Positions 1 to 64,000 of a stretch of 64,000 nucleotides of DNA are shown here, piece after piece. The notes below the pieces were generated by a model that searched no databases, was not told the origin of the DNA, and saw only the letters and a list, made by a program, of their open reading frames with translations. The position numbers were made by a program, and so were the translations under genes. Position 1 is the stretch's first letter. Each line of letters begins with the position of its first letter. Origin of the DNA: Lytechinus pictus (taxonomy: Eukaryota); assembly GCF_037042905.1 (NCBI RefSeq), contig NC_087246.1:51088001-51152000 (forward strand), written 5' to 3'.

Positions 1-177
1 ATAATACACAGTGTTTTGCTTGAGCAATGTACATTACAATAACTACCCACAATAATCAGCATCGAAATGGTCCAGTTCTCAAGGTATGACATGTGCATAA
101 GTTTTACTAATGCCCTTGTTGGTGTATATCATCTCTGTAATCAATACCACAAAATAATTTAATAGCTGGATACTAAC

Positions 178-301
178 CACTGCTACTGCATTTGAATTGA
201 TGATTTCAGGAGGGCTCAGGACAGTCAGGTAACTAACATTGGTCAAGAGATAGATGGACGTCACAAGGATCATAGAGATGATAACACCTAGAGGAATATT
301 C
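178..301 (-). CDS. SLC7 transporter coding exon 6; gene continues beyond the window start
   Basis: RNIPLGVIISMILVTSIYLLTNVSYLTVLSPPEIINSNAVAV. CAG acceptor and GTG|GTTAGT donor. Confidence 0.94.
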
Positions 302-719
302 CTGTCACAGAAAAAAACAAGAAATTCACTCATAATAAATTATAGAAATACCAAATATAAAGTTCGATGGAAAACAGTAGAGACCAAAATTTCCCACACA
401 TTTCAAAAACATGATTTATTATGAAAAAAAAGAGGGGGTCCGCATACATGAACAAAACAAGGGAAGATAATTCCAATGAGATGACTTCTGATAAAATAAA
501 ACAAATAATCTACATCACGTGTAAAAATATTTTTTAACAGAATCTAAAGATTTCATAGTTGCTTTTGATATGAATAATAAATAATGGCGCAAGTTTATAT
601 CGCACCATGCCTTTCAGAAATTATACTCCTAGCAGTTTAGAGAGAAAGAGAGAGAGACGGGGGGGGGGGCTTTTAAATTTTATCATCAAAGCAACAGAAT
701 CAAACACCATAATGCTTAC

Positions 720-764
720 CTTGCAGGTCTCTGCACTTCCTCTGTAATGAACATAAGATATTGC
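720..764 (-). CDS. SLC7 transporter coding exon 5 (45 nt)
   Basis: (W)QYLMFITEEVQRPAR matches the SLC7 W-x-x-L-N-F-V-T-E-E pattern. CAG acceptor and AG|GTAAGC donor. Confidence 0.92.
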
Positions 765-1341
765 CTGAGGAGTAAAAAAATATTTAAAAAATTTCCAAAA
801 ACTGATATTTAGTATTGCATTAAAGCTTCATAACATATTGGCCTATTAACCCCCTACTGTCTTGGGCGATTCCATACGTGTCGTACAGGAAATTTTGAAA
901 TTTTCTAGTTTCCTAGCTGAATGCTTGAGCAATAAAATATTATTTTTTGTCACTGATAAAGCTATAGCGGGTAGTCATGTGAAAAACTCAGAAATGTCCT
1001 GTATGACACGCAACATTTTAACCTCTAATTCACCAATGGACGACATATTCTTGCTGGTTGTCAGTTTTTGCATGCCTACCCAGTAGCACTTTAATATTAC
1101 CACAAAACAAATTGAAGTTCTTCGTTCTTTGGACAGCAGGTTGAAAAATATTGTGAAAATGGCTGATTTTTCTTGCATGGAATCACCCTCTTTATTAAAG
1201 ACCAAATTTGATTTTAGACACAGAAGTGATTACCTAACAGTATGAAGTAACTACCTGATGTTATAATATGTGGAATGTAAAATATCTTTCAAATCAAGTG
1301 ACCAATGTGTTATTTTTTTAATTCGACCTATCATTCTGAAC

Positions 1342-1820
1342 AGTAGTAGTAGTAGTAATAGTTAGAAGTAGTAGTAATAGTAGAAGTAATAGTAGTAGTA
1401 CTAGTAGTAGTACTAGTAGTAGTACTAGTAGTAGTACTAGTAGTAGTACTAGTAGTAGTACTAGTAGTAGTACTAGTAGTAGTACTAGTAGTAGTACTAG
1501 TAGTAGTACTAGTAGTAGTACTAGTAGTAGTACTAGTAGTAGTACTAGTAGTAGTAGTTAGTAGAAGCAGTAGTAGTAGAAGTAGTAGTACTAGCAGTCG
1601 GAGTAGTAGTAGTAGTACTAGCAGTCGGAGTAGTAGTAGTAGTACTAGCAGTCGGAGTAGTAGTAGTAGTACTAGCAGTCGGAGTAGTAGTAGTAGTACT
1701 AGCAGTCGGAGTAGTAGTAGTAGTACTAGCAGTCGGAGTAGTAGTAGTAGTACTAGCAGTCGGAGTAGTAGTAGTAGCAGTAGCAGTAGCAGTAGCAGTA
1801 GCAGTAGCAGTAGCAGTAGC

Positions 1821-1853
<33 letters not shown>
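1342..1853. repeat. Compound (AGT)n microsatellite with 12-bp and 27-bp higher-order units
   Basis: (AGTAGTAGTACT)n, then (CTAGCAGTCGGAGTAGTAGTAGTAGTA)n, then (AGCAGT)n, then (AGT)n. Confidence 0.97.
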
Positions 1854-1926
1854 TGAATTTATCATCAATATGACAATGACAATTATTATCAAAGAAAAAT
1901 TACAATGACAGTATAACTAGACATAC

Positions 1927-2023
1927 CATCCTGAAAATGCAAATATGCCTGCATTGAGAGCCAATGGGAAGCTTGTTGGGTTATCATAACCAGAGAAGGC
2001 ATTGGCAAAGTGCTCAGTTTTTC
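1927..2023 (-). CDS. SLC7 transporter coding exon 4
   Basis: GKTEHFANAFSGYDNPTSFPLALNAGIFAFSGW (TM6). TAG acceptor and TG|GTATGT donor. Not present in the ORF track. Confidence 0.92.
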
Positions 2024-2273
2024 CTATAATAAAAAAGAAAAGAAAAAAAATGAAACCAAATGATTTTTAATGATCTTTTCATCAAACAAAATGGAATTTT
2101 CAAAAACTGTTTCAAAAGGATGATGTAAACATGAACGTAAAAAGGATTGTTAAAATAATATAGGAAAGAAAAGATTGATATCAAAGTGGCACAGTTTGTG
2201 TAATTCAACGTTTGGTTTTTTTTGGGGGGGAAGGCAACTTGATAGCAATCTGATATTTCATCAGTAACATTGT

Positions 2274-2941
2274 AACAAGTGGAGCCCCCCTGGCAGTCTC
2301 GCCTGCATTACGCGATTCAATATAGCAGCAGTGCTGACTTTGTAAATGACTATAAAATAATTATTCACAAAAAACACAATTCATATAATATGCCACTACG
2401 TTCATTGACCCTAAATGACATTTGACATTGATCAAGTGACCTACGACTTGTGCAAGATGAGCAATGATACTGGATTATCTTTATGTCCACATATCATTAA
2501 CTATATCCATAAACTTTCAAAGTTATGATGGCAATTCAACAATAATCTACAGCATGGCCAAAGTTCACCAAACTTAAACAAGCTTGGTCATGTGACCTGA
2601 AACTCGCACAGGATGTTCAGTGATACTTGATTACTCTTATGCCCAGGTTTTATGAACTAGCTCCATAAATGTTAAAAGTTATGACGGAAATACAATAAAT
2701 ACCCCCAACATGCCCAAAGTTCATTGACCCTAATGACCTTGGTCATGTGACCTGAAACTAAGGCAGGATGAATCAGTTATACTTGATTACCATTGAGTCC
2801 AAGTTTCATGAACTGGTCCATATACTTTCTTAGTTATGTCATTTCAATAACTTAACCTTAGGTTAAGATTAGATGTTGACGACACAGCCGCCGCCGTCAG
2901 AAAAGCGGCGCCTATAGTCTGCTATGCAGGCGAAGCAAAAA
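2274..2941. mobile_element. Helentron/DINE-like non-autonomous element, copy 1
   Basis: Subterminal inverted repeat TCGCCTGCAT (2299-2308) / ATGCAGGCGA (2924-2933), internal ~150-bp tandem units, a CGCCGC..GCGGCG hairpin near the end, and A-rich ends. A second copy lies at 38626. The class assignment is inference. Confidence 0.7.
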
Positions 2942-3137
2942 CCAATAGGGAAAACATGAAGATGTGATCGCGTGCGTATGCCAACAAATATTGCGGGAAT
3001 TTGGGGAACATGCCGAGACTTGTGATATTCTTACTGTTAGATCAACTCCCTGGTTAGATTGCCGTTCCACAGTTTCCGCCATACGTTTTAGTGACGGATA
3101 CAATAAGGAGCTAAAAGGCGGATGCACGAGGTTTATA

Positions 3138-4003
3138 CAGGGTGTTTCTTTAAAAAAGGTAACTGAATTTCAAAGGTCAGCTACATCAAGAATACATGAT
3201 TTATTCTTGTGATTTCTATTTTTCATATTCGAGTAAGTCATCAACTAAATTTGACACCTTGCTTACGTCACAATTGTCAAGGGTCACGGAGTTTTGGTCC
3301 ATCGATGGTGAAGTGTACAAAACCTTCTTTTTCCAAGTGTTGGGTTTTTATTTACATGCAAGGAACCCACTTTGTTGTAAGGTTTTAGTTTTCCCCTGCA
3401 AATTTCAGTGAAACTTACCCTTCTGATAATTTTTTTGCGAGTGAATGTTCCGTAACTTGTGTCTAGCTGTAATATTGGTTGAGCACATCTTTGGTGACTT
3501 ACAAGCACATATTTAGCATAAGATAGATATTCTTCATCACAATTCTGCAATGCAATGACTAGAAGAGCAATGCAAGACATGTGCAGCGTCGACAAGGGAG
3601 GTACTGTGAAAACGTTGACGGTGTTGGTGCAAAAGATAGGTAAATGAATGACGTGTTCAACAGAGATTGAAGCTAGGCAGTTGATACGTAAATGCCAGTC
3701 ACTAACAAAAAGTTTACAGAGGTAGCATTTCACTAAAATTTGAAAGAAAAACTCTGATGAAACTAAGTGGGTTTCGTGCATGTACATTTTTTAAACCAAA
3801 AACTTGGAAAAAGTGGGTTTTGTACCCTTCGCATTTTATGGACCATAACTCTGTGAACCGTGACAATTGTGATGCAAGCAAGGTGTCAAATTAAAGTTGA
3901 TGAGTTACTCAGTTATGTAGAATAGAAATCACATGAGTAAATTATGTACTTTTGATATAGCTAACCTTTGAACTTCGGTTACCTTTTTTTTTAGAAACAC
4001 CAC
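3138..4003. mobile_element. Tc1/mariner-type MITE with long (~250 bp) imperfect TIRs
   Basis: TA|CAGGGTGTTTCT...AAAAAGGTAAC at the left end and GTTACCTTTTT..AGAAACACC at the right end, with mirrored internal arms. Confidence 0.75.
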
Positions 4004-4387
4004 TCGGGAATGAGGATGAGGAATCAGCGGTACAATATATTTTTACTATTTTAGGTCTTTAATCACTTAAATATCGGTAGTAAAACTCGTTCGATCTATG
4101 CCATCTGATTGTGCGAAAGGTCCCGTGAAAGTAACCTTCAAAAGGTGACTTTCCACGGGACAAAAGTAAACTAAAGTGATCATTCCATGCCCCGCAGACG
4201 TGATTTCTTCCAACAATTTATCTGCTAAATGTTTAGCATTGATTTCATCAATTTTTTTTTTAGTCCGACCGTGATCCCGGCGTGACCGCCGCCATCTATG
4301 AATACTCCGTAATGAAACCAAAATCTTCCCATCTCACATATCTCTCAGAATCTCGCAACTAGAAGTTACGAGATAAAACTAGATATA

Positions 4388-4590
4388 TACCGAGGTTGTT
4401 TTACCTGACTGCTAAGAAAGCACGAATGCCTGTGAGTAAGCAACCAGTGGACCAACGGCTTAAGGTCCTCTCCGAGGGACCTGGTAATGAGGATAAATGC
4501 CTTACCAAAGGGCACTAGCGCACCACTTGGGAATCGAACCCGGGTCACCGGAATCCGAAACCCCCGCTCTACCGACTGAGCTATCGCGCC
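4388..4590 (-). mobile_element. tRNA-derived SINE (family 1)
   Basis: Pol III A box TAGCTCAGTCGG and B box GGTTCGATTCC followed by a non-tRNA body. Nearly identical to 57947-58153. Confidence 0.9.
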
Positions 4591-4786
4591 TAATTCGTTC
4601 CTCCTTAATAATTTTGGCTCCTTTTGAATGTAGGCCGAATTGTCTCAACACCTTCGCCATTTTAAACAGTTGATAAATTCTTTCCAAACTCTTTTATCAA
4701 ACAGTGGTAACTTTCAATAGAAGCTAAATCTAGACCCTCCGATATAAAAGAGAGATATGAGGGATGAATCGGGTATACATGGGTTA

Positions 4787-4826
<40 letters not shown>

Positions 4827-6440
4827 GGGGGGGGGGCGTTTTGTTGAGGAGCACGTTACAAAATAGGGTGGGGCTATAATGACCCCCGTCTCCATTCCTT
4901 CGAATGTGCGGGTGTTTTATTATTCTTTTTGTTCTCTATTGTCTGTATTATATTCCCAAAGTTCTTTCAGTGAATTAGAAAAAGGAATGGATCAATTGAT
5001 TTTTTAATTTATGTATGTTTATGAGATACTTATTTTACTGGTACCTTGATGTATTATTTATGAAGTTATTATGATGCTTGTTTATGATGTTATAAATTTA
5101 TGAAGTCAGTCTACGTTTGTATTCACTGGAAGAAGCAACAAAATAATACTTAAAAACACAAAAAAGTGAAGCAAAGTACTTTACCAAAAAACATCAATAT
5201 CATTTACTTTCACCGATTAGCCGACTTCACCTCTTGCCTTTCTCATACAAATTTTAATACAAAATACTGCCTCTCGCTCTGACACGAATAATGAATCTGC
5301 CTACCTGATTACACTTATCTCTGCTCTATTTTTTTTTTTGAAAAATCCTTGATTAACGACTAGACAAAGTGTCTAAATGTCTTTGTAGATCGATTACTAC
5401 GGCAGCTAAAACAACAGACTTCCATTACGACTGCTTTAATTATATATCAATTGCCCAAATAAGGAGTGGAATCCTTGTAGAACAGGCGTTTTCCTTCCTC
5501 CATTCTTTCTGTCGCAGAAAAAATAACGCAGGGTTGGATTAAAAGCCAGATTCGTTGCCAAAGCATGGAATATTGCGATGAAACGATCACTTTCATACTA
5601 CGACTAACGATCGCTAAAAAAAATCGTTACGTTATCAGAGTATTGTAAAATTCATTCAAGGAATTATTTGCCACAGTTATTAACAAGACAAACAGCAGTG
5701 CAGTGATCACCATCTTTTGTAAGGAAATGTAACGGGTAGAATAAAAATAATCACCCTCGAATATGATGAACCAAGAAAAAAAATAAACGTTTTAAACTCT
5801 ATTTTTTAGAAGGGGGGGGGGGCGAGATGCGGCAGTTGCCTCTGCATCTTAAGAATTGATTGATCTCCACAATGACAATAGGTACATCGGTCCTTTTAAA
5901 TGGATGGGTTTAAGTCTCAAGTATTCCATTAAATTGTGATTATCAACTTCCTATTTTGTAAGATTCACGTTTCAAGTTTGTCTTGAAACAATGTAACAAG
6001 GTCATGGATCAAAGCCCTGTATAAAAAAAATCCATATCGTCTTGTATAGCAGGTTATACTTTGAATCTGATATCTGAAGTCACAAAATATCCAAATAAAA
6101 AATGGTATGAAGAACAAGAAACGGGAAATTAGAAATCTATTTAGAGTACTGACACATTCAATCATTTTTATCTGGGAGGGATATTCCAACAGCAAGATAT
6201 CACTTAGGAATGTAACGTATCTCGTTTGACGCCAATACTACGTTCTAATTCGCGATACCAGAATATTTTTTATATGAAGGCGGAAGGTGACCCCCCCCCC
6301 CACCAAAAAAAGAAGTTTTAATCATAGAGGGCATTTGTCAGTGATTGGCTACCCCCCCCCCCCCCCCAAAAAAAAAGGGGGGGCTAATACTACTCCTGGT
6401 AGAAGGATCGGAACAAAGAATGGCGATGGGTAATACTAAC

Positions 6441-6566
6441 CTCTGCAAAGCTGGACGACACCACCAAGGATGATAATCACCAAACCCGATACCTTAGCTG
6501 CAGTAAAGAACACCTGAACCCGTGTCGTCCATCGAACACTCACGCAGTTGAGATAGTAAATCGCAC
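6441..6566 (-). CDS. SLC7 transporter coding exon 3
   Basis: AIYYLNCVSVRWTTRVQVFFTAAKVSGLVIIILGG. CAG acceptor and G|GTTAGT donor; phases match neighbouring exons. Confidence 0.95.
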
Positions 6567-7930
6567 CTGTTAAATGGAATCGGTATGATGTCAAGACACA
6601 ATCGAGTGGTGGATGGGAGTGGTGGAATGGTGAGGTAGAAGGGTGTGGTGGGTTTGGTGAGGTAGAAGGGTGCAATGTGGTAGAGGGTGGAAGATGGGTG
6701 TGACGCAGTGTGTTTCAAAGGGGGTGTTTGTTGAGTGAGAATGAAATGGGTGAAGTAATACGGTAGAAGCGTATGTTAGAGGGGTGTACTGGTCAGGCAT
6801 TGTGATTTTTTTTTGCGCTTTCACAATGAAAAAAACAAAGCAATCGGAGGGATCACTACTGGACATCAATCAAGGGTTGTGAATATATAACGTGGTACAT
6901 GGGCAGATGCATGGAGGTTATTTCAACAAGTAAACTAAACAGGAGTTTATATAAATATTTTGGGTGAAAAGTGAAACGTCAGGAAGCAATACAGGAAAGA
7001 CATTGCAAAACAATAGGATGATAGACAACCAATGAGATCGCCATGAATGGAATTAAAATATCAGTGTGTTGAAGATTCAATGCAGAGAAGGTCACTTTTT
7101 AGGGTTTTAGGGTCAAGGGTCAAATCAATGAGCTAGGTCGAACGGTGATTCACGTGCAGATCGTGTCGGGACAAGTAAGGTCAAAATGATATAACATGGT
7201 TAAAGGGATGGTAAGTGCGAGGGCTTGGGACCGTTTCATGGAAGTTGCCAGCACTGACAAGTTGTCTTTCTCCGACAGTTACCATAGCAACAGTCACAGG
7301 CAAGTGCCTCTCAGCAAATCAAAAATCAAGGATTTCACTGAAATTGTCAGCGCTGACAACTTTCATGAACCCCCCCCCCCCCAGATGGTTACCATAAATT
7401 GTAGAATCACAGACCAGGGTGTACTGTGGCCCACGAAAGTTGTCAGCTCTGACTAAACTTGTAAGTTTTGACGATGTCGGTAAAATCTTTGGTAACTGTT
7501 CAGAAAATGACAACTTGTCGGTGCTGACAACTTTCATGAAACGCCCACCAAGGAGGCATTTTTAAAACAAAGAGTGATTTTCACTATTTCGGTCTCTGCC
7601 AATCCGAGGCAAAGATGTCGGGAGATTATAAGACGTAGTGATTGAAGAAAATCACGAATTATCTGTTTCATGAAATATTTCCCTGATTAGATGAATCAGT
7701 GGCTAAAACTCAAAGCCTCTTTCAATGATTCACTGTACTTCCTGTTGTCATGGTTATCATTCTATCCATCCAAGCATATAAATGATTCATCACTCATCCG
7801 TGTATCTCCATGATCCATCAATCATTATAACATATACACATGGATTGCATTACAAGTGACAGGTCTTTACAAAATCTTGTAAAAACCTTAACTACGCTGA
7901 AATTAAAATGACCAGTTAGAGAGCGACTTA

Positions 7931-8094
7931 TACCTTGGTCACATTTGCTCTACTGCGGCCCTACGGCGAGTCGAAAACAGACGTTTTAACATTTTTTTTG
8001 GTCCAACTACATATAGGTGGGTTGAATTAAAATTGATGAAACGGCTGCTTTCGACTCGCCGTACGGCCGCCGTAGAGCAAATGTGACCAAGCTA
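7931..8094. mobile_element. Short palindromic MITE (second copy at 18626-18794)
   Basis: GGTCACATTTGCTCTAC..TACGGCGAGTCGAAAACAG and its reverse complement at the other end. Confidence 0.8.
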
Positions 8095-8136
8095 TTACTA
8101 TACGCCACAAACGTGTTATCATTATCTACCAATAAT

Positions 8137-8504
8137 AGGGACTTTTCGCACAGCCACGCGGAATGAACGCTACAACGCACCAATTCCTTTGAAAGTGCAA
8201 GTCAAATCGCGATGAAGTCTTTCTCGAGGGTCGGTGAATCTGAACAGCAGTTTCGTCCGTGATTCTAGACAAACGACATATTTGCGATTTTGCGTCAGCT
8301 CAGAAACGTCCAACGAACTGGCCCCCGTTGCATAAAAGTTACTATTATGGTAACTTTGCCATCCAATGGTAACTACCACGGTAACAATGATCGACAGCCA
8401 ATCAAAATCAAGGATTCCATGTAAGTTACAATTGGGTGGCAAAGTTACCATAATGGTAACTTTTATGTAAAGGGGCCGCACGCGTCGCTGTGCGGAAAGT
8501 CCCT
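8137..8504. mobile_element. MITE (AGGGACTTT..AAAGTCCCT) with a nested GGCCCC-ended MITE at ~8320-8477
   Basis: Two nested pairs of inverted termini. Related GG(G)CCCGTTTCAT-ended mini-elements lie at ~7228-7547, 10878-11047, 17657-17813 and 54223-54375. Confidence 0.65.
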
Positions 8505-8615
8505 AAATGTCAAGTAACAAATACTTGTCCTATCCAAAGTTTTGTTCATGTGATTATGAAAAAGCAATTTTTAGCAAATGTTCCCTGTCTCTATTTGAAA
8601 TGTCGGATAACGTAC

Positions 8616-8940
8616 AAAGAATGACCATGGTAAAAAGCTGGATGGCCACTTGTGGAAGGTCATCGCAGTTGGCCAAGAACGGGCTGACGAGGTACTGAGA
8701 CGCGATGAGGATGATGATGGCGTATTCGCCGGGGTAGCTGATGAACAGACTCATCCACATCCGGATGAAGGCCACGAACGGGCCCCATGCTTGAAGGATG
8801 TAGGCGAAGTCGCCCCCGGACAACGGGATGGTGGTCGAGAGCTCCACGAAGCACAGGGCTCCGAGGCTGGAGAAGAGACCGCATATGATCCAGGCGAGGA
8901 AAGAGTAGCCGATGACACCGTCTGTGTATACTAGAATGAC
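8616..8940 (-). CDS. SLC7 transporter coding exon 2
   Basis: CAG|GTC acceptor and T|GTACGT donor. Encodes WIICGLFSSLGALCFVELSTTIPLSGGDFAYI...SPFLANCDDLP, including the conserved Cys that bridges to the SLC3 heavy chain. Confidence 0.95.
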
Positions 8941-9161
8941 CTGTAAAGACATGTAAAAAAATCAAATTTGGTTGGTAGCAAACCGCGAGGCTTTGAAAGA
9001 TTTTGAAACAGTTTTATCTATCTCGCGCTTAAGACGGGATGCACTTTGAATTTTAAAGACACCTATATCGACGGATTTATATAAGCATTTGTTAGCTTTA
9101 TTCTATAATTATCTATTTTTGTATCATTCATGGCCTGATAATGTTGTTCTTGCGCACATCG

Positions 9162-10315
9162 CATAAGGGAGGATCCAGCATTAACCAATAGGGGGGGCGG
9201 CGGAATTTTTTCAGCCACATTTTCGCCGATCGGCCGCTGTTGACTTTTGTTTCTGTCTTTGAAGTGGTAGTCCTAATAGTCACTTAATAGCTTTATTCTT
9301 GTAAATCAACAGAAATATAATCTCATAAGCCTTATCTAAATAGTGCGAGCTTTTTTTTGTTGTATTTTGACCTAAAATTTGAACATTCTGGGCAATGTTT
9401 GTGATCCTGAACAAGATACGTATGCAACTAAATAATTACTGCGAGCGCGAAGCGCGAGCAGACATATTTAATATACGTTTTGATTTGATGAAAAGGTGAT
9501 CTTTTAAGGACTGCTTGCAGTTAGCCATGAAGACGTTACATATTTCAACAATCATTTAATGCGAGCGCGAAGCGTGAGCGAATATAGTGACATGTAAGAT
9601 TTTTTTTTAATTAAAGGGATGGTCCGGGCTGAAAATATGTATATCTTAATACATAGAGTAGAATTCACTGAGCAAAATGCCGAAAATTTCATCAAAATTG
9701 GATAACAAATTATAAAGTTATTGAAGTTTACAGTTTAGCAATATTTTGTGAAAACAGTCGTCATGAATATTCATTAGGTGGGCTGATGATGTCACATCTC
9801 CACCTTCCGTTTTCTTATGTTATTACATAAAATAATAATTTTTTCATTATTTCATACTTTGTGTGAATAATATGCCTCCCTTATAATGAAATAAGTTGCA
9901 GCAATAGATATCTAATGCACTTTATCAGTTGTCAATCCAATTTTTCTAGTTCTTGGAGGAAAAAATATGAATAAACCTAATTTCATATAATAAAATACAA
10001 AAGAACAAGTGGGGATGTGACATCATCCGCCCACCTAATGAATATTCATGACGACTGTTTTACAAAATACTGCTAAACTTTAAAATTCAATAAATTTGTT
10101 ATTTGTTATCCGATTTTGATGTAATTTTCGGCATTTTGCTCAGTGAATTCTACTCTATTTATTAAGCTATAAATAATTTCAGCCCGGACCATCCCTTTAA
10201 GCCTTCCCCTCATCTTATTTTATTCACTTGTCTTCCTATATTTTCCCTTCTTTTTCCTCCTCTCTTTTCCCTTCTTTTTCTCCCCCCCCCCCCCCCCCCC
10301 CCCGATCCGCCTATG
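9162..10315. mobile_element. Shorter copy of the 46702-48573 family, carrying the nested Kolobok MITE
   Basis: GGATCCAGC..CCAATAGGGGGGG..CCGATCGGCCGC start, GCGAGCGCGAAGCGCGAGC motifs at ~9441 and ~9561, and a GATCCGCCTATG end. Confidence 0.75.
9615..10196. mobile_element. Kolobok-type MITE family B, copy 1
   Basis: TTAA|AGGGATGGTCCGGGCTGA...TCAGCCCGGACCATCCCT|TTAA with long TIRs. TTAA TSDs with purine-purine termini fit Kolobok. Confidence 0.88.
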
Positions 10316-12390
10316 CATTACATGTACATCTATGTCATAACTGCAGAACTACAGCATTTTCCCAGTAATTGCAGTAATGACAAGAATAAATGTAGCACAA
10401 TGCTTGTAATTTTTAATCAATCAGCATACATGTGTGAGGAGGCTAGTGAAAATAGAAGTGAAAATGGATATTTCGACGATTCGATGGAGGCACATTTCCC
10501 ATTCCATTTGCATAATTTGGTGGAAATGCATTGCATTTTGGTAATAAACTATGATACAAAAATAAACTTGTGGCGATGAGGAATGAGGACAGGCAAATGC
10601 AGAAGCACAAATTCAGAAGATCAATCTATTGATTTTAAGTTTACAATACTTTACATATTAAAATGAAGCAGTCGTAAGTGCCGAAAAAATTTCTTCTGAA
10701 TAAAAGTTTCACAGGGTCGAATGTGATCCTAACCGGACCATGTTTTGAAATAATGTATCATACATGTCATAGCAGAGTAATGTCACGTGATGTACCCCAC
10801 ATGACCCCAAGAAATCCTATAACATGCTCATCCGCGATCTTCTGTTCATCATTGAGTTTGACGTTTGCTTTCATATCGGGGTCCCGTTTCATAAAGTCTT
10901 ATCAGACATTACAAATGCACAATTTCTAGAACAAACGTACTAACAGCCAACCAGAGTGAAGGATTTCAGTAGCTTTTAATTGCTATTGCAAATTGCTTGT
11001 TATAAAAAGTTTCATGAAACGGGCCCCATATCTATCATGAACGAACTTTCTTTTGTACAGGGCAGGAAAAGGGTTCGTCTGATAAGCGAGGTCATCATCA
11101 GAGCAGACGATCATCTTTGCCAGCGAATGTTTGGACTAGAATATCGATTGTATTCTGGCGCGCACAACAATTATGATCCCCCGATATGGGTACGTCTGCT
11201 TTGTTCTTACTTCAATAGATGGGCACCCTAGTTGGAGTTACGTTTCTGGCTACTTTCCAAAATATTTCAGATGTACAATGAACTTTTTTAAAAGTCTTTC
11301 ACACAAGCTACGTCTTTAATCACCATGAAAACTGCCTTTTTTTAAAATCATATTCTACTTTTTTTTCGATTTTATATTATCAAACATTCCATTAATCTAC
11401 ACATACATTGAGTAACTGAAAAGTGATGAGTTGTGACAATTTAGGGTGGTAAAGGTGGATGGCAATGTTCCAACAACAAAATAATCACTACATTTTGAAC
11501 ATTTTCACGTTGTCTAGCATTGCAATTTCTTTAGTGATTCGTTTTTCGAATATGATTGGACTTAATACAAGTTTCTGCCATGTAATTTTCCGTTTTTCTC
11601 TATAGGATATTGTTCAAAGATATGTGACTATTATGATACTTGGTGACCTTAGATGTAGTGAACCTAACCTATCAAGATCTAGGACAATGTAAGGAATACC
11701 AGGCCAAGCCCCCACCATACCCACTTCGGCCTATAAACAAAGATATGATATCGTTGTCTCAAATGTTCAGAAGCTTTATAAATAATGCATGTTTGACCCT
11801 CTTCCTAATCACCCCCTCCCCTTCTCCTTCCAACCGTCTCATGCCACACATATAATCTGAATTTATTCCACATTTGTCTAAACTTTAAAGTTTCGCTTGA
11901 TTATTTTTTTCGTTTGATTTTGGTAACGTTTGATAATATTGTAACGGTATGAAGAATTCGTAATTGCAAGTGATGCCTTGACCGAGAACTACTACACAGT
12001 TATCGACCCCATGCCAAGCCCCCTTCATCCCCACATAGCATGAATATATTAACACATTATTTTTGTAGTAGTTGGCCCGTGTTCAAGTGCGTCACTGTAA
12101 CGACACGAGGTGATATTACATACACATGGGATTCCCATCTAATGCACTTGTATCACATGTAAGTAGTTATCTCATCGAATTCGTTTATAACGAGTACGAC
12201 ATAGACCTATAACATGAGTTGGCCCAGAAGATCGACATCCATTTGTTTAAAAGGTAGACAAGAATCACACAAAAAGACCGATATATTATAAGTATGATCT
12301 TGAGCATCAAAATATATTTCATCTTTCTTTTGGGGAATTTTTTATTATTTATTTTTCATTAGCCTCACTTAGCTTTTCGATTTTAAAATT

Positions 12391-12456
12391 CATATGTTTG
12401 TCAGTTTGCCTCCGACGAAGATTCTGCTAGGATCGAAAGCTTAGGCCCCTTTTGAC
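12391..12456 (+). ncRNA. Minimal type I hammerhead-ribozyme-like motif in a 66-bp insertion (Penelope-like remnant)
   Basis: GCCT-CCGACGA-A-GATTCT-GCT-AGGATC-GAAA-GC-TT-AGGC, flanked by the 16-bp direct repeat TTTCGATTTTAAAATT. Confidence 0.6.
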
Positions 12457-14359
12457 TTTCGATTTTAAAATTGACAGAAACTTAATATTCTAAATATGTA
12501 CACTTATACGAAGTTACACCCACAAATGCCCATCTGGGTATACTGATAATAATAGTCAATGTTACGTCCAAGGTGGTACAACATTTTTAAAAATTATTTT
12601 CCATACAAGTACGATATTTTTTTAACCAGAATGTCATTCGTTTCTATGCGAACGTCAAAAGTCATGTAAACAATCGACATGAAAAGTTCGTTGAACCAAT
12701 CGGTCTCCCGATTGCTCGTATTGCAATTAAAGACGGCAAAGAGAATACCAAAAAAATACTATATACCGGTAAGCCATTTGTATGAATGATTTGGTTTTAA
12801 TCGTAATACATAATATGTGTACCCACTGCCTTCGCAAAAAATAACCCTTTTGAAGGTTGTTCTTCATAATTTACATTCAGGGTCAATTATTGAGGTCATT
12901 TGTCGTGGTAACGTCCCCGTGGAACAATAGCATGGATGAGCTCAGTGTGGGGAAATTGAATTAGATGATCGGGAGGCTTCACGCAACAAATGTTTCCAAC
13001 ATCTCAGCAAAAAAAAAACCAGGCACTCAAGCAAACAAAACATGATCCATATGCCTCAGACAGACATAACTAACAAAACCGGTCTATACCAGAATTTTCC
13101 GGATAAGATTGCCCTACCGCTTTTTTATCTTGTTAGTTTCTACAAATGAACTTGAATTCCACTTTGCGATCACGTTTATAGTTATATATTATCTCGAGTT
13201 TCATGAAATATTTATCACATGAACATCGTCTGGGTGCAGGATTTAGTAGATGGTCTCATGCGTTGTCTTACGTAGGAAACAAATAATAAATGTTTTGCAA
13301 ACGTTATCTTTACTCAAATATCTTCCATATTCCATGACCTCGGTTTAAAAAAATTGCTTTCTTGTTGAAAGATTGTAGACCAGACGAATTTCAAACCTTA
13401 AAGCATTATTGTCTTTGTAAACTGCATCTATTTCATTTATATTCTCGATTTTTTTTATTCAACGAGTTTAGACTCATCGGAAAACTACACTTCCGAACAA
13501 AACTTAGTGAAACTGTCAAAACCGTTTCTGTATAGCAAGAAAACATTACCAGAGGATAAACAGACGTTACTAAAATAAAGCGCTGTTTTGACTTCCGTAT
13601 ATGCTTAAACCTTTAGTAAACCTTCTTTTACAATCGGAGAACAATTAATTTCCGTGGGTGTTAATGCAATTAATTCTGTGAAAACTACACTAGTGAAAAC
13701 AATCGCCAATCGCTATCGGGGAATTCTACAGATATTTCCTTAAAGACATTTTTGCTGCAGACTCGTCTCAAAAAGCCGCAATCTCTCATTCACATGGTTT
13801 CAGGAATAGACACATGTTTAAATTCTCAAGGCCACTTATCGGAACACGTGCAATTAGCCCATTAATGGTTTCTAAACAAGATTATGATAAGCTTATTATT
13901 TTGCTCAACCCGTGATCTGATTTAACACTATAATATAAAATATTTCAAGCGACTTTGGTTTTTTTTTCTTTCCCGATATAAAGCTGAAATAGAGCAGTTG
14001 GAATACCGGGATATTTTAATGACAGAATTATGTATTTAAAAAAAAAGTTTACTCTCAGAATTAGGAAGGAATTGCTGACTGAGCGTTTCGGGAACTGCAT
14101 CTTCCCGTCACTTAACCTCCCCTTTCCACACCGTATCCGACGTCGTATTTCTCATTCATTTTAAATTCCTAGGCCGATAATAATTGATTATTTTCACTTT
14201 TACTTTTATAAATGCGATCGATGGACTTCTACTAGAAATGTACGTTGGACATTTAGGCCTATATTTCAATGATTCAGTTTTGGATTTTTTCAATTACTTA
14301 AAGTTGTTCGGCACCTTCATCTATCAATGTATAATTGTCCTAACTTTTCTTGTACCTAC

Positions 14360-14575
14360 CTGCGGCGATACGAAAATTCCCGAGCCTATGATGATGCCGA
14401 CCACCATGGCTATACAACCAAAGATTCCGACTTTCCTCTTGAGGACAACCTCTGGTTCTCCTCCTTCTCGAATGTCCGTCATGGTCTGATTCGGTGTTTC
14501 CGAAGAGGCTGCAGGAGGTACATCTCCACCGGGACCCGTATCCGCTTGGTCTGCGGAGGTGCTGTCTGGAGCCAT
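14360..14575 (-). CDS. SLC7 (LAT/y+LAT/b0,+AT/xCT family) amino-acid transporter light chain, coding exon 1
   Basis: MAPD...LKRKVGIFGCIAMVVGIIIGSGIFVSPQ contains the SLC7 TM1 GSGIF motif. There is an in-frame TGA upstream (14612-14614) and a CAG|GTAGGT donor at 14360/14359. A pyrimidine-rich acceptor at 14734-14736 means the exon starts at 14733 with 5'UTR. Confidence 0.93.
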
Positions 14576-16944
14576 TGCACTTCTCGCTGTGGATGTCGAC
14601 GTGAAGGGTCTTCAAGGTGTTTTGTGAGTCACGGTTCGAGCCCGAAAAGCGTGATGACAGCGCTTCAGCTCAGCTGAATACGAGTATGTATGCTCAGGAA
14701 TATAATGGGACTATGATCTATACCGATGCCTGCCTGTAGAAATGAGAGAATAAGTATAAAAAATACACGAATCAATAAATAAACATGATCGAGTCACATG
14801 GAAAAAAAAGAAGAAAACTTTGAACAACCCAACGTTGATGCTTGCTACCCACACTGCTCATGAACCATGGATCGACTCGCAGTAACATGGCCAACTCTTG
14901 ATTACTAAATCGCGAATGTGCAGGCCTACTGATCACACATGCACATGATGTAGTCAGGACATGATGCCCTGGTTCATCGGCTCTCCGATCAAGATAGGGT
15001 CGACCCAATAGAAGTCTACAGCGAACGAAAATCAAAATTGGATTTACCACATTAAAGGTCTATTGACCACGTGTGTATAAAGGATAGGAACAGCTTCTAC
15101 TTCCAACTCCCTGCTCATATCAAAACAAACGGCGTTGATTACGAATATTAAAGAACTTGACACAGGCTGGTGCCTATATAGTATTAGTAGTAGTACCCAA
15201 CTCCCAAGAAGTTGATAACATGAGGGAAAAACTGCAGAGCCTTGTCAGAGATGATATACCATCGGGAATGAAAGAATATTCCAGGAACATCCAAGCATAT
15301 AGGCTGCTCTTCTACCAGACATACTACTATACTGTACAGAACATACCGCGAGAGATAATTCCAAGGATAATTCACTCTCTCTCTGTATACGAGGCCAGAC
15401 AGGTCACGCAGCGGGCATCTACGGCAGCACTGTTCCCACGTGTTATTTTGGTCAACTACTACATGTACTACCCATTGTATGCGTGAACTACTGACCAAAC
15501 AGTGTTCAATTGAAGGTCATCTTGTTATAATTCGCTATGAATTCGGACAAAACGAGTCATGTGTAACGGTATATCATACATTTAGGAATATGTGGTCATC
15601 CAGAGTAGTATAGTAGGTCCATCCATGAAGCCATCCATGGTGTAACCAGTAGGTCCATGGTGTAACAAATTCGAAAATAACTCAAGTCTTGAGTAAACTC
15701 TCTACGAAGTGAAGTACAACACCTGAGATAATACACATGTCTACCTGGATATTATTTTAGCAATGAGAATCGGAAACAAAACCAACTACCAAGTGCCATG
15801 TATGCCAGCTCTATGCAAAAAGCGACAAAATTAAAATAACAAAAAGTCATTAAATATGTATAGGACCGCGTCCTTCTTCTCCCCCTCACGTCCCTGCCCT
15901 AACATATTGGTTGCATGCATAGAGGTATACATCTCTATGGTTGCATGTCATCAGACAGAGCAAAGGGCAACGCATTATGAATACAGTAATGTGTGCAGAT
16001 TTGCCTAATATTACGAACTTAATTCAGAGTGCAGACTGATTTAGACATAAAAATGTGATATCTATATCTAAGCACAATTTTTAATGAACAGGGTGCGTAC
16101 TTACGAGCGCGAAGAGCGGGCTGAAATTTTCGATATACCCGAAAAGGGGCATTTTTAAGGACAATTTTATAGGAGGAATTCATGAAGAGGATTCTTATCT
16201 AATTATTCAAAATAAAATTTCAGTATTCAGACCAGAAAATGGAACGTTTCTACGTTTTTTTAAAGTTTTTTTTAAAGATTATCAGGAGGCATATCTTACT
16301 ATTCAAATTAATGGAGACTTGACGGCGCGAGAAGATAATTATATAGTGTTTATACAAAATTTATTAAAACGGGAAATATTTTTTAAGCGCAATTAACCGG
16401 AAATTTGCAGTAATGTGAGCGCGAAGCGCGATCGGAATTTAGTGACCTATTTTTCATTTTCTGACTCTTCCCGTCTCCTTATGCTTAACTTACCTTAATA
16501 TCCTCATATCTTTCTCCACCTTTTTTTTCTCTATCTCTCCTTTGCGCTGCTTGTATCATGTTTACAATGGGCGAGTGTCGCCTTTTCGTCCCTACCCCCC
16601 CCCCCCCCTCGATACGTGTATGATTCTATTAGGTCTATGAAATAAACTCTATATACAATTCCACAATTTCTTGATGGGTTCTTCGAACCTGGTGGAAACA
16701 TTCAAGAGATCAATTCAATTTGAGGGCAAAGGTGAAACTGCCAAGTCCCAAGTAAAAGTGTAAGAAAGAAAGCGTGATGATGACTTGAACAGCTGACCAA
16801 AGCCATTACCAGGTACCGTAACCACCGTGCCTAAATCGTGCCCATGCATGCCAGTTCCACAGCTCCTTCAAATGTCACTACATGCAGGATAATACCATGG
16901 CTATAAAGGGTTTGTAAACTCATGATATAATAGGCCCTACTTAA

Positions 16945-17541
16945 AGGGATGCTCCGGGCTAAAGATATTTATATCTACATGTAGATAAGTAAAATTCTCA
17001 AAGCAAAATGCTGAAAATTTGATCAAAATTGGATTAACAAATAACGAAGTGATTGAATTTTAAAGATTTGCATTGCTCTGGTGAAACAGTTATAGGCATG
17101 TCTTCATGAATATTCATTAGGTGGGATAATGATGTCACATCCTAACGTTCCTTTTGCTTATGTTATTATGTTATTTCATGAAACCATAATTGTTTCATTT
17201 TTTTTCAAAAATGTGTAAATGATGTGCCTCCATCATGATGAAATACCGTAAGATGCAGCAAGAAATAACTAATGCATTTAATCACTTGTCAATCCAACTA
17301 TTTTAGTTCTTGGTCGAAAAATTTAGAATAAACCTAATTTCATATAATAATAATTTTATATAATAAAATAGAAAAGAACCATTGGGGATATGATATCATC
17401 AGTGTGCTCATTGAATATTTATGAAGACATGCCATAACTTTGTTATTCCTTGTCCGATTTTGATCAAATTTTCAGCGTTTTTGTTTGTCTGATTTGTCTA
17501 AATCTGTTCAAATCATATTATTTTCAGCCTGGATTACCCCT
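16945..17541. mobile_element. Kolobok-type MITE family B, copy 2 (diverged)
   Basis: TTAA|AGGGATGCTCCGGGCT...CAGCCTGGATTACCCCT|TTAA. Confidence 0.85.
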
Positions 17542-18625
17542 TTAACACTCTTTGGTGTTGTGTTCAAACTATAGGAAGTCATTTCGACTCCTCATGGTGT
17601 GATCCTCTGGGGATAAAAAATTGTGTCGGTTTTAATATAGTGCACCACTGTAGATCCTGCCTGGTTTCGTGAAAGGACTTGTCGGACGTTTTATCTGTCA
17701 TGTCCCATTTTATCGGACAGTTACCATAGTAATGGTGCTTCTCAGCCCCAATCAGATTCAAGGAAAGATGTCAGATCTGACAACTTGTCAGACAAAAATG
17801 TTGAAACGCTCCCCATGTTTTTTTTTTCAACTCTGCACTCTCTTGGGATATTTATTAAGGGGGGGGGGGTGTCCGACCGTTTAATAACTTTTGTTACAGT
17901 TGAAATTTGTTGGTTTTCTGCAAGGTAGCAGATTTCTGGCTGGGTTTGAAGTCTCAAACTCCTGAAAAATGAACTCTTCGTCGTGGCTATGTCCTCTTTA
18001 TATCAATTAAGGACTTTTTTAGCATGTTTAGTGACAAAGCAATATCCCATTCGATTTCCGAAATAAACGCGCTGTTAAAACAGATGAGGTCGTTTTGGAA
18101 AGCAGAAATATGTTATCGTATAAACATCCATCGATTTGTGCAATAAACTTTATGAGCATATAATTATTTTGATGAGGTGAAACGAGTGTTTTCCGAAAAA
18201 TAAAAACCTGAATGAAAACGACATCCAGCTTTTATTGAAATGCCCTTGTACAGTGACTTTCACGAGTCATGGTCAGTGGCGCCGCCAGGATATTTCTAAA
18301 GGGGGTGATACGAATTACAGCAGACATCATACCCCCTAACAGGTGAATATGTATTATTTTTTTATAAATTTATACCTACAGATTACACGACTCAGATCCA
18401 TCTTTTTAAAGGATTTATTTCTTCCTTTTTCTTTTACACGATTCTTTTCCTTTTCCCTCATTTTTTTCGCTATATACTTGAAAAAAAATGAAGGCATGCA
18501 GTTGCCCTTTGCATGGGCTTTGCATCTCCTATCGCACCGCCCATGATCACGATCTAGACCATCTATTGTAAGACTATTGTAACCGTGCAGTTGTTACATT
18601 TTTTTCTTTCGATGTTTATCAGTAA

Positions 18626-18794
18626 TATCTCAGTCACATTTCCCCTACCACCGTCGTATGGCGAGTCGAAAACAGCCGTTTTAACATTTTTTTTATACCA
18701 GCTACATAATTATGGGTGGTTTAAATAAAATTAGATAAACATCCGTTTTCGACTCGCCGTATACGGCGGCCGTAGAGGAAATGTGACTGAGGTA
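18626..18794. mobile_element. Short palindromic MITE, same family as 7931-8094
   Basis: CTCAGTCACATTTCCCCTAC..GGCGAGTCGAAAAC ... GTTTTCGACTCGCC..GTAGAGGAAATGTGACTGAG. Confidence 0.8.
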
Positions 18795-21700
18795 TAATGC
18801 GTGTGAAAAACACTTCAGCGCACCAAAACCTTTCATAGTTCCCGCCAAATCATTCGACCTGCGCTGGAGTTTTGAGGTTATGCAATACCATCATCGATGG
18901 CATCTTTGTCTACGAGTGGATTCGTTCTGTCAATCTTTCTTATTGTATTTTCAATATGCGAATGTGAGGAAGTAATTCCTCCCACAATTGACATCGTGTA
19001 TTGTACAATTCAATGGCAGATAGATCACTGCACTTTTCACAATTAACGACTCGTTTTACAATCAATGATGAAAGCGCATACCAAGATCCGTGGATAGACA
19101 TGCATTGATGAACAAAGTTTGGCAATAACACTACACACTACGGTGTAGGGCCTACACAATTTCATTTAGCTTTAGTTACACGTTTAACATGAAAAGCTAA
19201 GTGTCGAATATTACACAACATATAAGTTTTTGGTGGGCAGGACGGTGGTTTACTCTGTGGTTGGATGATATACATTTATAAATCATAGATAATAATTCTC
19301 TAACATAATTACACAGAGAATCACCTTATTCATTACAGAATTATAGCCAATATGCCAATATGTCTATAATTATGTAAGCCAATATTGTAGACGACGCATG
19401 TCAACGATTTGATAAAATTACATTTTTTCATAATACATTCACCCATTATCATTTTATTAATGTCCAATATGATCTAATTTCCTTGGAATACACATGGTCT
19501 ATTTTACGGTCATTTTAATTTAATTAAAGTAGACCATATGGTTTCATTGCAAGGGAGTATACACCCGAGTAGACGAGACGAGTTAACCTATTTTTCTTTA
19601 GTGCTTTAACCGTACAGGTCTACATGTACTCCATGGGTGTCGATTTGTGTTGTGAATCTATGGTTCAAGGGGGGTGATGATGATCTATTGTTTCATCCCC
19701 CCCCCCCCCCCACTTAAATAGTATGATGTCACGGATCGACACAAGTGCCGACCCCACCCCCCCCCCCCCTTCCCAAATCCCACTGTTAATAGACCAGTTC
19801 GGATTACCTCATGTGCAATTTTGGTGAAAGGACATTTCGTTTCTTTCATTATGATAGACAGATTTCAAACTTTACAAATGACATTCTTCCGATCATGCGC
19901 AGAATGGAACTCCGAATTGCCTTTTTTTTCTGCCCAGACAGAGAGACGTAGACGTGGACATACCAATCCAAGTTTATAGTACATCATTTACCAGCGCTCC
20001 ACCACAGTTCTGGCATCTTGCCAAACAATGGATGCCTCCATCTAATCTGTATGTGAGATGGATACCCGATGGATACTGGTTGAAGACAATATGCGTCATG
20101 CATTTAGTATCCATATCCCTCTTTCTGATAAAGGTAATTTCAGCAACAAATGATGCACAAACCAATGTTATCGTGGTCGATGCATACATAATTTACAACT
20201 TCATGTGAGATTTTCCCCAAATTTTATCAAGTCGATTCCGATCACGGTGAAGTTACATTGTACAGTGCATACACGAAGGAATGGAAAAGTAATGTTGCTT
20301 ATTTCCTCATCCTTGCCTACAATGTAAGTAATGGGCAGTTCAACCTATAGCCCCTTGGCACCCGGTCAACTTGTCAAGTTTTTTTTTTTTTTTTTTTTGG
20401 GGGGGGCTTCTTTTTATAACTTACTGCATCTGCTACATTGGGTAAGCTTTAACATTGCAATGAATGTGAATTTCCAGGGCACCTTTTTTTTAGTTTCCAA
20501 GGCACTTTGTCCATTTCTAAAATCGTGCCCAGCCCCGTGTAACTTTTTCCTAGCTAAACTACAGTACATGTATTGTAGGTCCTATCTATCAAAAGAAAGA
20601 TACGTGTTGAAGGGGGTGTACACTTGTCTCCTAACATTAATTCCATTTCCCATGTAAATGAGAAAGATGACTTTGATAGTTAATGACATCCATACGTTAT
20701 GGTACACTTAAAGTGCATAATATTCCAGATAGTCAAGGACTTGTATTTATTTAAAATATTTACCATTTTGAACTACAGTACCTCCTACCTAAGCACAGTT
20801 TACAAATCAAACTAGTACTGAAAACCGGAATGAAAAGCAATTTGTACTGTGCACCATTGTTGAAGTCTTAATTAAGTTTCATAATTTATTCATCTCTGAG
20901 TAGTAAAGCTCTTGAGGTACTAAGGTGCACAGATGTAGAGGGGAATCACAGCTCCGCCTACTTTTCAAAGTCACTTGCACTTTAATATTTTAGTCATGAC
21001 CCATTTGGTCCATTGGTTTGGTCTACACTTGACTTGGTTGAAATTCTAATAATATTGAATACTAGTAATGATAAGTTGACAAGAATATGAATAGTTTTGA
21101 TGATTTATTAGAAATTATAATGCACCGAATCCACTCTGCTGGGTGCTTAAGGCATAATGAAAGTCAGGAGAAAAAATATACACCAAGATAAATTAAACTT
21201 GGGCAAAGACAGTTAAGAATAGGAAGCAATGAATAGTAGTACATGTCGGCACATCTTCAGGTAAAATTTAAATGTGTAAAGTAACACAAGTGCATACAGT
21301 AACTGTAGTCTAATGCCCGGATGGATTTCCATTTTGTCTACTGTAATTATTTTGCATTTTGTTAAATAAGAAAAAATTGATTCATAAACACTTCCAATTC
21401 CGTTTACATACATACTAAGTCTAGACCCGATGCCTGGTGTTAGAATATCAGAGAAAATTTGAATTACCAGACCCCCCAAAATAGACAAAATGGAGACTGA
21501 ATAGGCTAAATGGAAGTTAGACGAAGTGGTGACTACCGGTATACAAACTGGATGTAAAACAAACTACATGTAGGATTATGCCATGTGAACTGAGACCAAA
21601 TGGATGTGCATGGAGAGGCATACATGGAGATCAGTGGTGGATGATTGCGAATCCAGGGGGGGGGGGCATTCCGGCCAATGCCCCCCCCCCCCCCGAGTCA

Positions 21701-23214
21701 ATTTAATGTAAATATGTCATTCATACAAAAGTGTACCCCCCCTCCTTTGAGAGTCACAAAAAACATTTTAATGAGAATATGTTGTTTATACACTTGAAGT
21801 GAGGACCTTTTCACATACTAGTAGTTATCCATGTGGCTGTTGAAGTTGAGTTTCTGGTCACTGTGGATACCAAGATACCTGGCAGTTTAAGCTTAAACAA
21901 CTGTTTAAACTTTTTAAACAAGTTGTTTAGAGTGACAGTCTTATTTTTTTTATGTGTAGAATCTATTTAGTTTTAAACTAGTGTTAGTATACCAGTAGCC
22001 TATAATCTAGGTGGAGGCTGCAGTTTTTCGCATCCACAAATGCGTAGTCTTCGCCAGATCAGCCGTATCTCTTGCGTTCAGCTTAACAGCAAAGACAATA
22101 ACTGCAGCCTCTGCCTAGATTATAGTCTAGTATACTGGTAGATCTAGTTTAATAGACTAACTGGCCAATAGAGTCACAAGCCCATTCACACAAAGACACA
22201 CAAGTATGTATTTGGTAATTAGTAACCTCACTAAACAGACTGTAGTGTAGAGTGACTTGGCTCATGTACATTCAAATACATTATGTGTCAAATGATCTTG
22301 ATTTAATATCATTTTGCTTGTTTGCTTATTCTACAGATAAAGTTAGACCTCTAGTAGATCTAGATCTATCTGTGGAATACATGTACACACAACTATAGAA
22401 ATCAAGAACATAATGTTGCTTTCTTACACACTTTAAGTAAAGTATAGTTTGATGTCAGGCCTCATGATGGCCATATGATGTCAATAGACTACATTTGCCA
22501 TCAACCATATTCTCAAACATATGTATCATCTTGTCTGTTTTTCTCTGTTGATAGTTGGAGAATTTGACTTGACCTTGTCTGCAATGTCTTACTGTCTCCT
22601 CCTCACTGTGGCCATTGATGCATTGATGATATTCTTTTGTGTATTTTCTTTTCTTACTTTCATTCGTTAATTTCATCTGAATAATACATGTAGGGTCATG
22701 CGTAGTGTAACTGAATAATACTACATGTATATTGTCATGAACATCTACCATGGTTTACATCTACATGTAGCATTATCACAAATGCGACAACAGATGCAGT
22801 ATGGGCCATGGCACTAAACCATAGCATAGGCGTTCCTGGCTCCATTTTTTACTGCATGATGCATCACCACTCTCAGCTCAGACATATGCAGTCCAGTGTG
22901 GTTGGACTCTTTGGAGATACATGTAGATCCAGAGCTCCGACTGAAAACTTTATCTTACTTTCTCCACTGACATGACTGAAGTTAAGTTAGACTTATCATG
23001 CCCAAAAGTAAACCATGTTCTTGATTGTTTTGTTCTTCCACTTTTATTTTATCATGAAAACATGGTCATGAAAAACAAGTCTAATCTAACATCTAGGTCT
23101 AGACATAGATCTAATTCTAGGCAACATCTAATAGATCTAGATATCGACCTCTAGAATGGTCTAGATCTAGACTCTAAATCTAGTTCACAAAGCAAAAGCC
23201 AAGCCCAAACTTAA

Positions 23215-25230
23215 GGGATGGTCCAGGCTGGATATATTTATATCTCAATAAATAGAGTAAATGCTGAAAATTTGATCAAAATCGGATAACAAATAACAAA
23301 GTTATTGAGTTTTAAAGATTTGCATTATTCCGGTGAAACAGTTCTAGGCATGTCTTAATGATTTATAGATGGGCTGATGATGTCATATACCCACTTGTTC
23401 TTTTGTATTTTATTATATAAAATTAGGTTTAGATTCTCTTCAAAAATTTTCTTTCAAGAACTAAAACAATTGGATTGACAAGTAAATGACAACTGATTAA
23501 GTGCATTAGATCTAGTTATTTATTGCCGCAACTTATTTCATAATGGAGACACATCATTTAGACTACACATGTATGAAATAATGAAAAATTTATGATTTCA
23601 TGTAGATCTAATAACTAATAACGTTAGAAAAAAGAAAAGTGGCCGAAAAGTGAATATTCATGACAATGTGCATATAGATCTATAGAGATCTAACTGTTTT
23701 CACAAAATATTGATAAACTTTAAAATTCAATAACTTTGTTCTGTTATCCGATTTTGATGAAATTTTCAGCATTTTGCTCCGTGAATTTTACTCTATTTAT
23801 TTAGATCTAGATATCAGCCCGGACCATCCCTTTAAAGGTCAAGTCCACCCCAGAAAAATGTTGATTTGAATAAATTGAGAAAAATCCATCAAAATTTCAT
23901 CAAAATCGGATGTAATAAAAGAAAGTTATGAAGTTTTTAAGTTTCAATTATTTGTCACAAAACACCGATATGCACAACTCAGTGACATGCAAATGAGACA
24001 GTCAATGATGTCCATCACACACTATTTCTTATGTTTTTCATTGTTTGAATTATACAATATTTCATTTTTTACAGATTTGAAAATAGGGACCAACTTGACT
24101 GAACCAAATAGTATTATGCAATGCTAATTACGGTACACATTTGCTCAGATAGGAATCAATCGTTGTTTCACTTGACAATGAGGAGAAAATCAGAATATTC
24201 CATATTTCATATAATAAAATACAAAAGAAATAGAATCTAGTGAGTGATGTCATCAGTCTCCTCATGTGCATACCAACCAGGATGTGCATATAGATCTAGA
24301 TCTGTTTTGTGAAATTAAGCTTAACTTTAAAATGTCATAACTTTCTCATATCACATCCGATTTTGATGAAATTTTCAGTGTTATTAAATAGATCTAAAGT
24401 TTATGCTTCTTGGATTTTTCTCTTTTATTCAAATCAACTCTTTGTTGGGGTGGACTTGTCCTTAAAGGGCAAGTCCACCCCAGGAAAAACTTGGTTTGAA
24501 TCAAAAGAGAAAAATCAAACAAGAATAACGGCTGAAAATGTCATCAAAATTGGATGTAAAATAAGAAAGTTTTAAATTTCGGTTATTTTTCACAAATCAG
24601 TTATACCTTGTCCTTGAACCTTGAAGGAATAATCCCTTACCCTTAAGCAGCTCTTCCAAGCTAAGCTGTGATGGGATGTGACAATTTTGTTGGAATTCTA
24701 TTTACAATTATATACACAACTCAGTGATATGCAAATGAGTTGGTGATGTCACTCACAATTTCTTTTGTGTTTTATTGTTTGAATTATACAATATTCCAAT
24801 TTTCAGAGATTTTACAATAAGGGGCCCTCTTGGTTGAGCCACAAAATATTAAAACAGTGGTATTGGTAATTCCACATGTTCAGGAAGGAATACAACTTTG
24901 TAACTCATGACAATGTCAATGAGGAGAAAATTGAAATAGACCTATTCCATAAGTCATGTAACAAAATACAAAAGAAATAGTGAGTGGCCTACATCATCGG
25001 TTGCCTAATAATATTATTTGCACACCTACCACTACCACTACCAGGATGTGCATAGACCCTAGGCTATAACGTTAACAGTTTAAGTTTTGTGAAATTAAGC
25101 GAAACTTTAAAATACTCATAACTCATAACTTTCTTATTTTACATCAGATTTTAATGAGGTTTTCAGTGTTATGCTTGTTTTATTTTTCTCCTTTTATTCC
25201 AATCAACTTTTTGTTGGGGTGGACTTGTCC
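23215..25230. mobile_element. Three adjacent Kolobok-type MITEs (family B 23215-23831; family C 23836-24461 and 24466-25230)
   Basis: The junctions CATCCCT-TTAA-AGGTCAAGTCC and GACTTGTCC-TTAA-AGGGCAAGTCC each share a single TTAA. Confidence 0.88.
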
Positions 25231-27900
25231 ACTATAGATCTGTCAATGTCATGTCTATGTCTATGTTAGACTTAGTCAATTGAACCACATTTCTCCTTTC
25301 TTCAAATTTATGATAATTACAAGCACGTGTGTACTACAACCAGGTGCATACTTCCTTGCATTTATATAGATCTAGGCCTACATGTAACAGACTTGTAATC
25401 ACGCTACTCACCGGCAGGCCGAAATATGTGGTGGAAACAATTTCCGCTTTCGTTTCGTTCTTCACTTCTGGCAGTTCTGCAGCACGCACGTGTCGATCTT
25501 CAACACAATATATGGCCGTTTTATGACACAATTCATGTGCCAAATACAACACACTTAGGCTGGCATAAGCAGAATAATCCAAATCAATATCTGAGAAACT
25601 ACTCCTTGCCCTCCTCCTTTTCTTATCGTCGTTCTTGGACAAATTTTGTTCTCAAGCAAGCAGTTCAGCTCGCTGATAAAAATACTACGCATATGGCATG
25701 TCAACAATATGTTCCCACAAAAGCGCGCGCCGGAGATTTCATTCATTCATTTAGGCCCTGGCCTAGCCCTCAATATTTTTTTATGGTGTGATGCTGTATG
25801 AAAATCTGTATATTTCGTTGTATTTTTAGCTATTTCAAATCTATATCTTCTCCTGATTTTAAATAGGATTAAATTATTATAGATAATTTATTTCAAATAC
25901 TTCTTTACTTTGATATATATTCTAGATATTCGTAAAACAAAATGCGAGGAAACCCCAGGATAACCCTTATCCAAATGGATTCGTCCATCCTACTTCCCGA
26001 TTGCTAAATTAACGGCGGGATCATTGAGTAATCAACATGCCTGCACCTACGTCACAAAGCAAATACATTACGAGCCAAAATTCCGCTACAATTGCACGTG
26101 GTATAATGTTTTGTTCGTATACAGTACAGACGAACATGAATATAATGTAAGTAGGTCCATGGTTATACACATTATTTGCCTGCGTATACTGAGGTCGATG
26201 ACCTTTGACTAAAATACAGTAAAAACAAAACATCGCACACGGTAGACATAATTAATAGGTCTTCTCATGGGCGGAAATCCCAGGGGGACGTGTCCCCCCC
26301 CCCCCCCCGGGGTCCCCCCTACTATTTGTGAAATACATCATTCAAAATCGAAATAAAACATGTATTTTAGGACGAGATGACCTTACTTTTGGGATGATAA
26401 CCCTTTTTTTTTTTGCTTGTCAAATTTATTTTCGTCGAAATGACCTAAAATTTGGGGTGATAACCTTTTTTTTTCCCAGCCCCTTGTCCCCCCTACCTTT
26501 TGGAAGGGATTTCCGCCCTAGGTCTTCTACAGGTCCTGAAACATAAATTCCTTTCAAACGGGAGACAGTTTGGTGGTCACTTTATAGGACAGGTTTCAAT
26601 CACAGGCATTTAGCAGCCACTTATCCGGGCCACTTATCCTCAGTTTTCCAAGGAGCTTTCGGTTTTTCAGTTCAGTTTTAGTTTTACGTATAGCAGCAGG
26701 CGCGGTTCTAGGGGGGGGGGGGGGGTATAGACTAAAAATTTTGGTGGGGATTCTGTGAGCTTGTTAAATTTTCAACGTTGGTTCATTCAATAAAGTATGA
26801 TGGGCAGCATTTTGTGTGCCTTGGAGATTAATGTTCTAATTACCATGCGGCTAGGCCTCGATCCGCTCACCCCCATGCACCGGCCCTAATATTATGCAAG
26901 GGAGCTTATTAGCGACCTACCCCCAAAAAAAAAATCACATATATTCAAAATGCTTGATAATGATGGTTGTTGGTGTTATGATGGTGTTATATGATGTTGA
27001 TGAGGGCAAGTGATTTCACTTCACGATAACTGAGGGACATCATGAAGAATGAATGTTACTCTTTCCAGACTTTTCACAGGGACTTTTCATTTATTTATGT
27101 CGGGAGTGAGCTGGTTCTTTCGAGTAGATTCTGACAATTAAAACGACGCACTCTGCTCAAGCAAAAGAATAAAATGTGAAATTGTGGGGGTCAGTTTAAA
27201 ATGATTTTTTTTTAGGACCGACGTGATAGGCGTTCACGAGTATATGGTGGCGCTCTTCATAAATTTCTTCGAGGGAATGCAGCAGAGCTTCAGCCGTGTT
27301 ATCGCAATTTCATTCATGTTGACAGAAAATGTGGCATCAGCCGTTCGAATATCCAATGCCCGATCCAATGGTCAACATTTTGTTTCTTATCGTAATGCAT
27401 TTAGCTGATCTCTTCCGAATTTCAGTTTGCATATGGCGGCTTCCAAATAAGAAGAACAGAATAAATTATAATGAAGATAGATAAAGTCTAGATCTCGTGC
27501 TGGCTATTCCGGTGGCTATTTGAAAATGCTTTTGTAAATTCCAAGGAGACGTGTCACGTCCGTGGAGGGTGCGTTCGTTTTTCATTTTCTAAAGGGATAC
27601 CCCCTACGAAATTTGAAAGAACGGAAAAGATATGACAATTGATTAGTAAACTCACTCAGGCATCCACTATTTAAGCCGTAGGCTAGTCTGTTGTGCAACC
27701 ATTCACTCGAGTTAAGTTAATTTAAGGGTCTGAATATGCAGCCTATCTCGCAAACAGCAAGTTTTTTATGTGCTAGTCTTTGCGTGGAGACACACTTGCT
27801 GATCAATGTTTCAATCAGGGTCTGTGCCGGCAGACTAGCCGTAGGCCTAAGCGGGCCTAAGCTAGCCTACTTGCTCCAAAATACATTTTCACTGATTTAA

Positions 27901-29155
27901 AGGTCAAGTGCACCACAGGAAAACGTTGATTTGAATAAATATAGAGAAAAATCAAACTAGTATATAACGCTGAAAATTTCATCAAAATCGGATGTAAAAT
28001 AAGAAAGTAATGACATTTTAAAATTTTGCTTTTTTTCAACTATAAAGAAAAACAGTGATATGCTCAACTCACTGACAAGCAAATGAGGTAGTCGATGATG
28101 TCCCTCACTCACTATTTCTTTTGTTTTTTATTGTTTGAATTATACATATTTATTTAATTTTTTACAAATTTTACAATATGGACCAACTTGACTGAACCAT
28201 ATAGTATTAAACAATGCTAATTCCATTATGTTAAGGGAGGAATTATTGTTGTTTCACTTGACCTATGAGGAGAAAATAAGAATATTTCATATTTCATATA
28301 ATAAAATACAAAAGAAATAGTGAGTGGATGATGTCATCAGTCTCCTCATTTGCATACCGACCAGGATGTGCATATAACTGTTTTGTGAAATTAAGCGAAA
28401 ATAATACAAATAATTACATGATAAATTAATTCAATTTAAATAAAAGCATGAACAAAATTCAACATTGAATAAATAATATACATATTCAATAAGTGATTCA
28501 AATATAAATTAATATGCATGTCAAATTTAAATCAATATAATCAATATAATTAAATATAATTAAATCAATATAATCATATATGAGAAGAATGGAGGGGTCC
28601 ACTGAAAAGCAAAGCTTGTAAAATGTGTACCCCTCAAAAAGTTAGGATAGAAAGAATATTGAAATATACATAAAGGAGTACATGAAGATAACGAAAGGGG
28701 CAAAAAAAATCTTGTATAACGGGATTGTGAAATTCAGAGACAAAAGACAATTCAATTCAATTCAATTCAATTCAATTTATTTTCATTCTTCAACATAATA
28801 CAAATAATTACATGATAAATCAATTCAATTCAAATAAAAGCATGAACAAAATTCAACATTGAATAAATAATATACATATTCAATGATTCAAATATATTTA
28901 AATCAATATAATCAATATAATTAAATATAATTAAATCAATATAATACAATAACACGACACAACACAACACAGGTAATGAGGGTGGACAATAGTACGATGA
29001 CAACTGCCTAGAATATAGAAAGAAAAATAGAGATAGGGAGAGGGATGCATGCTATTTTTATTTTACATCCGATTTTGATGAAATTTTCAGCGTTATGTTT
29101 GTTGGATTTTTCTCTTTATATTCAAATAAACTTTTTGTTGGGGTGGACTTGTCCT
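27901..29155. mobile_element. Kolobok-type MITE family C interrupted by a LINE 3'-end insertion (~28400-29055)
   Basis: TTAA|AGGTCAAGTGCACC...GGGGTGGACTTGTCCT|TTAA. The insert has a (TTCAA)n tail and a ~150-bp tandem duplication (28401 vs 28796). Confidence 0.82.
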
Positions 29156-29854
29156 TTAATTACCTACATGCATGCACAAGTGTAAAACTGCAATATGCCC
29201 CAAACTTGCTACTGAATCAATAAAGGTAAAAGGTATATCACCTAGAGGCAGCGATCCTGGGGAGGGCGGGGGCACACTGCCCCCCCCCCCCTTGAAGCAC
29301 TGAAAACATGTTCATGCAAGAAACTATGCCCCTCACGGACGTGTACTGTGCCCCCTTTCACCTGAGGAGGACCCGTTTAGGTGTTACTAAGTCTAAGTGC
29401 CCTTTCTCGTATATAGGCCTAATAGTGCCAATATTTACACACAAAAAAATGCCCTCTCGAATGTTTTCTGTGCCCCTTTCTCCCCACTTTCAACTTCGCT
29501 CCGCCGCCCCTGATATTATACCTCTTTAATTCCTCATATTACGTATGCTATTTTGTTATTTATAGACTCTTGAGTTATTGTTGTAGCTACTGTAGATGGT
29601 ATAAGTTTAGTTTACTATATTTCATTGTAAAGCGCATTGTAATTATTGCAATTATTATGCGCTTAATAAATCTAACATTATCATCATTATTATATTTACA
29701 TATTGTTTCGTTTCTAAAAGAGGGCACTGAGCCCGAGGTGACTACCACAAATAAATCTTGAAATAGTGATATACCTCATGATGTTTTCTCTCTGTAATGG
29801 TGTGAGGCCAAATGGAGGAGAGATGTATTTCACATATGTCCGAGTATTATACCC

Positions 29855-30123
29855 CTATACATGACGTCATCGTTAGGATAAGTTAGTTTTTACTTTCATA
29901 ACATTAACCCCGCCTGGTGGATCGAGACTAGGCGGCTACCCTCTGATCGAGGTCAAAGGTCATTCACGTGTATATTATAGCGCTATATTATAGATAACGG
30001 AAATGTAATTTTACCATCCGGCTTTACCGGCACCAGCTGAGATGAGCGCCTACTTGGCCACATTTATCTGTTTATAAGGCAATTTCTGTTTGAAAACATC
30101 GATCGATATACACTATCAGTATC
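29855..30123 (+). promoter_or_regulatory. Probable PIGO promoter / 5'UTR
   Basis: Full CRE TGACGTCA (29862-29869), DR1 AGGTCAAAGGTCA (29950-29962), E-box CACGTG (29965-29970) and an ETS-like CGGAAAT near 29998, all just upstream of the ATG. Confidence 0.5.
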
Positions 30124-30908
30124 ATGGCATCTACAAGGATACTTTTCTTCATGCTCATCTGGTTTGCCTTGCTGTACTTTGGAGGAATGTATCTTTTCAC
30201 GAAAGGTTTTCTTTTAACTCGAATAGAGATTGCTGAAAAGAGCGAGAGCGTGTGTGGTAACTCCGCCAGAGCTCCAGGCGCGGGACATGGCAGTGGTCCG
30301 GGTGAAGCCGCTGCGGATTCGTGCACCCATGTTCGATTCAAAAGAGCTGTAGTATTGCTTATTGATGCTTTGAGATACGACTTTACACTGTTTAACACGA
30401 GCCTCCCATCATCAGAAGCTGCTCCTTTTCAAAATAAAATGCCAGTAATTCATGAAACGGTTACAAACTTTCCCGAACAGTCCATCTTGTTCAAGTCGCT
30501 AGCTGATCCTCCTACCACAACTTTACAGAGACTGAAAGGTATCACAACTGGTAGTCTTCCAACATTTGTAGATGCCGGACAAAATTTTGCTAGCTTTGAA
30601 ATATCAGAGGACAACATCGTTGACCAACTTGTGCAAGCAGGAAAGAGAGTCACATTCATGGGTGACGATACATGGATGACGCTCTTCAACAAGAAATTTA
30701 ATAAAGCATTTCCCTTTCCTTCTTTCAATGTTAAGGATTTGCACTCTGTGGATGAAGGAATTCTGACTAAACTGCTACCTGAAATTAGGAAGAAAGACTG
30801 GGATGTGGTGATCGCTCACTTCCTCGGCGTGGATCACTGTGGTCATTCTCTTGGTCCGTACCACCCTTCGATGGGGAAGAAATTGACCCAGATGAACTCT
30901 GTGATTAA
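30124..30908 (+). CDS. PIGO: GPI ethanolamine phosphate transferase 3 (PIG-O), exon 1
   Basis: N-terminal TM segment, GFLLTR, LIDALRYDF, ADPPTTTLQRLKGITTGSLPTF, FMGDDTW and AHFLGVDHCGH are PIGO/Gpi13 motifs. AA|GTAAGA donor. Confidence 0.97.
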
Positions 30909-31136
30909 GTAAGATTATTGTTTAAGGCACTTGGACTGGATCCATATTATCTAAAGTTTGACTCATTGCATTTTGATTCTTAGACTAAATAATGGTATTT
31001 TCACAGTAATCTTTACTTCTTTAGGTCTACTGAAATTTCTCAAAATTGTAAGTCTTTTAAATAATGTCAGGGTTGATAAAGATTTTCCAAATAGTTATTT
31101 CTGTATACATGTAGTCATTCCATAACAGCTTATTAA

Positions 31137-31730
31137 AGGGATGGTCCGGGCTGAAAGTATTTTTAGCTTAATAAATACAGTAGAATTCACTGAGCAAAAT
31201 GCCGAAAATTTCATCAAAATCGGATTTTAACAAATTATAACAAAGTTATTGAATTTTAAAGTTTAGCAATAATTTGTGAAAACAGTCATCATGAATATTC
31301 ATTAGGTGGGCTGATGATGTCACATCCCCACTTGTTGTTTTGTATTTTATTATATAAAATTAGGTTTACCGGTATTCAAATTTTTTCCTCCAAGAACTAG
31401 AAAAATTGGATTGACACATGATTTAGTGCATTAGATATTCATTGCTGCAACTTATTTTATTATAAGGGAGACATATTATTCACACAAGTATGAAATAATG
31501 AAAAAAATATGATATTATGTAATAACATAAGAAAACGGAAAGTGGAGATGTGACATCATCAGCCCACCTAATGAATATTCATGACGACTGTTTTCACAAA
31601 ATATTGCTAAACTTTAAACTTCAATAACTTTATTATTTGTTATCCGATTTCGATGAAATTTTTGGCACTTTGCTCAGTGAATTCTACTCTATGTATTAAG
31701 ATATAAATATTTTCAGCCCGGACCATCCCT
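31137..31730. mobile_element. Kolobok-type MITE family B, copy 4 (PIGO intron 1, inverted relative to copy 1)
   Basis: Perfect TTAA TSDs and AGGGATGGTCCGGGCTGA TIRs. Confidence 0.9.
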
Positions 31731-32554
31731 TTAAATCAATCACACATGTTATGATGTTTCAATTACACAAAAATTACTCCAAATGTAACTGAAGATATAT
31801 ACATACATGTACTTTTGTTCTGGGGGAAAAACCCCAAAGAATTGGATGATTCTCCCATTTCCAACAATTGGTATATATTGTTGGATTGATTCAAATCCCT
31901 TATAAAAGAGAAATTTTTAGTGTAATTGTCAATACTTGTAGCCCTTAACTTACAATGTAAATTAAGACAATTGGTACTTTTGTCATAATACTCCACTCAG
32001 ATGAGGTACAATTCTTGCAGACTGATCAATGAATTGAAGTGCCTGCCCCTTATTTAACACCCATGCTAAATTGCAGAGTATCAGAATCGTTTCTTATGTA
32101 CAGAAAATGAAAGCCAATTATCAGGCCTTAAATTTCAATACTTTTGAGGCAAGGCCTTGTACCTTATATTATAGTCATATTACATATATAATCATTATCC
32201 CTAAAGACCTCGACCACAAGTTCCCTTTCCGTAAGTCCTCCACCAGCATTGGATGTTACCGTATTCAGTGCTGACAAGAGTGGTGATATTATTCTTTTAA
32301 GTTTAAGGTTTTGGAAGTAATGGTTACCGTTGTGAGGCCCTTTTTCTATCTGGCAAATTTCTGTGAATACAGTACATATATGAAAAAATGAAAACAAAAA
32401 AAAACCCTGACATAACCAAGGCCAATGGGAGGGATTGCAAGGTCAGTCAATGAGGCGCCCACTGCCATGGTCTCCAATGGCCAGGGATTGATGAAAGCCC
32501 TGCTTTATTATTACTGATAATCAAAAGTATTTTTGTCATTGTATTTGATAACAG

Positions 32555-32720
32555 ATCTGTAATGCAGAGCTTGGAAGATGACACCATCTTGTTTGTTCTT
32601 GGTGATCACGGAATGACAAAATCAGGAGATCATGGGGGAGACACTCCAGAGGAACGCTCTTCTGCAATTTTCATGTACAGTCCAAGGAAGATCTTTGCTA
32701 AGAGGGATATCATGGCCAAG
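32555..32720 (+). CDS. PIGO: PIGO exon 2
   Basis: LFVLGDHGMTKSGDHGGD metal-binding motif. CAG acceptor and AAG|GTAGGT donor. Confidence 0.96.
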
Positions 32721-33200
32721 GTAGGTTGTCTTTCTGTGACTGCTTTTTGTATTCGTAATCGTAAGAAAAAAAAAAACCAGGTAGCTGTTTGAAAATGCAG
32801 TTAATGTAATCTTTAAGCTGAGTGCAACACAGTCTAACATTCATTTTCCTGATCTTTGTATTGAAACCATTTCCCTGAAAGCATTCTCCTGATTATCAAC
32901 TTAAGGAAGAGTGGATCATCAGCCCCTTCTTCAGACATGAAATAAATAAATAAATACATACTGTACATGAATAACGTATATCAGGGAGTAGTTTTAGAAT
33001 GCAATGCAAGGTGATTGTTCACTTTTAGGATGAGACATCAGATGTATAATGAGAAACTGTACCCAATTTCATTTCATTGTCAATTACTCAACGATACTGT
33101 AGCTCTACTAAAATTCAACCTTCACTGTCATGTGGTCTGTTTAACAGGTGGTCACTAATGTAGATTAAACTCTATTGGTTAAATTTATTTCTGTTTACAG

Positions 33201-33413
33201 AGGATACCTGATGTTGTCTCTCAGATTGACTTTGTACCAACCCTCTCCCTTCTGCTGGGTGTCTCGATCCCATTCTCAAATCTTGGAGCAATCATTTCTC
33301 CTCTTTTCTCAATTGGTCCACCATCAGTACAAACTACTAAAGCACCCAGCTCTCCAGACAATCAACAGTATATAAAACATAGATTATTTGCATCTAGAAT
33401 CAATGCCAAACAG
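33201..33413 (+). CDS. PIGO: PIGO exon 3
   Basis: VSQIDFVPTLSLLLGVSIPFSNLG. CAG acceptor and CAG|GTAGGT donor; 213 nt, phase 0. Confidence 0.95.
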
Positions 33414-33963
33414 GTAGGTTGATCAAAAGATTCATATTGGAAGATTATCAGTTATGCATGCAGGCACCTTTAAGACCTCAACTAATACTCCTTTTGCTTG
33501 GAATAGCTCAAGGAGAACAGTAAAATTCATGGGGTATTGCAGATGCAAACATGTTCTCCAGGTGATGCTCTGAATAGATGACTTGTCAGTCTTGAAATAT
33601 AATTATCTGTAAAACTTGAATGGAATCATATATTTAACTCTTGACATAGTAAAGGTGAATGCCACTTGTAACGATTTAAAAATGAGTTCGTACAGAATCC
33701 AGTAAAATGACCACCCAAGTGTATGTATGTATGAATTGAAAATATGCATTATATGTCAAAGGATTCTGGAAGAATCTTTCTCATGAATCAAGTGTTTACT
33801 GCAACTGATTTTACTTATCTTAAAACAGGACAAAATTATCAAAGAGACCTTTGAAAGTCATTTTCTTGCAACTCTGAAGTGGATGCTTTTTCTCTTCAAA
33901 ATCCTAATTGCTGCAAAGAGATATTAGGAATGTCTTTGCTTAATATTCTTGCTTTTTTTCTAG

Positions 33964-35578
33964 ATTCATCATTACATTACAACCTACAACAAAGTAGCTG
34001 GGGATTTCCCTGCGGAAGTTTATTCCCAGCTAGAAACTCTTTATCAGAAAACAGAAGATCAGATGGACCTCTTGGAAGCTCTCATGGCTGCAGAATCTAT
34101 GTCGGCAGTCACAGAGGAGTCTCTACTTGACTTGGAAGAACACTTCCTGGAGTACATCCTCGGTGTCAGGGAGATGTGTCGTAGTGTATGGGCCAAGTTT
34201 GAGATGGTCTTTGTCTATCAAGGACTTGGTCTTATGATACTGACCATCATGATGGGTGTGTCGATCGTCACCTTGCAACATTATACTGAACCAGAAAAGA
34301 TGGATGATCTTCTGCAGAGTCTGATCAAGCAGCTAGTCACCTGGACAGTGTGTGTTAGTGTTTCTGGCTTTCTGCTCTCACAGAGTACCATCTTGTCAAC
34401 AGCCACTTGTCTGATCTTCATCCCAGGTTTCACATCGATTCTCATCATGATGCTTCAACTGTTTTTAGAAGTGTCCAATATCAGTGTGTCCAGGTTATTG
34501 GGGTCTTTAACATTTACATCTGTATTTAAAGCCTTATTAGTAATATCACCAATAGTTTTGCACAGTGCTTTCCTTACATCTAATAGTCATGTTATCAATG
34601 AGGGACGAGCAATAGTGTTCTTTGTACAATCAATATTAACATTTTACGTGTTAGTGTTTTCACTTCAAAACTACAAGTCATTTTATTCAGAAAAAGAACA
34701 TGGATATATGAAGAGTAACTTCAGATTAAAAAAGTTTATATCAAGTCCAGCTATGCGTATGATCATGCTTGGACTGGCAGCGTTAGTGTGTGTAAGATGT
34801 AGTAGTTTGTTTGTCTCCTGCCGGGAAGAGCAGTATTGGTGCTCTCCCTCAGATTTCCTTCCACCATTATCTCTCATACCATCGGAACAGTCCAGTTTAC
34901 GGAGCTACCGATTCTTACTTTCTATTGGCTCTGTTGCGGCTATTCCATCTGCCCTCATCTACCACCTGTCGCAGCAAGGTAACTTGAGTAACCTGTCAGG
35001 ACAGGTGTACTCCATCCGCTATGCAATCCCTCTAGCCAGTGTCTGCATCTGTATGTTCTGGGGACAACAGGCACTTCCTGAGAAGCTGCGAGAACAGTCT
35101 CCAGAATGGCAACAGGTAGTATTTCCTCAGGTCGCATACGTTATGATCGCAGTAGCTGTCATCCTGCAGTGGGGATTTCCTCTAAACCTTCTCCTTGTGA
35201 GGAGACCATCCAAATCTACACAAGGAATCCTTTCCCAGAGTGATGTCTCAGTGCACTCAGATGAAGATACAGTTTCTGAATTCGGTGATACTGCTAATAA
35301 AGGAGTCTCAGAACGTTCTAAATCTTCAAGGACTGCTGAAGACTCTGACACTGAGGAGCAACCCCCATTGGTGTATGGACTTGGAACAGTCTTCAGTGCC
35401 ACGTATTTGCATATTCTTGTCTCAATGGTTCTCCTTTTATCTCTCCTGAATGCGGATGGCATAGCCAGCTCTATACTCCTTATGGTGGTTGAGATGGTTC
35501 TTTTCTTGGAGATTTATGCTGCTACAAGGAGAAAGCAATTGACTGCACTAAGAGCAATGCCAGAATTGTATAAAATGG
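33964..35578 (+). CDS. PIGO: PIGO exon 4 (large multi-TM exon)
   Basis: TAG acceptor in frame with the 507-aa ORF. Contains CRSVWAKF, SNSHVINE and CREEQ, typical of PIGO. G|GTGAGT donor. Confidence 0.95.
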
Positions 35579-36097
35579 GTGAGTAAATCTCATGCACATT
35601 TAAATGATAGAGTTTTGTTCAGTCCTTCATATTGAAACAAATATAAAACAAGGAACTCTGGTGCCTTTATCATTAGTTTGCCCCGAATAGAGAAACAAAC
35701 AATGAATTATATTATGTACTGTTATACAAATGCAGATAAATTTACATATAGAGAACAAACAGTTTAGTTTTGTTTTGGGGCTCAGATAAGATTGACATTT
35801 GCTTTTTGACTTGGTGTAGCTGATCCACTTTGGTTTATTTTAACTACAAATGTGTCTCAGGTAAAGTTCAAAATGTGGTTTGCTGTGTTATAGATGAAGT
35901 GTGAACACCAAACAGACATTTTAATATGCACATAATTCAGAAAGTAATTAATGAAAAAAATACATACTAACATGTGGATAAATATTTCTTGCAAATCAAC
36001 ACAAAGTTGAGTTAATTTATAATGAAAACTACTATTTGAAGTATAGTTGATTCCAGTTTTCATTTTCAATCTTCCTATATTTTCCCAATTTGACTAG

Positions 36098-36294
36098 GAT
36101 TCTATGTAGTCCCATGGTATGTTATAGGTGTCTGGTCCCTCATTGCATCACAATACTTCTTTGCTACTGGACACCAAGCTACATTCACCGCTATCAAGTT
36201 TGAATCAGCTTACGTCGGATTTAACAGTGACTTTCCTCGCTACCTCTACTTCATTCCAGCTACATTAGTCAGTCTCAATACATTTGGCTCACAG
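36098..36294 (+). CDS. PIGO: PIGO exon 5
   Basis: YFFATGHQATFTAIKFESAYVGF (conserved TGHQ motif). TAG acceptor and CAG|GTATGA donor. Confidence 0.95.
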
Positions 36295-36831
36295 GTATGA
36301 TTAATGTTCTACTCCTTTAAACAAATCCCCTAGAATATAAATTACACTGAATGTTGAATTGTAGGAAGGCAGAAAGAACTATTATTTAATCCAAACTTCA
36401 TTTGGTCCTTACTTGGGCCTCTTTCCAGTGTTGTTGATTGAATTCATTCTTTGTTCCAGTTGAATAAATATCTAAGATTGATTTAAATAAAATCTTATGA
36501 TTTGCATAAGAGTACCTTTAATATCCCAGAAATGCCTAAATGTGTGTCAGATCCCCCCCCCCCCCCCCCCCCCCCCCCCGCTCCTGGAAAAAAAATCCAC
36601 AATGATGAGGAAAAATTGTGTAAATGCATAAAGCCAACTGCAGTTTACCAATAATTTTATTGGAAATTGTAGAGGAAAAGAAAGAAACAAAGAATCTTAA
36701 GTTAACTAGAACCGTGCTCAAGATCAAGCCCATAACCTTTCCATGCCAAGTTGGATTGGTTTAAATTTATTGTGGCATGTGTTCAAATGATCTGATCTGA
36801 AAATTCTATATATGTATGTTTCTTGTGAAAG

Positions 36832-37020
36832 ATTTTCTTTGCTGCCATGCTTCCTCTGATTCTCATATGGCCGTTCACACGTGGTCTCTGGGTGACAGGG
36901 AATAAAGTCGTCACTGAGGATGAACAACAGGGAGAGCTCAATCTTCATACTAACTCAGATCAAGCTATGAGGGCGCTGTTTCAGATATCTACCATGTTCC
37001 TGATCTTCCAGGCTTGTGAT
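36832..37020 (+). CDS. PIGO: PIGO exon 6
   Basis: IFFAAMLPLILIWPF...FLIFQACD. AAG acceptor and GTGAGT donor; 189 nt, phase 0. Confidence 0.9.
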
Positions 37021-37790
37021 GTGAGTATTCCCCCTTCCCCAGTAAGACATAATTGTACCTAACTTGATTGAACTCACTGAAGAATTATTTGACAGATCAA
37101 CTTTAAATTTGGTCCTAGTACTCATATAGAAATGTAAATGATCTGAGTAGTTAGGGAGGCATCAAAGGTCACAGGTCATTATTTATGTAACAGAAATATC
37201 TCATTCTCACATAAATTTAAAGAACTATTTGAGTGTTCAACTTCAAACTTGGTTCATGTATTTATGGGAGTGCCAATGATCTTAGCTTTTTTTTTTTGGG
37301 GGGGGGGGATCATGAGGTCAGTGTACGCATTACTTAGAATATATTATTCTCGCAATTACTGAAGTACTGTTTAATCGATCAACTCAAGTTTGAATAATAG
37401 AGGCCATTGTATACATTAAAAATATCCCTTTCTAACTTTGATTGATTGAGGTATCAATTTCAAACTACTCAAAACAGCAGTGTCGTCCTGGAGTCTGGAC
37501 AAACAACATATTTGCAATTTTTCTTTTTAGGACGATATGCTGTCCCGGTTGCGTGTTTTTTTTTTCCGTACCGCTAACGCGTCATATTCTCTAATTTAAT
37601 GCCAAAGTGCGACTTGAGCAGAGGCCGTTATCTGTCTACAAATGCCTCAGCTATCTCCATCTCGCGTGTGTGCTATACAAAAGTACCTTAGCTAGCTACA
37701 TGTAGGCCTATCTTCGAGTTCAACTACGTCATAGATACATTCCTCTCTATTCCTGAGTTGATATTGAAATTAGTATAACACTGCCCTTAA

Positions 37791-38314
37791 AGGGGAAGTT
37801 CAGTATATGGGGTAGAGGGTGCTTCAGGTTGATAACTACTTCGGGAGGGAGGATGAAAACTACCATGGGTATTGAAGCAGAACTATCATCTATTAAGAAA
37901 TATGCCTTTGGTTTGAAGAAAATCTGTTCAGAAATGGCTGGAATATGAAGAAAAAACTACTGTAATTAACAGTTGGGTATACCCGACAATAATTACAATA
38001 TGAAAATAACCATTATTTACATGCTATGCGCTGATTGGCCTATTTTGGGGTAATGCATATGTTTGAATTATGTTAATTTGTCATTAGCGATCAAGAACTT
38101 ATGGACTAGCTATCATCCTTATTTTGGGAGAATTTTTTTTAACCGATTATAATTATAATCGATTGTTAATTAATTTAATCAAATTCATCTCTAATAGCGT
38201 AAAGAAGCAATCTATTTTTTTATGGTTTCTGAAATTGCTAAATAATATTCCACTCCATAAAAATGCAATGTTAGCATGATGGTTGAAAAATCAAAACCAC
38301 TATGATCTACCCCT
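37791..38314. mobile_element. TTAA-flanked Kolobok-like MITE
   Basis: TTAA|AGGGGAAGTTCA ... TGATCTACCCCT|TTAA. Confidence 0.6.
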
Positions 38315-38464
38315 TTAAATTATGAGATCTGAGACAATACATAGAGCAGATTATTTACTATGGGTAGTTTAGTTTTTGTTTCTAAGTATATATATAGAAT
38401 AAATCTGCACGAATTTGGAGATTGGGAAGGGCTTTTTGCAAACTACCACTACAATACACCCCAA

Positions 38465-38570
38465 TTTATCCTCATTATCAGGTCCTTCGGAGAGGACCTT
38501 AAGCCGTCGGTCCCCTGGTTGCTTGCCACAGACATTCGTGCTTTCTTAGCAGTCAGGTAAAAACCTCGAT
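38465..38570 (+). mobile_element. 5'-truncated SINE family 1 fragment
   Basis: ATTTATCCTCATT...GGAGAGGACCTTAAGCC...CTTAGCAGTCAGGTAAAA matches the 3' half of the full copies. Confidence 0.85.
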
Positions 38571-38625
38571 ATAAATATAATTATTATACATGTGTACTCG
38601 TGTCAATATAATGACTGCAATCACT

Positions 38626-39313
38626 AACAAGTGGAATGCCTCTGGCGGTCTCACCTGCATCACGCGATTCAATATAGCAGCAGTGCTGACTTTGAAAACT
38701 ACTATAAAATAATTATTCACAAAAAACACCATTCATATAATGATACAATACTACGTTCATTGACATTTGACATTGATCATGTGACCTAAAACTTGTCAGT
38801 GATAAGATGGTAATTCAACAAATACCCCCAACATGGCCAAAGTTCATTGACCTTTGACGTTGGTCATGTGACCTGAAATTCGCACAGGATTTTCAGTGAT
38901 ACTTGATTACTCTTATGTCCAAGTTTTATGAACTAGACCAATAAATTTTCAAAGTTATGATGGTAATTCAACAAATACCCCAAACTTGGCCAAAGTTCAT
39001 TGACCTTTGACCTTGATCATGTGACCTGAAACTCGCACAGGATGTTCAGTGATACTTGATTACTCTTATGTCCAAGTTTCATGAATCAGATCCATAAACT
39101 TTCGAAGTTATGATGGTAATTCAACGCCTACCCCCAATTTGGCCAAAGTTCGTTGACCTTACATGACCTTTGACCTTGGTCATGTGACGTGAAACTCAAG
39201 CAGGATGTTCAGTAATACTTGATTAACCTTATGATTGATCAAGTTTCATAAACTAGGTCCATATATTTTCTAAGTTATGATGACATTTCAAAAACTTAAC
39301 CTTAGGTTAAGAT
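38626..39313. mobile_element. Helentron/DINE-like element, copy 2 (truncated), in PIGO intron 6
   Basis: Same AACAAGTGG...CGCGATTCAATATAGCAGCAGTGCTGACTTTG start as the copy at 2274. 153-bp tandem units at 38842, 38995 and 39148. Confidence 0.75.
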
Positions 39314-39892
39314 TTTTTTGATTGAGGCAAAGTCCACGCGCATGCGTATTGCACAATTCTACTTCCGTGGTATTGCACTTTTTTGCGTACCGAAAGCAAT
39401 AATGGCCTCTGCTCAAGACGCTCTGCTGCATGAAATTAGAGAATCTGACGCGTTAGCGGTACGGTAAAAAAACACGCGTCCCGGTTCACCAGTTTTCAAT
39501 AAAGACCTCTAATCTGACACAATTGCAATTTTTTGTCAGCTGAGAATCTTAGGATGATCTGCTATCCTGTTTCACCATATTGGACAATGACCTCTTATCT
39601 TTTCATTGTGATTTGATGGGCATTTTCAATAAATTCTCAATGTTCCAGAAAGAGTTTGTGTAGTAGTTGCAATAAACTCGCTATTGAATGGACAGAAAAC
39701 TTTAACCATATTGAGTATTTCCTGTACAACCTAATGGATTACAGAATTCGATAGTCAACAGGTTGATCTGTAATAAAGCCCACCCACAATTTTTTGTTCT
39801 ATATACACAGGTTTCCAGACATACATAATTATACTCACAATACTTACACTCTTGGCATTTCATTTCTCATTTCTCATTTTTGTTGCACCTAG

Positions 39893-40081
39893 CTTGTAGG
39901 TACAATGGTGGCAGCAGCCGTCCTTCGTCGTCATCTGATGGCTTGGAATGTCTTTGCTCCAAGGTTTATCTTCCAGGGCGTGGCCTTTGGTGTAACCGTT
40001 CCATCCGTTCTCATCACATTCCTCTTCTTCGCCTACATGCAGCGGTGTCTGGCCACATGGATCAGCAGAATCCAGTCTTGA
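39893..40081 (+). CDS. PIGO: PIGO exon 7 (terminal, stop TGA)
   Basis: AAVLRRHLMAWNVFAPRFIF is the conserved C-terminal RRHLMxWxVFAP motif. TGA at 40079-40081. Total CDS is 3354 nt. Confidence 0.95.
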   Translation, partial: LVGTMVAAAVLRRHLMAWNVFAPRFIFQGVAFGVTVPSVLITFLFFAYMQRCLATWISRIQS

Positions 40082-40267
40082 ATGATGCCAAAGCCCCCTT
40101 TTCTAAATTTGTTCTCAAGCATTTCACTAGCTCTTAATTGCAGCGCAGTAGAATATATGCACATAGTTTCTGCGCTATATAAATCAGTATAGATTAAAGA
40201 GACAGAGTTATCTACCTTTGTTCTGTTGTGCATGAACTACATCTATCTTTTAAAATAACTAGATCCA

Positions 40268-40693
40268 ATATATTGCTATACACACGCGTGGCCAAATTAT
40301 TTCCAAACACCCCTAAACAAGTTTTTCTCTGTGTGCAAAATAACCCCCTAAACAAGTGTTTCGCAGGCTTTATTGACACATTTTGGCCCCTAAACAAGTT
40401 GTCGCCAGAATATGACCCCGGGAAAAAAGCTTAGGGAAAAAAAACATACCCTAAACACGTTTGGCTAGTCTTAAAAAAAGCTTTGGAAAAAAACATACCC
40501 TAAATACGTTTGATCCTGCGATTGACCATTGACCAGTCTTTCAAAACTACCCCCTTTTTTTTTAAATTGGAGTTTTTGATACCCTTAATGAGTAAACGCG
40601 CGGCCCTCGTCCAAAACTGAAAAAACACCCCTTTCAACACGTTTTTGTTGGTCACGCGCAATATATATTTGACTGCCCCCCCCCCCCCCCCGG
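40268..40693. mobile_element. MITE with CCCTAAACA internal repeats and a CCCCCGGG end; inverted partial copy at 45817-45915
   Basis: CCAAATTATTTCCAAACACCCCTAAACAAG recurs as a reverse complement at ~45857-45890. Confidence 0.65.
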
Positions 40694-40811
40694 GACCATG
40701 CTGTGATCATGATTATTGTATTGATGAACATGAATTGAATGATCGTCATGTTCATAATGATATTGCTCTTGGTGCTATTGGTGATGTTGATCATCGTTAT
40801 ACTACAACATA

Positions 40812-42284
40812 GGGTCATTCCATCTGGATTCACCCAGTGGTTGCACCCGACCGTCTCAGAATTTGTTGTAATTTGGTACATATAAAATTCACCATGGCCC
40901 AGGTACAAAACAAAAAAATAAGTCCAATTGGTCCGTCGGTTCTCGCACTACGGCCCGCCCTTTTCTCCTTGTTTTGACAAAAATGGGCGTGACCTTCAAC
41001 TTTCAATGGCCACTGCGTCGTAATGTGTCGACCAATTTTCATGAAACAGGTACCATTTATTAGGAAATTCAGAGAGGAATCCAAAACATGCATCAAATAA
41101 TGTATTGGAGCGATTTATAAGGTCATGACCTTTGACCTTTACTTTGACCTTGAGTTTGACCCCCGGACAAATAATTTTTTAACTTGATTTTCGTGTATGT
41201 TAATAATTTGTATGATATTGACAAAATATGTTAAAACCAATGATGATATTTTATGTCTTCACCTTTTAAAACTCTTCCAAAGATACCATGAAATTTCACT
41301 CTAGTCCCACATACTAATATTCATGTTAGTAAAAGTGTTTACCAGTTACATGATTTCTTCCAATCTTAACTTACAGTATGCATGCACATGAAAAGAAATT
41401 AAGCTCATCAGTTCACAAATGAAACATTAAACATTTATGCTCATGAATAGGTATCTGTTTAGGCATTTTGATGTTCAGCAATATATATCATATATATATA
41501 TATATTCTTGTTAGTAAAGTGTTTACTTTTATCATCAAATTGTTGAGTATATGCCTATTTACTAACAAGAATATATATATATATATGTACATATATGACA
41601 TATATTGCTGAACATCAAATTGCCTAAACAGATACCTATTCATGAGCATAAATGTTTAATGTTTCATTTGTGAACTGATGAGCTTAATTTCTTTTCATGT
41701 GCATGCATACTGTAACTTAAGATTGGAAGAAATCATGTAAATGGTTAACACTTTACTAACATGAATATCAGTATGTAGGACTAGAGTGAAATTTTATGGT
41801 ATCTTTGGAAGAGTTTTAAAAGGTGAAGAAATAAAATATCATCATTGATTTTAACATATTTTGTCAATATCATACTAATAATTAACATACATGAAAATCA
41901 AGTTAAAAAATTATTTGTCCGGGGGTCAAACTCAAGGTCAAAGTAAAGGTCAAAGGTCACGACCTTATAAATTGCTCCAAAACATTATTTGATGCATGTT
42001 TTGGATTCCCCTCTGAATTTCCTAATAAATGGTACCTGTTTCATGAAAATTGGTCAACACGTTACGACGCAGTGGCCATTGAAAGTTGAGCGTCACGCCC
42101 ATTTTTGTCAAAACAAGGAGAAAAGGGCGGGCCGTAGCGCGAGAACCGACGGACCAATTGGACTAATTTTTTTTGTTTTGTGCGTGGGCCATGGTGAATT
42201 TTATGTGTACCAATTTACAACGAATTCCGAGAGGGTCGGGTGCAAAATTGCACATTCATTGGGTGAATTGGCATGGAATGACCC
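40812..42284. mobile_element. 1.47-kb foldback non-autonomous DNA transposon (Sola2-like)
   Basis: ~700-bp inverted arms with a ~40-bp spacer (41519-41557), GGG...CCC termini, and a 4-bp CATA TSD (40808-40811, 42285-42288). The superfamily assignment is inference. Confidence 0.85.
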
Positions 42285-42879
42285 CATAATAGATGTTAGA
42301 GATCAGAATCATTTTGATCATTGATATCATGATTATGATCACTTTCAATTCACCCATTTCTTAATATTTTGTTTCATATTCAGATCATTATGTATTACAT
42401 TATTGCATTGGAGATGATCATGATGATATGAATTGATCACCTAATTGTTCAGGACAAATTAATCTTGCAGTGTTCACAATTATATTTTTCCAAGTAACAT
42501 GATTTGATGGAAGTATGAGACAGATTACTTAAGACAAAATATCGCTACCATGAAAAGGGGATATCACTTTTCTCTAGTAAAAGAGTGATATTGGACAGTA
42601 ATCAGAAATTTATCTTTTAAAACTTGCCATTAGAACTGATGATTTCAATCATAAAGAGGATATGTACCTGCCTACTTGGTATGTATTACATTGTCGTAAT
42701 GCATGTTCAGTTTTAAACATTAAAAAGAAATGATTTATTCTTTTATTAGCCATGATGATTGGATAACAAAATATATTTTTGTTTGTAATATTTGTGGTTG
42801 TTTTTGTCATTGAAATAGAAAGAGGTGTGTGACAGAAAATTGTAGTTATTGTGGTTGTAGTTGTAGAAAAATAGCCTTA

Positions 42880-43472
42880 TGACCTCCCAGAAAAAAAAAG
42901 TTGTTTGGAATCAACAATTTGAAAATCAAACAAGAATGAAAAAAAGAGGAAAATTTCATCAAAATTCAAATGAGAGAGTTATTTTAAAGTTTCACTTATT
43001 TTTCACAAAACATTTCCACGAAATGATAATAAATAATAGTTGAGATTTATATAGTGCATACTTATTTTTCACAAATAATGATAAATAATAATTAAGAATT
43101 GAATAGGGCTTTACAACAACACTGATATGCAAATGAGAGACTCTATATCACTACATCTATTTCTTTTGTTTTTTATTGTTTAAATTGAACAATGTTTCAA
43201 TTTTTCAGATTTGACAGTTAGAACCATCTTGATTTACCCATGAAATTTTGTAACAATGTATTCCACATTTTCAGGGAGGATTAACACTTTGTTTCACATG
43301 GCAATGAGGAGGATATTAAAATAACTTGTTTTTCATCTATGTATAAAGTGATTTTTTTTAACTTCTTATTTTCTTATTTTACTCTTGATTGTGATGAAAT
43401 TTTCAATGTTATGTTTGCTTAATTTTTCTTTTTATTCAAATCAACTTTTTGTTGGGTGGACTTGCACTTCAA
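42880..43472. mobile_element. Decayed Kolobok-type MITE family C
   Basis: Internal similarity to 23836-24461, ending TTGGGTGGACTTGCACTT. Confidence 0.7.
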
Positions 43473-43719
43473 CAGGTAAAAAAAGGTCTCATGGCGTGGT
43501 TTATACCTTTCTCTCGAAGCAAAAGTGTTAAGATCTAACAAGATAACAAATTAGATCTTTCAATTTAGATGAATATACATTGTCTAAGAGCAGCGAACAG
43601 CATAAGATGTCACCTTGATTTTAAAAGTCTGAAGGTGAAAAAACCCATATAGGAAACTGGAACTAAATTTTTACTAAAAATAAAACAAAACCAATAACTC
43701 TGAATCTCGAGAAGAGCGT

Positions 43720-44117
43720 CTTCCCAATTCATCTAATGCCAATTCGTCCAATAGCCAACTCGTCTACTATCATTTGGTCTACCATCAGTTCGTCCACTTA
43801 CCATATGGTCTACTTTCATTTAGTCTGATGCCATGTCGTCTAATAACCAGTTGGTCCAATAGCCATTTAGTACATATACCATTTGGTCTAATTGGACTAA
43901 GTGTTAAATTTTGCAAAATGAATGAAAATGAAATGGATATTAGACCAACTGGTTATGAGACGAAATGGTCATAGATGAAATGGCGATTAGACAAAGTGAT
44001 GATTGGACCAAACGGTTGTTGGACGAAATGTTGATGGACGGAATGGCATTAGACTAAATGAAAGTAGACCATGTGGTGAGTGGACGAGTTGGCAGTAGAC
44101 GAATTGACAATTTACCC
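43720..44117. repeat. Foldback element built from 15-16-bp tandem units in inverted orientation
   Basis: The left arm repeats CCA(T/A)TT(C/T)GTCTA.. and the right arm repeats ..TAGAC(G/C)AA(A/T)TGG. A decayed relative lies at ~21000-21610. Confidence 0.75.
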
Positions 44118-46701
44118 TCTCAACTACATGACAGCACTGAAATTATGTAAGGAATGAAACTTACAGATAAATAACTAGAGTTTACTCTAAAATGCCATCA
44201 TACTTGAAATGTATTGAAGGGGAAGAAAGTCGAATCGGGCATAGGAAGAGCCAATAGTCTGGATTCCAATGTGATAGAACAGAGGCAGGGGAGCGTAGGG
44301 GCAACTGCCCAGTATGTTTTTGTTTTAAGTAAAGGAGAAAAAGGGGAAGGAAGAAGAGTATTAAAAGGAGAGATATAGGCCATATTACTTTATAATACCT
44401 CCATACTTAAGTGTTTAAAAATAACATCAACTTTTAGTCACCTTGCCTCCCCCCAAAAAAAATAAAATAAAATAATGATAATAAAGATGATAATTTTTTT
44501 ATGTCTTGGTATTGACCTCTGATAAAGGAATAATAATGAGTGAGAGAAATAGAGATAGGAGATTGGAAAGAGTTGAATATACAATTGGAAGAAAGGAGAC
44601 GTATGAAATAGAGATGGCTTACTATATACCACTCCTCTTCATCCCTCTATCCGATGACCGGGGTAATGATATATCTGTAAACCTCTTAACAGAAACGCTT
44701 TTCTGTTGTCATCTTGGTCGCGATCGTCTACTCATTGTTTGGAATTTGTGATCGCAAATAATTATAAGTCACTCTATTTTCAGACAGCGTCGCTTTTAAA
44801 TAAAATAAAAAATGATTCCAGCTTCTTTGGGAGAGTGAATGAATAATTGGCATGTAGACCTGGCGATTCTATTTCTGTACATTTCTCAAAAGGATCCTAT
44901 GATATTATGCACCACTGAATAAAGGTTTGATGGCCCTGGCCCCCACCAATCATGATCACCAAGGAAAAAAAAGAGAAAACGAAAGAAATAGGAAGAGGTG
45001 ATATATAACTTTCTGAATATGCCAAAATCTATCACAAAATTTGATATTGTACTAAAAAAAAAGGCCAGAATTTTTGCTCCCTCGTCGCTTATAATTTTTT
45101 CTTGCCCCAGGCATACGTCGTGTTTGGACCCCTCCAAAATTGTTTGCGCATTTTTATACGCCACTCTGGTTTGTGATATCGAGAGAAGAAGTTGATAAAA
45201 GATTCCTCCCATCTGAAAAGATCAATCTCTTAGCGCAATAACAATTTGGTATCATCCTGGACCCTAGGTATCAGGATCCAGTCGCTTATTCAAATGAAAT
45301 GAAATCTTCAATTCCTTATAAAACAAAAACACTTTTCGGTTTCCCCCCGAAAAAAAATTAATGGCTCCGTTTTGGACATCGGTATATTCTGTTGTACCGG
45401 GACTTCGTTAGAAATGGACACCTACTTGAATGAACATATCGCCCTTTTGATCGAACCAAGAAGGTTAAAAAAAACCTTCTTGATCAAATTGACTACTCGC
45501 GCCTTAAATAAAGTGATTTGGTTAAAATTTGCCTGCTTGTTTATCTTTGTAAGTAATTGAATTGAATTTATTTCCGTAAAAAAAAAACAAATAACAATAC
45601 GTATAAAATGATACAAGTGAAATTAATAAATGAAAACGGGAGGATGGCCCTACTCAGCAGCATCAATCATGGTGCTGCTGGTCTACCGAGGGGTCCTCAT
45701 TATATTTTTTGGGGGCGGTCCTTCCAATTTTATTTGTTGGAATAAATTAATTGATGAATTGAATTGAAAATCGTTTGAAAATGAGATTATATCAGAAGTT
45801 ATTTCAATATTTACAACTTGTTTAGGGGCCAAAATATGTAAATGGAGCCCACGAAAAACTTGTTTAGGGGGTGTTTGGAAATAATTTGGTCACGCATGTG
45901 TACAGCAATACATTGAGTTGGTTTCACCGAGAAAGTGAAAACTTGGAAATGATTTAACTTCGTTCTCCTTTTTTAAAGTGATTTCCCCTTTATCTATTTA
46001 ACGGTTGAACTTGGACTACTGTTTTAAATTGAAAGCTTCCTCGTCTAATATCATAAAGAAAATATTCAAACAGAAATATGTTTTACTTTGTTCCCTGTTC
46101 TTTCTCCTCCTCTTCCTTAATTCTTTACCTTTCTCTTCTTTTCTGTATCTCCTATTCAGTCGGAAAGTATATAGTATATAGTTGCCATGTTTTTTTTAAT
46201 TGTCCCCCTTTGTTTTTTCCTCTTAATTGTTTTGTAATGTACTCTGTTCAGATAAGATTTTTTTATGTATTATGCATTTATTGTCTATGTCACGGTGCAC
46301 TTATCACAAGCTGTGATTTATATACCTCCAAAGTTGTTTTGTTCAAGTTCTTAAAAATATATTAATGGTTGTATCGTTGGAAATAAATGTACTTTCATGC
46401 ATTCATAGGCCGCATCTTCCCCTCAGTAACACAGCCCTCAGTGGCGCAAGGGGCACAACATGGCACAAGTCCCCTTTATGGGAATCTTAAAAAAATGCGA
46501 GTGAACGCACAGTTTTGCCTATATTGAAAATGAGAATCTATAATATTGCGACAGATTTTGACATAATATTCAGCAAATCATATTTCATCCCTTTTCTTTC
46601 TTAATTCCCCCTTCTAATTCTTTCATTTCTAGACTCTGTTTCGGAACTTTGCACGCCAGTCCCAGTATAATTACAAATTAGAATAAGAGTAGGCCTATAC
46701 T

Positions 46702-48573
46702 CAGGGGCGGATCCAGCTCCCGCCAATAGGGGGGGGGGGCGAAAAAATTGTTCACCCATATCTTCCCCGATCGGCCGCTTAAAGTTGATGCTTTTTTGTT
46801 TCTTTGAAGAGATTGTCTCAGTAGCGTGAGCCAAAAATTTTGAGGGGGTTTGATATGGCATATATCGCGTAAAATTAATAAGTTGTGAGCGAGAGAGGAA
46901 AAATTGTGACATTTTAATTGCAAAAATCATATGCCTATATATACCGTACTAGTATTTCACACTTATCCCTTTCCTTTTTTCCCCATTTTCTTGGTCGTGA
47001 AAAATTGGGGGGGGGGATGCCGATGTCCTAACATTCATTTCTTAGCTTTATTCTTACAAAAAACATTTTTAAAAAATGTAGAGCCCTATTTGAATAGTGC
47101 GAAGCACAAGCTGAATTTTTTTGAAATTTTATGTATTTTGTCCTGAAAATTGAATATTCTGGAAAATGTTTGTTTTTTCAATATGGGATCTGGCTTGATC
47201 GAAAAGGAACCTGTTAAGGACGATTTGCAGTTAGCTATTAAGACGACATGTTTCAACTTTTAGATAATGCGAGCGCAAAGCACGTGCTGAATTTTTTTTC
47301 CATTCCGACCTAAAAAATTGATATTCTAAGCACTTTTTAAAATAAACGGTCTAGTTATAAAACTAAACTATAAATTGATGCAAGCGCGAGCGGAAATAAA
47401 TTGAGATTTCAGACCTAAAAAACGGGACACTCTATTCATTTTTCGTAAAAGGAGTTCCTACATTAATAATGCGAGCGCAAACTGGATAATTTTAGCACGT
47501 TTTCAATAAAGATCAAGCTGCATATCTCAATAAACTGTGTGCGCGTGTTTTCGAGTTAGAAAGAATATGAGCATTCTGATTACATTTAATATCATGAAAT
47601 CAATAATGCGAGCGCGAGCGGAAAATATTTGATAGTCCGGTATGAAAAGGGTGAATTTAAGCACAATTTTAAAGTACTGTGTAGGGAAATTGTGAAGTGT
47701 ATGTGGATAGCACTTAATAAATGATGCGAGTGCGAAGCGCGAGCCATATTTTTATTTTTATTTTGACCTATATAGGACCTGGACATTCTAGGCCTAGTTA
47801 AAATTAGGAATTCATGATAATTTTATTACCATATTTATTTCACTCACTCATTATAGGGTTATTACATGTAATAACCCTAATGAGTGAGTGAAATTTGTTG
47901 ACATTTGAGGCCTGACAATTGGATATTTTAATTACATTTGTAATCATGAATAGGATTTATGAGTTAATATATTTTAACTATTAATGCGAGCGAAAATCGC
48001 GAGACGAAATTTTTGATAAACTGTCATAAAAGGGGGATTTTAAGTAGTTTGTTTTAGAATTAGTATATAAAAAATTTGTATGGAATAAACAAAGATAATA
48101 TGTAGGCCTACTTGGCAAATCAAATAATGCGAGCGTACAGCGCAACAAGCTGCAAATGATATTCACACCATAAAACGGACATTTTACAATTTGTAAATCA
48201 AACAAAATATTGAAAGCTCGATGTCGAGCTGAAATATATTTTGTATATTGACTTCAAACTTGATATTTCAAGCTACATATCAGCCTATTGAGCAAAATAT
48301 GTATTTCATCGAACAGGCTATGCGAGCGCGAAGCGCCGGAGCGAAAATTCAATAAAGTAACATGAAATATATATTTTTAAATCATTTTCCAAGTCTTCCC
48401 TGACCTTATTTTATTCACTCGTCTCCCTCCTCTTATTTTGCTCTTCTTTTTCCTCCTTTCTTTCCCCTTCTTTTTCTTTTTTTTTTTCTTTCTTTCGTTC
48501 CCCCTCATTTTTTTGCTCCGCCAATAGGGGGGGGGGTCCGGGCCCCTCGCCCCCCCCCCTGGATCCGCCTATG
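46702..48573. mobile_element. TIR element (CAGGGGCGGATCC...GGATCCGCCTATG) with internal GCGAGCGCGAAGCGCGAGC motif array
   Basis: Termini and internal motifs are shared with 9162-10315. A partial copy lies near 16100-16620. Confidence 0.75.
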
Positions 48574-48690
48574 TACACTGAATATAATACTGAGTGAGTG
48601 AACCCCGAACCCCGGAGTGATCCGAACTGGTGATCGCGAGAGCGACCCAACTCTCCATTCAAGGTACTCCTTCACCTGTCAGAAACCTGG

Positions 48691-48707
48691 CAGTTGCATG
48701 GCAACTG
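48691..48707. promoter_or_regulatory. RFX X-box-like palindrome upstream of the ANKAR-like gene
   Basis: CAGTTGC-ATG-GCAACTG closely matches the X-box GTTGCCATGGCAAC. Confidence 0.55.
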
Positions 48708-49813
48708 TACGCCTCCCCGTGTGATACATTTTGCCAATCAACACTATTTAAAGATTTTATTTGTATATCTATTTTAGATGTTTATTTACATCAAACTATC
48801 AACAAAAATATTTTACATTATGAATCATAAATATAATTGGACTATACATACAACATTTTAAAGTCACAATAGGTTGATTAAATTTTTCATCAAATCAAGA
48901 TTATTGATATTGTTTATCAATACTAGTACCGGTAATTGATTGCCTAGCTAGCTATACAGCTATAGGTATAGTCTACTATACTCAGCGCGCGCTACAGCGA
49001 TATATAGCCGGTACGTGTTTTCAAGGAGGTCGATGGCGGCTTGCCGGGGGAGAATTGGAAGCACTCATCCTCGAAGTCTTAAAATTGATTGGGTGAGTAT
49101 GGTCATTGATACAAATACATTCTTGGATACGAAACCATTGTCTGTCCCTTAACAATCGATTTTGTTTGTAGAATTTAGTTTAATATCGAATGAAACACAA
49201 AGGGGGTAACGGGTCTCTCTCATCTGGTTTCATTCAAAGTGCTGGTAACTCGAGTCCTTGCACTAATTCATTGGAATATATTTGGTCTGTCTACCAGTGC
49301 GCGGCCCACACGCACACAACAGTCAACATGTTAAAGTCAAAGAGTTATTTTTTAAGTCGTAACATTGAACTTGCTGGGAGGATATGTTGATTTGGATGTG
49401 GAATTGAATTGTGGCACCTATTTCAGATATTGTTGAAGACCAAGTTATAAAATGATGAGCCACCACCATGGATCAAATTATCGGTAGAAGCATCCGACTT
49501 TATCAATTGATGTGTTCATTTTTATTCAAAGCAGCACTCTTACAAGTTGATGCAGAGCCTGGCACATTTGATAATACACCGGTTGAAATTTTGGATGTGG
49601 AATGTTAGGGCAATTACCGTAACTCAACTGATGGATGCCTAGACAATTTAATTTCAATGCCCTGGGACTGCTTGGAAATATTTTATTCCTAAAATCTTGC
49701 CTTTCGTCTTGGTTCCGGGTTTAATCTTTGTTTTTGTTTTTTGTCATGCACGGTGGTGGTTGTTGTCCTTGAGGATCTTTGGTTCACTGTATTTGTAAAA
49801 AAAAAGTATCGAG

Positions 49814-49821
49814 ATGTTCTC
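49814..49821 (+). CDS. ANKAR: Candidate first coding bases of the ANKAR-like gene (ATG TTC TC|GTAAGT)
   Basis: Consensus GTAAGT donor in phase 2, matching the acceptor at 51459 and giving MFS-STRQEVEK. Confidence 0.5.
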
Positions 49822-50648
49822 GTAAGTATTTTTTCACCAAACCTTGTTCTTTTCAGGAATATGAAAACATTTTATTATTAGATTTGGGTTCAAGATTCTA
49901 ACAGTGAATTTGAAGGAAAACAGTAGTGTTTGCATTTTATTTTTGTTAAGATAATTGACATGATGCAGACTATCTTCTTGTTTATCCCTTATTGATGAGG
50001 ATGTAATCACTGAGATGCATCACTTATATTTAAGTTGTTATAGTATAGATGTGATGTGTAGTAGCATAAGAAATTATTACCCTATTTGTTGGCTGTTGCA
50101 TGAGGAACACTTTTTCCCTTAATATGTAATATTATAACAATATTTCATGTTAGCATTGTTTCAGGACTTTTCATTTTAATGAAAATTTTTTCAGTTATGT
50201 TGTAAAAAATTATTACAGGGTCAGGATGTTGAATTTTAAAATTTATCTGCACCTGATGCTATTTTTTTCTGTGAATTCTGATTTATGTTCTCTTTAATTA
50301 CACTCTTAGACTATTTTTTTTTCCTGTTTGAAAGTTCAGAGGTCGTTCGTTTATACTGTGAAATAATTTGAAAGCACTCACATTCATTAATTTAGGAAAA
50401 TTATTATGTCATTGAGATTTATAACAAAACTTAACCCCCACTTTTGTGGACTTCTCTCATGTCTTGTGTGGAAATTAAGAGTGATATAATTACTTGTTTT
50501 GAAAACTTGTTTCCATTTGACAATGCAACATTACAATCAAAATGTTCTTTCAATATCGACCTACAAATAAGTAATAGAGCTCTAATAATCATTTAAAGAA
50601 TGGAAGTTCTTGCATTCCTAAATTTTTTTTGCGATATTATGTGCTAAA

Positions 50649-51134
50649 AGGGGAAGTTCACCCCGATGAATTTTTTTTTTAAATACCAGAAAAATAATGC
50701 AAAATATTAGTGAAGGTTTGAGGAAAATTTGTAAAAGTTATTAGAATTTTTTTTGTTTGCGACGTCAAATACGAGCAGGTGCCCCATAAGTTATGTAATA
50801 TGCATAGGGCTACAATTTAATTTTTGAATGGTTCATGATGCCAAAAAAAAATTATTCTTTCAGGAGAGATGTGAAATATTTTGTCTGTTGATATAATGAA
50901 GGTACAACAAAACCCATTTTCAATTTGTTGAGAAAATTACATTTTATTGCTTTTTAATTCATGATACTGTACATGGGGAGCTGCTAGCATATGACGTCAC
51001 AAATAAAAAAAAATAAAACTAATAAAACTTTGAACTATTTGATGGAGTGTCCTCAAACCTTCACTAATATTTTTTATTTTTTTTAGAACTGCTATTTTTA
51101 CAAGAAACTTTTTATCAGGGTGATCTTCCCATTA
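50649..51134. mobile_element. Kolobok-like MITE in ANKAR intron
   Basis: AGGGGAAGTTCACCCCGAT ... ATCAGGGTGATCTTCCCATTAA with mirrored arms. Confidence 0.7.
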
Positions 51135-51458
51135 AGGGTGGATTTCACATTTGTAAGTTATCTAGCTCATGTATATGAATGCTTTCAGTTATGATTGTTG
51201 TCCATGTACATGTATGTTTGGCAGTTTTCTGCTAAATAAATAAGTTCAAGTAGTGAATCTCAATTACAGAGTACACATCCAGAAAACTTAGTCATTACAT
51301 TTTAATCATTCTTGCATAACTTTTAATGAATTTAATTGGTAACGAGTTATCAACATTTTGTGGTCTCAATGAATGTTTGGTACTTATTGTTTTATGGAAC
51401 ACTGACTATGTATTTCCATATTTGTAATGATTAGTAACTTCATTTTATCTCTTATCAG

Positions 51459-53092
51459 ATCCACGAGGCAAGAGGTTGAGAAGGACGAGTTTGCCAAAGA
51501 GCGGGCCATCATGAATGATCTAGATGACAATGGATGGAGTCACATCCATCATGCTGCTTTTCATGGCTATATCAAGTCTATAGAGAAGTTTGTTGGAGCC
51601 AGCGAAGACCAGCTGGAGTTCCCTACCAACGATGATAAGCTGATGACCCCAATCCTCCTGGCTGTTGATAGCGGGAAGCTGGACACCGTGGAGTGCCTTG
51701 TGAAGCTTGGATCTGATCTGCGTTACCAAAACACCCAAAACCAGGGTCCAGTTGAGATAGCGGCTCTGAAGCAGTACATCGATATCCTGGAATACTTCAT
51801 CAAGTTTGACCACAAGGACCTGCCAGTGTGGCCCAAGTTGATGAAGTTCATGGGTTCAGACATGGATGATGAGGCGGAAGCAGCGGGGAAGATGCTGGTG
51901 ATCTTGACGAAGCCTTCAGAAAAGGGATTGAATCCATACTGGGAGCCTATTGTGCAGAATAATGGGGTTCCGGTCATAATGAAGGTCATCAAGTCCATGA
52001 TTTGTGACAAAGCAAAACTGTATGCCTTCACAATCCTCTTGAATATAATTGAAGAAAAAGTGGTTAAGGAACAGATAGTGAAAGCTGCGGGCATCCCAAC
52101 AGCATTGAAGATGATTACTTCTACTGACAGAGAGATGGTGTATGCCTCTTCATGCATATTGTGTCATTTATCCATGGTGAAGGACTACATTGACAGCATG
52201 GTACAGAATGGTGCAATCCCAATATTGGTTAAACTATGGCAGACGTGCACTGACACAGAGATACTAGTGCAAGTAACAGAAACTGTCTCCCAGATTGCAA
52301 GTTCTAATGCAGATTATCAGAAAACGATAGGTAACTCATCAGGTGCATTGACAGCTGTGGTTGGACTGTTTGAAAACAAAAAGTCAAAGTCACTTCTGCT
52401 AGCACTCACACGGGCTGTACGCAATATAGTATGTAAGAACGTGGATAATCAGAATATGTTTGTCGATGAGGGAGGAGCGTCGGCTCTGATATCCCTTGCC
52501 AATGAAAAGTACAATGACCTTCAGCTGAGTGCCATCAGTGCCATACACATGTTAGCACAGGACAATCCTCACACTCAGAAGATCATCTTAGAAGAAGGTG
52601 GTGTTATACCTCTAATGCAGCTCCTCAAGAGGAGTGGCTCACCCAACGTCCATGTCTGCACAGCCAGTGCTTTGTGGGCACTGGCAGGAGAAGACATCGA
52701 TGAGAGGCGGTCCATGGCCAGCATGATTGGTGTTAATCTACTCATAGACTTTCTTAATGCGCAGGCTGAAAATGACATTCTCCACTACATAGGAGCGGAA
52801 GGATTGGCCGTCCTTGCCCAGGGGGCCCTCAACAAGCAGGACACTATCGCCAATGCAAATGGAGTTCAACCCTTAGTCAGACTGTTGCGTTCACCAAAGG
52901 AACACATTGTCCTCAGCACGATAAGAGCTCTGAGACATCTATGCATAGGAATAGGTTTCATACCGCATGCGAAGAACCAGGCAACCATCCTTGGAGCTAG
53001 GGGAATACGATATCTAGTTGCTCTCATGGTACATTCTAGGAACGAGCTGGTCAGAGTAGAGTCAGCATTGAGTCTTGGTTACTGCAGCATTG
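51459..53092 (+). CDS. ANKAR: Ankyrin and armadillo repeat-containing protein, large exon
   Basis: Ankyrin repeats (GWSHIHHAAFHG, TPILLAVDSG) followed by tandem ARM repeats (GAIPILVKL, GGVIPLMQLL, GVQPLVRLL). CAG acceptor and G|GTAAGT donor. Confidence 0.92.
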
Positions 53093-53489
53093 GTAAGTTA
53101 GCACATGTGACATGTAAAATGTGACTCTGCTTTCATACTTGGTAGAGACAAAGATATCCTTTTATCATGGATCATACTCGAGTCAAGAAAAGAAATGAGA
53201 TATACATAAGGAATTTTAATTTTTGGTATTTAAGAAGTATTGTTGCACATAATCACGAGAAGATTTACCAAATTGGTTTTACAACATTTTCACTAGGCTT
53301 ATTCTTTGATGTTGGATTCAAATTCAAGGTCATATAACTTTTGTTAATGAACAAATTTGATAAAGGAAGTTAAGGAACCAAGAAAACTTGTCCTGAAAAC
53401 CTGAAAACCTGAATAATCTCATTTTCTTAGAATGTTTTACTTGAGAAAACATTGAAGTTTCCCTTTATTTTCTCATCCTTCCTTTACAG

Positions 53490-53734
53490 GCAATTCTGAA
53501 GTGATGAACGATATCAGTGAGAATGTAGACTTTGATTACATCCATATCCTGCGTAGGCTTCATTCGAGTGACAACCTTGTGCGTTTACTCGCTGGGAGCG
53601 CATTAGCTGCCTTTGCATACAACAACGTCACACAACAGAAAGAGATTGCCGAGTCAGGAGGGATTCGTTACCATTCCTTTGTCCCATTTCTGGAGTCTAA
53701 TGACGAGTTCTTTCGCTGCAATGCTGCTTTTCAG
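53490..53734 (+). CDS. ANKAR: ANKAR-like exon
   Basis: LAGSALAAFAYNNVTQQ...NAAFQ. CAG acceptor and CAG|GTTTGA donor; phases fit. Confidence 0.92.
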
Positions 53735-54052
53735 GTTTGACTGTTAAAAATTATTTTTGTTTTTGAATAAACGTTTATTTCTTGATTGCTCCTTTTTCAA
53801 ACAAATAATGATTTCAGTCTGATATTTTGATATATATAAGTTTCAGGGTCAACATTATATAAATGATCTCATTTAAAACCTTTTTTCCAGGACTTTGAGA
53901 CTTTTTATAAAAGTTATACCAATATTGATATGGTTATCATTGTCATCATTATCACAATGACCATTACCATTAAAGTATATCCCCTGATTTTGACTAATCT
54001 ACCTTAATTCTTTTATACTAATTGTTGATCTCTCCTTTGCTCCTCCATACAG

Positions 54053-54209
54053 GTTGTTGTATTGGCTCGCATCATCCCCGATGAGGACCAAGCTACAACA
54101 TCAGCGATTGGTATCAAGCTCCTCGTAGACCTTCTTCAACAATCCAAGAATCCTCTCATTCTAGCCCTTACAGCGGAATGCATAGCGAGGCTTGCTCATA
54201 CAAGGGCAG
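54053..54209 (+). CDS. ANKAR: ANKAR-like exon
   Basis: VVVLARIIPDEDQATTSAIGIKLLVDLL...LAHTRAG resembles the vertebrate ANKAR C-terminal ARM region. G|GTATGA donor. Confidence 0.92.
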
Positions 54210-54648
54210 GTATGAACACATCTGGGCCTGATTCATAACGAGTTACAACATTGGTATTTTTGGGCATTATGGCAACTACCATGGTAACAGGACTCCACAG
54301 CCAATCACAATCAAGGTTTTCATGGTAGTTGCAATAATGGCAGAGTTACAATAGGTGTATGCCTTTATGAAATGACTTCATTTCAAGTTGAACAGGAAGG
54401 CTAGTATTGGGAGAGATGGCACTTTGGTTTTTGCAACTGGAATGAAATCGAGTTCATGATACAATCTTCAATTACTAAATTAGAATATATTTATTTGATA
54501 AAATTTAATCCAGAAATGGCTTACATTGTAAGTATATAAACAACAAAGTTTGTCTCTCTTGACGACGGTGTATAGTAGCAGCATAAACATAAACACAAGA
54601 GGATTTCCATTTGCTCGCATAAATAATGGAAGCCATGTGTTGTGTAAT

Positions 54649-56496
54649 TAGTGCTGCAAGTCAGGCGCCATGTTCGGGTTCGGTTCGGTTCGGCAAGGTT
54701 CGGCAGAAATTTGCCGAACATTGGTTCGGTTCGGGGTTCGGTAATGATAGACTGATAAAGCTATAGTTCATTCAGGTATACGTAGCGCGCGTACCGGTAG
54801 ACAATTTGTACTTGATTGACTGCATGTGCTCGCGTGTACCTCTGTACTGTCACATCAAACCATTTTATCTCTATCTTGTTGACATGAAACTACGAAAGTT
54901 ATAGCGCTCAACGAATCAACTGTTATCTCGAATTTGATTATCTGATGACAGATTAATTGGGTAACTCACAGTTCTAAAATGGCGACTCTTCCTAGTCGTC
55001 CATACCTGGACCACACTTTGGATACTTGCCAAATTAACTACGCTCGCACTCGTACCAGTACCAGCTAGGCCAGCGCATGCAGTCCCTATAGCTTGTAGCG
55101 GGACTCTGAGCTCATGAATATTTATATATGCAGTCCGGCCAAACGTGATTGGCAAGAGGCGGCCAGCGCCAGTGCACTGAACTGTAGGCATAGTAGGGCC
55201 AGGGGCGTGTCGAAGAAAGCGTGCTTATGTAATGCGCCTTTCGCTAATTGGCTCGATGGGTGAACTAAAACACCAATCGCATGTCGCTGATTGTCGCATC
55301 GGCACATACAGCCACGTGCTTTGTCTGCTCGCGAAACTCAGCTCACTGATTGAAGAGCAATTCCCGAGATTTCTATGATTTCATTGGTCAGATTTCATTC
55401 GACCATGAACATACAGACCAAGTGGGATGCAAAGTTTTATGACTGTAATGGGACAGGGGGAGTAGTGTGATCATCGAATTGTTTATGGTTAATTTGAGAA
55501 GTTGATAAGAAAGGAAAACAAAAGTAAAGATTGGGGGTCATTTTCCCCCAAGAGATGAATGTTTCCGCATGGCTTTATCTTCATTCAACTTGTCAACGAG
55601 GGGAAGGGGATCTTGCTATATGCTATACCGTAATCATTCATGAGTATTTGATTTTTATTTTCATCTGATTGTTAATAATAAAAAAGATAACTTCACCTCA
55701 TCTCATTTCTATATTATTTGTTTTGCGTCTCTCCTTTCCATCTCTAACAGTCACTCACTTTATTTCCCACTTTCACTTGATCTCTCGTTTTCAAAACTCT
55801 TTACTTCTCTCTAAAATCATGAAAACTAGACAGTAGCGAGCCAACACCTCAATAATAATGTCAATCACCTCGATCAGATCTTTATTCTCCGCCGCAACAA
55901 TACACGAGTTACGATCTTAATCACATCGTATCGTAATTCGTAATATTAATGGTACTTCATCTTTCACTTTCAGTTTATTGAGCTCGTTCATTCAAAATAC
56001 TTTGAAGATTTTCAAACAAGAATCTTGTTCGCCACCTAAAAACAACAATATTTTAGATAATTAGATTTAACCAATGAACACTCATACAGTTTTGGTTTTC
56101 TTTACCATGCTTCGGCGATTCGGCCACAGAGCGAGAGATGATGAAAGCCAGTAAAATGATTATAGCGCAAGCTCGCGCAACATCATTCATCGGATCTCCT
56201 TTCTTAATCAGGGCCGTAAAAACCACAATGTCAACATGAAAATGAAAACAAAATCTAGTAACCGCAAAATATGCGCATACTTCCAACATAAAATTGCAAA
56301 GAAGATTCAATAGAGAATGCGCAAATATAATGATTAGAAAGGGTGTAAACTTATAAATTTATTAGCTGAAAGCCGTTTTTTTTTTTTTTTGCCGAACTTC
56401 CGAACCAAGTCTTAGTGTTCGGTTCGGTTCTGTTCGGTTCGGAAGTGCCATGTTCGGCGAACTACCGTTCGGTTCGGCTGTTCGGCTACAGCACTA
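54649..56496. mobile_element. Non-autonomous hAT transposon in ANKAR intron
   Basis: TIR TAGTGCTGCA / TACAGCACTA, perfect 8-bp TSD TGTGTAAT (54641-54648, 56497-56504), and subterminal (GTTCG)n arrays at both ends. No transposase ORF. Confidence 0.92.
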
Positions 56497-57089
56497 TGTG
56501 TAATGCCCAGCTTATAGGTGTAGAGGTATCTGGACCTATTGCTGAGTTTGACTGTTATACTCCATCGAGATCTCAGACAGAAACACTTATTAAATTTGCC
56601 AGAATTTGCAAAAAATCTCATGCACATCTTTTGATGCTTGCAGAGTAATATGATACTTCTTTCAATAGGATCTGTTCACCATTACCATTAGTGATTACTT
56701 ACTCACATAATATCATCACTTGCTGCAGTTGTATCCATCACAAGAATTGTTTAGGAATGAATATGTTTGCGTACCTGGTTTCGATGATGATAAAGATTTG
56801 ATTTTAATAACTGCTAATTTGTGGTCTTGACTCTTGATGCACTTTGTGTAATTTTGATCTAATTCTCTTCTAACAAATGTTTCTATGTGAAAAATTTTCC
56901 CCTATATATTTTGTTTTTAAATACTTTGTCCATAGATTTATTTGAAATCATCTCAATTAGTTATAAAGGTGAACCTTTTATTTTCTTTTGCTATAAATCA
57001 CATAGGGACATTCTATTGTAATGTGGCATGTACTATAGTGTTTTATAGACCTCTAAAATGAACAAATAAGTTAATGGTTTTATTTGTAG

Positions 57090-57237
57090 GAGTTCCTGCT
57101 GCAGTTGTATCCATCAAATCTGTAGATGTTTTATGTCAGTTGATGCTTGCCGAGAATGAGCAAGTGAGAGGATCTGCTGCCATAGCACTAGGATATCTGA
57201 GTTTCAACCACAAAGCAGAAAGAGAGATGCTCAACAG
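57090..57237 (+). CDS. ANKAR: ANKAR-like exon
   Basis: GVPAAVVSIKSVDVLCQLMLAENEQVRGSAAIALGYLSFN. TAG acceptor and AG|GTTAGT donor. Confidence 0.92.
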
Positions 57238-57946
57238 GTTAGTTTGGTCTTCTTCCATTCTCTCCCTTATCTATCTTATATCCCTTTCTCTTTCGATTAT
57301 TTCCTCATATTAGTTCAACTATTTCAGTGTTTTTTAAAGCAAAAAGAGGCTTCATGATGATTAAAATGTAGATAAGATGTTAATCATTGTTTATCTCTCT
57401 TATTCCCATCCTCTTTTTCTTTGATTATTTGATCTTTCTCTTCTGTATACATAATCAGTCTTCTCAACTCCTTATATCTTTGTGACAGGCAAGTTAATAT
57501 GTTCGACATGAGTGCAATGATAAAAGATTTTGCAAGAGGTGAAAGGAAAACTCTATTCAACAAGACTGAGCCGTGTTGAATTGAATGTCTCTCTTTTACT
57601 GAATCTTTGCAATTTGTTTTTTACAATGCTTTTAGAAGTTAGCAAAACTGTGAATATTGTGAAGAATAACCAATATTTTTCCCATGGTAATCCTTGAAAA
57701 AGAAGAAATCATTGTAAAAGAGTATAATCCCAGAGTAGCATTGCGCGTTTGGCCAGTGTATGCATTATTGCACCTGCGTGGCTATGCAATGGTCTATGTA
57801 CATTTTGAATAGTATGTATGGGATGTTGCACTTCAGCCTACCATTTGCTTAAATGTTCAACAAGCCTGCAAGGCATTTTGCATGAATTTACAACTGCCTA
57901 TAAATGAGACAATCAAATGTTGAATGTGAAGAGACTATCAATAGGA

Positions 57947-58153
57947 GGCGCGATAGCTCAGTCGGTAGAGCAGGGGTTTCGGATTCCGGTGACCCAGGTT
58001 CGATTCCCAAGTGGTGCGCTAGTGCCCTTTGGTAAGGCATTTATCCTCATTACCAGGTCCCTCGGAGAGGACCTTAAGCTGTCGATCCCCTGGTTGCTTG
58101 CTCACAGGCATTCTTGCTTTCTTAGCAGTCAGGTAAAAAAAAACCTTGGTAAA
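57947..58153 (+). mobile_element. tRNA-derived SINE (family 1)
   Basis: GGCGCGATAGCTCAGTCGGTAGAGC...GGTTCGATTCCC...CTTAGCAGTCAGGTAAAA; same family as 4388-4590. Confidence 0.9.
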
Positions 58154-58180
58154 ATCTTTTTTGTTCCTCCTTACATCCAG

Positions 58181-58300
58181 ATGTAGACAGGATCCTTACC
58201 TGTTCAAGGTGTTGAAGTACTACACTCAGAACTACAGACTCTCTCAAGCATTCCTAGAGGCTTGGAAGCATTATCAACACATCGGTCTTCCTCCCATAGA
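58181..58300 (+). CDS. ANKAR: ANKAR-like exon
   Basis: RCRQDPYLFKVLKYYTQNYRLSQAFLEAWKHYQHIGLPPI. CAG acceptor and GA|GTAAGT donor; phase 2-2. Confidence 0.88.
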
Positions 58301-58335
58301 GTAAGTAGCAAACTTTATATATGTATATTTGATAT

Positions 58336-58620
58336 TAATAATAATAATAATAACAGTATATTTACCCAGGGTAGCCACTTCAGTTCCGAAAACTGTTCTC
58401 CCAGCGGGCCCTGCTATTATTACCCTACCTATTACCTATTCGGTGCACACAGCTTTTTGAGGAATTACTTCCTGCCGGTACCCATTTACCTCACCTGGGT
58501 CGAATGCAGCACACTGTGGATGAATTCCTTGCTGAAGGAAATTACGCCATGGCTGGAATTTGAACCCACAACCCTCTGTTTCAAAGTCCGGAGACTAATC
58601 CACTGGGCCACGACGCTCCA
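58336..58620 (-). mobile_element. tRNA-derived SINE (family 2) with (TTA)n tail
   Basis: Minus strand reads TGGAGCGTCGTGGCCCAGTGG (A box)...GGTTCAAATTCC (B box)...GACCCAGGTGAGGTAAATGGGTACC, ending in a simple-repeat tail. Confidence 0.85.
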
Positions 58621-58630
58621 TTGGATACTA

Positions 58631-59238
58631 CAGTGCGTATCAAAAAAAAGTTTACACATTGAAAAAACCCTGGGAATTAAAAATATACAACATGTGGGTA
58701 ATTTTTTCACATATAATCTTAGGTTTGGGTCTCATCTATCCAATGAAAGTAAAAGTTTTGACAGAATGTTACACTTGAGTGAGCACTGTCCATTTTTGTA
58801 AAGCTCGCAGAAATCTGTTTGCGCAGAAATGCTCGTTTTCACGCTGTGTCAAGGAGAAAGGGCAAAATCAAACTTACCCTCAGAAACATTTATCATACAT
58901 TTCCCTTGCACTTTTAGTCAATTGAAATAAAACGGATACATTCAAGCATTTCGTAACAATTTTGTCACCCAAATTGAAATTTTAACACTTAGTAAGCTCA
59001 ACCTTTACCCTTTTTGTGCCAGCTGGATCTGAGGACATAACTGAATCTGAACAAAAGTTTATATCAGACATCTCCAGCATGGTGCTCACTCAAGCGGAAA
59101 TATTTTTCGACTGTTATATCGCCATTTGCTTAAATGGATCTGTACCAATGTTATAATGTGGAAAAATCTTCAGGATATTACAAATGTATAATTTTACAGG
59201 ATTTTTTCTAAGTGTAAACTTTTTTTTGATACGCACTG
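58631..59238. mobile_element. Tc1/mariner-type MITE, intact
   Basis: TA|CAGTGCGTATCAAAAAAAAGTTTACAC ... GTGTAAACTTTTTTTTTGATACGCACTG|TA. Confidence 0.92.
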
Positions 59239-59250
59239 TAGTAGTTCAAA

Positions 59251-61171
59251 ATGGGATACCAGAAATATTCCACGTGTAGCACGGGACCGTTTTGGGTGGG
59301 GGAGGATCTTTTACTTTACAATAACAACAGTGCAGCGGAAGGATTTTTTTATACGAAGAATCCCCACCCTGTCCGTCTACAGAGGTAGAAATTAAATAAA
59401 ATACTATTAGGTTGTAATTATTTTACAAGGTAATAATCACACATTACAGAATCAAACACCATCAATCAACAACATTCACACTATGTTATTAACTAATGTA
59501 AATAATAATACTCAATAAAATAAACTAGCATACTCATTATATAAAGGATATATGTTCCTTTAATTCTAAACTAACAAATGAACATTATATACATGATATT
59601 TACAAAGATAAAAGATGATGTAACTCTTGGCTACATAATTATTTGAATGAGTATGAACATATAGTTCAGATGATACTTAAAAACTTAACTGGACATAACT
59701 TTAAAACAGTTGTTGAACAACTACTGTTATCAAGACTAACATAATGACATTGAAACTAACATAGCATTGAGGGTCTCACTGCAGAAAGAAATAAAATGTG
59801 GATGCCGTTCATGATCAGAAGACCAGTGACCTGAGAATCAGGAAAAAGAGAAGTTACATGATAGTAACTTCATGGAGGATGTTTCCTCTTCATCTCGAAA
59901 GTTGTGTATTCAGTTTAATCAAAATATGATTTTACTATTTCTAATATTAAATTCAAATATCAAACTTCATGTTAAATACTTTATAACAACTAGGATTAGT
60001 AAATCATTTTACAATAGTATATCAAATCAATACTGAAATGGTTTAGCACAATGAAATTCAGGAAAGTCTTTAATCAGATACATTAGAGTCCGCACAGTAT
60101 TAACGCGGCAAGATAGGGAACTCAGCCTATCTGCTTGACCAGAATAATACCGTTTAGTTGTTTTGGATTCGCGACTTTCTTAAAATTTGTAATTCGCAAA
60201 GTTCAAAAGGCTCAACTATAAAACTCGCACCATGCTCGTGCTGCTAGACAATCATGAATAACAAGTGCTTTACCATGAACAATAATCGGAACTGGTTAGT
60301 AACAATTATAAGAAATTCAAACAATCAATAAGATGTAGATTATAGAATAGTATCTATCATCAGATATGTAAAACTAAACTTTAAATATTATTAAATCGAA
60401 GATTGATAATACACCAAATGTGTAAAAGCAATTGTGGACAAATAACTTTAAATCGAATATTAAATTTATAAGATCAATTATCCAATAATCTTATAAACTT
60501 TGTATAACAAGCAATCAATTTAATATCAAATACAGTACTGAAATATAGGATGACTTTAGGATCTTACCTGAGAATCAGGAAAAAAAGAGAAGTTACATGA
60601 TAGTAACTTTATGGAGGATGTTTCCTCTCCATCTCGAAAGTTGTGAAGAAGATGCCTCCAGAACTTCTATATAAAGGTATTTTCGACAGTACCATTATTT
60701 TTTAAAAGGGGTGTGTATATTTATAACTAGTAATACTTGTTGATCCTTAGTCATCTCTTTTAATAAACAAAAACCAGAAAACAATAACTGCTTACCCCTT
60801 TAGGGTAGCAAAGATGGAAGAGTCCATCAACTTTTCCCCAAAATACTACTACGTCATTCATGTCATTCACGTCATTATTTCTGAGAATAATGACCACCAG
60901 ACCCTGACTCATACTACCCAGAACTGACCATTGGCTCTCTCTTTCGCTCTCTCTCTCTCAGTCTGTACAGAGGTCATAAAAACTCTCTGCTCTGACCATC
61001 CAGTTATAGATGTTCAATATCCATACATGGGGGGGGGGTATTACAAGGTCTTTATCCTTTTCACTACATATAATATGTTATGTAGCACCAAAAGGGTGCT
61101 ACACACAGGTTAAAGGATATTGCACGAATGCAATATCCGACCTAATCAGTGACATATTTCTAGTATCCCAT
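59251..61171. mobile_element. ~1.9-kb element bounded by imperfect TIRs, in ANKAR intron
   Basis: ATGGGATACCAGAAATAT (59251) vs ATATTTCTAGTATCCCAT (ending 61171). GTGTAGCAC/GTGCTACAC is also mirrored. No clear TSD. Confidence 0.5.
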
Positions 61172-61587
61172 GAAGAAAGACCAATTAATGTAATTTTTAT
61201 CTTGATCATTATGCATTAGACATTGTGGTAGTGTCCATGATTAGACCAAAGTCGTTCACACGATGATAAAAGGTGTACATCCAATGGAAGGGTGAGGTAC
61301 ATAGAGATGTGCTACTATAAGAGACCTCCAAACTATCCCTGCATAAACTTAATTAGAGTGAACTTTCTGTAATTCTCATCAAATCTTGACAAATAGATAA
61401 TGAACAAACATACTATTTAAAGTCCTGCTAAACTTACAAACAGCTTAGTAAAATGGCCCTATGCTGACTCATGCACTAGATGTGTACATATAATGTCATA
61501 GAATAGATTTACACATGTACATGTACTTACCTGTATAATTGGTTGGAATTCTGTAAATTGACTTGCGTTTCATTTGTTCATCCGCAG

Positions 61588-61658
61588 TACTGCACAGAAG
61601 CCTTGTCTGGTTGGCAAGAAGAATATTCCATTCCTGAGCAATATCAAGAATCCAAATG
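61588..61658 (+). CDS. ANKAR: ANKAR-like exon
   Basis: CGCAG acceptor, open frame TAQKPCLVGKKNIPFLSNIKNPN, and G|GTATGT donor. Phase matches the preceding exon. Confidence 0.75.
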
Positions 61659-62343
61659 GTATGTTTTTCACTCATCTTAAATTAAAATATGCTAAATATC
61701 TTAAGTTCATGAAATCATGGCAATGTCTCATGTTTCTTTCTTCAGATATTAATATTTTAATGTATTCAAATATTTAAATCACCAAGAATACATTTTATTT
61801 TCATCAGCCTGGGTGATCATCATAATCTTCCAACATTGTAATAATCTCTTTTCAGACCCCCCCCCAAAAAAAAAGAATTTATCTTATTTTATATTAAGTC
61901 CATTTAAATTGATATACTTTGATGATGTTTAAGTGGTGGTGCATAGGTGAATAGTGAATTTCATATAATGAGAGGAATCTGCGAGATAGCCTGTGGCCAC
62001 CCATAATATCAGATGCTATTGTTAATATTGAAGGAATAGTAGAATCTAGACAACTTATTACTAGATTTATAGGACCAATCCCTTATCTTGGGAGCAGATT
62101 TTACATCATATCTCTAGATGTAAAAAAAAAAATGATTTATATAATGAAATTTTAATTTTAAAAATTTTTTTTTTTTAAATCATGGCTTTGCATGAAACTA
62201 TATTACATACTACGCATTTATATTTTTTGATATAATGAATGCAGAGGAGTTTATATAACCATGTCTGATCCTAAAAGCCTTCAATTTTATGAAACATTTG
62301 TATATGTCCTGTGCTTTCCCAACTCTCATTAATGCTTGTGCAG

Positions 62344-62353
62344 CTCTTGATGG
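62344..62353 (+). CDS. ANKAR: Candidate 10-nt microexon of the ANKAR-like gene
   Basis: TGTGCAG|CTCTTGATGG|GTAAGT, open in the incoming phase (A-L-D-G). Confidence 0.45.
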
Positions 62354-64000
62354 GTAAGTTTTTCAGCTATAGTAATTTCACATACGTTTATGAAATCACC
62401 TCACTAATCACACCATACGGGCTCGCTGTGTTCCATCACAGCTTTATCTGGTTTGCGTAAATGAATAATTAAACATGTTTTATTCACAAATTAAGGGTGT
62501 GCCATATTTGTTAGCGACACTCCATTAATTAGCAGGTTGATGGTATTATAACAAAAGATTGAGGACAGAAAACTATTAGCAATTACATGTATTTGATGAA
62601 ATCACAATTTTTCTTTGATATCCCAAGTCCATCCAGCTTACAAAACATCTTAGCTACCTGAATTTATTACAAATTTTTAAAACAAAATTCACTCCTGAAA
62701 AAAGAAACCTTACAGAAACTTTAAAAAATAAAAGAGATGTGTAATTTTGAATAAATCTTAATAGATATTTGTTTTTTTAATTCATGATAATAACGCAAGT
62801 TTTGAAAAAAAAAGTGCATTTTCCTTTGATATTCTTTAAAGGTCTGTCATTGATATTTATATGTATTTTGGGGAATATGCATGTTGCAATCCAGCAACAA
62901 AACAAAGATCAGATGGAACTAAGTGAGCTCATTATGAGTGTTTGCTAGTGTTTATATGTAGTGTGTATTTATTTATTCCACTTTTAACTATTTGGCTCGT
63001 ATTCATTAAAGCATACTAATGTCTGTTGAAAACCTTATAACTGAGAGAACATCATCCACCGATATACATTTTCTTTTTCATTTTGTTATCATGTGACGAT
63101 ATTGGAACTCTCAAGGTTTTGAGGGATGTTATTGTCAGAATTGTGACAGTGAAATTAATTTGTCATGTAAATTTCATTATTGGATTCATTTGATTGGTCT
63201 GCTCTTTTGGATATGAGCCATTGTGATTACACCCAGTATTTAATCAGTTTTTTGACACCATTGTGATATTGTAGCTTTATTAATAAATGCCTCATGTAAT
63301 TTACAAGGGTTATCAAGTCATTGTAAGTATGCAAATGAAAACATTCATTGACCAAGAAAGCTAGATAGGCATACCCCAAGAAGATGTATCCTATATTTAG
63401 AACCCTTTTAGTGCGTGAACTTCCAGAGTTCTCTGAGAAAGGTGGGTTAAGTGGTCAATTTATGCAAGCATTAATTGTAAATCTTGAAACACTTCAGATA
63501 ATAAATTCAATTCAGTTAACATTTAAATTCATTTTTTCAAACTAATAATATTGTAGGATTTTACTTTTTTCTTCTTCATAATATAAAGAAGAGAATTTTG
63601 TGCTTATTGTGCCAAACATTGGCAGCGATGGGGGGGGGGTGGCAAAATATGCCCACTTCTGAATTATTCTATGAATGTTTAAAAATCATGCAATAATACA
63701 GTGTATAGTTGTATAGATTGGCTTTGCAAGCTCATAGTTTTTGTGCCTATTTTATGCTAGCTTTGTGGCTGTTATTTTGCTGAGATCAGAAGTCGGTAGT
63801 TGATAAGATTTGTTGAGTATGAAGTAAATGTATTACATGTAGAAGTTCTACAGAATTAGGACATGTGTCTGCTACATGTACTATTCTGTCGTAGAAATTT
63901 GTTGTGCATTGAATATTGGGTCCAATCTATTGAAAAAGATTAATGTAACTTGGTTGTAACCACAGTTACATCAGTTCTGACATACTTGTCCAGTTAAAAT

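What the first reader, a model, noticed from the sequence alone, without database searches (positions are those of the whole stretch)
12375..12472. Tiny insertion that is essentially just a hammerhead ribozyme
Seen: a 16-bp direct repeat TTTCGATTTTAAAATT (12375-12390, 12457-12472) brackets 66 bp that fold as a type I hammerhead. Stem I is GCCU/AGGC, extendable by GUCAG/UUGAC. The core is CCGACGA+A, stem II is GAUUCU/AGGAUC, then GAAA, then a loop-less palindromic stem III (AGCU) and a CUU cleavage triplet. Known: Penelope-like retroelements carry minimal hammerheads with very short palindromic stem III, thought to cleave as dimers. Inference: this is a severely truncated PLE or a retrozyme-like mobile RNA with a non-canonical U4C core, inserted antisense in an SLC7 intron.
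Basis: partly seen in the sequence, partly recalled or inferred. Interest (0 to 1): 0.75.

Follow-up and report, generated by a model that had tools for sequence, protein, structure and literature searches.

The report
Stub of Penelope retrotransposon with hammerhead
The 66-bp insert is an ordinary, very short retrocopy of the ribozyme-bearing tail of a high-copy Penelope-like jumping gene in a sea-urchin genome. Its one unusual trait is a changed base in the ribozyme core, which the whole family shares.

Summary
An exact 16-bp direct repeat (12375-12390, 12457-12472) brackets 66 bp that have every part of a minimal type I hammerhead.

The insert is the last ~68 nt of a Penelope-like element (PLE) that encodes reverse transcriptase and a GIY-YIG endonuclease. 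The motif occurs about 1,400-1,700 times in this genome. Copies are 5'-truncated along a continuum, and roughly half appear shorter than 65 nt. They carry 9-14 bp target-site duplications, the PLE "tail" and inverted pairs.

Related PLEs (65-87% protein identity) carry the same motif with U at core position 4. Their 3-8 core pair, helices I and II and the stem III palindrome co-vary, so the motif is a real PLE minimal hammerhead. Only this family has C at position 4 (1,398 copies against 35 with T).

RNA-seq shows no pile-up of read ends at the predicted cut, and Rfam does not detect even the relatives with the standard core. The copy lies antisense in an intron of an SLC7-type permease gene. 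It has no partner copy and is most likely inert cargo.

This kind of element is already described (Cervera and De la Peña 2014). The scan has already reported a sibling solo copy elsewhere in this genome (s1-320036). The empty allele was not tested.

The parts
12375..12390 (+). Left copy of the target-site duplication (TTTCGATTTTAAAATT)
   Evidence: Exact 16-bp repeat. Other copies of the family have 9-14 bp TSDs in AT-rich targets.
12391..12456 (+). PLE-derived insert: the 3'-terminal 66 nt of the element. It is 66-70 nt if the junction microhomologies TT (12389-12390) and TTTC (12457-12460) are counted as element sequence.
   Evidence: 92-100% identical to 43 scored copies out of 560 first-look candidates. 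It aligns to positions 1233-1311 of a 1,300-nt 3' reference taken from L031.
12401..12405 (+). Distal helix I, 5' strand (GUCAG). It pairs with 12452-12456 (UUGAC).
   Evidence: It is 4 bp in the family. This helix is kept in only part of the relatives (75% of cells paired).
12408..12411 (+). Helix I, 5' strand (GCCU). It pairs with 12443-12446 (AGGC).
   Evidence: 100% paired in 7 sequences, with one compensatory C-G to U-A change.
12412..12418 (+). Core box CCGACGA (positions C3 to A9). Position 4 (12413) is C instead of the standard U.
   Evidence: All five related PLE lineages sampled have U at position 4. In this genome the motif has C at position 4 in 1,398 copies and T in 35.
12419..12419 (+). 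Unpaired A between A9 and position 10.1.
   Evidence: Invariant in all relatives. It is a listed hallmark of PLE minimal hammerheads (PMC4209133).
12420..12434 (+). Helix II hairpin: GAUUCU, loop GCU, AGGAUC (6 bp, starting with G10.1-C11.1).
   Evidence: 100% paired. Pair 37-45 of alignment A1 occurs as C-G, U-G and U-A.
12435..12442 (+). GAAA box, palindromic AGCU (helix III without a loop, able to pair only with a second copy), and the CUU triplet. The predicted cut is between 12442 and 12443.
   Evidence: Positions 15.2/16.2 are G/C in four sequences and C/G in three, so the palindrome is kept. No read-end pile-up was seen at the equivalent site of L030.
12457..12472 (+). Right copy of the target-site duplication. 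Its first 4 nt (TTTC) also match the element's own end.
14360..14575 (-). Upstream coding exon of the host amino-acid permease (SLC7-type) gene. Limits are approximate. It contains the IGSGIF motif at 14372-14389.
   Evidence: (translation) and the ORF at 14324-14575 (minus strand). Splice sites were not verified.
8620..8907 (-). Next coding exon of the same gene. Limits are approximate.
   Evidence: AA_permease_2 (PF13520), E = 4.3e-11, profile positions 31-128. Further exons lie at 1920-2066 and 82-339 (profile positions 216-261).

Best explanation
The insert is a dead-on-arrival, extremely 5'-truncated retrocopy of a Penelope-like element (PLE) of a sea urchin. The closest named proteins are from Lytechinus.

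Inferred mechanism:
1. The element's RT/GIY-YIG protein nicked an AT-rich site in an intron of an SLC7-type gene.
2. It primed cDNA synthesis on the element RNA at its usual internal start site. That site lies about 20 nt downstream of the hammerhead (...GACUUUCUA), and 4 nt of microhomology (TTTC) may have helped.
3. It copied only about 68 nt before synthesis stopped or jumped to the target.
4. A staggered second-strand cut left a 12-16 bp duplication.

The family's minimal type I hammerhead sits at the very 3' end of the unit, so such a stub contains little else. The motif is a true homologue of PLE minimal hammerheads, but the whole family carries C instead of U at core position 4.

This copy has no helix III and no second copy to pair with. 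It has the weakened core and lies antisense to the host gene. It is therefore most likely catalytically silent cargo.

What is shown: the family membership, the anatomy, the truncation continuum, the homology and covariation of the motif, and the host context. What is inferred: the order of the integration steps and the lack of cleavage.
For: - Copy number: 43 scored copies at 92-100% identity out of 560 candidates. The motif with C at position 4 occurs 1,398 times with 0 control hits. A 20-mer from the 3' half of the hammerhead occurs 1,695 times.
[quoted passage not shown] Full-length relatives are about 850-930 aa with DUF8422, RVT_1, HTH_animal and GIY-YIG.
- Truncation: sampled copies are 68 to more than 1,300 nt long. 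Exact 20-mer counts fall gradually with distance from the 3' end: 1,695, 1,162, 881, 780 and 571.
- PLE signatures: 9-14 bp TSDs at other copies. About one third of sampled copies carry a ~60-bp tail, and RNA-seq loose ends show the two classes of 3' end. Inverted pairs occur. L030 holds a pLTR-tail-5'UTR-ORF junction.
- Hammerhead homology: relatives at 87, 78, 70, 67 and 65% protein identity carry the same motif with cores CUGAAGA, AUGAUUA, UUGAUAA, CUGAUGA and UUGAGAA.
- Covariation: helices I and II, the 3-8 pair and the stem III palindrome are 100% paired. Four pairs show changes on both sides. Slid controls give 20-47% pairing.
- Host context: permease exons lie on the minus strand on both sides.
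- Literature: PMC4209133, PMC8557442 and PMC11167929 describe exactly these features of PLEs.
Against: - Rfam hammerhead models do not detect the motif. They also miss the relatives with the standard core, so this says little.
- The fold is no more stable than shuffled sequence.
- Covariation rests on only six independent lineages.
- The empty allele was not examined, so the insertion is inferred from the TSD and the family structure alone.
- Exact 20-mer counts mix truncation with mutation. The 36-55 nt word contains two CpGs, and the 76-95 nt word is polymorphic.
Confidence: 0.9

Rival explanations
1. The stub is not a random 5' truncation. It is a run-off cDNA of a short RNA that starts at the element's own promoter in the pLTR, just upstream of the hammerhead, and is primed at the first RT start site. 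Solo-hammerhead copies would then form a discrete size class.
For: TATA-like boxes lie 15-40 nt upstream of the hammerhead in the family. Earlier scan notes place the PLE transcription start between a TATA box and the hammerhead (s1-327688) and speak of a sharply defined copy class (s1-320036). Many very short copies exist.
Against: The 20-mer counts fall gradually, with no step at 66-68 nt: 1,162 at 36-55 nt, 881 at 46-65 nt and 780 at 56-75 nt. Sampled 5' ends are scattered: 68, 70, 71, 78, 83, 86, 87, 89, 98 nt and so on. The window copy includes one of the TATA-like boxes.
Confidence: 0.07
2. It is a retrozyme-like non-autonomous mobile RNA: a small hammerhead-bearing unit that spreads through circular RNA.
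For: It is small and carries a hammerhead. A 2026 preprint links animal retrozymes to PLE pLTRs (10.64898/2026.07.22.740005).
Against: There is no tandem repeat at the site or in the window. The sequence is collinear with the 3' UTR of the autonomous element at every longer copy. No clear back-joined reads were seen at the cut site.
Confidence: 0.02
3. The resemblance to a hammerhead is a chance match, and the conserved block has another role or none.
For: There is no Rfam hit. The folding z-score is -0.07. The core departs from consensus at an otherwise invariant position. No read-end pile-up marks the predicted cut.
Against: Five related lineages keep U4, G5, A6, A9, GAAA, the extra nucleotide after A9, G10.1-C11.1 and the palindrome. 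The 3-8 pair co-varies as C-G, U-A and A-U.
Confidence: 0.02
4. The copy has been taken over by the host as a regulatory ribozyme of the SLC7-type gene.
For: It lies inside an intron.
Against: The hammerhead strand is antisense to the gene. The copy is one of well over a thousand near-identical ones, differs from the family at 1-2 of 66 positions, and has no partner for helix III.
Confidence: 0.01

Closest known systems
Minimal hammerhead ribozymes of metazoan Penelope-like elements (Cervera and De la Peña 2014, PMC4209133)
   Same: It is a type I motif in the PLE terminal repeat with a short helix I (4 bp) and a long helix II (6 bp). It has an unpaired nucleotide between A9 and 10.1, a G10.1-C11.1 pair, and no helix III loop but palindromic 15.2/16.2. 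The motifs are mostly found as solitary copies ascribed to truncated PLEs. U3-A8 covariation is seen in relatives, as in Schistosoma Cercyon.
   Different: Core position 4 is C in the whole family, where the published descriptors require U. A3-U8 also occurs in one relative (L060). Activity was not tested here.
Poseidon PLE of Anolis carolinensis (PAc), studied in vitro (PMC11167929)
   Same: It combines RT and GIY-YIG, prefers AT-rich targets and starts reverse transcription internally at two adjacent sites, which gives tailed and tail-less 3' ends. Here RNA-seq reads diverge at the tail-less end about 2.7 times as often as at the tailed end. In PAc, hammerhead catalysis is not needed for insertion in vitro, and no RNA-seq reads end at the cut site. 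The second point matches.
   Different: In PAc the ORF start overlaps the hammerhead. Here about 530 nt of tail and 5' UTR separate them (L030). The linker before GIY-YIG has a C-x5-C-x2-C motif, which PMC8557442 gives as a trait of Neptune/Nematis-type PLEs. The clade was not tested by phylogeny.
Natural U4C hammerhead of a viroid (Ambrós and Flores 1998, as cited in PMC3088659)
   Same: It has the same core substitution. It is reported to lower activity considerably in vitro while still sufficing in vivo.
   Different: That hammerhead is a viroid ribozyme stabilised by tertiary contacts. This one is a minimal, dimer-dependent retrotransposon motif.
Animal non-LTR retrozymes
   Same: They carry type I hammerheads related to PLE pLTRs.
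   Different: Retrozymes are tandem units that give circular RNAs. This is a single stub collinear with an autonomous PLE.

Membership tests
Penelope-like element (EN+ PLE) | A single ORF with reverse transcriptase followed by a C-terminal GIY-YIG endonuclease | tested here: met
   The L031 ORF hits RVT_1 and GIY-YIG, both just under the Pfam cut-offs on a 434-aa fragment. L058 has a 680-aa open frame with YIDD and the GIY-YIG motifs. Relatives carry RVT_1 and GIY-YIG.
Penelope-like element (EN+ PLE) | Frequent 5' truncation, partial tandems (pLTR), adjacent inverted copies and a 30-40 bp or longer tail at one end | tested here: met
   Inverted pairs are in L014, L026 and L061/L062.
Penelope-like element (EN+ PLE) | The window copy is flanked by a target-site duplication and ends at the family's 3' boundary | tested here: met
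   The repeat is 12-16 bp. The 3' end is at ...GACTTTC, as in other tail-less copies.
PLE minimal hammerhead (PMC4209133) | Conserved core boxes CUGANGA and GAAA | tested here: not met
   GAAA is present, and C3, G5, A6, G8 and A9 are present. Position 4 is C, not U, in this copy and in 1,398 genomic copies. The relatives meet this feature or co-vary at 3-8.
PLE minimal hammerhead (PMC4209133) | An extra nucleotide between A9 and 10.1, a G10.1-C11.1 pair, a long helix II and a short helix I | tested here: met
PLE minimal hammerhead (PMC4209133) | Palindromic 15.2/16.2 (helix III formed only between two copies) and an NUH cleavage triplet | tested here: met
   AGCU here and ACGU in three relatives. 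The triplet is CUU.
PLE minimal hammerhead (PMC4209133) | Helices supported by covariation among related elements | tested here: met
   94% of cells are paired, against 20-47% in slid controls. Four pairs show changes on both sides. None of 500 shuffles reached the observed covariation score. Only six lineages were compared.
PLE minimal hammerhead (PMC4209133) | Self-cleavage at the predicted site | tested here: inconclusive
   Three RNA-seq runs show no pile-up of read ends at the site at about 500x depth. The detection threshold is a fifth of the depth. No biochemical test is possible with these tools.
Rfam Hammerhead_1 (RF00163) | A score at or above the gathering threshold | tested here: not met
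   There is no hit in the window even at E <= 10. The genome's best hit scores 25.7 bits against a threshold of 34. The relatives with the standard core also give no hit, so the model does not cover hammerheads without helix III.
Animal retrozyme | Tandem repeats of a small non-coding unit with one hammerhead per unit | tested here: not met
   There is a single copy in the window. It is collinear with the PLE 3' UTR.

The most novel reading that the evidence does not exclude
A PLE family spread to well over a thousand copies after its hammerhead acquired C at core position 4, while every structural feature of the motif stayed intact. Two readings follow. In the first, ribozyme catalysis is dispensable for PLE retrotransposition in vivo, and the fold is kept for another job, such as marking the adjacent start site for reverse transcription or binding the element's protein. 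In the second, the U4C minimal hammerhead is a naturally tolerated, protein-assisted active variant. Either would be a natural-history counterpart to the in vitro result for the Anolis element.
Probability: 0.35. Interest if true: 0.5.

Novelty: new member of a known kind. Interest (0 to 1): 0.3.

Why it matters
The tiny insertion itself is routine. It shows how PLE retrocopying can leave stubs that hold little more than a ribozyme motif. This explains the many solitary minimal hammerheads reported in animal genomes.

The family-level detail has modest value. It is a young, very successful PLE lineage in which an otherwise invariant core base is changed in nearly all copies. That bears on the open question of whether PLE hammerheads must cleave for the element to move.

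Tried and rejected
- Rfam at gathering threshold and at E <= 10 gave nothing. A genome search with RF00163 found nothing over the cut-off. The control on relatives with the standard core was also blank, so Rfam is uninformative here.
- The minimum-free-energy z-score was not significant. A two-copy co-fold gave a swapped helix II and not the active dimer, so it was uninformative.
- I compared conservation of the 66-mer with its upstream flank among copies. I discarded the result because the first sample had been selected on the 66-mer. In the unbiased sample (L038-L048) the two are similar.
- I tried to reach the 5' end of a full-length master copy.
- The empty-allele test was not done. Four same-species contig runs hold 1.00, 0.93, 0.87 and 0.87 of the sampled words, which does not settle presence or absence of the insert.
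- The supplement of PMC4209133 and the paper of Ambrós and Flores 1998 are not held in the library.
- The 35 copies with T at position 4 could not be classed as older copies or CpG-decay products without their flanks.
Full report
**Observation.** The window has an exact 16-bp direct repeat at 12375-12390 and 12457-12472, with 66 bp between. Only nine groups of 16-mers or longer repeat within 150 bp in the whole window, and most of those are simple repeats.

- helix I, GCCU with AGGC
- core box CCGACGA, then an unpaired A
- a 6-bp helix II with loop GCU
- GAAA, then the palindrome AGCU
- a CUU triplet before the 3' strand of helix I

The predicted cut lies between 12442 and 12443. The minimum-energy fold does form helices I and II, but it is no more stable than shuffled sequence (z = -0.07). 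Rfam reports nothing, even at E <= 10.

**What it belongs to.** The 66-mer is repeated across the genome. There were 560 first-look candidates, and 43 were scored at 92-100% identity. In the other copies the sequence upstream of the 66-mer is conserved for variable distances. Downstream, the copies end at ...GACT(T/C)TCT(A). Pairwise comparison shows copies of 154, 194, 1,169 and 2,200-3,000 bp that all share the same 3' end.

[quoted passage not shown] The closest database proteins are 850-930 aa with DUF8422, RVT_1, HTH_animal and GIY-YIG. The closest named ones are from Lytechinus variegatus, at 92-95% identity over fragments. The host is therefore a sea urchin. An earlier scan note calls it the painted sea urchin, which I did not verify. 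The linker before GIY-YIG has a C-x5-C-x2-C motif, which PMC8557442 lists for Neptune/Nematis-type PLEs. I did not test the clade.

**PLE signatures.**
- Sampled copies run from 68 nt (the window copy, the shortest in a sample that required the full 66-mer) through 70, 71, 78, 83, 86, 87, 89 and 98 nt up to more than 1,300 nt.
- Many copies show clear 9-14 bp duplications of AT-rich targets.
- About a third of sampled copies continue past the usual 3' end into a shared ~60-bp tail.
- Head-to-head inverted pairs occur.
- L030 holds a truncated upstream copy followed by the tail, a 5' UTR and the start of the ORF. This is a pLTR-ORF junction, confirmed by alignment to the tandemly assembled relative L059.

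These are the features described for PLEs in PMC8557442 and PMC11167929.

The element's end reads GACTTTCT(A). The TTTC that begins the right-hand repeat in the window may therefore be element sequence or priming microhomology. The duplication is then 12-16 bp, in line with the other copies.

**How common such stubs are.** The table gives exact 20-mer counts at increasing distance from the 3' end.

| Distance from the 3' end | Copies |
|---|---|
| 16-35 nt | 1,695 |
| 36-55 nt | 1,162 |
| 46-65 nt | 881 |
| 56-75 nt | 780 |
| 76-95 nt (a polymorphic word) | 571 |

The decline is gradual. About half of the copies appear shorter than 65 nt, and roughly a hundred fall in the size bin of the window copy. 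These counts mix truncation with mutation, so they are approximate. They give no sign of a sharp 66-68 nt class.

**Is the motif a hammerhead?** Contigs encoding related PLE proteins were fetched and scanned with a minimal-hammerhead descriptor. Five lineages carry the same motif at the same place, upstream of the ORF and/or downstream of it.

| Lineage | Protein identity | Core box |
|---|---|---|
| L059 | 87% | CUGAAGA |
| L060 | 78% | AUGAUUA |
| L065 | 70% | UUGAUAA |
| L061-L063 | 67% | CUGAUGA |
| L066/L067 | 65% | UUGAGAA |

All five keep U4, G5, A6, A9, GAAA, the extra A after A9 and G10.1-C11.1. The 3-8 pair co-varies as C-G, U-A and A-U. The stem III palindrome switches between AGCU and ACGU.

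On the alignment, helices I and II, the 3-8 pair and the palindrome are 100% paired. Four pairs show changes on both sides. Overall pairing is 94%, against 20-47% when partners are slid. These are the hallmarks listed by Cervera and De la Peña (PMC4209133). Rfam also misses the relatives with the standard core, so its silence says nothing about membership.

**The core change.** Only the window's family has C at position 4. In this genome the motif occurs 1,398 times with C at that position and 35 times with T, 24 of which read CUGACGA. C4-G5 is a CpG, so most of the T forms may be decay products. I could not check their flanks. According to PMC3088659, a natural U4C viroid hammerhead has much lower activity in vitro yet works in vivo.

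**RNA evidence.** Three rRNA-depleted RNA-seq runs of the same species were laid on L030:1100-2300.
- Depth rises toward the 3' end and peaks over the hammerhead at about 500 reads, in both orientations.
- Depth falls to near zero after the tail.
- 81% of reads run on into unrelated flanks.

The reads therefore come mostly from dispersed stubs inside host transcripts, not from the element's own mRNA. No position qualified as a place where many molecules begin or end, including the predicted cut at 1551/1552. Loose ends mark two classes of 3' boundary, tail-less and tailed, at about 2.7 to 1 in read counts. This fits the two adjacent RT start sites found for the Anolis element (PMC11167929). 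That study likewise saw no reads ending at the hammerhead cut, and it found catalysis unnecessary for insertion in vitro.

**Host context.** On the minus strand there is an exon with the IGSGIF motif at about 14360-14575. A second exon at about 8620-8907 matches AA_permease_2 positions 31-128 (E = 4.3e-11), and more exons lie at 1920-2066 and 82-339. The insert therefore lies in an intron of an SLC7-type permease gene, and the hammerhead strand is antisense to it.

**Verdict.** The object is a routine, very short retrocopy of a PLE tail. Such solitary minimal hammerheads were already ascribed to truncated PLEs in 2014, and the scan has reported a sibling copy in this genome (s1-320036).

The feature worth keeping is at family level. 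An otherwise invariant core base is changed in nearly all of the more than 1,400 copies, while the fold is intact. This suggests, but does not show, that cleavage is not needed for this element to spread.

Noticed in passing
window 42994-43075: A 16-bp exact direct repeat (ACTTATTTTTCACAAA) brackets a 50-bp AT-rich stretch. It may be another tiny insertion with a target-site duplication.
   Followed up: no
window 40438-40504: An 18-bp exact direct repeat (AAAAAAACATACCCTAAA) has a 31-bp spacer, and the sequence after each copy is similar. It looks like a local duplication.
   Followed up: no
window 1321-1905: A long minisatellite with a 27-bp period, rich in AGT/CAG-type triplets, gives long spurious poly-Leu/Val open frames on both strands. 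It lies inside the permease gene between exons.
   Followed up: no
L060:707-746: A related PLE (78% protein identity) has A3-U8 in place of the C3-G8 core pair. Its helix I is changed in a compensated way (UGCUU/AAGCA). U3-A8 occurs in L065 and L066/L067.
   Followed up: partly
G000, 35 places listed: Thirty-five copies have T at core position 4: 24 read CUGACGA, the rest TTGACGA or ATGACGA, and one CUGAUGA. C4-G5 is a CpG, so deamination may by chance restore the standard core. Their flanks could not be fetched.
   Followed up: no
L030:1336-1532: RNA-seq joints that skip 195 nt (ends TT..AT) appear in all three runs, 8 reads in all. This suggests a deletion-bearing subfamily of the 3' UTR and not splicing. 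L039 has a separate 18-nt deletion inside the hammerhead.
   Followed up: no
L061 and L062: Marine-metagenome contigs of a related PLE show an inverted 5'-truncated copy, with its own hammerhead, directly next to the upstream pLTR. This is the textbook PLE arrangement.
   Followed up: partly
L030:1558: 13-18% of RNA reads carry an extra T in the C4T4 run just after helix I. This is a length polymorphism among family copies.
   Followed up: no

What the first reader, a model, noticed from the sequence alone, without database searches (positions are those of the whole stretch)
59760..60880. Hidden antisense transcription unit whose first exon is duplicated as if from spliced cDNA
On the minus strand, in order: tandem TGACGT/TGACAT sites (60851-60875), a TATA-like TATATAG starting at 60673, an Inr-like TCA with +1 at ~60644 (29 nt downstream), a 77-nt exon and a CAG|GTAAGA donor (60568/60567). 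About 740 bp further on, the same segment recurs (59906-59829). It starts at the predicted TSS and ends at the donor, but continues GTCACTGG into a short ORF (MNGIHILFLSAVRPSMLC). The duplication boundaries match TSS and splice site, which suggests reintegration of a spliced cDNA 5' end (half-finished intron loss, or a Penelope-like pseudo-LTR). Alternatively, the exon end (pyrimidine tract + CAG) also works as an acceptor, so the duplication could have created a 737-nt intron or a recursive AG|GT site.
Basis: partly seen in the sequence, partly recalled or inferred. Interest (0 to 1): 0.7.

Follow-up and report, generated by a model that had tools for sequence, protein, structure and literature searches.

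The report
Solo retrotransposon LTR with self-renewing repeat
The "hidden gene" is a leftover end-piece (solo LTR) of a recently active gypsy-type jumping gene, and its duplicated 80-base start segment is kept identical across the family in a way that suggests the element sometimes copies itself from RNA lacking the stretch between the two copies.

Summary
Every motif and coordinate is present, and the 78/80-nt repeat (A1 60645-60566, A2 59906-59829, minus strand) is real.

It is not a host gene. Window 61103-59275 (minus) is a 1,829-bp solo LTR (TG..CA, 4-bp TSD) of a Ty3/gypsy-type retrotransposon. The genome holds about 30 LTR copies. Full-length elements carry gag, RT-RNaseH-integrase, a PBS and a PPT, and one has 100% identical LTRs.

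The unusual part is family-wide. Every LTR has A1, a ~660-nt spacer X, then A2, with invariant edges. A1 and A2 co-evolve. Two lineages differ at about half of A's middle 40 nt in both copies, while the flanks of A2 are nearly identical. So A2 is overwritten from A1.

One chimera switches lineage at A2's first base, and a short-LTR relative joins U3 to A at about that base.

Best reading: strong-stop cDNA made from a leader lacking X lands on A2 and rewrites it. X could be removed by splicing (CAG|GTAAGA to A2's CAG) or by reverse transcriptase jumping between the repeats.

RNA-seq was too thin and mostly antisense, so it decides nothing.

Earlier notes of this scan report LTR introns in unrelated BEL/Pao elements of this genome, not in this family.

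The parts
59275..61103 (-). Solo LTR, 1,829 bp, of a Ty3/gypsy-type LTR retrotransposon. Starts TGTAGCAC and ends GTGCTACA.
   Evidence: About 30 dispersed copies share these ends. At least 10 copies have perfect 4-bp TSDs. Paired copies flank gag-pol.
61104..61107 (-). Left target-site duplication, TGTG.
   Evidence: It matches the right copy CGTG except for one CpG-to-TpG-type change.
59271..59274 (-). Right target-site duplication, CGTG.
60646..61103 (-). U3: the promoter and enhancer part of the LTR.
   Evidence: Position is relative to the TATA box and A1. The first ~126 nt cannot be aligned with the type II lineage.
60851..60874 (-). Three CRE-like half sites, TGACGT / TGACAT / TGACGT, 229, 220 and 211 nt before A1.
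   Evidence: Present at the same distances in most of the 27 copies, in both lineages.
60667..60673 (-). TATA box, TATATAG, 28 nt before A1.
   Evidence: Present in 26 of 27 copies at -28 or -30. No conserved TATA precedes A2.
60566..60645 (-). Repeat copy A1, 80 nt. Predicted transcription start and first leader segment. Ends CAG|GT.
   Evidence: The first and last 20 nt are conserved between lineages, while the middle 40 nt differs at 50 per 100 nt.
60562..60567 (-). Consensus-like 5' splice site GTAAGA, directly after A1's CAG.
   Evidence: GTAAGATCC follows A1 in 25 of 27 copies. The 21-mer across the junction is exact in 24 genomic copies. Its use is not shown.
59907..60565 (-). Spacer X, 659 nt, AT-rich. 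Candidate intron body together with A2.
   Evidence: Found only inside this LTR family. Almost no RNA reads in its middle, but overall depth is too low to interpret.
59914..59919 (-). ATTAAA, 13 nt before A2. Candidate poly(A) signal.
   Evidence: Conserved in both lineages. Function not shown.
59829..59906 (-). Repeat copy A2, 78 nt. Its pyrimidine-rich end ...TTTTTCCTGATTCTCAG| could act as a 3' splice site. It is followed by GTCACTGG.
   Evidence: It is an island of lineage differences inside near-identical flanks and always matches its own A1.
59275..59828 (-). Downstream LTR part (remaining R plus U5), almost identical between lineages.
   Evidence: 0-2 near-fixed differences per 100 nt. 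In full-length elements it is followed after 2 nt by the PBS TGGTAGCAGAGCGAGG.
59756..59812 (-). Short upstream ORF, MNGIHILFLSAVRPSMLC.
   Evidence: The ATG is kept in nearly all copies but the length and end vary. The region is almost invariant anyway, so this gives no evidence of coding.
59559..59564 (-). ATTAAA, about 265 nt after A2. Second candidate poly(A) signal.
   Evidence: Conserved in the window, C19_3.9 and C12 LTRs. Function not shown.

Best explanation
Window 61103-59275 (minus strand) is a solo LTR of a Ty3/gypsy-type LTR retrotransposon family that was active recently in this genome.

The family's LTR carries a fixed architecture: U3, A1, X (~660 nt), A2, then U5. A2 is not an independent copy. 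It is repeatedly overwritten with the sequence of A1 during replication.

The mechanism I think most likely has three steps.
1. An RNA starts at A1.
2. The minus-strand strong-stop DNA made on its leader lacks X and one A. Either X plus A2 was spliced out (donor CAG|GTAAGA after A1, acceptor at the ...CTCAG end of A2, which restores exactly the letters of A followed by U5), or reverse transcriptase jumped from A2 to A1.
3. That short strong-stop DNA then pairs with A2 and U5 at the unspliced 3' end of a genomic RNA and is extended through X, A1 and U3. This regenerates the full LTR with A2 copied from A1.

Shown: solo-LTR identity, family architecture, co-variation and its direction, and the joints at A's first base.
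Inferred: the start site at A1, use of the splice sites, and the strand-transfer route.

Sub-confidences: solo LTR of a gypsy-type element 0.97; replicative A1-to-A2 overwriting via an X-less cDNA 0.7; splicing rather than an RT jump as the way X is removed 0.45.
For: LTR identity:
- About 30 copies with TG..CA ends.
- Perfect 4-bp TSDs in at least 10 copies.
- Same-orientation pairs 9.2 kb apart flank a PNMA-like gag and a 1,525-aa pol with RVT_1, RNase H, the integrase zinc domain and rve.
- A PPT and a tRNA-type PBS are present.
- The C12 element's LTRs show 0 mismatches.

Architecture fixed: A1, X and A2 are present in all 27 LTRs analysed. Junction counts are 29 and 30.

Co-variation:
- Type I and type II A differ at about 17 of 80 positions, in both copies.
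- Partner shuffles reach the observed A1-A2 similarity in 0 of 20,000 trials (type I) and 458 of 20,000 (type II).
- C2_63.041 has type I A1 and A2 around a type II-like X, and groups with type II LTRs on a tree built without A.

Direction: near-fixed lineage differences are 0-2 per 100 nt in X 701-1197 and U5, but 50 per 100 nt in A2's middle. That equals A1's middle, which lies in a generally diverged module.

Not maintained in place: A1-A2 differences rise with end-branch length (Spearman 0.59, p = 0.0016).

Joints at A's first base:
- Chimera C7_17.8 is type I through X, then type II from A2 into U5.
- The short-LTR element on C2 reads about 110 nt of U3, then a single type II A, then U5, in both its LTRs, and has the same PBS.

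Splice signals and TATA are conserved.

Precedents:
- RT deletes sequence between direct repeats (PMC3187697).
- Spliced MLV SD' RNA is co-packaged with genomic RNA (PMC2925334).
Against: - No RNA evidence. In three rRNA-depleted runs, depth over the LTR was at most 7 with 6% of reads sampled. There was no pile-up of read starts and no joints. Most reads are probably antisense, judged from the neighbouring SINE.
- A few reads cross X into A2 and A1 into X, so unspliced or antisense RNA or DNA exists.
- The spliced leader would be identical in letters to A2-U5, so splicing cannot be seen in short reads and is inferred only from signals.
- The same splice sites exist in the 3' LTR copy of the RNA. 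If splicing were efficient, X-less LTRs should be common, yet only one old X-less copy (C10) and one short-LTR element were found among about 35.
- The poly(A) site is unknown.
- The chimera is a single case, and its last ~70 nt of X carry mixed diagnostic sites.
- I could not fetch the C10 and C2 relatives, so their layouts rest on BLAST coordinates and one pattern match.
Confidence: 0.6

Rival explanations
1. This is the same solo LTR, and A2 is overwritten through an X-less strong-stop DNA. But X is removed only by reverse transcriptase jumping from A2 to A1 on an unspliced leader (direct-repeat deletion). The GTAAGA donor and the acceptor-like end of A are not used.
For: Direct repeats in retroviral genomes are deleted precisely and often by intramolecular template switching (PMC3187697). 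No spliced RNA was seen. The scarcity of X-less LTRs fits a rare RT event.
Against: It does not explain why the repeat unit ends exactly at a consensus donor (CAG|GTAAGA) that is kept in 25 of 27 copies. It also does not explain why A's last 20 nt, a pyrimidine tract plus CAG, are conserved while its middle changes fast.
Confidence: 0.25
2. The duplication is an old, functionless internal LTR repeat. A1 and A2 stay alike through DNA-level gene conversion, either in place or between copies, and not through replication.
For: Gene conversion between LTRs is known in general (my own knowledge). Observed A1-A2 differences total 55, below the 139 expected if whole end branches were post-insertion.
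Against: - A1-A2 differences grow with copy age, up to 13 of 80 in the oldest copy.
- The change is directional: A2 is the anomalous island.
- An 80-bp tract is short for conversion.
- It does not explain the chimera or the short-LTR joints at A's first base.
- It does not explain the fixed edges at TATA+28 and at a donor.
Confidence: 0.1
3. One reading: a hidden antisense host transcription unit whose first exon was duplicated at this locus by reintegration of a spliced cDNA, or a Penelope-like pseudo-LTR.
For: Promoter-like motifs and a donor are present.
Against: The whole 1.83-kb unit is a dispersed LTR with TSDs. The duplication is present in every copy, so it predates this insertion. The encoded pol has an rve integrase, not a Penelope-type enzyme set. 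There is no local transcription signal.
Confidence: 0.02

Closest known systems
Ty3/gypsy (Metaviridae-type) LTR retrotransposons and their solo LTRs
   Same: TG..CA LTRs, 4-bp TSD, tRNA-type PBS, PPT, gag, and pol in the order RT, RNase H, integrase. Solo LTRs arise by LTR-LTR recombination.
   Different: The LTR is long (1.83 kb). It contains an 80-nt direct repeat around a 660-nt intron-like spacer, and the two copies co-evolve.
Retroviral R region and first (minus-strand strong-stop) transfer
   Same: A behaves like R. It sits at the predicted RNA 5' end, it is the point where lineage chimeras switch, and it is homogenised by replication.
   Different: Both copies lie within one LTR. Classical R is present once per LTR, and only the 5' and 3' LTR copies are homogenised.
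MLV SD' RNA / splice-donor-associated retroelement (PMC2925334, PMC10496198)
   Same: A spliced retroviral RNA is co-packaged with genomic RNA and can be reverse transcribed.
   Different: There the spliced form yields a shorter provirus. Here the proposed product regenerates the full LTR because the intron's 3' end repeats exon 1.
Direct-repeat deletion by reverse transcriptase (PMC3187697)
   Same: Precise removal of one repeat plus the spacer by template switching. This is a splice-free route to an X-less strong-stop DNA.
   Different: In vectors the deletion is the end product. Here the spacer is retained in nearly all genomic copies.
Intron creation by duplication of an AGGT-containing segment (PMC3265369, PMC4974935)
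   Same: AG|GT is present at both repeat ends, so splicing from the first GT to the second AG restores the original RNA exactly.
   Different: It is not a simple tandem duplication, because a unique 660-nt spacer separates the copies. It also lies in a retroelement LTR rather than a host gene.
BARE LTR with two TATA boxes and separate RNA pools (PMC3735527)
   Same: One LTR gives RNAs with different 5' ends and different fates (translation versus replication), and splicing is involved.
   Different: BARE has no repeated start segment. Its intron lies in the coding region, and only unspliced RNA is replicated.
BEL/Pao elements with LTR introns noted by this scan in the same genome (s1-323330, s1-317467; AI notes)
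   Same: A proposed intron lies inside an LTR of a sea-urchin retrotransposon.
   Different: It is a different superfamily. There the splice junction is proposed to form a self-primer. Here the PBS is tRNA-type, and no complement to it longer than chance exists in the LTR.

Membership tests
Ty3/gypsy-type LTR retrotransposon (family of the window's LTR) | Two direct LTRs flanking an internal coding region | tested here: met
   C12, C13 and C19 pairs are 9.23-9.26 kb apart in the same orientation. The C12 LTRs are identical.
Ty3/gypsy-type LTR retrotransposon (family of the window's LTR) | LTR ends TG..CA with short terminal inverted repeats and a 4-6 bp TSD | tested here: met
   Ends are TGTAGCAC...GTGCTACA. 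TSDs include TAAG, CATG, CGTG, CAAG, TTAT, CTTG, AATC, TACA, TGTT and CTAT. The window copy has TGTG/CGTG.
Ty3/gypsy-type LTR retrotransposon (family of the window's LTR) | pol domain order RT, RNase H, integrase (integrase after RT) | tested here: met
   RVT_1 at residues 411-571, RNase H at 657-786, Integrase_H2C2 at 976-1032 and rve at 1045-1142.
Ty3/gypsy-type LTR retrotransposon (family of the window's LTR) | Aspartic protease upstream of RT | tested here: inconclusive
   No Pfam protease hit in pol residues 1-417 even at E <= 1.
Ty3/gypsy-type LTR retrotransposon (family of the window's LTR) | PBS complementary to a tRNA 3' end, and a PPT before the 3' LTR | tested here: met
   TGGTAGCAGAGCGAGG lies 2 nt after the LTR. 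Its complement ends in CCA and, without CCA, recurs in tandem tRNA-gene-like clusters. The PPT is AAGGAGGGAAGAG. The identity of the tRNA (initiator Met-like) is from memory only.
Solo LTR (the window copy itself) | A complete LTR flanked by a TSD with no adjacent PBS, PPT or internal sequence | tested here: met
   The flanks are unrelated to the PBS or PPT, and the TSD is TGTG/CGTG with one CpG-type mismatch.
Penelope-like element / pseudo-LTR | Penelope-type RT with GIY-YIG endonuclease, and pLTRs arising from tandem or inverted partial copies | tested here: not met
   pol carries an rve integrase and no GIY-YIG hit. The LTRs are true direct repeats with TSDs.
Spliceosomal intron (X plus A2) | GT..AG ends with a consensus donor, a pyrimidine tract and a conserved acceptor | tested here: met
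   CAG|GTAAGA, and ...TTTTTCCTGATTCTCAG|G. Both are conserved in both lineages.
Spliceosomal intron (X plus A2) | RNA in which the intron is removed | tested here: inconclusive
   Depth was at most 7 and no joints were seen. The product would be identical in letters to A2-U5, so short reads cannot show it.
AGGT-duplication intron | Tandem duplication with no unique spacer | tested here: not met
   A family-specific spacer of about 660 nt separates the copies.
Self-priming LTR retrotransposon (Tf1-like, or the BEL/Pao type of the scan's notes) | PBS complementary to the element's own leader or splice junction | tested here: not met
   The longest complement is 6-7 nt, equal to shuffled controls.

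The most novel reading that the evidence does not exclude
This retrotransposon family replicates, at least occasionally, through a leader RNA from which an LTR-internal intron has been spliced. The intron ends in a copy of exon 1, so the short strong-stop cDNA of the spliced RNA can still land on an unspliced 3' end and rebuild the full, intron-containing LTR. That would be a retroelement design which tolerates leader splicing without losing its intron, and it leaves a visible signature: A2 is rewritten from A1 in every such cycle.
Probability: 0.3. Interest if true: 0.75.

Novelty: new variant of a known kind. Interest (0 to 1): 0.5.

Why it matters
At this locus the answer is ordinary: a decaying solo LTR, not a hidden gene.

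The family is more interesting. It carries a natural record of which RNA 5' end feeds minus-strand strong-stop synthesis. Direct repeats are normally unstable in retroelements, yet here an 80-nt repeat pair is fixed and homogenised in one direction.

If splicing is involved, it would show that spliced leader RNA takes part in productive reverse transcription of a gypsy-type element. It would also show how an intron can persist inside an LTR.

The family also gives a clean system for studying first-strand transfer from genome sequence alone: it has intact copies, identical LTRs, and marked A1/A2 variants.

Tried and rejected
- Exact-pattern search for promoter-A-U5 copies lacking X found none. 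A looser pattern for the C10 copy also found nothing, so the C10 X-less layout rests on the coordinates.
- Rfam and ARAGORN found nothing in the neighbouring repeat. Its tRNA-like head was recognised by eye.
- RNA reads gave no start pile-ups, no joints within the LTR and very low depth, so they give no verdict on the start site, splicing or the poly(A) site.
- RNA folding of A shows that a GGAG...CUCC hairpin is possible in both types, but the z-scores (-1.7 to +0.6) are not significant.
- Self-priming was rejected.
- X as a captured independent repeat was rejected.
- The short ORF after A2 gives no evidence of coding.
- A tandem-LTR origin of the repeat was considered. No similarity beyond A was seen between the two halves.
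- Phrase searches found no described natural LTR intron in retrotransposons. That is weak evidence of absence.
Lineage comparisons used pairwise alignments and counts only.
Full report
**1. Observation**

- TGACGT / TGACAT / TGACGT at 60874-60851.
- TATATAG at 60673-60667.
- A segment starting CACAAC at 60645 and ending CAG|GTAAGA, with the donor GT at 60567-60566.
- The same segment again at 59906-59829, there followed by GTCACTGG and a short ORF from 59812.

The repeat finder reports the two copies as 64 nt at 97% plus 23 nt at 96%, 737-739 nt apart. Joined, they are 80 and 78 nt with two substitutions and a 2-T length difference. I call them A1 and A2, and the roughly 660 nt between them X.

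**2. What the locus is**

The stretch is one copy of a dispersed repeat of about 1.83 kb in the window's own 812-Mb genome. The search returned 48 matches, about 30 of them near full length at 82-93% identity.

Several copies lie as same-orientation pairs 9.23-9.26 kb apart, on C13, C12 and C19. Between them, on the strand corresponding to the window's minus strand, are two ORFs:
- a 380-aa ORF with a PNMA-type capsid domain;
- a 1,525-aa ORF with RVT_1, RNase H, the integrase zinc domain and rve, in that order.

The repeat begins TGTAGCAC and ends GTGCTACA. At least ten copies are flanked by perfect 4-bp target-site duplications. In full-length elements the 5' copy is followed after two bases by TGGTAGCAGAGCGAGG. 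The complement of that sequence ends in CCA, and without CCA it recurs in tandem tRNA-gene-like clusters. The 3' copy is preceded by the polypurine tract AAGGAGGGAAGAG. The two LTRs of the C12 element are identical over about 1.82 kb, and its ORFs are open.

So window 61103-59275 is a solo LTR of a recently active Ty3/gypsy-type LTR retrotransposon. Its sense strand is the window's minus strand, and its TSD is TGTG/CGTG, which differ by one CpG-type change. The three CRE-like sites (-229, -220, -211) and the TATA box (-28 or -30) are kept in almost all 27 copies analysed. A Pfam protease was not detected.

**3. The duplication is a property of the family**

All 27 LTRs analysed contain A1, X and A2 with the same edges. 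Genome-wide, the junction A|GTAAGATCC occurs 29 times and A|GTCACTGGT 30 times, almost always paired 700-740 nt apart. X is found only inside this family. The duplication therefore did not arise at this locus.

**4. A1 and A2 co-evolve, and A2 follows A1**

Two lineages exist. Type I includes the window copy and is mostly solo LTRs. Type II includes the intact elements. Their A segments differ at about 17 of 80 positions, and the same differences are present in both A1 and A2.

Variants of narrower lineages are also shared by both copies, for example in C4_30.3, C18_17.0, C15_18.3 and C31. Shuffling the A2 partners among copies reaches the observed A1-A2 similarity in 0 of 20,000 trials for type I and in 458 of 20,000 for type II.

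Near-fixed differences between nine young type I LTRs and six type II LTRs are strongly mosaic:

| Region | Near-fixed differences per 100 nt |
|---|---|
| U3 (127-458) | 5-10 |
| A1, middle 40 nt | 50 |
| A1, first and last 20 nt | 5 |
| X 701-1197 | 0-1 |
| A2, middle | 50 |
| U5 | 0-2 |

So A2 is an island of divergence inside about 1.1 kb of almost identical sequence, and it matches the A1 of its own diverged upstream module. That gives the direction: A2 is overwritten from A1.

Copy C2_63.041 shows the same thing in another combination. Its U3 and A1 are type I, its X is type II-like, and its A2 is type I. On a tree built without A it groups with type II LTRs with 98/95 support.

A1-A2 differences increase with a copy's end-branch length (Spearman 0.59, p = 0.0016), from 0 in young elements to 13 in the oldest copy. 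So the copies are alike at insertion and then decay. Homogenisation belongs to replication, not to the resting copy.

**5. Joints at A's first base**

One of the 27 LTRs, C7_17.8, is a chimera. U3, A1 and X are type I, while A2 and the first part of U5 are type II (ATGAATGGC...TTCTTCC), so the switch lies at the X/A2 boundary. A few mixed sites in the last ~70 nt of X were seen.

An element on C2 (63252815-63260808) has two short LTRs that align as LTR positions 1-99, about 9 unaligned bases, then from 3 nt before A2 to the LTR end. Its single A is type II with one difference and is joined directly to GTCACT in both LTRs. The family's PBS follows.

A copy on C10 aligns as U3 66-458, one A of about 66 nt, then U5. 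That is an X-less LTR at 78-80% identity.

All three are what a minus-strand strong-stop DNA reading "A then U5", ending at A's first base, would produce on landing in three different places:
- on A2 of another lineage's RNA;
- illegitimately within U3;
- on A1.

**6. Mechanism**

In standard reverse transcription, U5 and part or all of R come from the RNA's 5' end, and U3 comes from its 3' end. An unspliced RNA starting at A1 would hand A1 and A2 on separately, so it cannot explain the overwriting. An RNA starting at A2 would leave A1 a passive part of U3, so it cannot either.

Overwriting in the A1-to-A2 direction follows if the strong-stop DNA is made on an A1-initiated leader from which X and one A are missing, and if it then pairs with A2-U5 of an unspliced 3' end and is extended through X, A1 and U3.

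X could be removed in two ways.

(a) *Splicing.*
- A1 is followed by CAG|GTAAGA in 25 of 27 copies.
- A2 ends in a pyrimidine tract plus CAG.
- Splicing from the first GT to the second AG restores exactly the letters of A-U5.
- A's first 20 nt (start site, transfer homology) and last 20 nt (splice signals) are conserved while its middle changes fast.
- The repeat unit ends precisely at a consensus donor.

(b) *A reverse-transcriptase jump from A2 to A1.* This is the well-documented direct-repeat deletion (PMC3187697).

I favour (a) slightly because of the donor coincidence and its conservation, but nothing here shows splicing.

The scarcity of X-less LTRs suggests that X-less cDNA is occasional rather than the rule: one old copy plus one short-LTR element among about 35. 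The poly(A) site is unknown. Two ATTAAA motifs, 13 nt before A2 and about 265 nt after it, are conserved.

**7. RNA evidence**

Three rRNA-depleted paired-end runs of the same species, read at about 6% each, were laid on window 58300-62300 at 82% likeness or more.
- Depth over the LTR was 0-7.
- Depth was nearly nil in the middle of X and in 59506-59773.
- There was no pile-up of read starts and no joints inside the LTR.
- Reads over A2 carry the general type I letter at 59871, so they come from other copies.
- A few reads extend from A2 into X, and from A1 into X.
- Most LTR reads have the first mate on the minus strand.

The neighbouring tRNA-derived SINE has its sense on the minus strand and shows a 7:1 excess of first mates on the plus strand. 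If the SINE's RNA is mostly sense, which I assume, this implies a first-mate-antisense library. On that basis most LTR reads are antisense to the LTR and could be host pre-mRNA.

These data neither show nor exclude LTR-driven transcription. They cannot reveal the proposed splice, because its product is identical to A2-U5.

**8. Comparison with known systems**

The locus is an ordinary solo LTR. The family's LTR is unusual.
- Classical R is present once per LTR.
- Direct repeats are unstable in retroviral genomes (PMC3187697).
- Spliced retroviral RNA can be co-packaged and reverse transcribed (MLV SD', PMC2925334), but it yields shortened proviruses.
- BARE uses two start sites in one LTR for different RNA pools (PMC3735527).
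- Duplication of an AGGT-containing segment can create an intron (PMC3265369), but that duplication is tandem.

Phrase searches found no described natural LTR intron in retrotransposons.

Earlier AI notes of this scan say the genome is a sea urchin. They report LTR introns in unrelated BEL/Pao elements, proposed to build a self-primer. That idea fails here: the PBS is tRNA-type and has no complement in the LTR beyond chance.

**9. Verdict**

- Observation: confirmed.
- Interpretation: partly supported. There is a real promoter and a cDNA-like duplication, but of a retrotransposon LTR, inherited rather than local.
- Novelty: a new variant of a known kind, through the self-renewing repeat and the possible LTR intron.
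- The mechanism is inferred from genomic copies only.

Noticed in passing
window 58360-58620 (minus strand): A tRNA-derived SINE with A and B boxes. It dominates the RNA-seq reads laid on the stretch, with depth up to about 9,000 at 6% sampling and 7:1 strand bias. Many reads run on into unlike sequence, so they come from other copies.
   Followed up: partly
window 58626-59243: A MITE-like element with 47-nt terminal inverted repeats (94% complementary) starting TACAGTGCGTATC, which resembles Tc1/mariner ends. RNA depth over it is about 100-300.
   Followed up: no
window 59251-59273 and 61149-61171: A 23-nt inverted repeat (87%) brackets the solo LTR just outside its TSD. The LTR seems to have landed inside a small palindromic element of about 110 bp.
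   Followed up: no
L062/L020 (G000:C12:12883202-12895021); also L003, L007, L064, L065: The youngest full-length element (identical LTRs) has no TSD (TAGT versus ATTG). Several copies are preceded by AGT, the last three bases before the 3' LTR. This could reflect unusual end processing or recombination between elements.
   Followed up: partly
G000:C2:63252815-63260808: A related element with short LTRs: about 110 nt of U3, a single type II A, then U5. It has the same PBS with one mismatch. The sequence could not be fetched.
   Followed up: partly
G000:C10:21885825-21886798: An X-less LTR relative (long-type U3, one shortened A, U5) at 78-80% identity. It is either ancestral or a by-product of X-less cDNA.
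   Followed up: partly
L064 (G000:C3:8060738-8069633): An internally deleted element (LTR, 2.3 kb, LTR) in which the PBS complement occurs twice, 31 nt apart (C3:8064050 and 8064081).
   Followed up: no
G000:C2:34248089-34271093 and C10:7143477-7156253: Tandem clusters holding the PBS complement without CCA (CCTCGCTCTGCTA+ACA). They are probably arrays of the primer tRNA gene. The acceptor stem looks like initiator tRNA-Met, from memory.
   Followed up: no
LTR positions 479-518 and 1218-1255 (window 60625-60586 and 59886-59849): The middle 40 nt of A differs at about 50 per 100 nt between two lineages whose neighbouring sequence differs at 0-10 per 100 nt. This is fast, concerted change at RNA positions roughly +20 to +60, and its cause is unknown.
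   Followed up: partly
window 61081-61103 (minus strand): The first 23 nt of the LTR form a perfect 9-bp hairpin, TGTAGCACC-CTTTT-GGTGCTACA. The hairpin's 3' arm ends in the same 8 nt (GTGCTACA) as the LTR's own 3' end.
   Followed up: no
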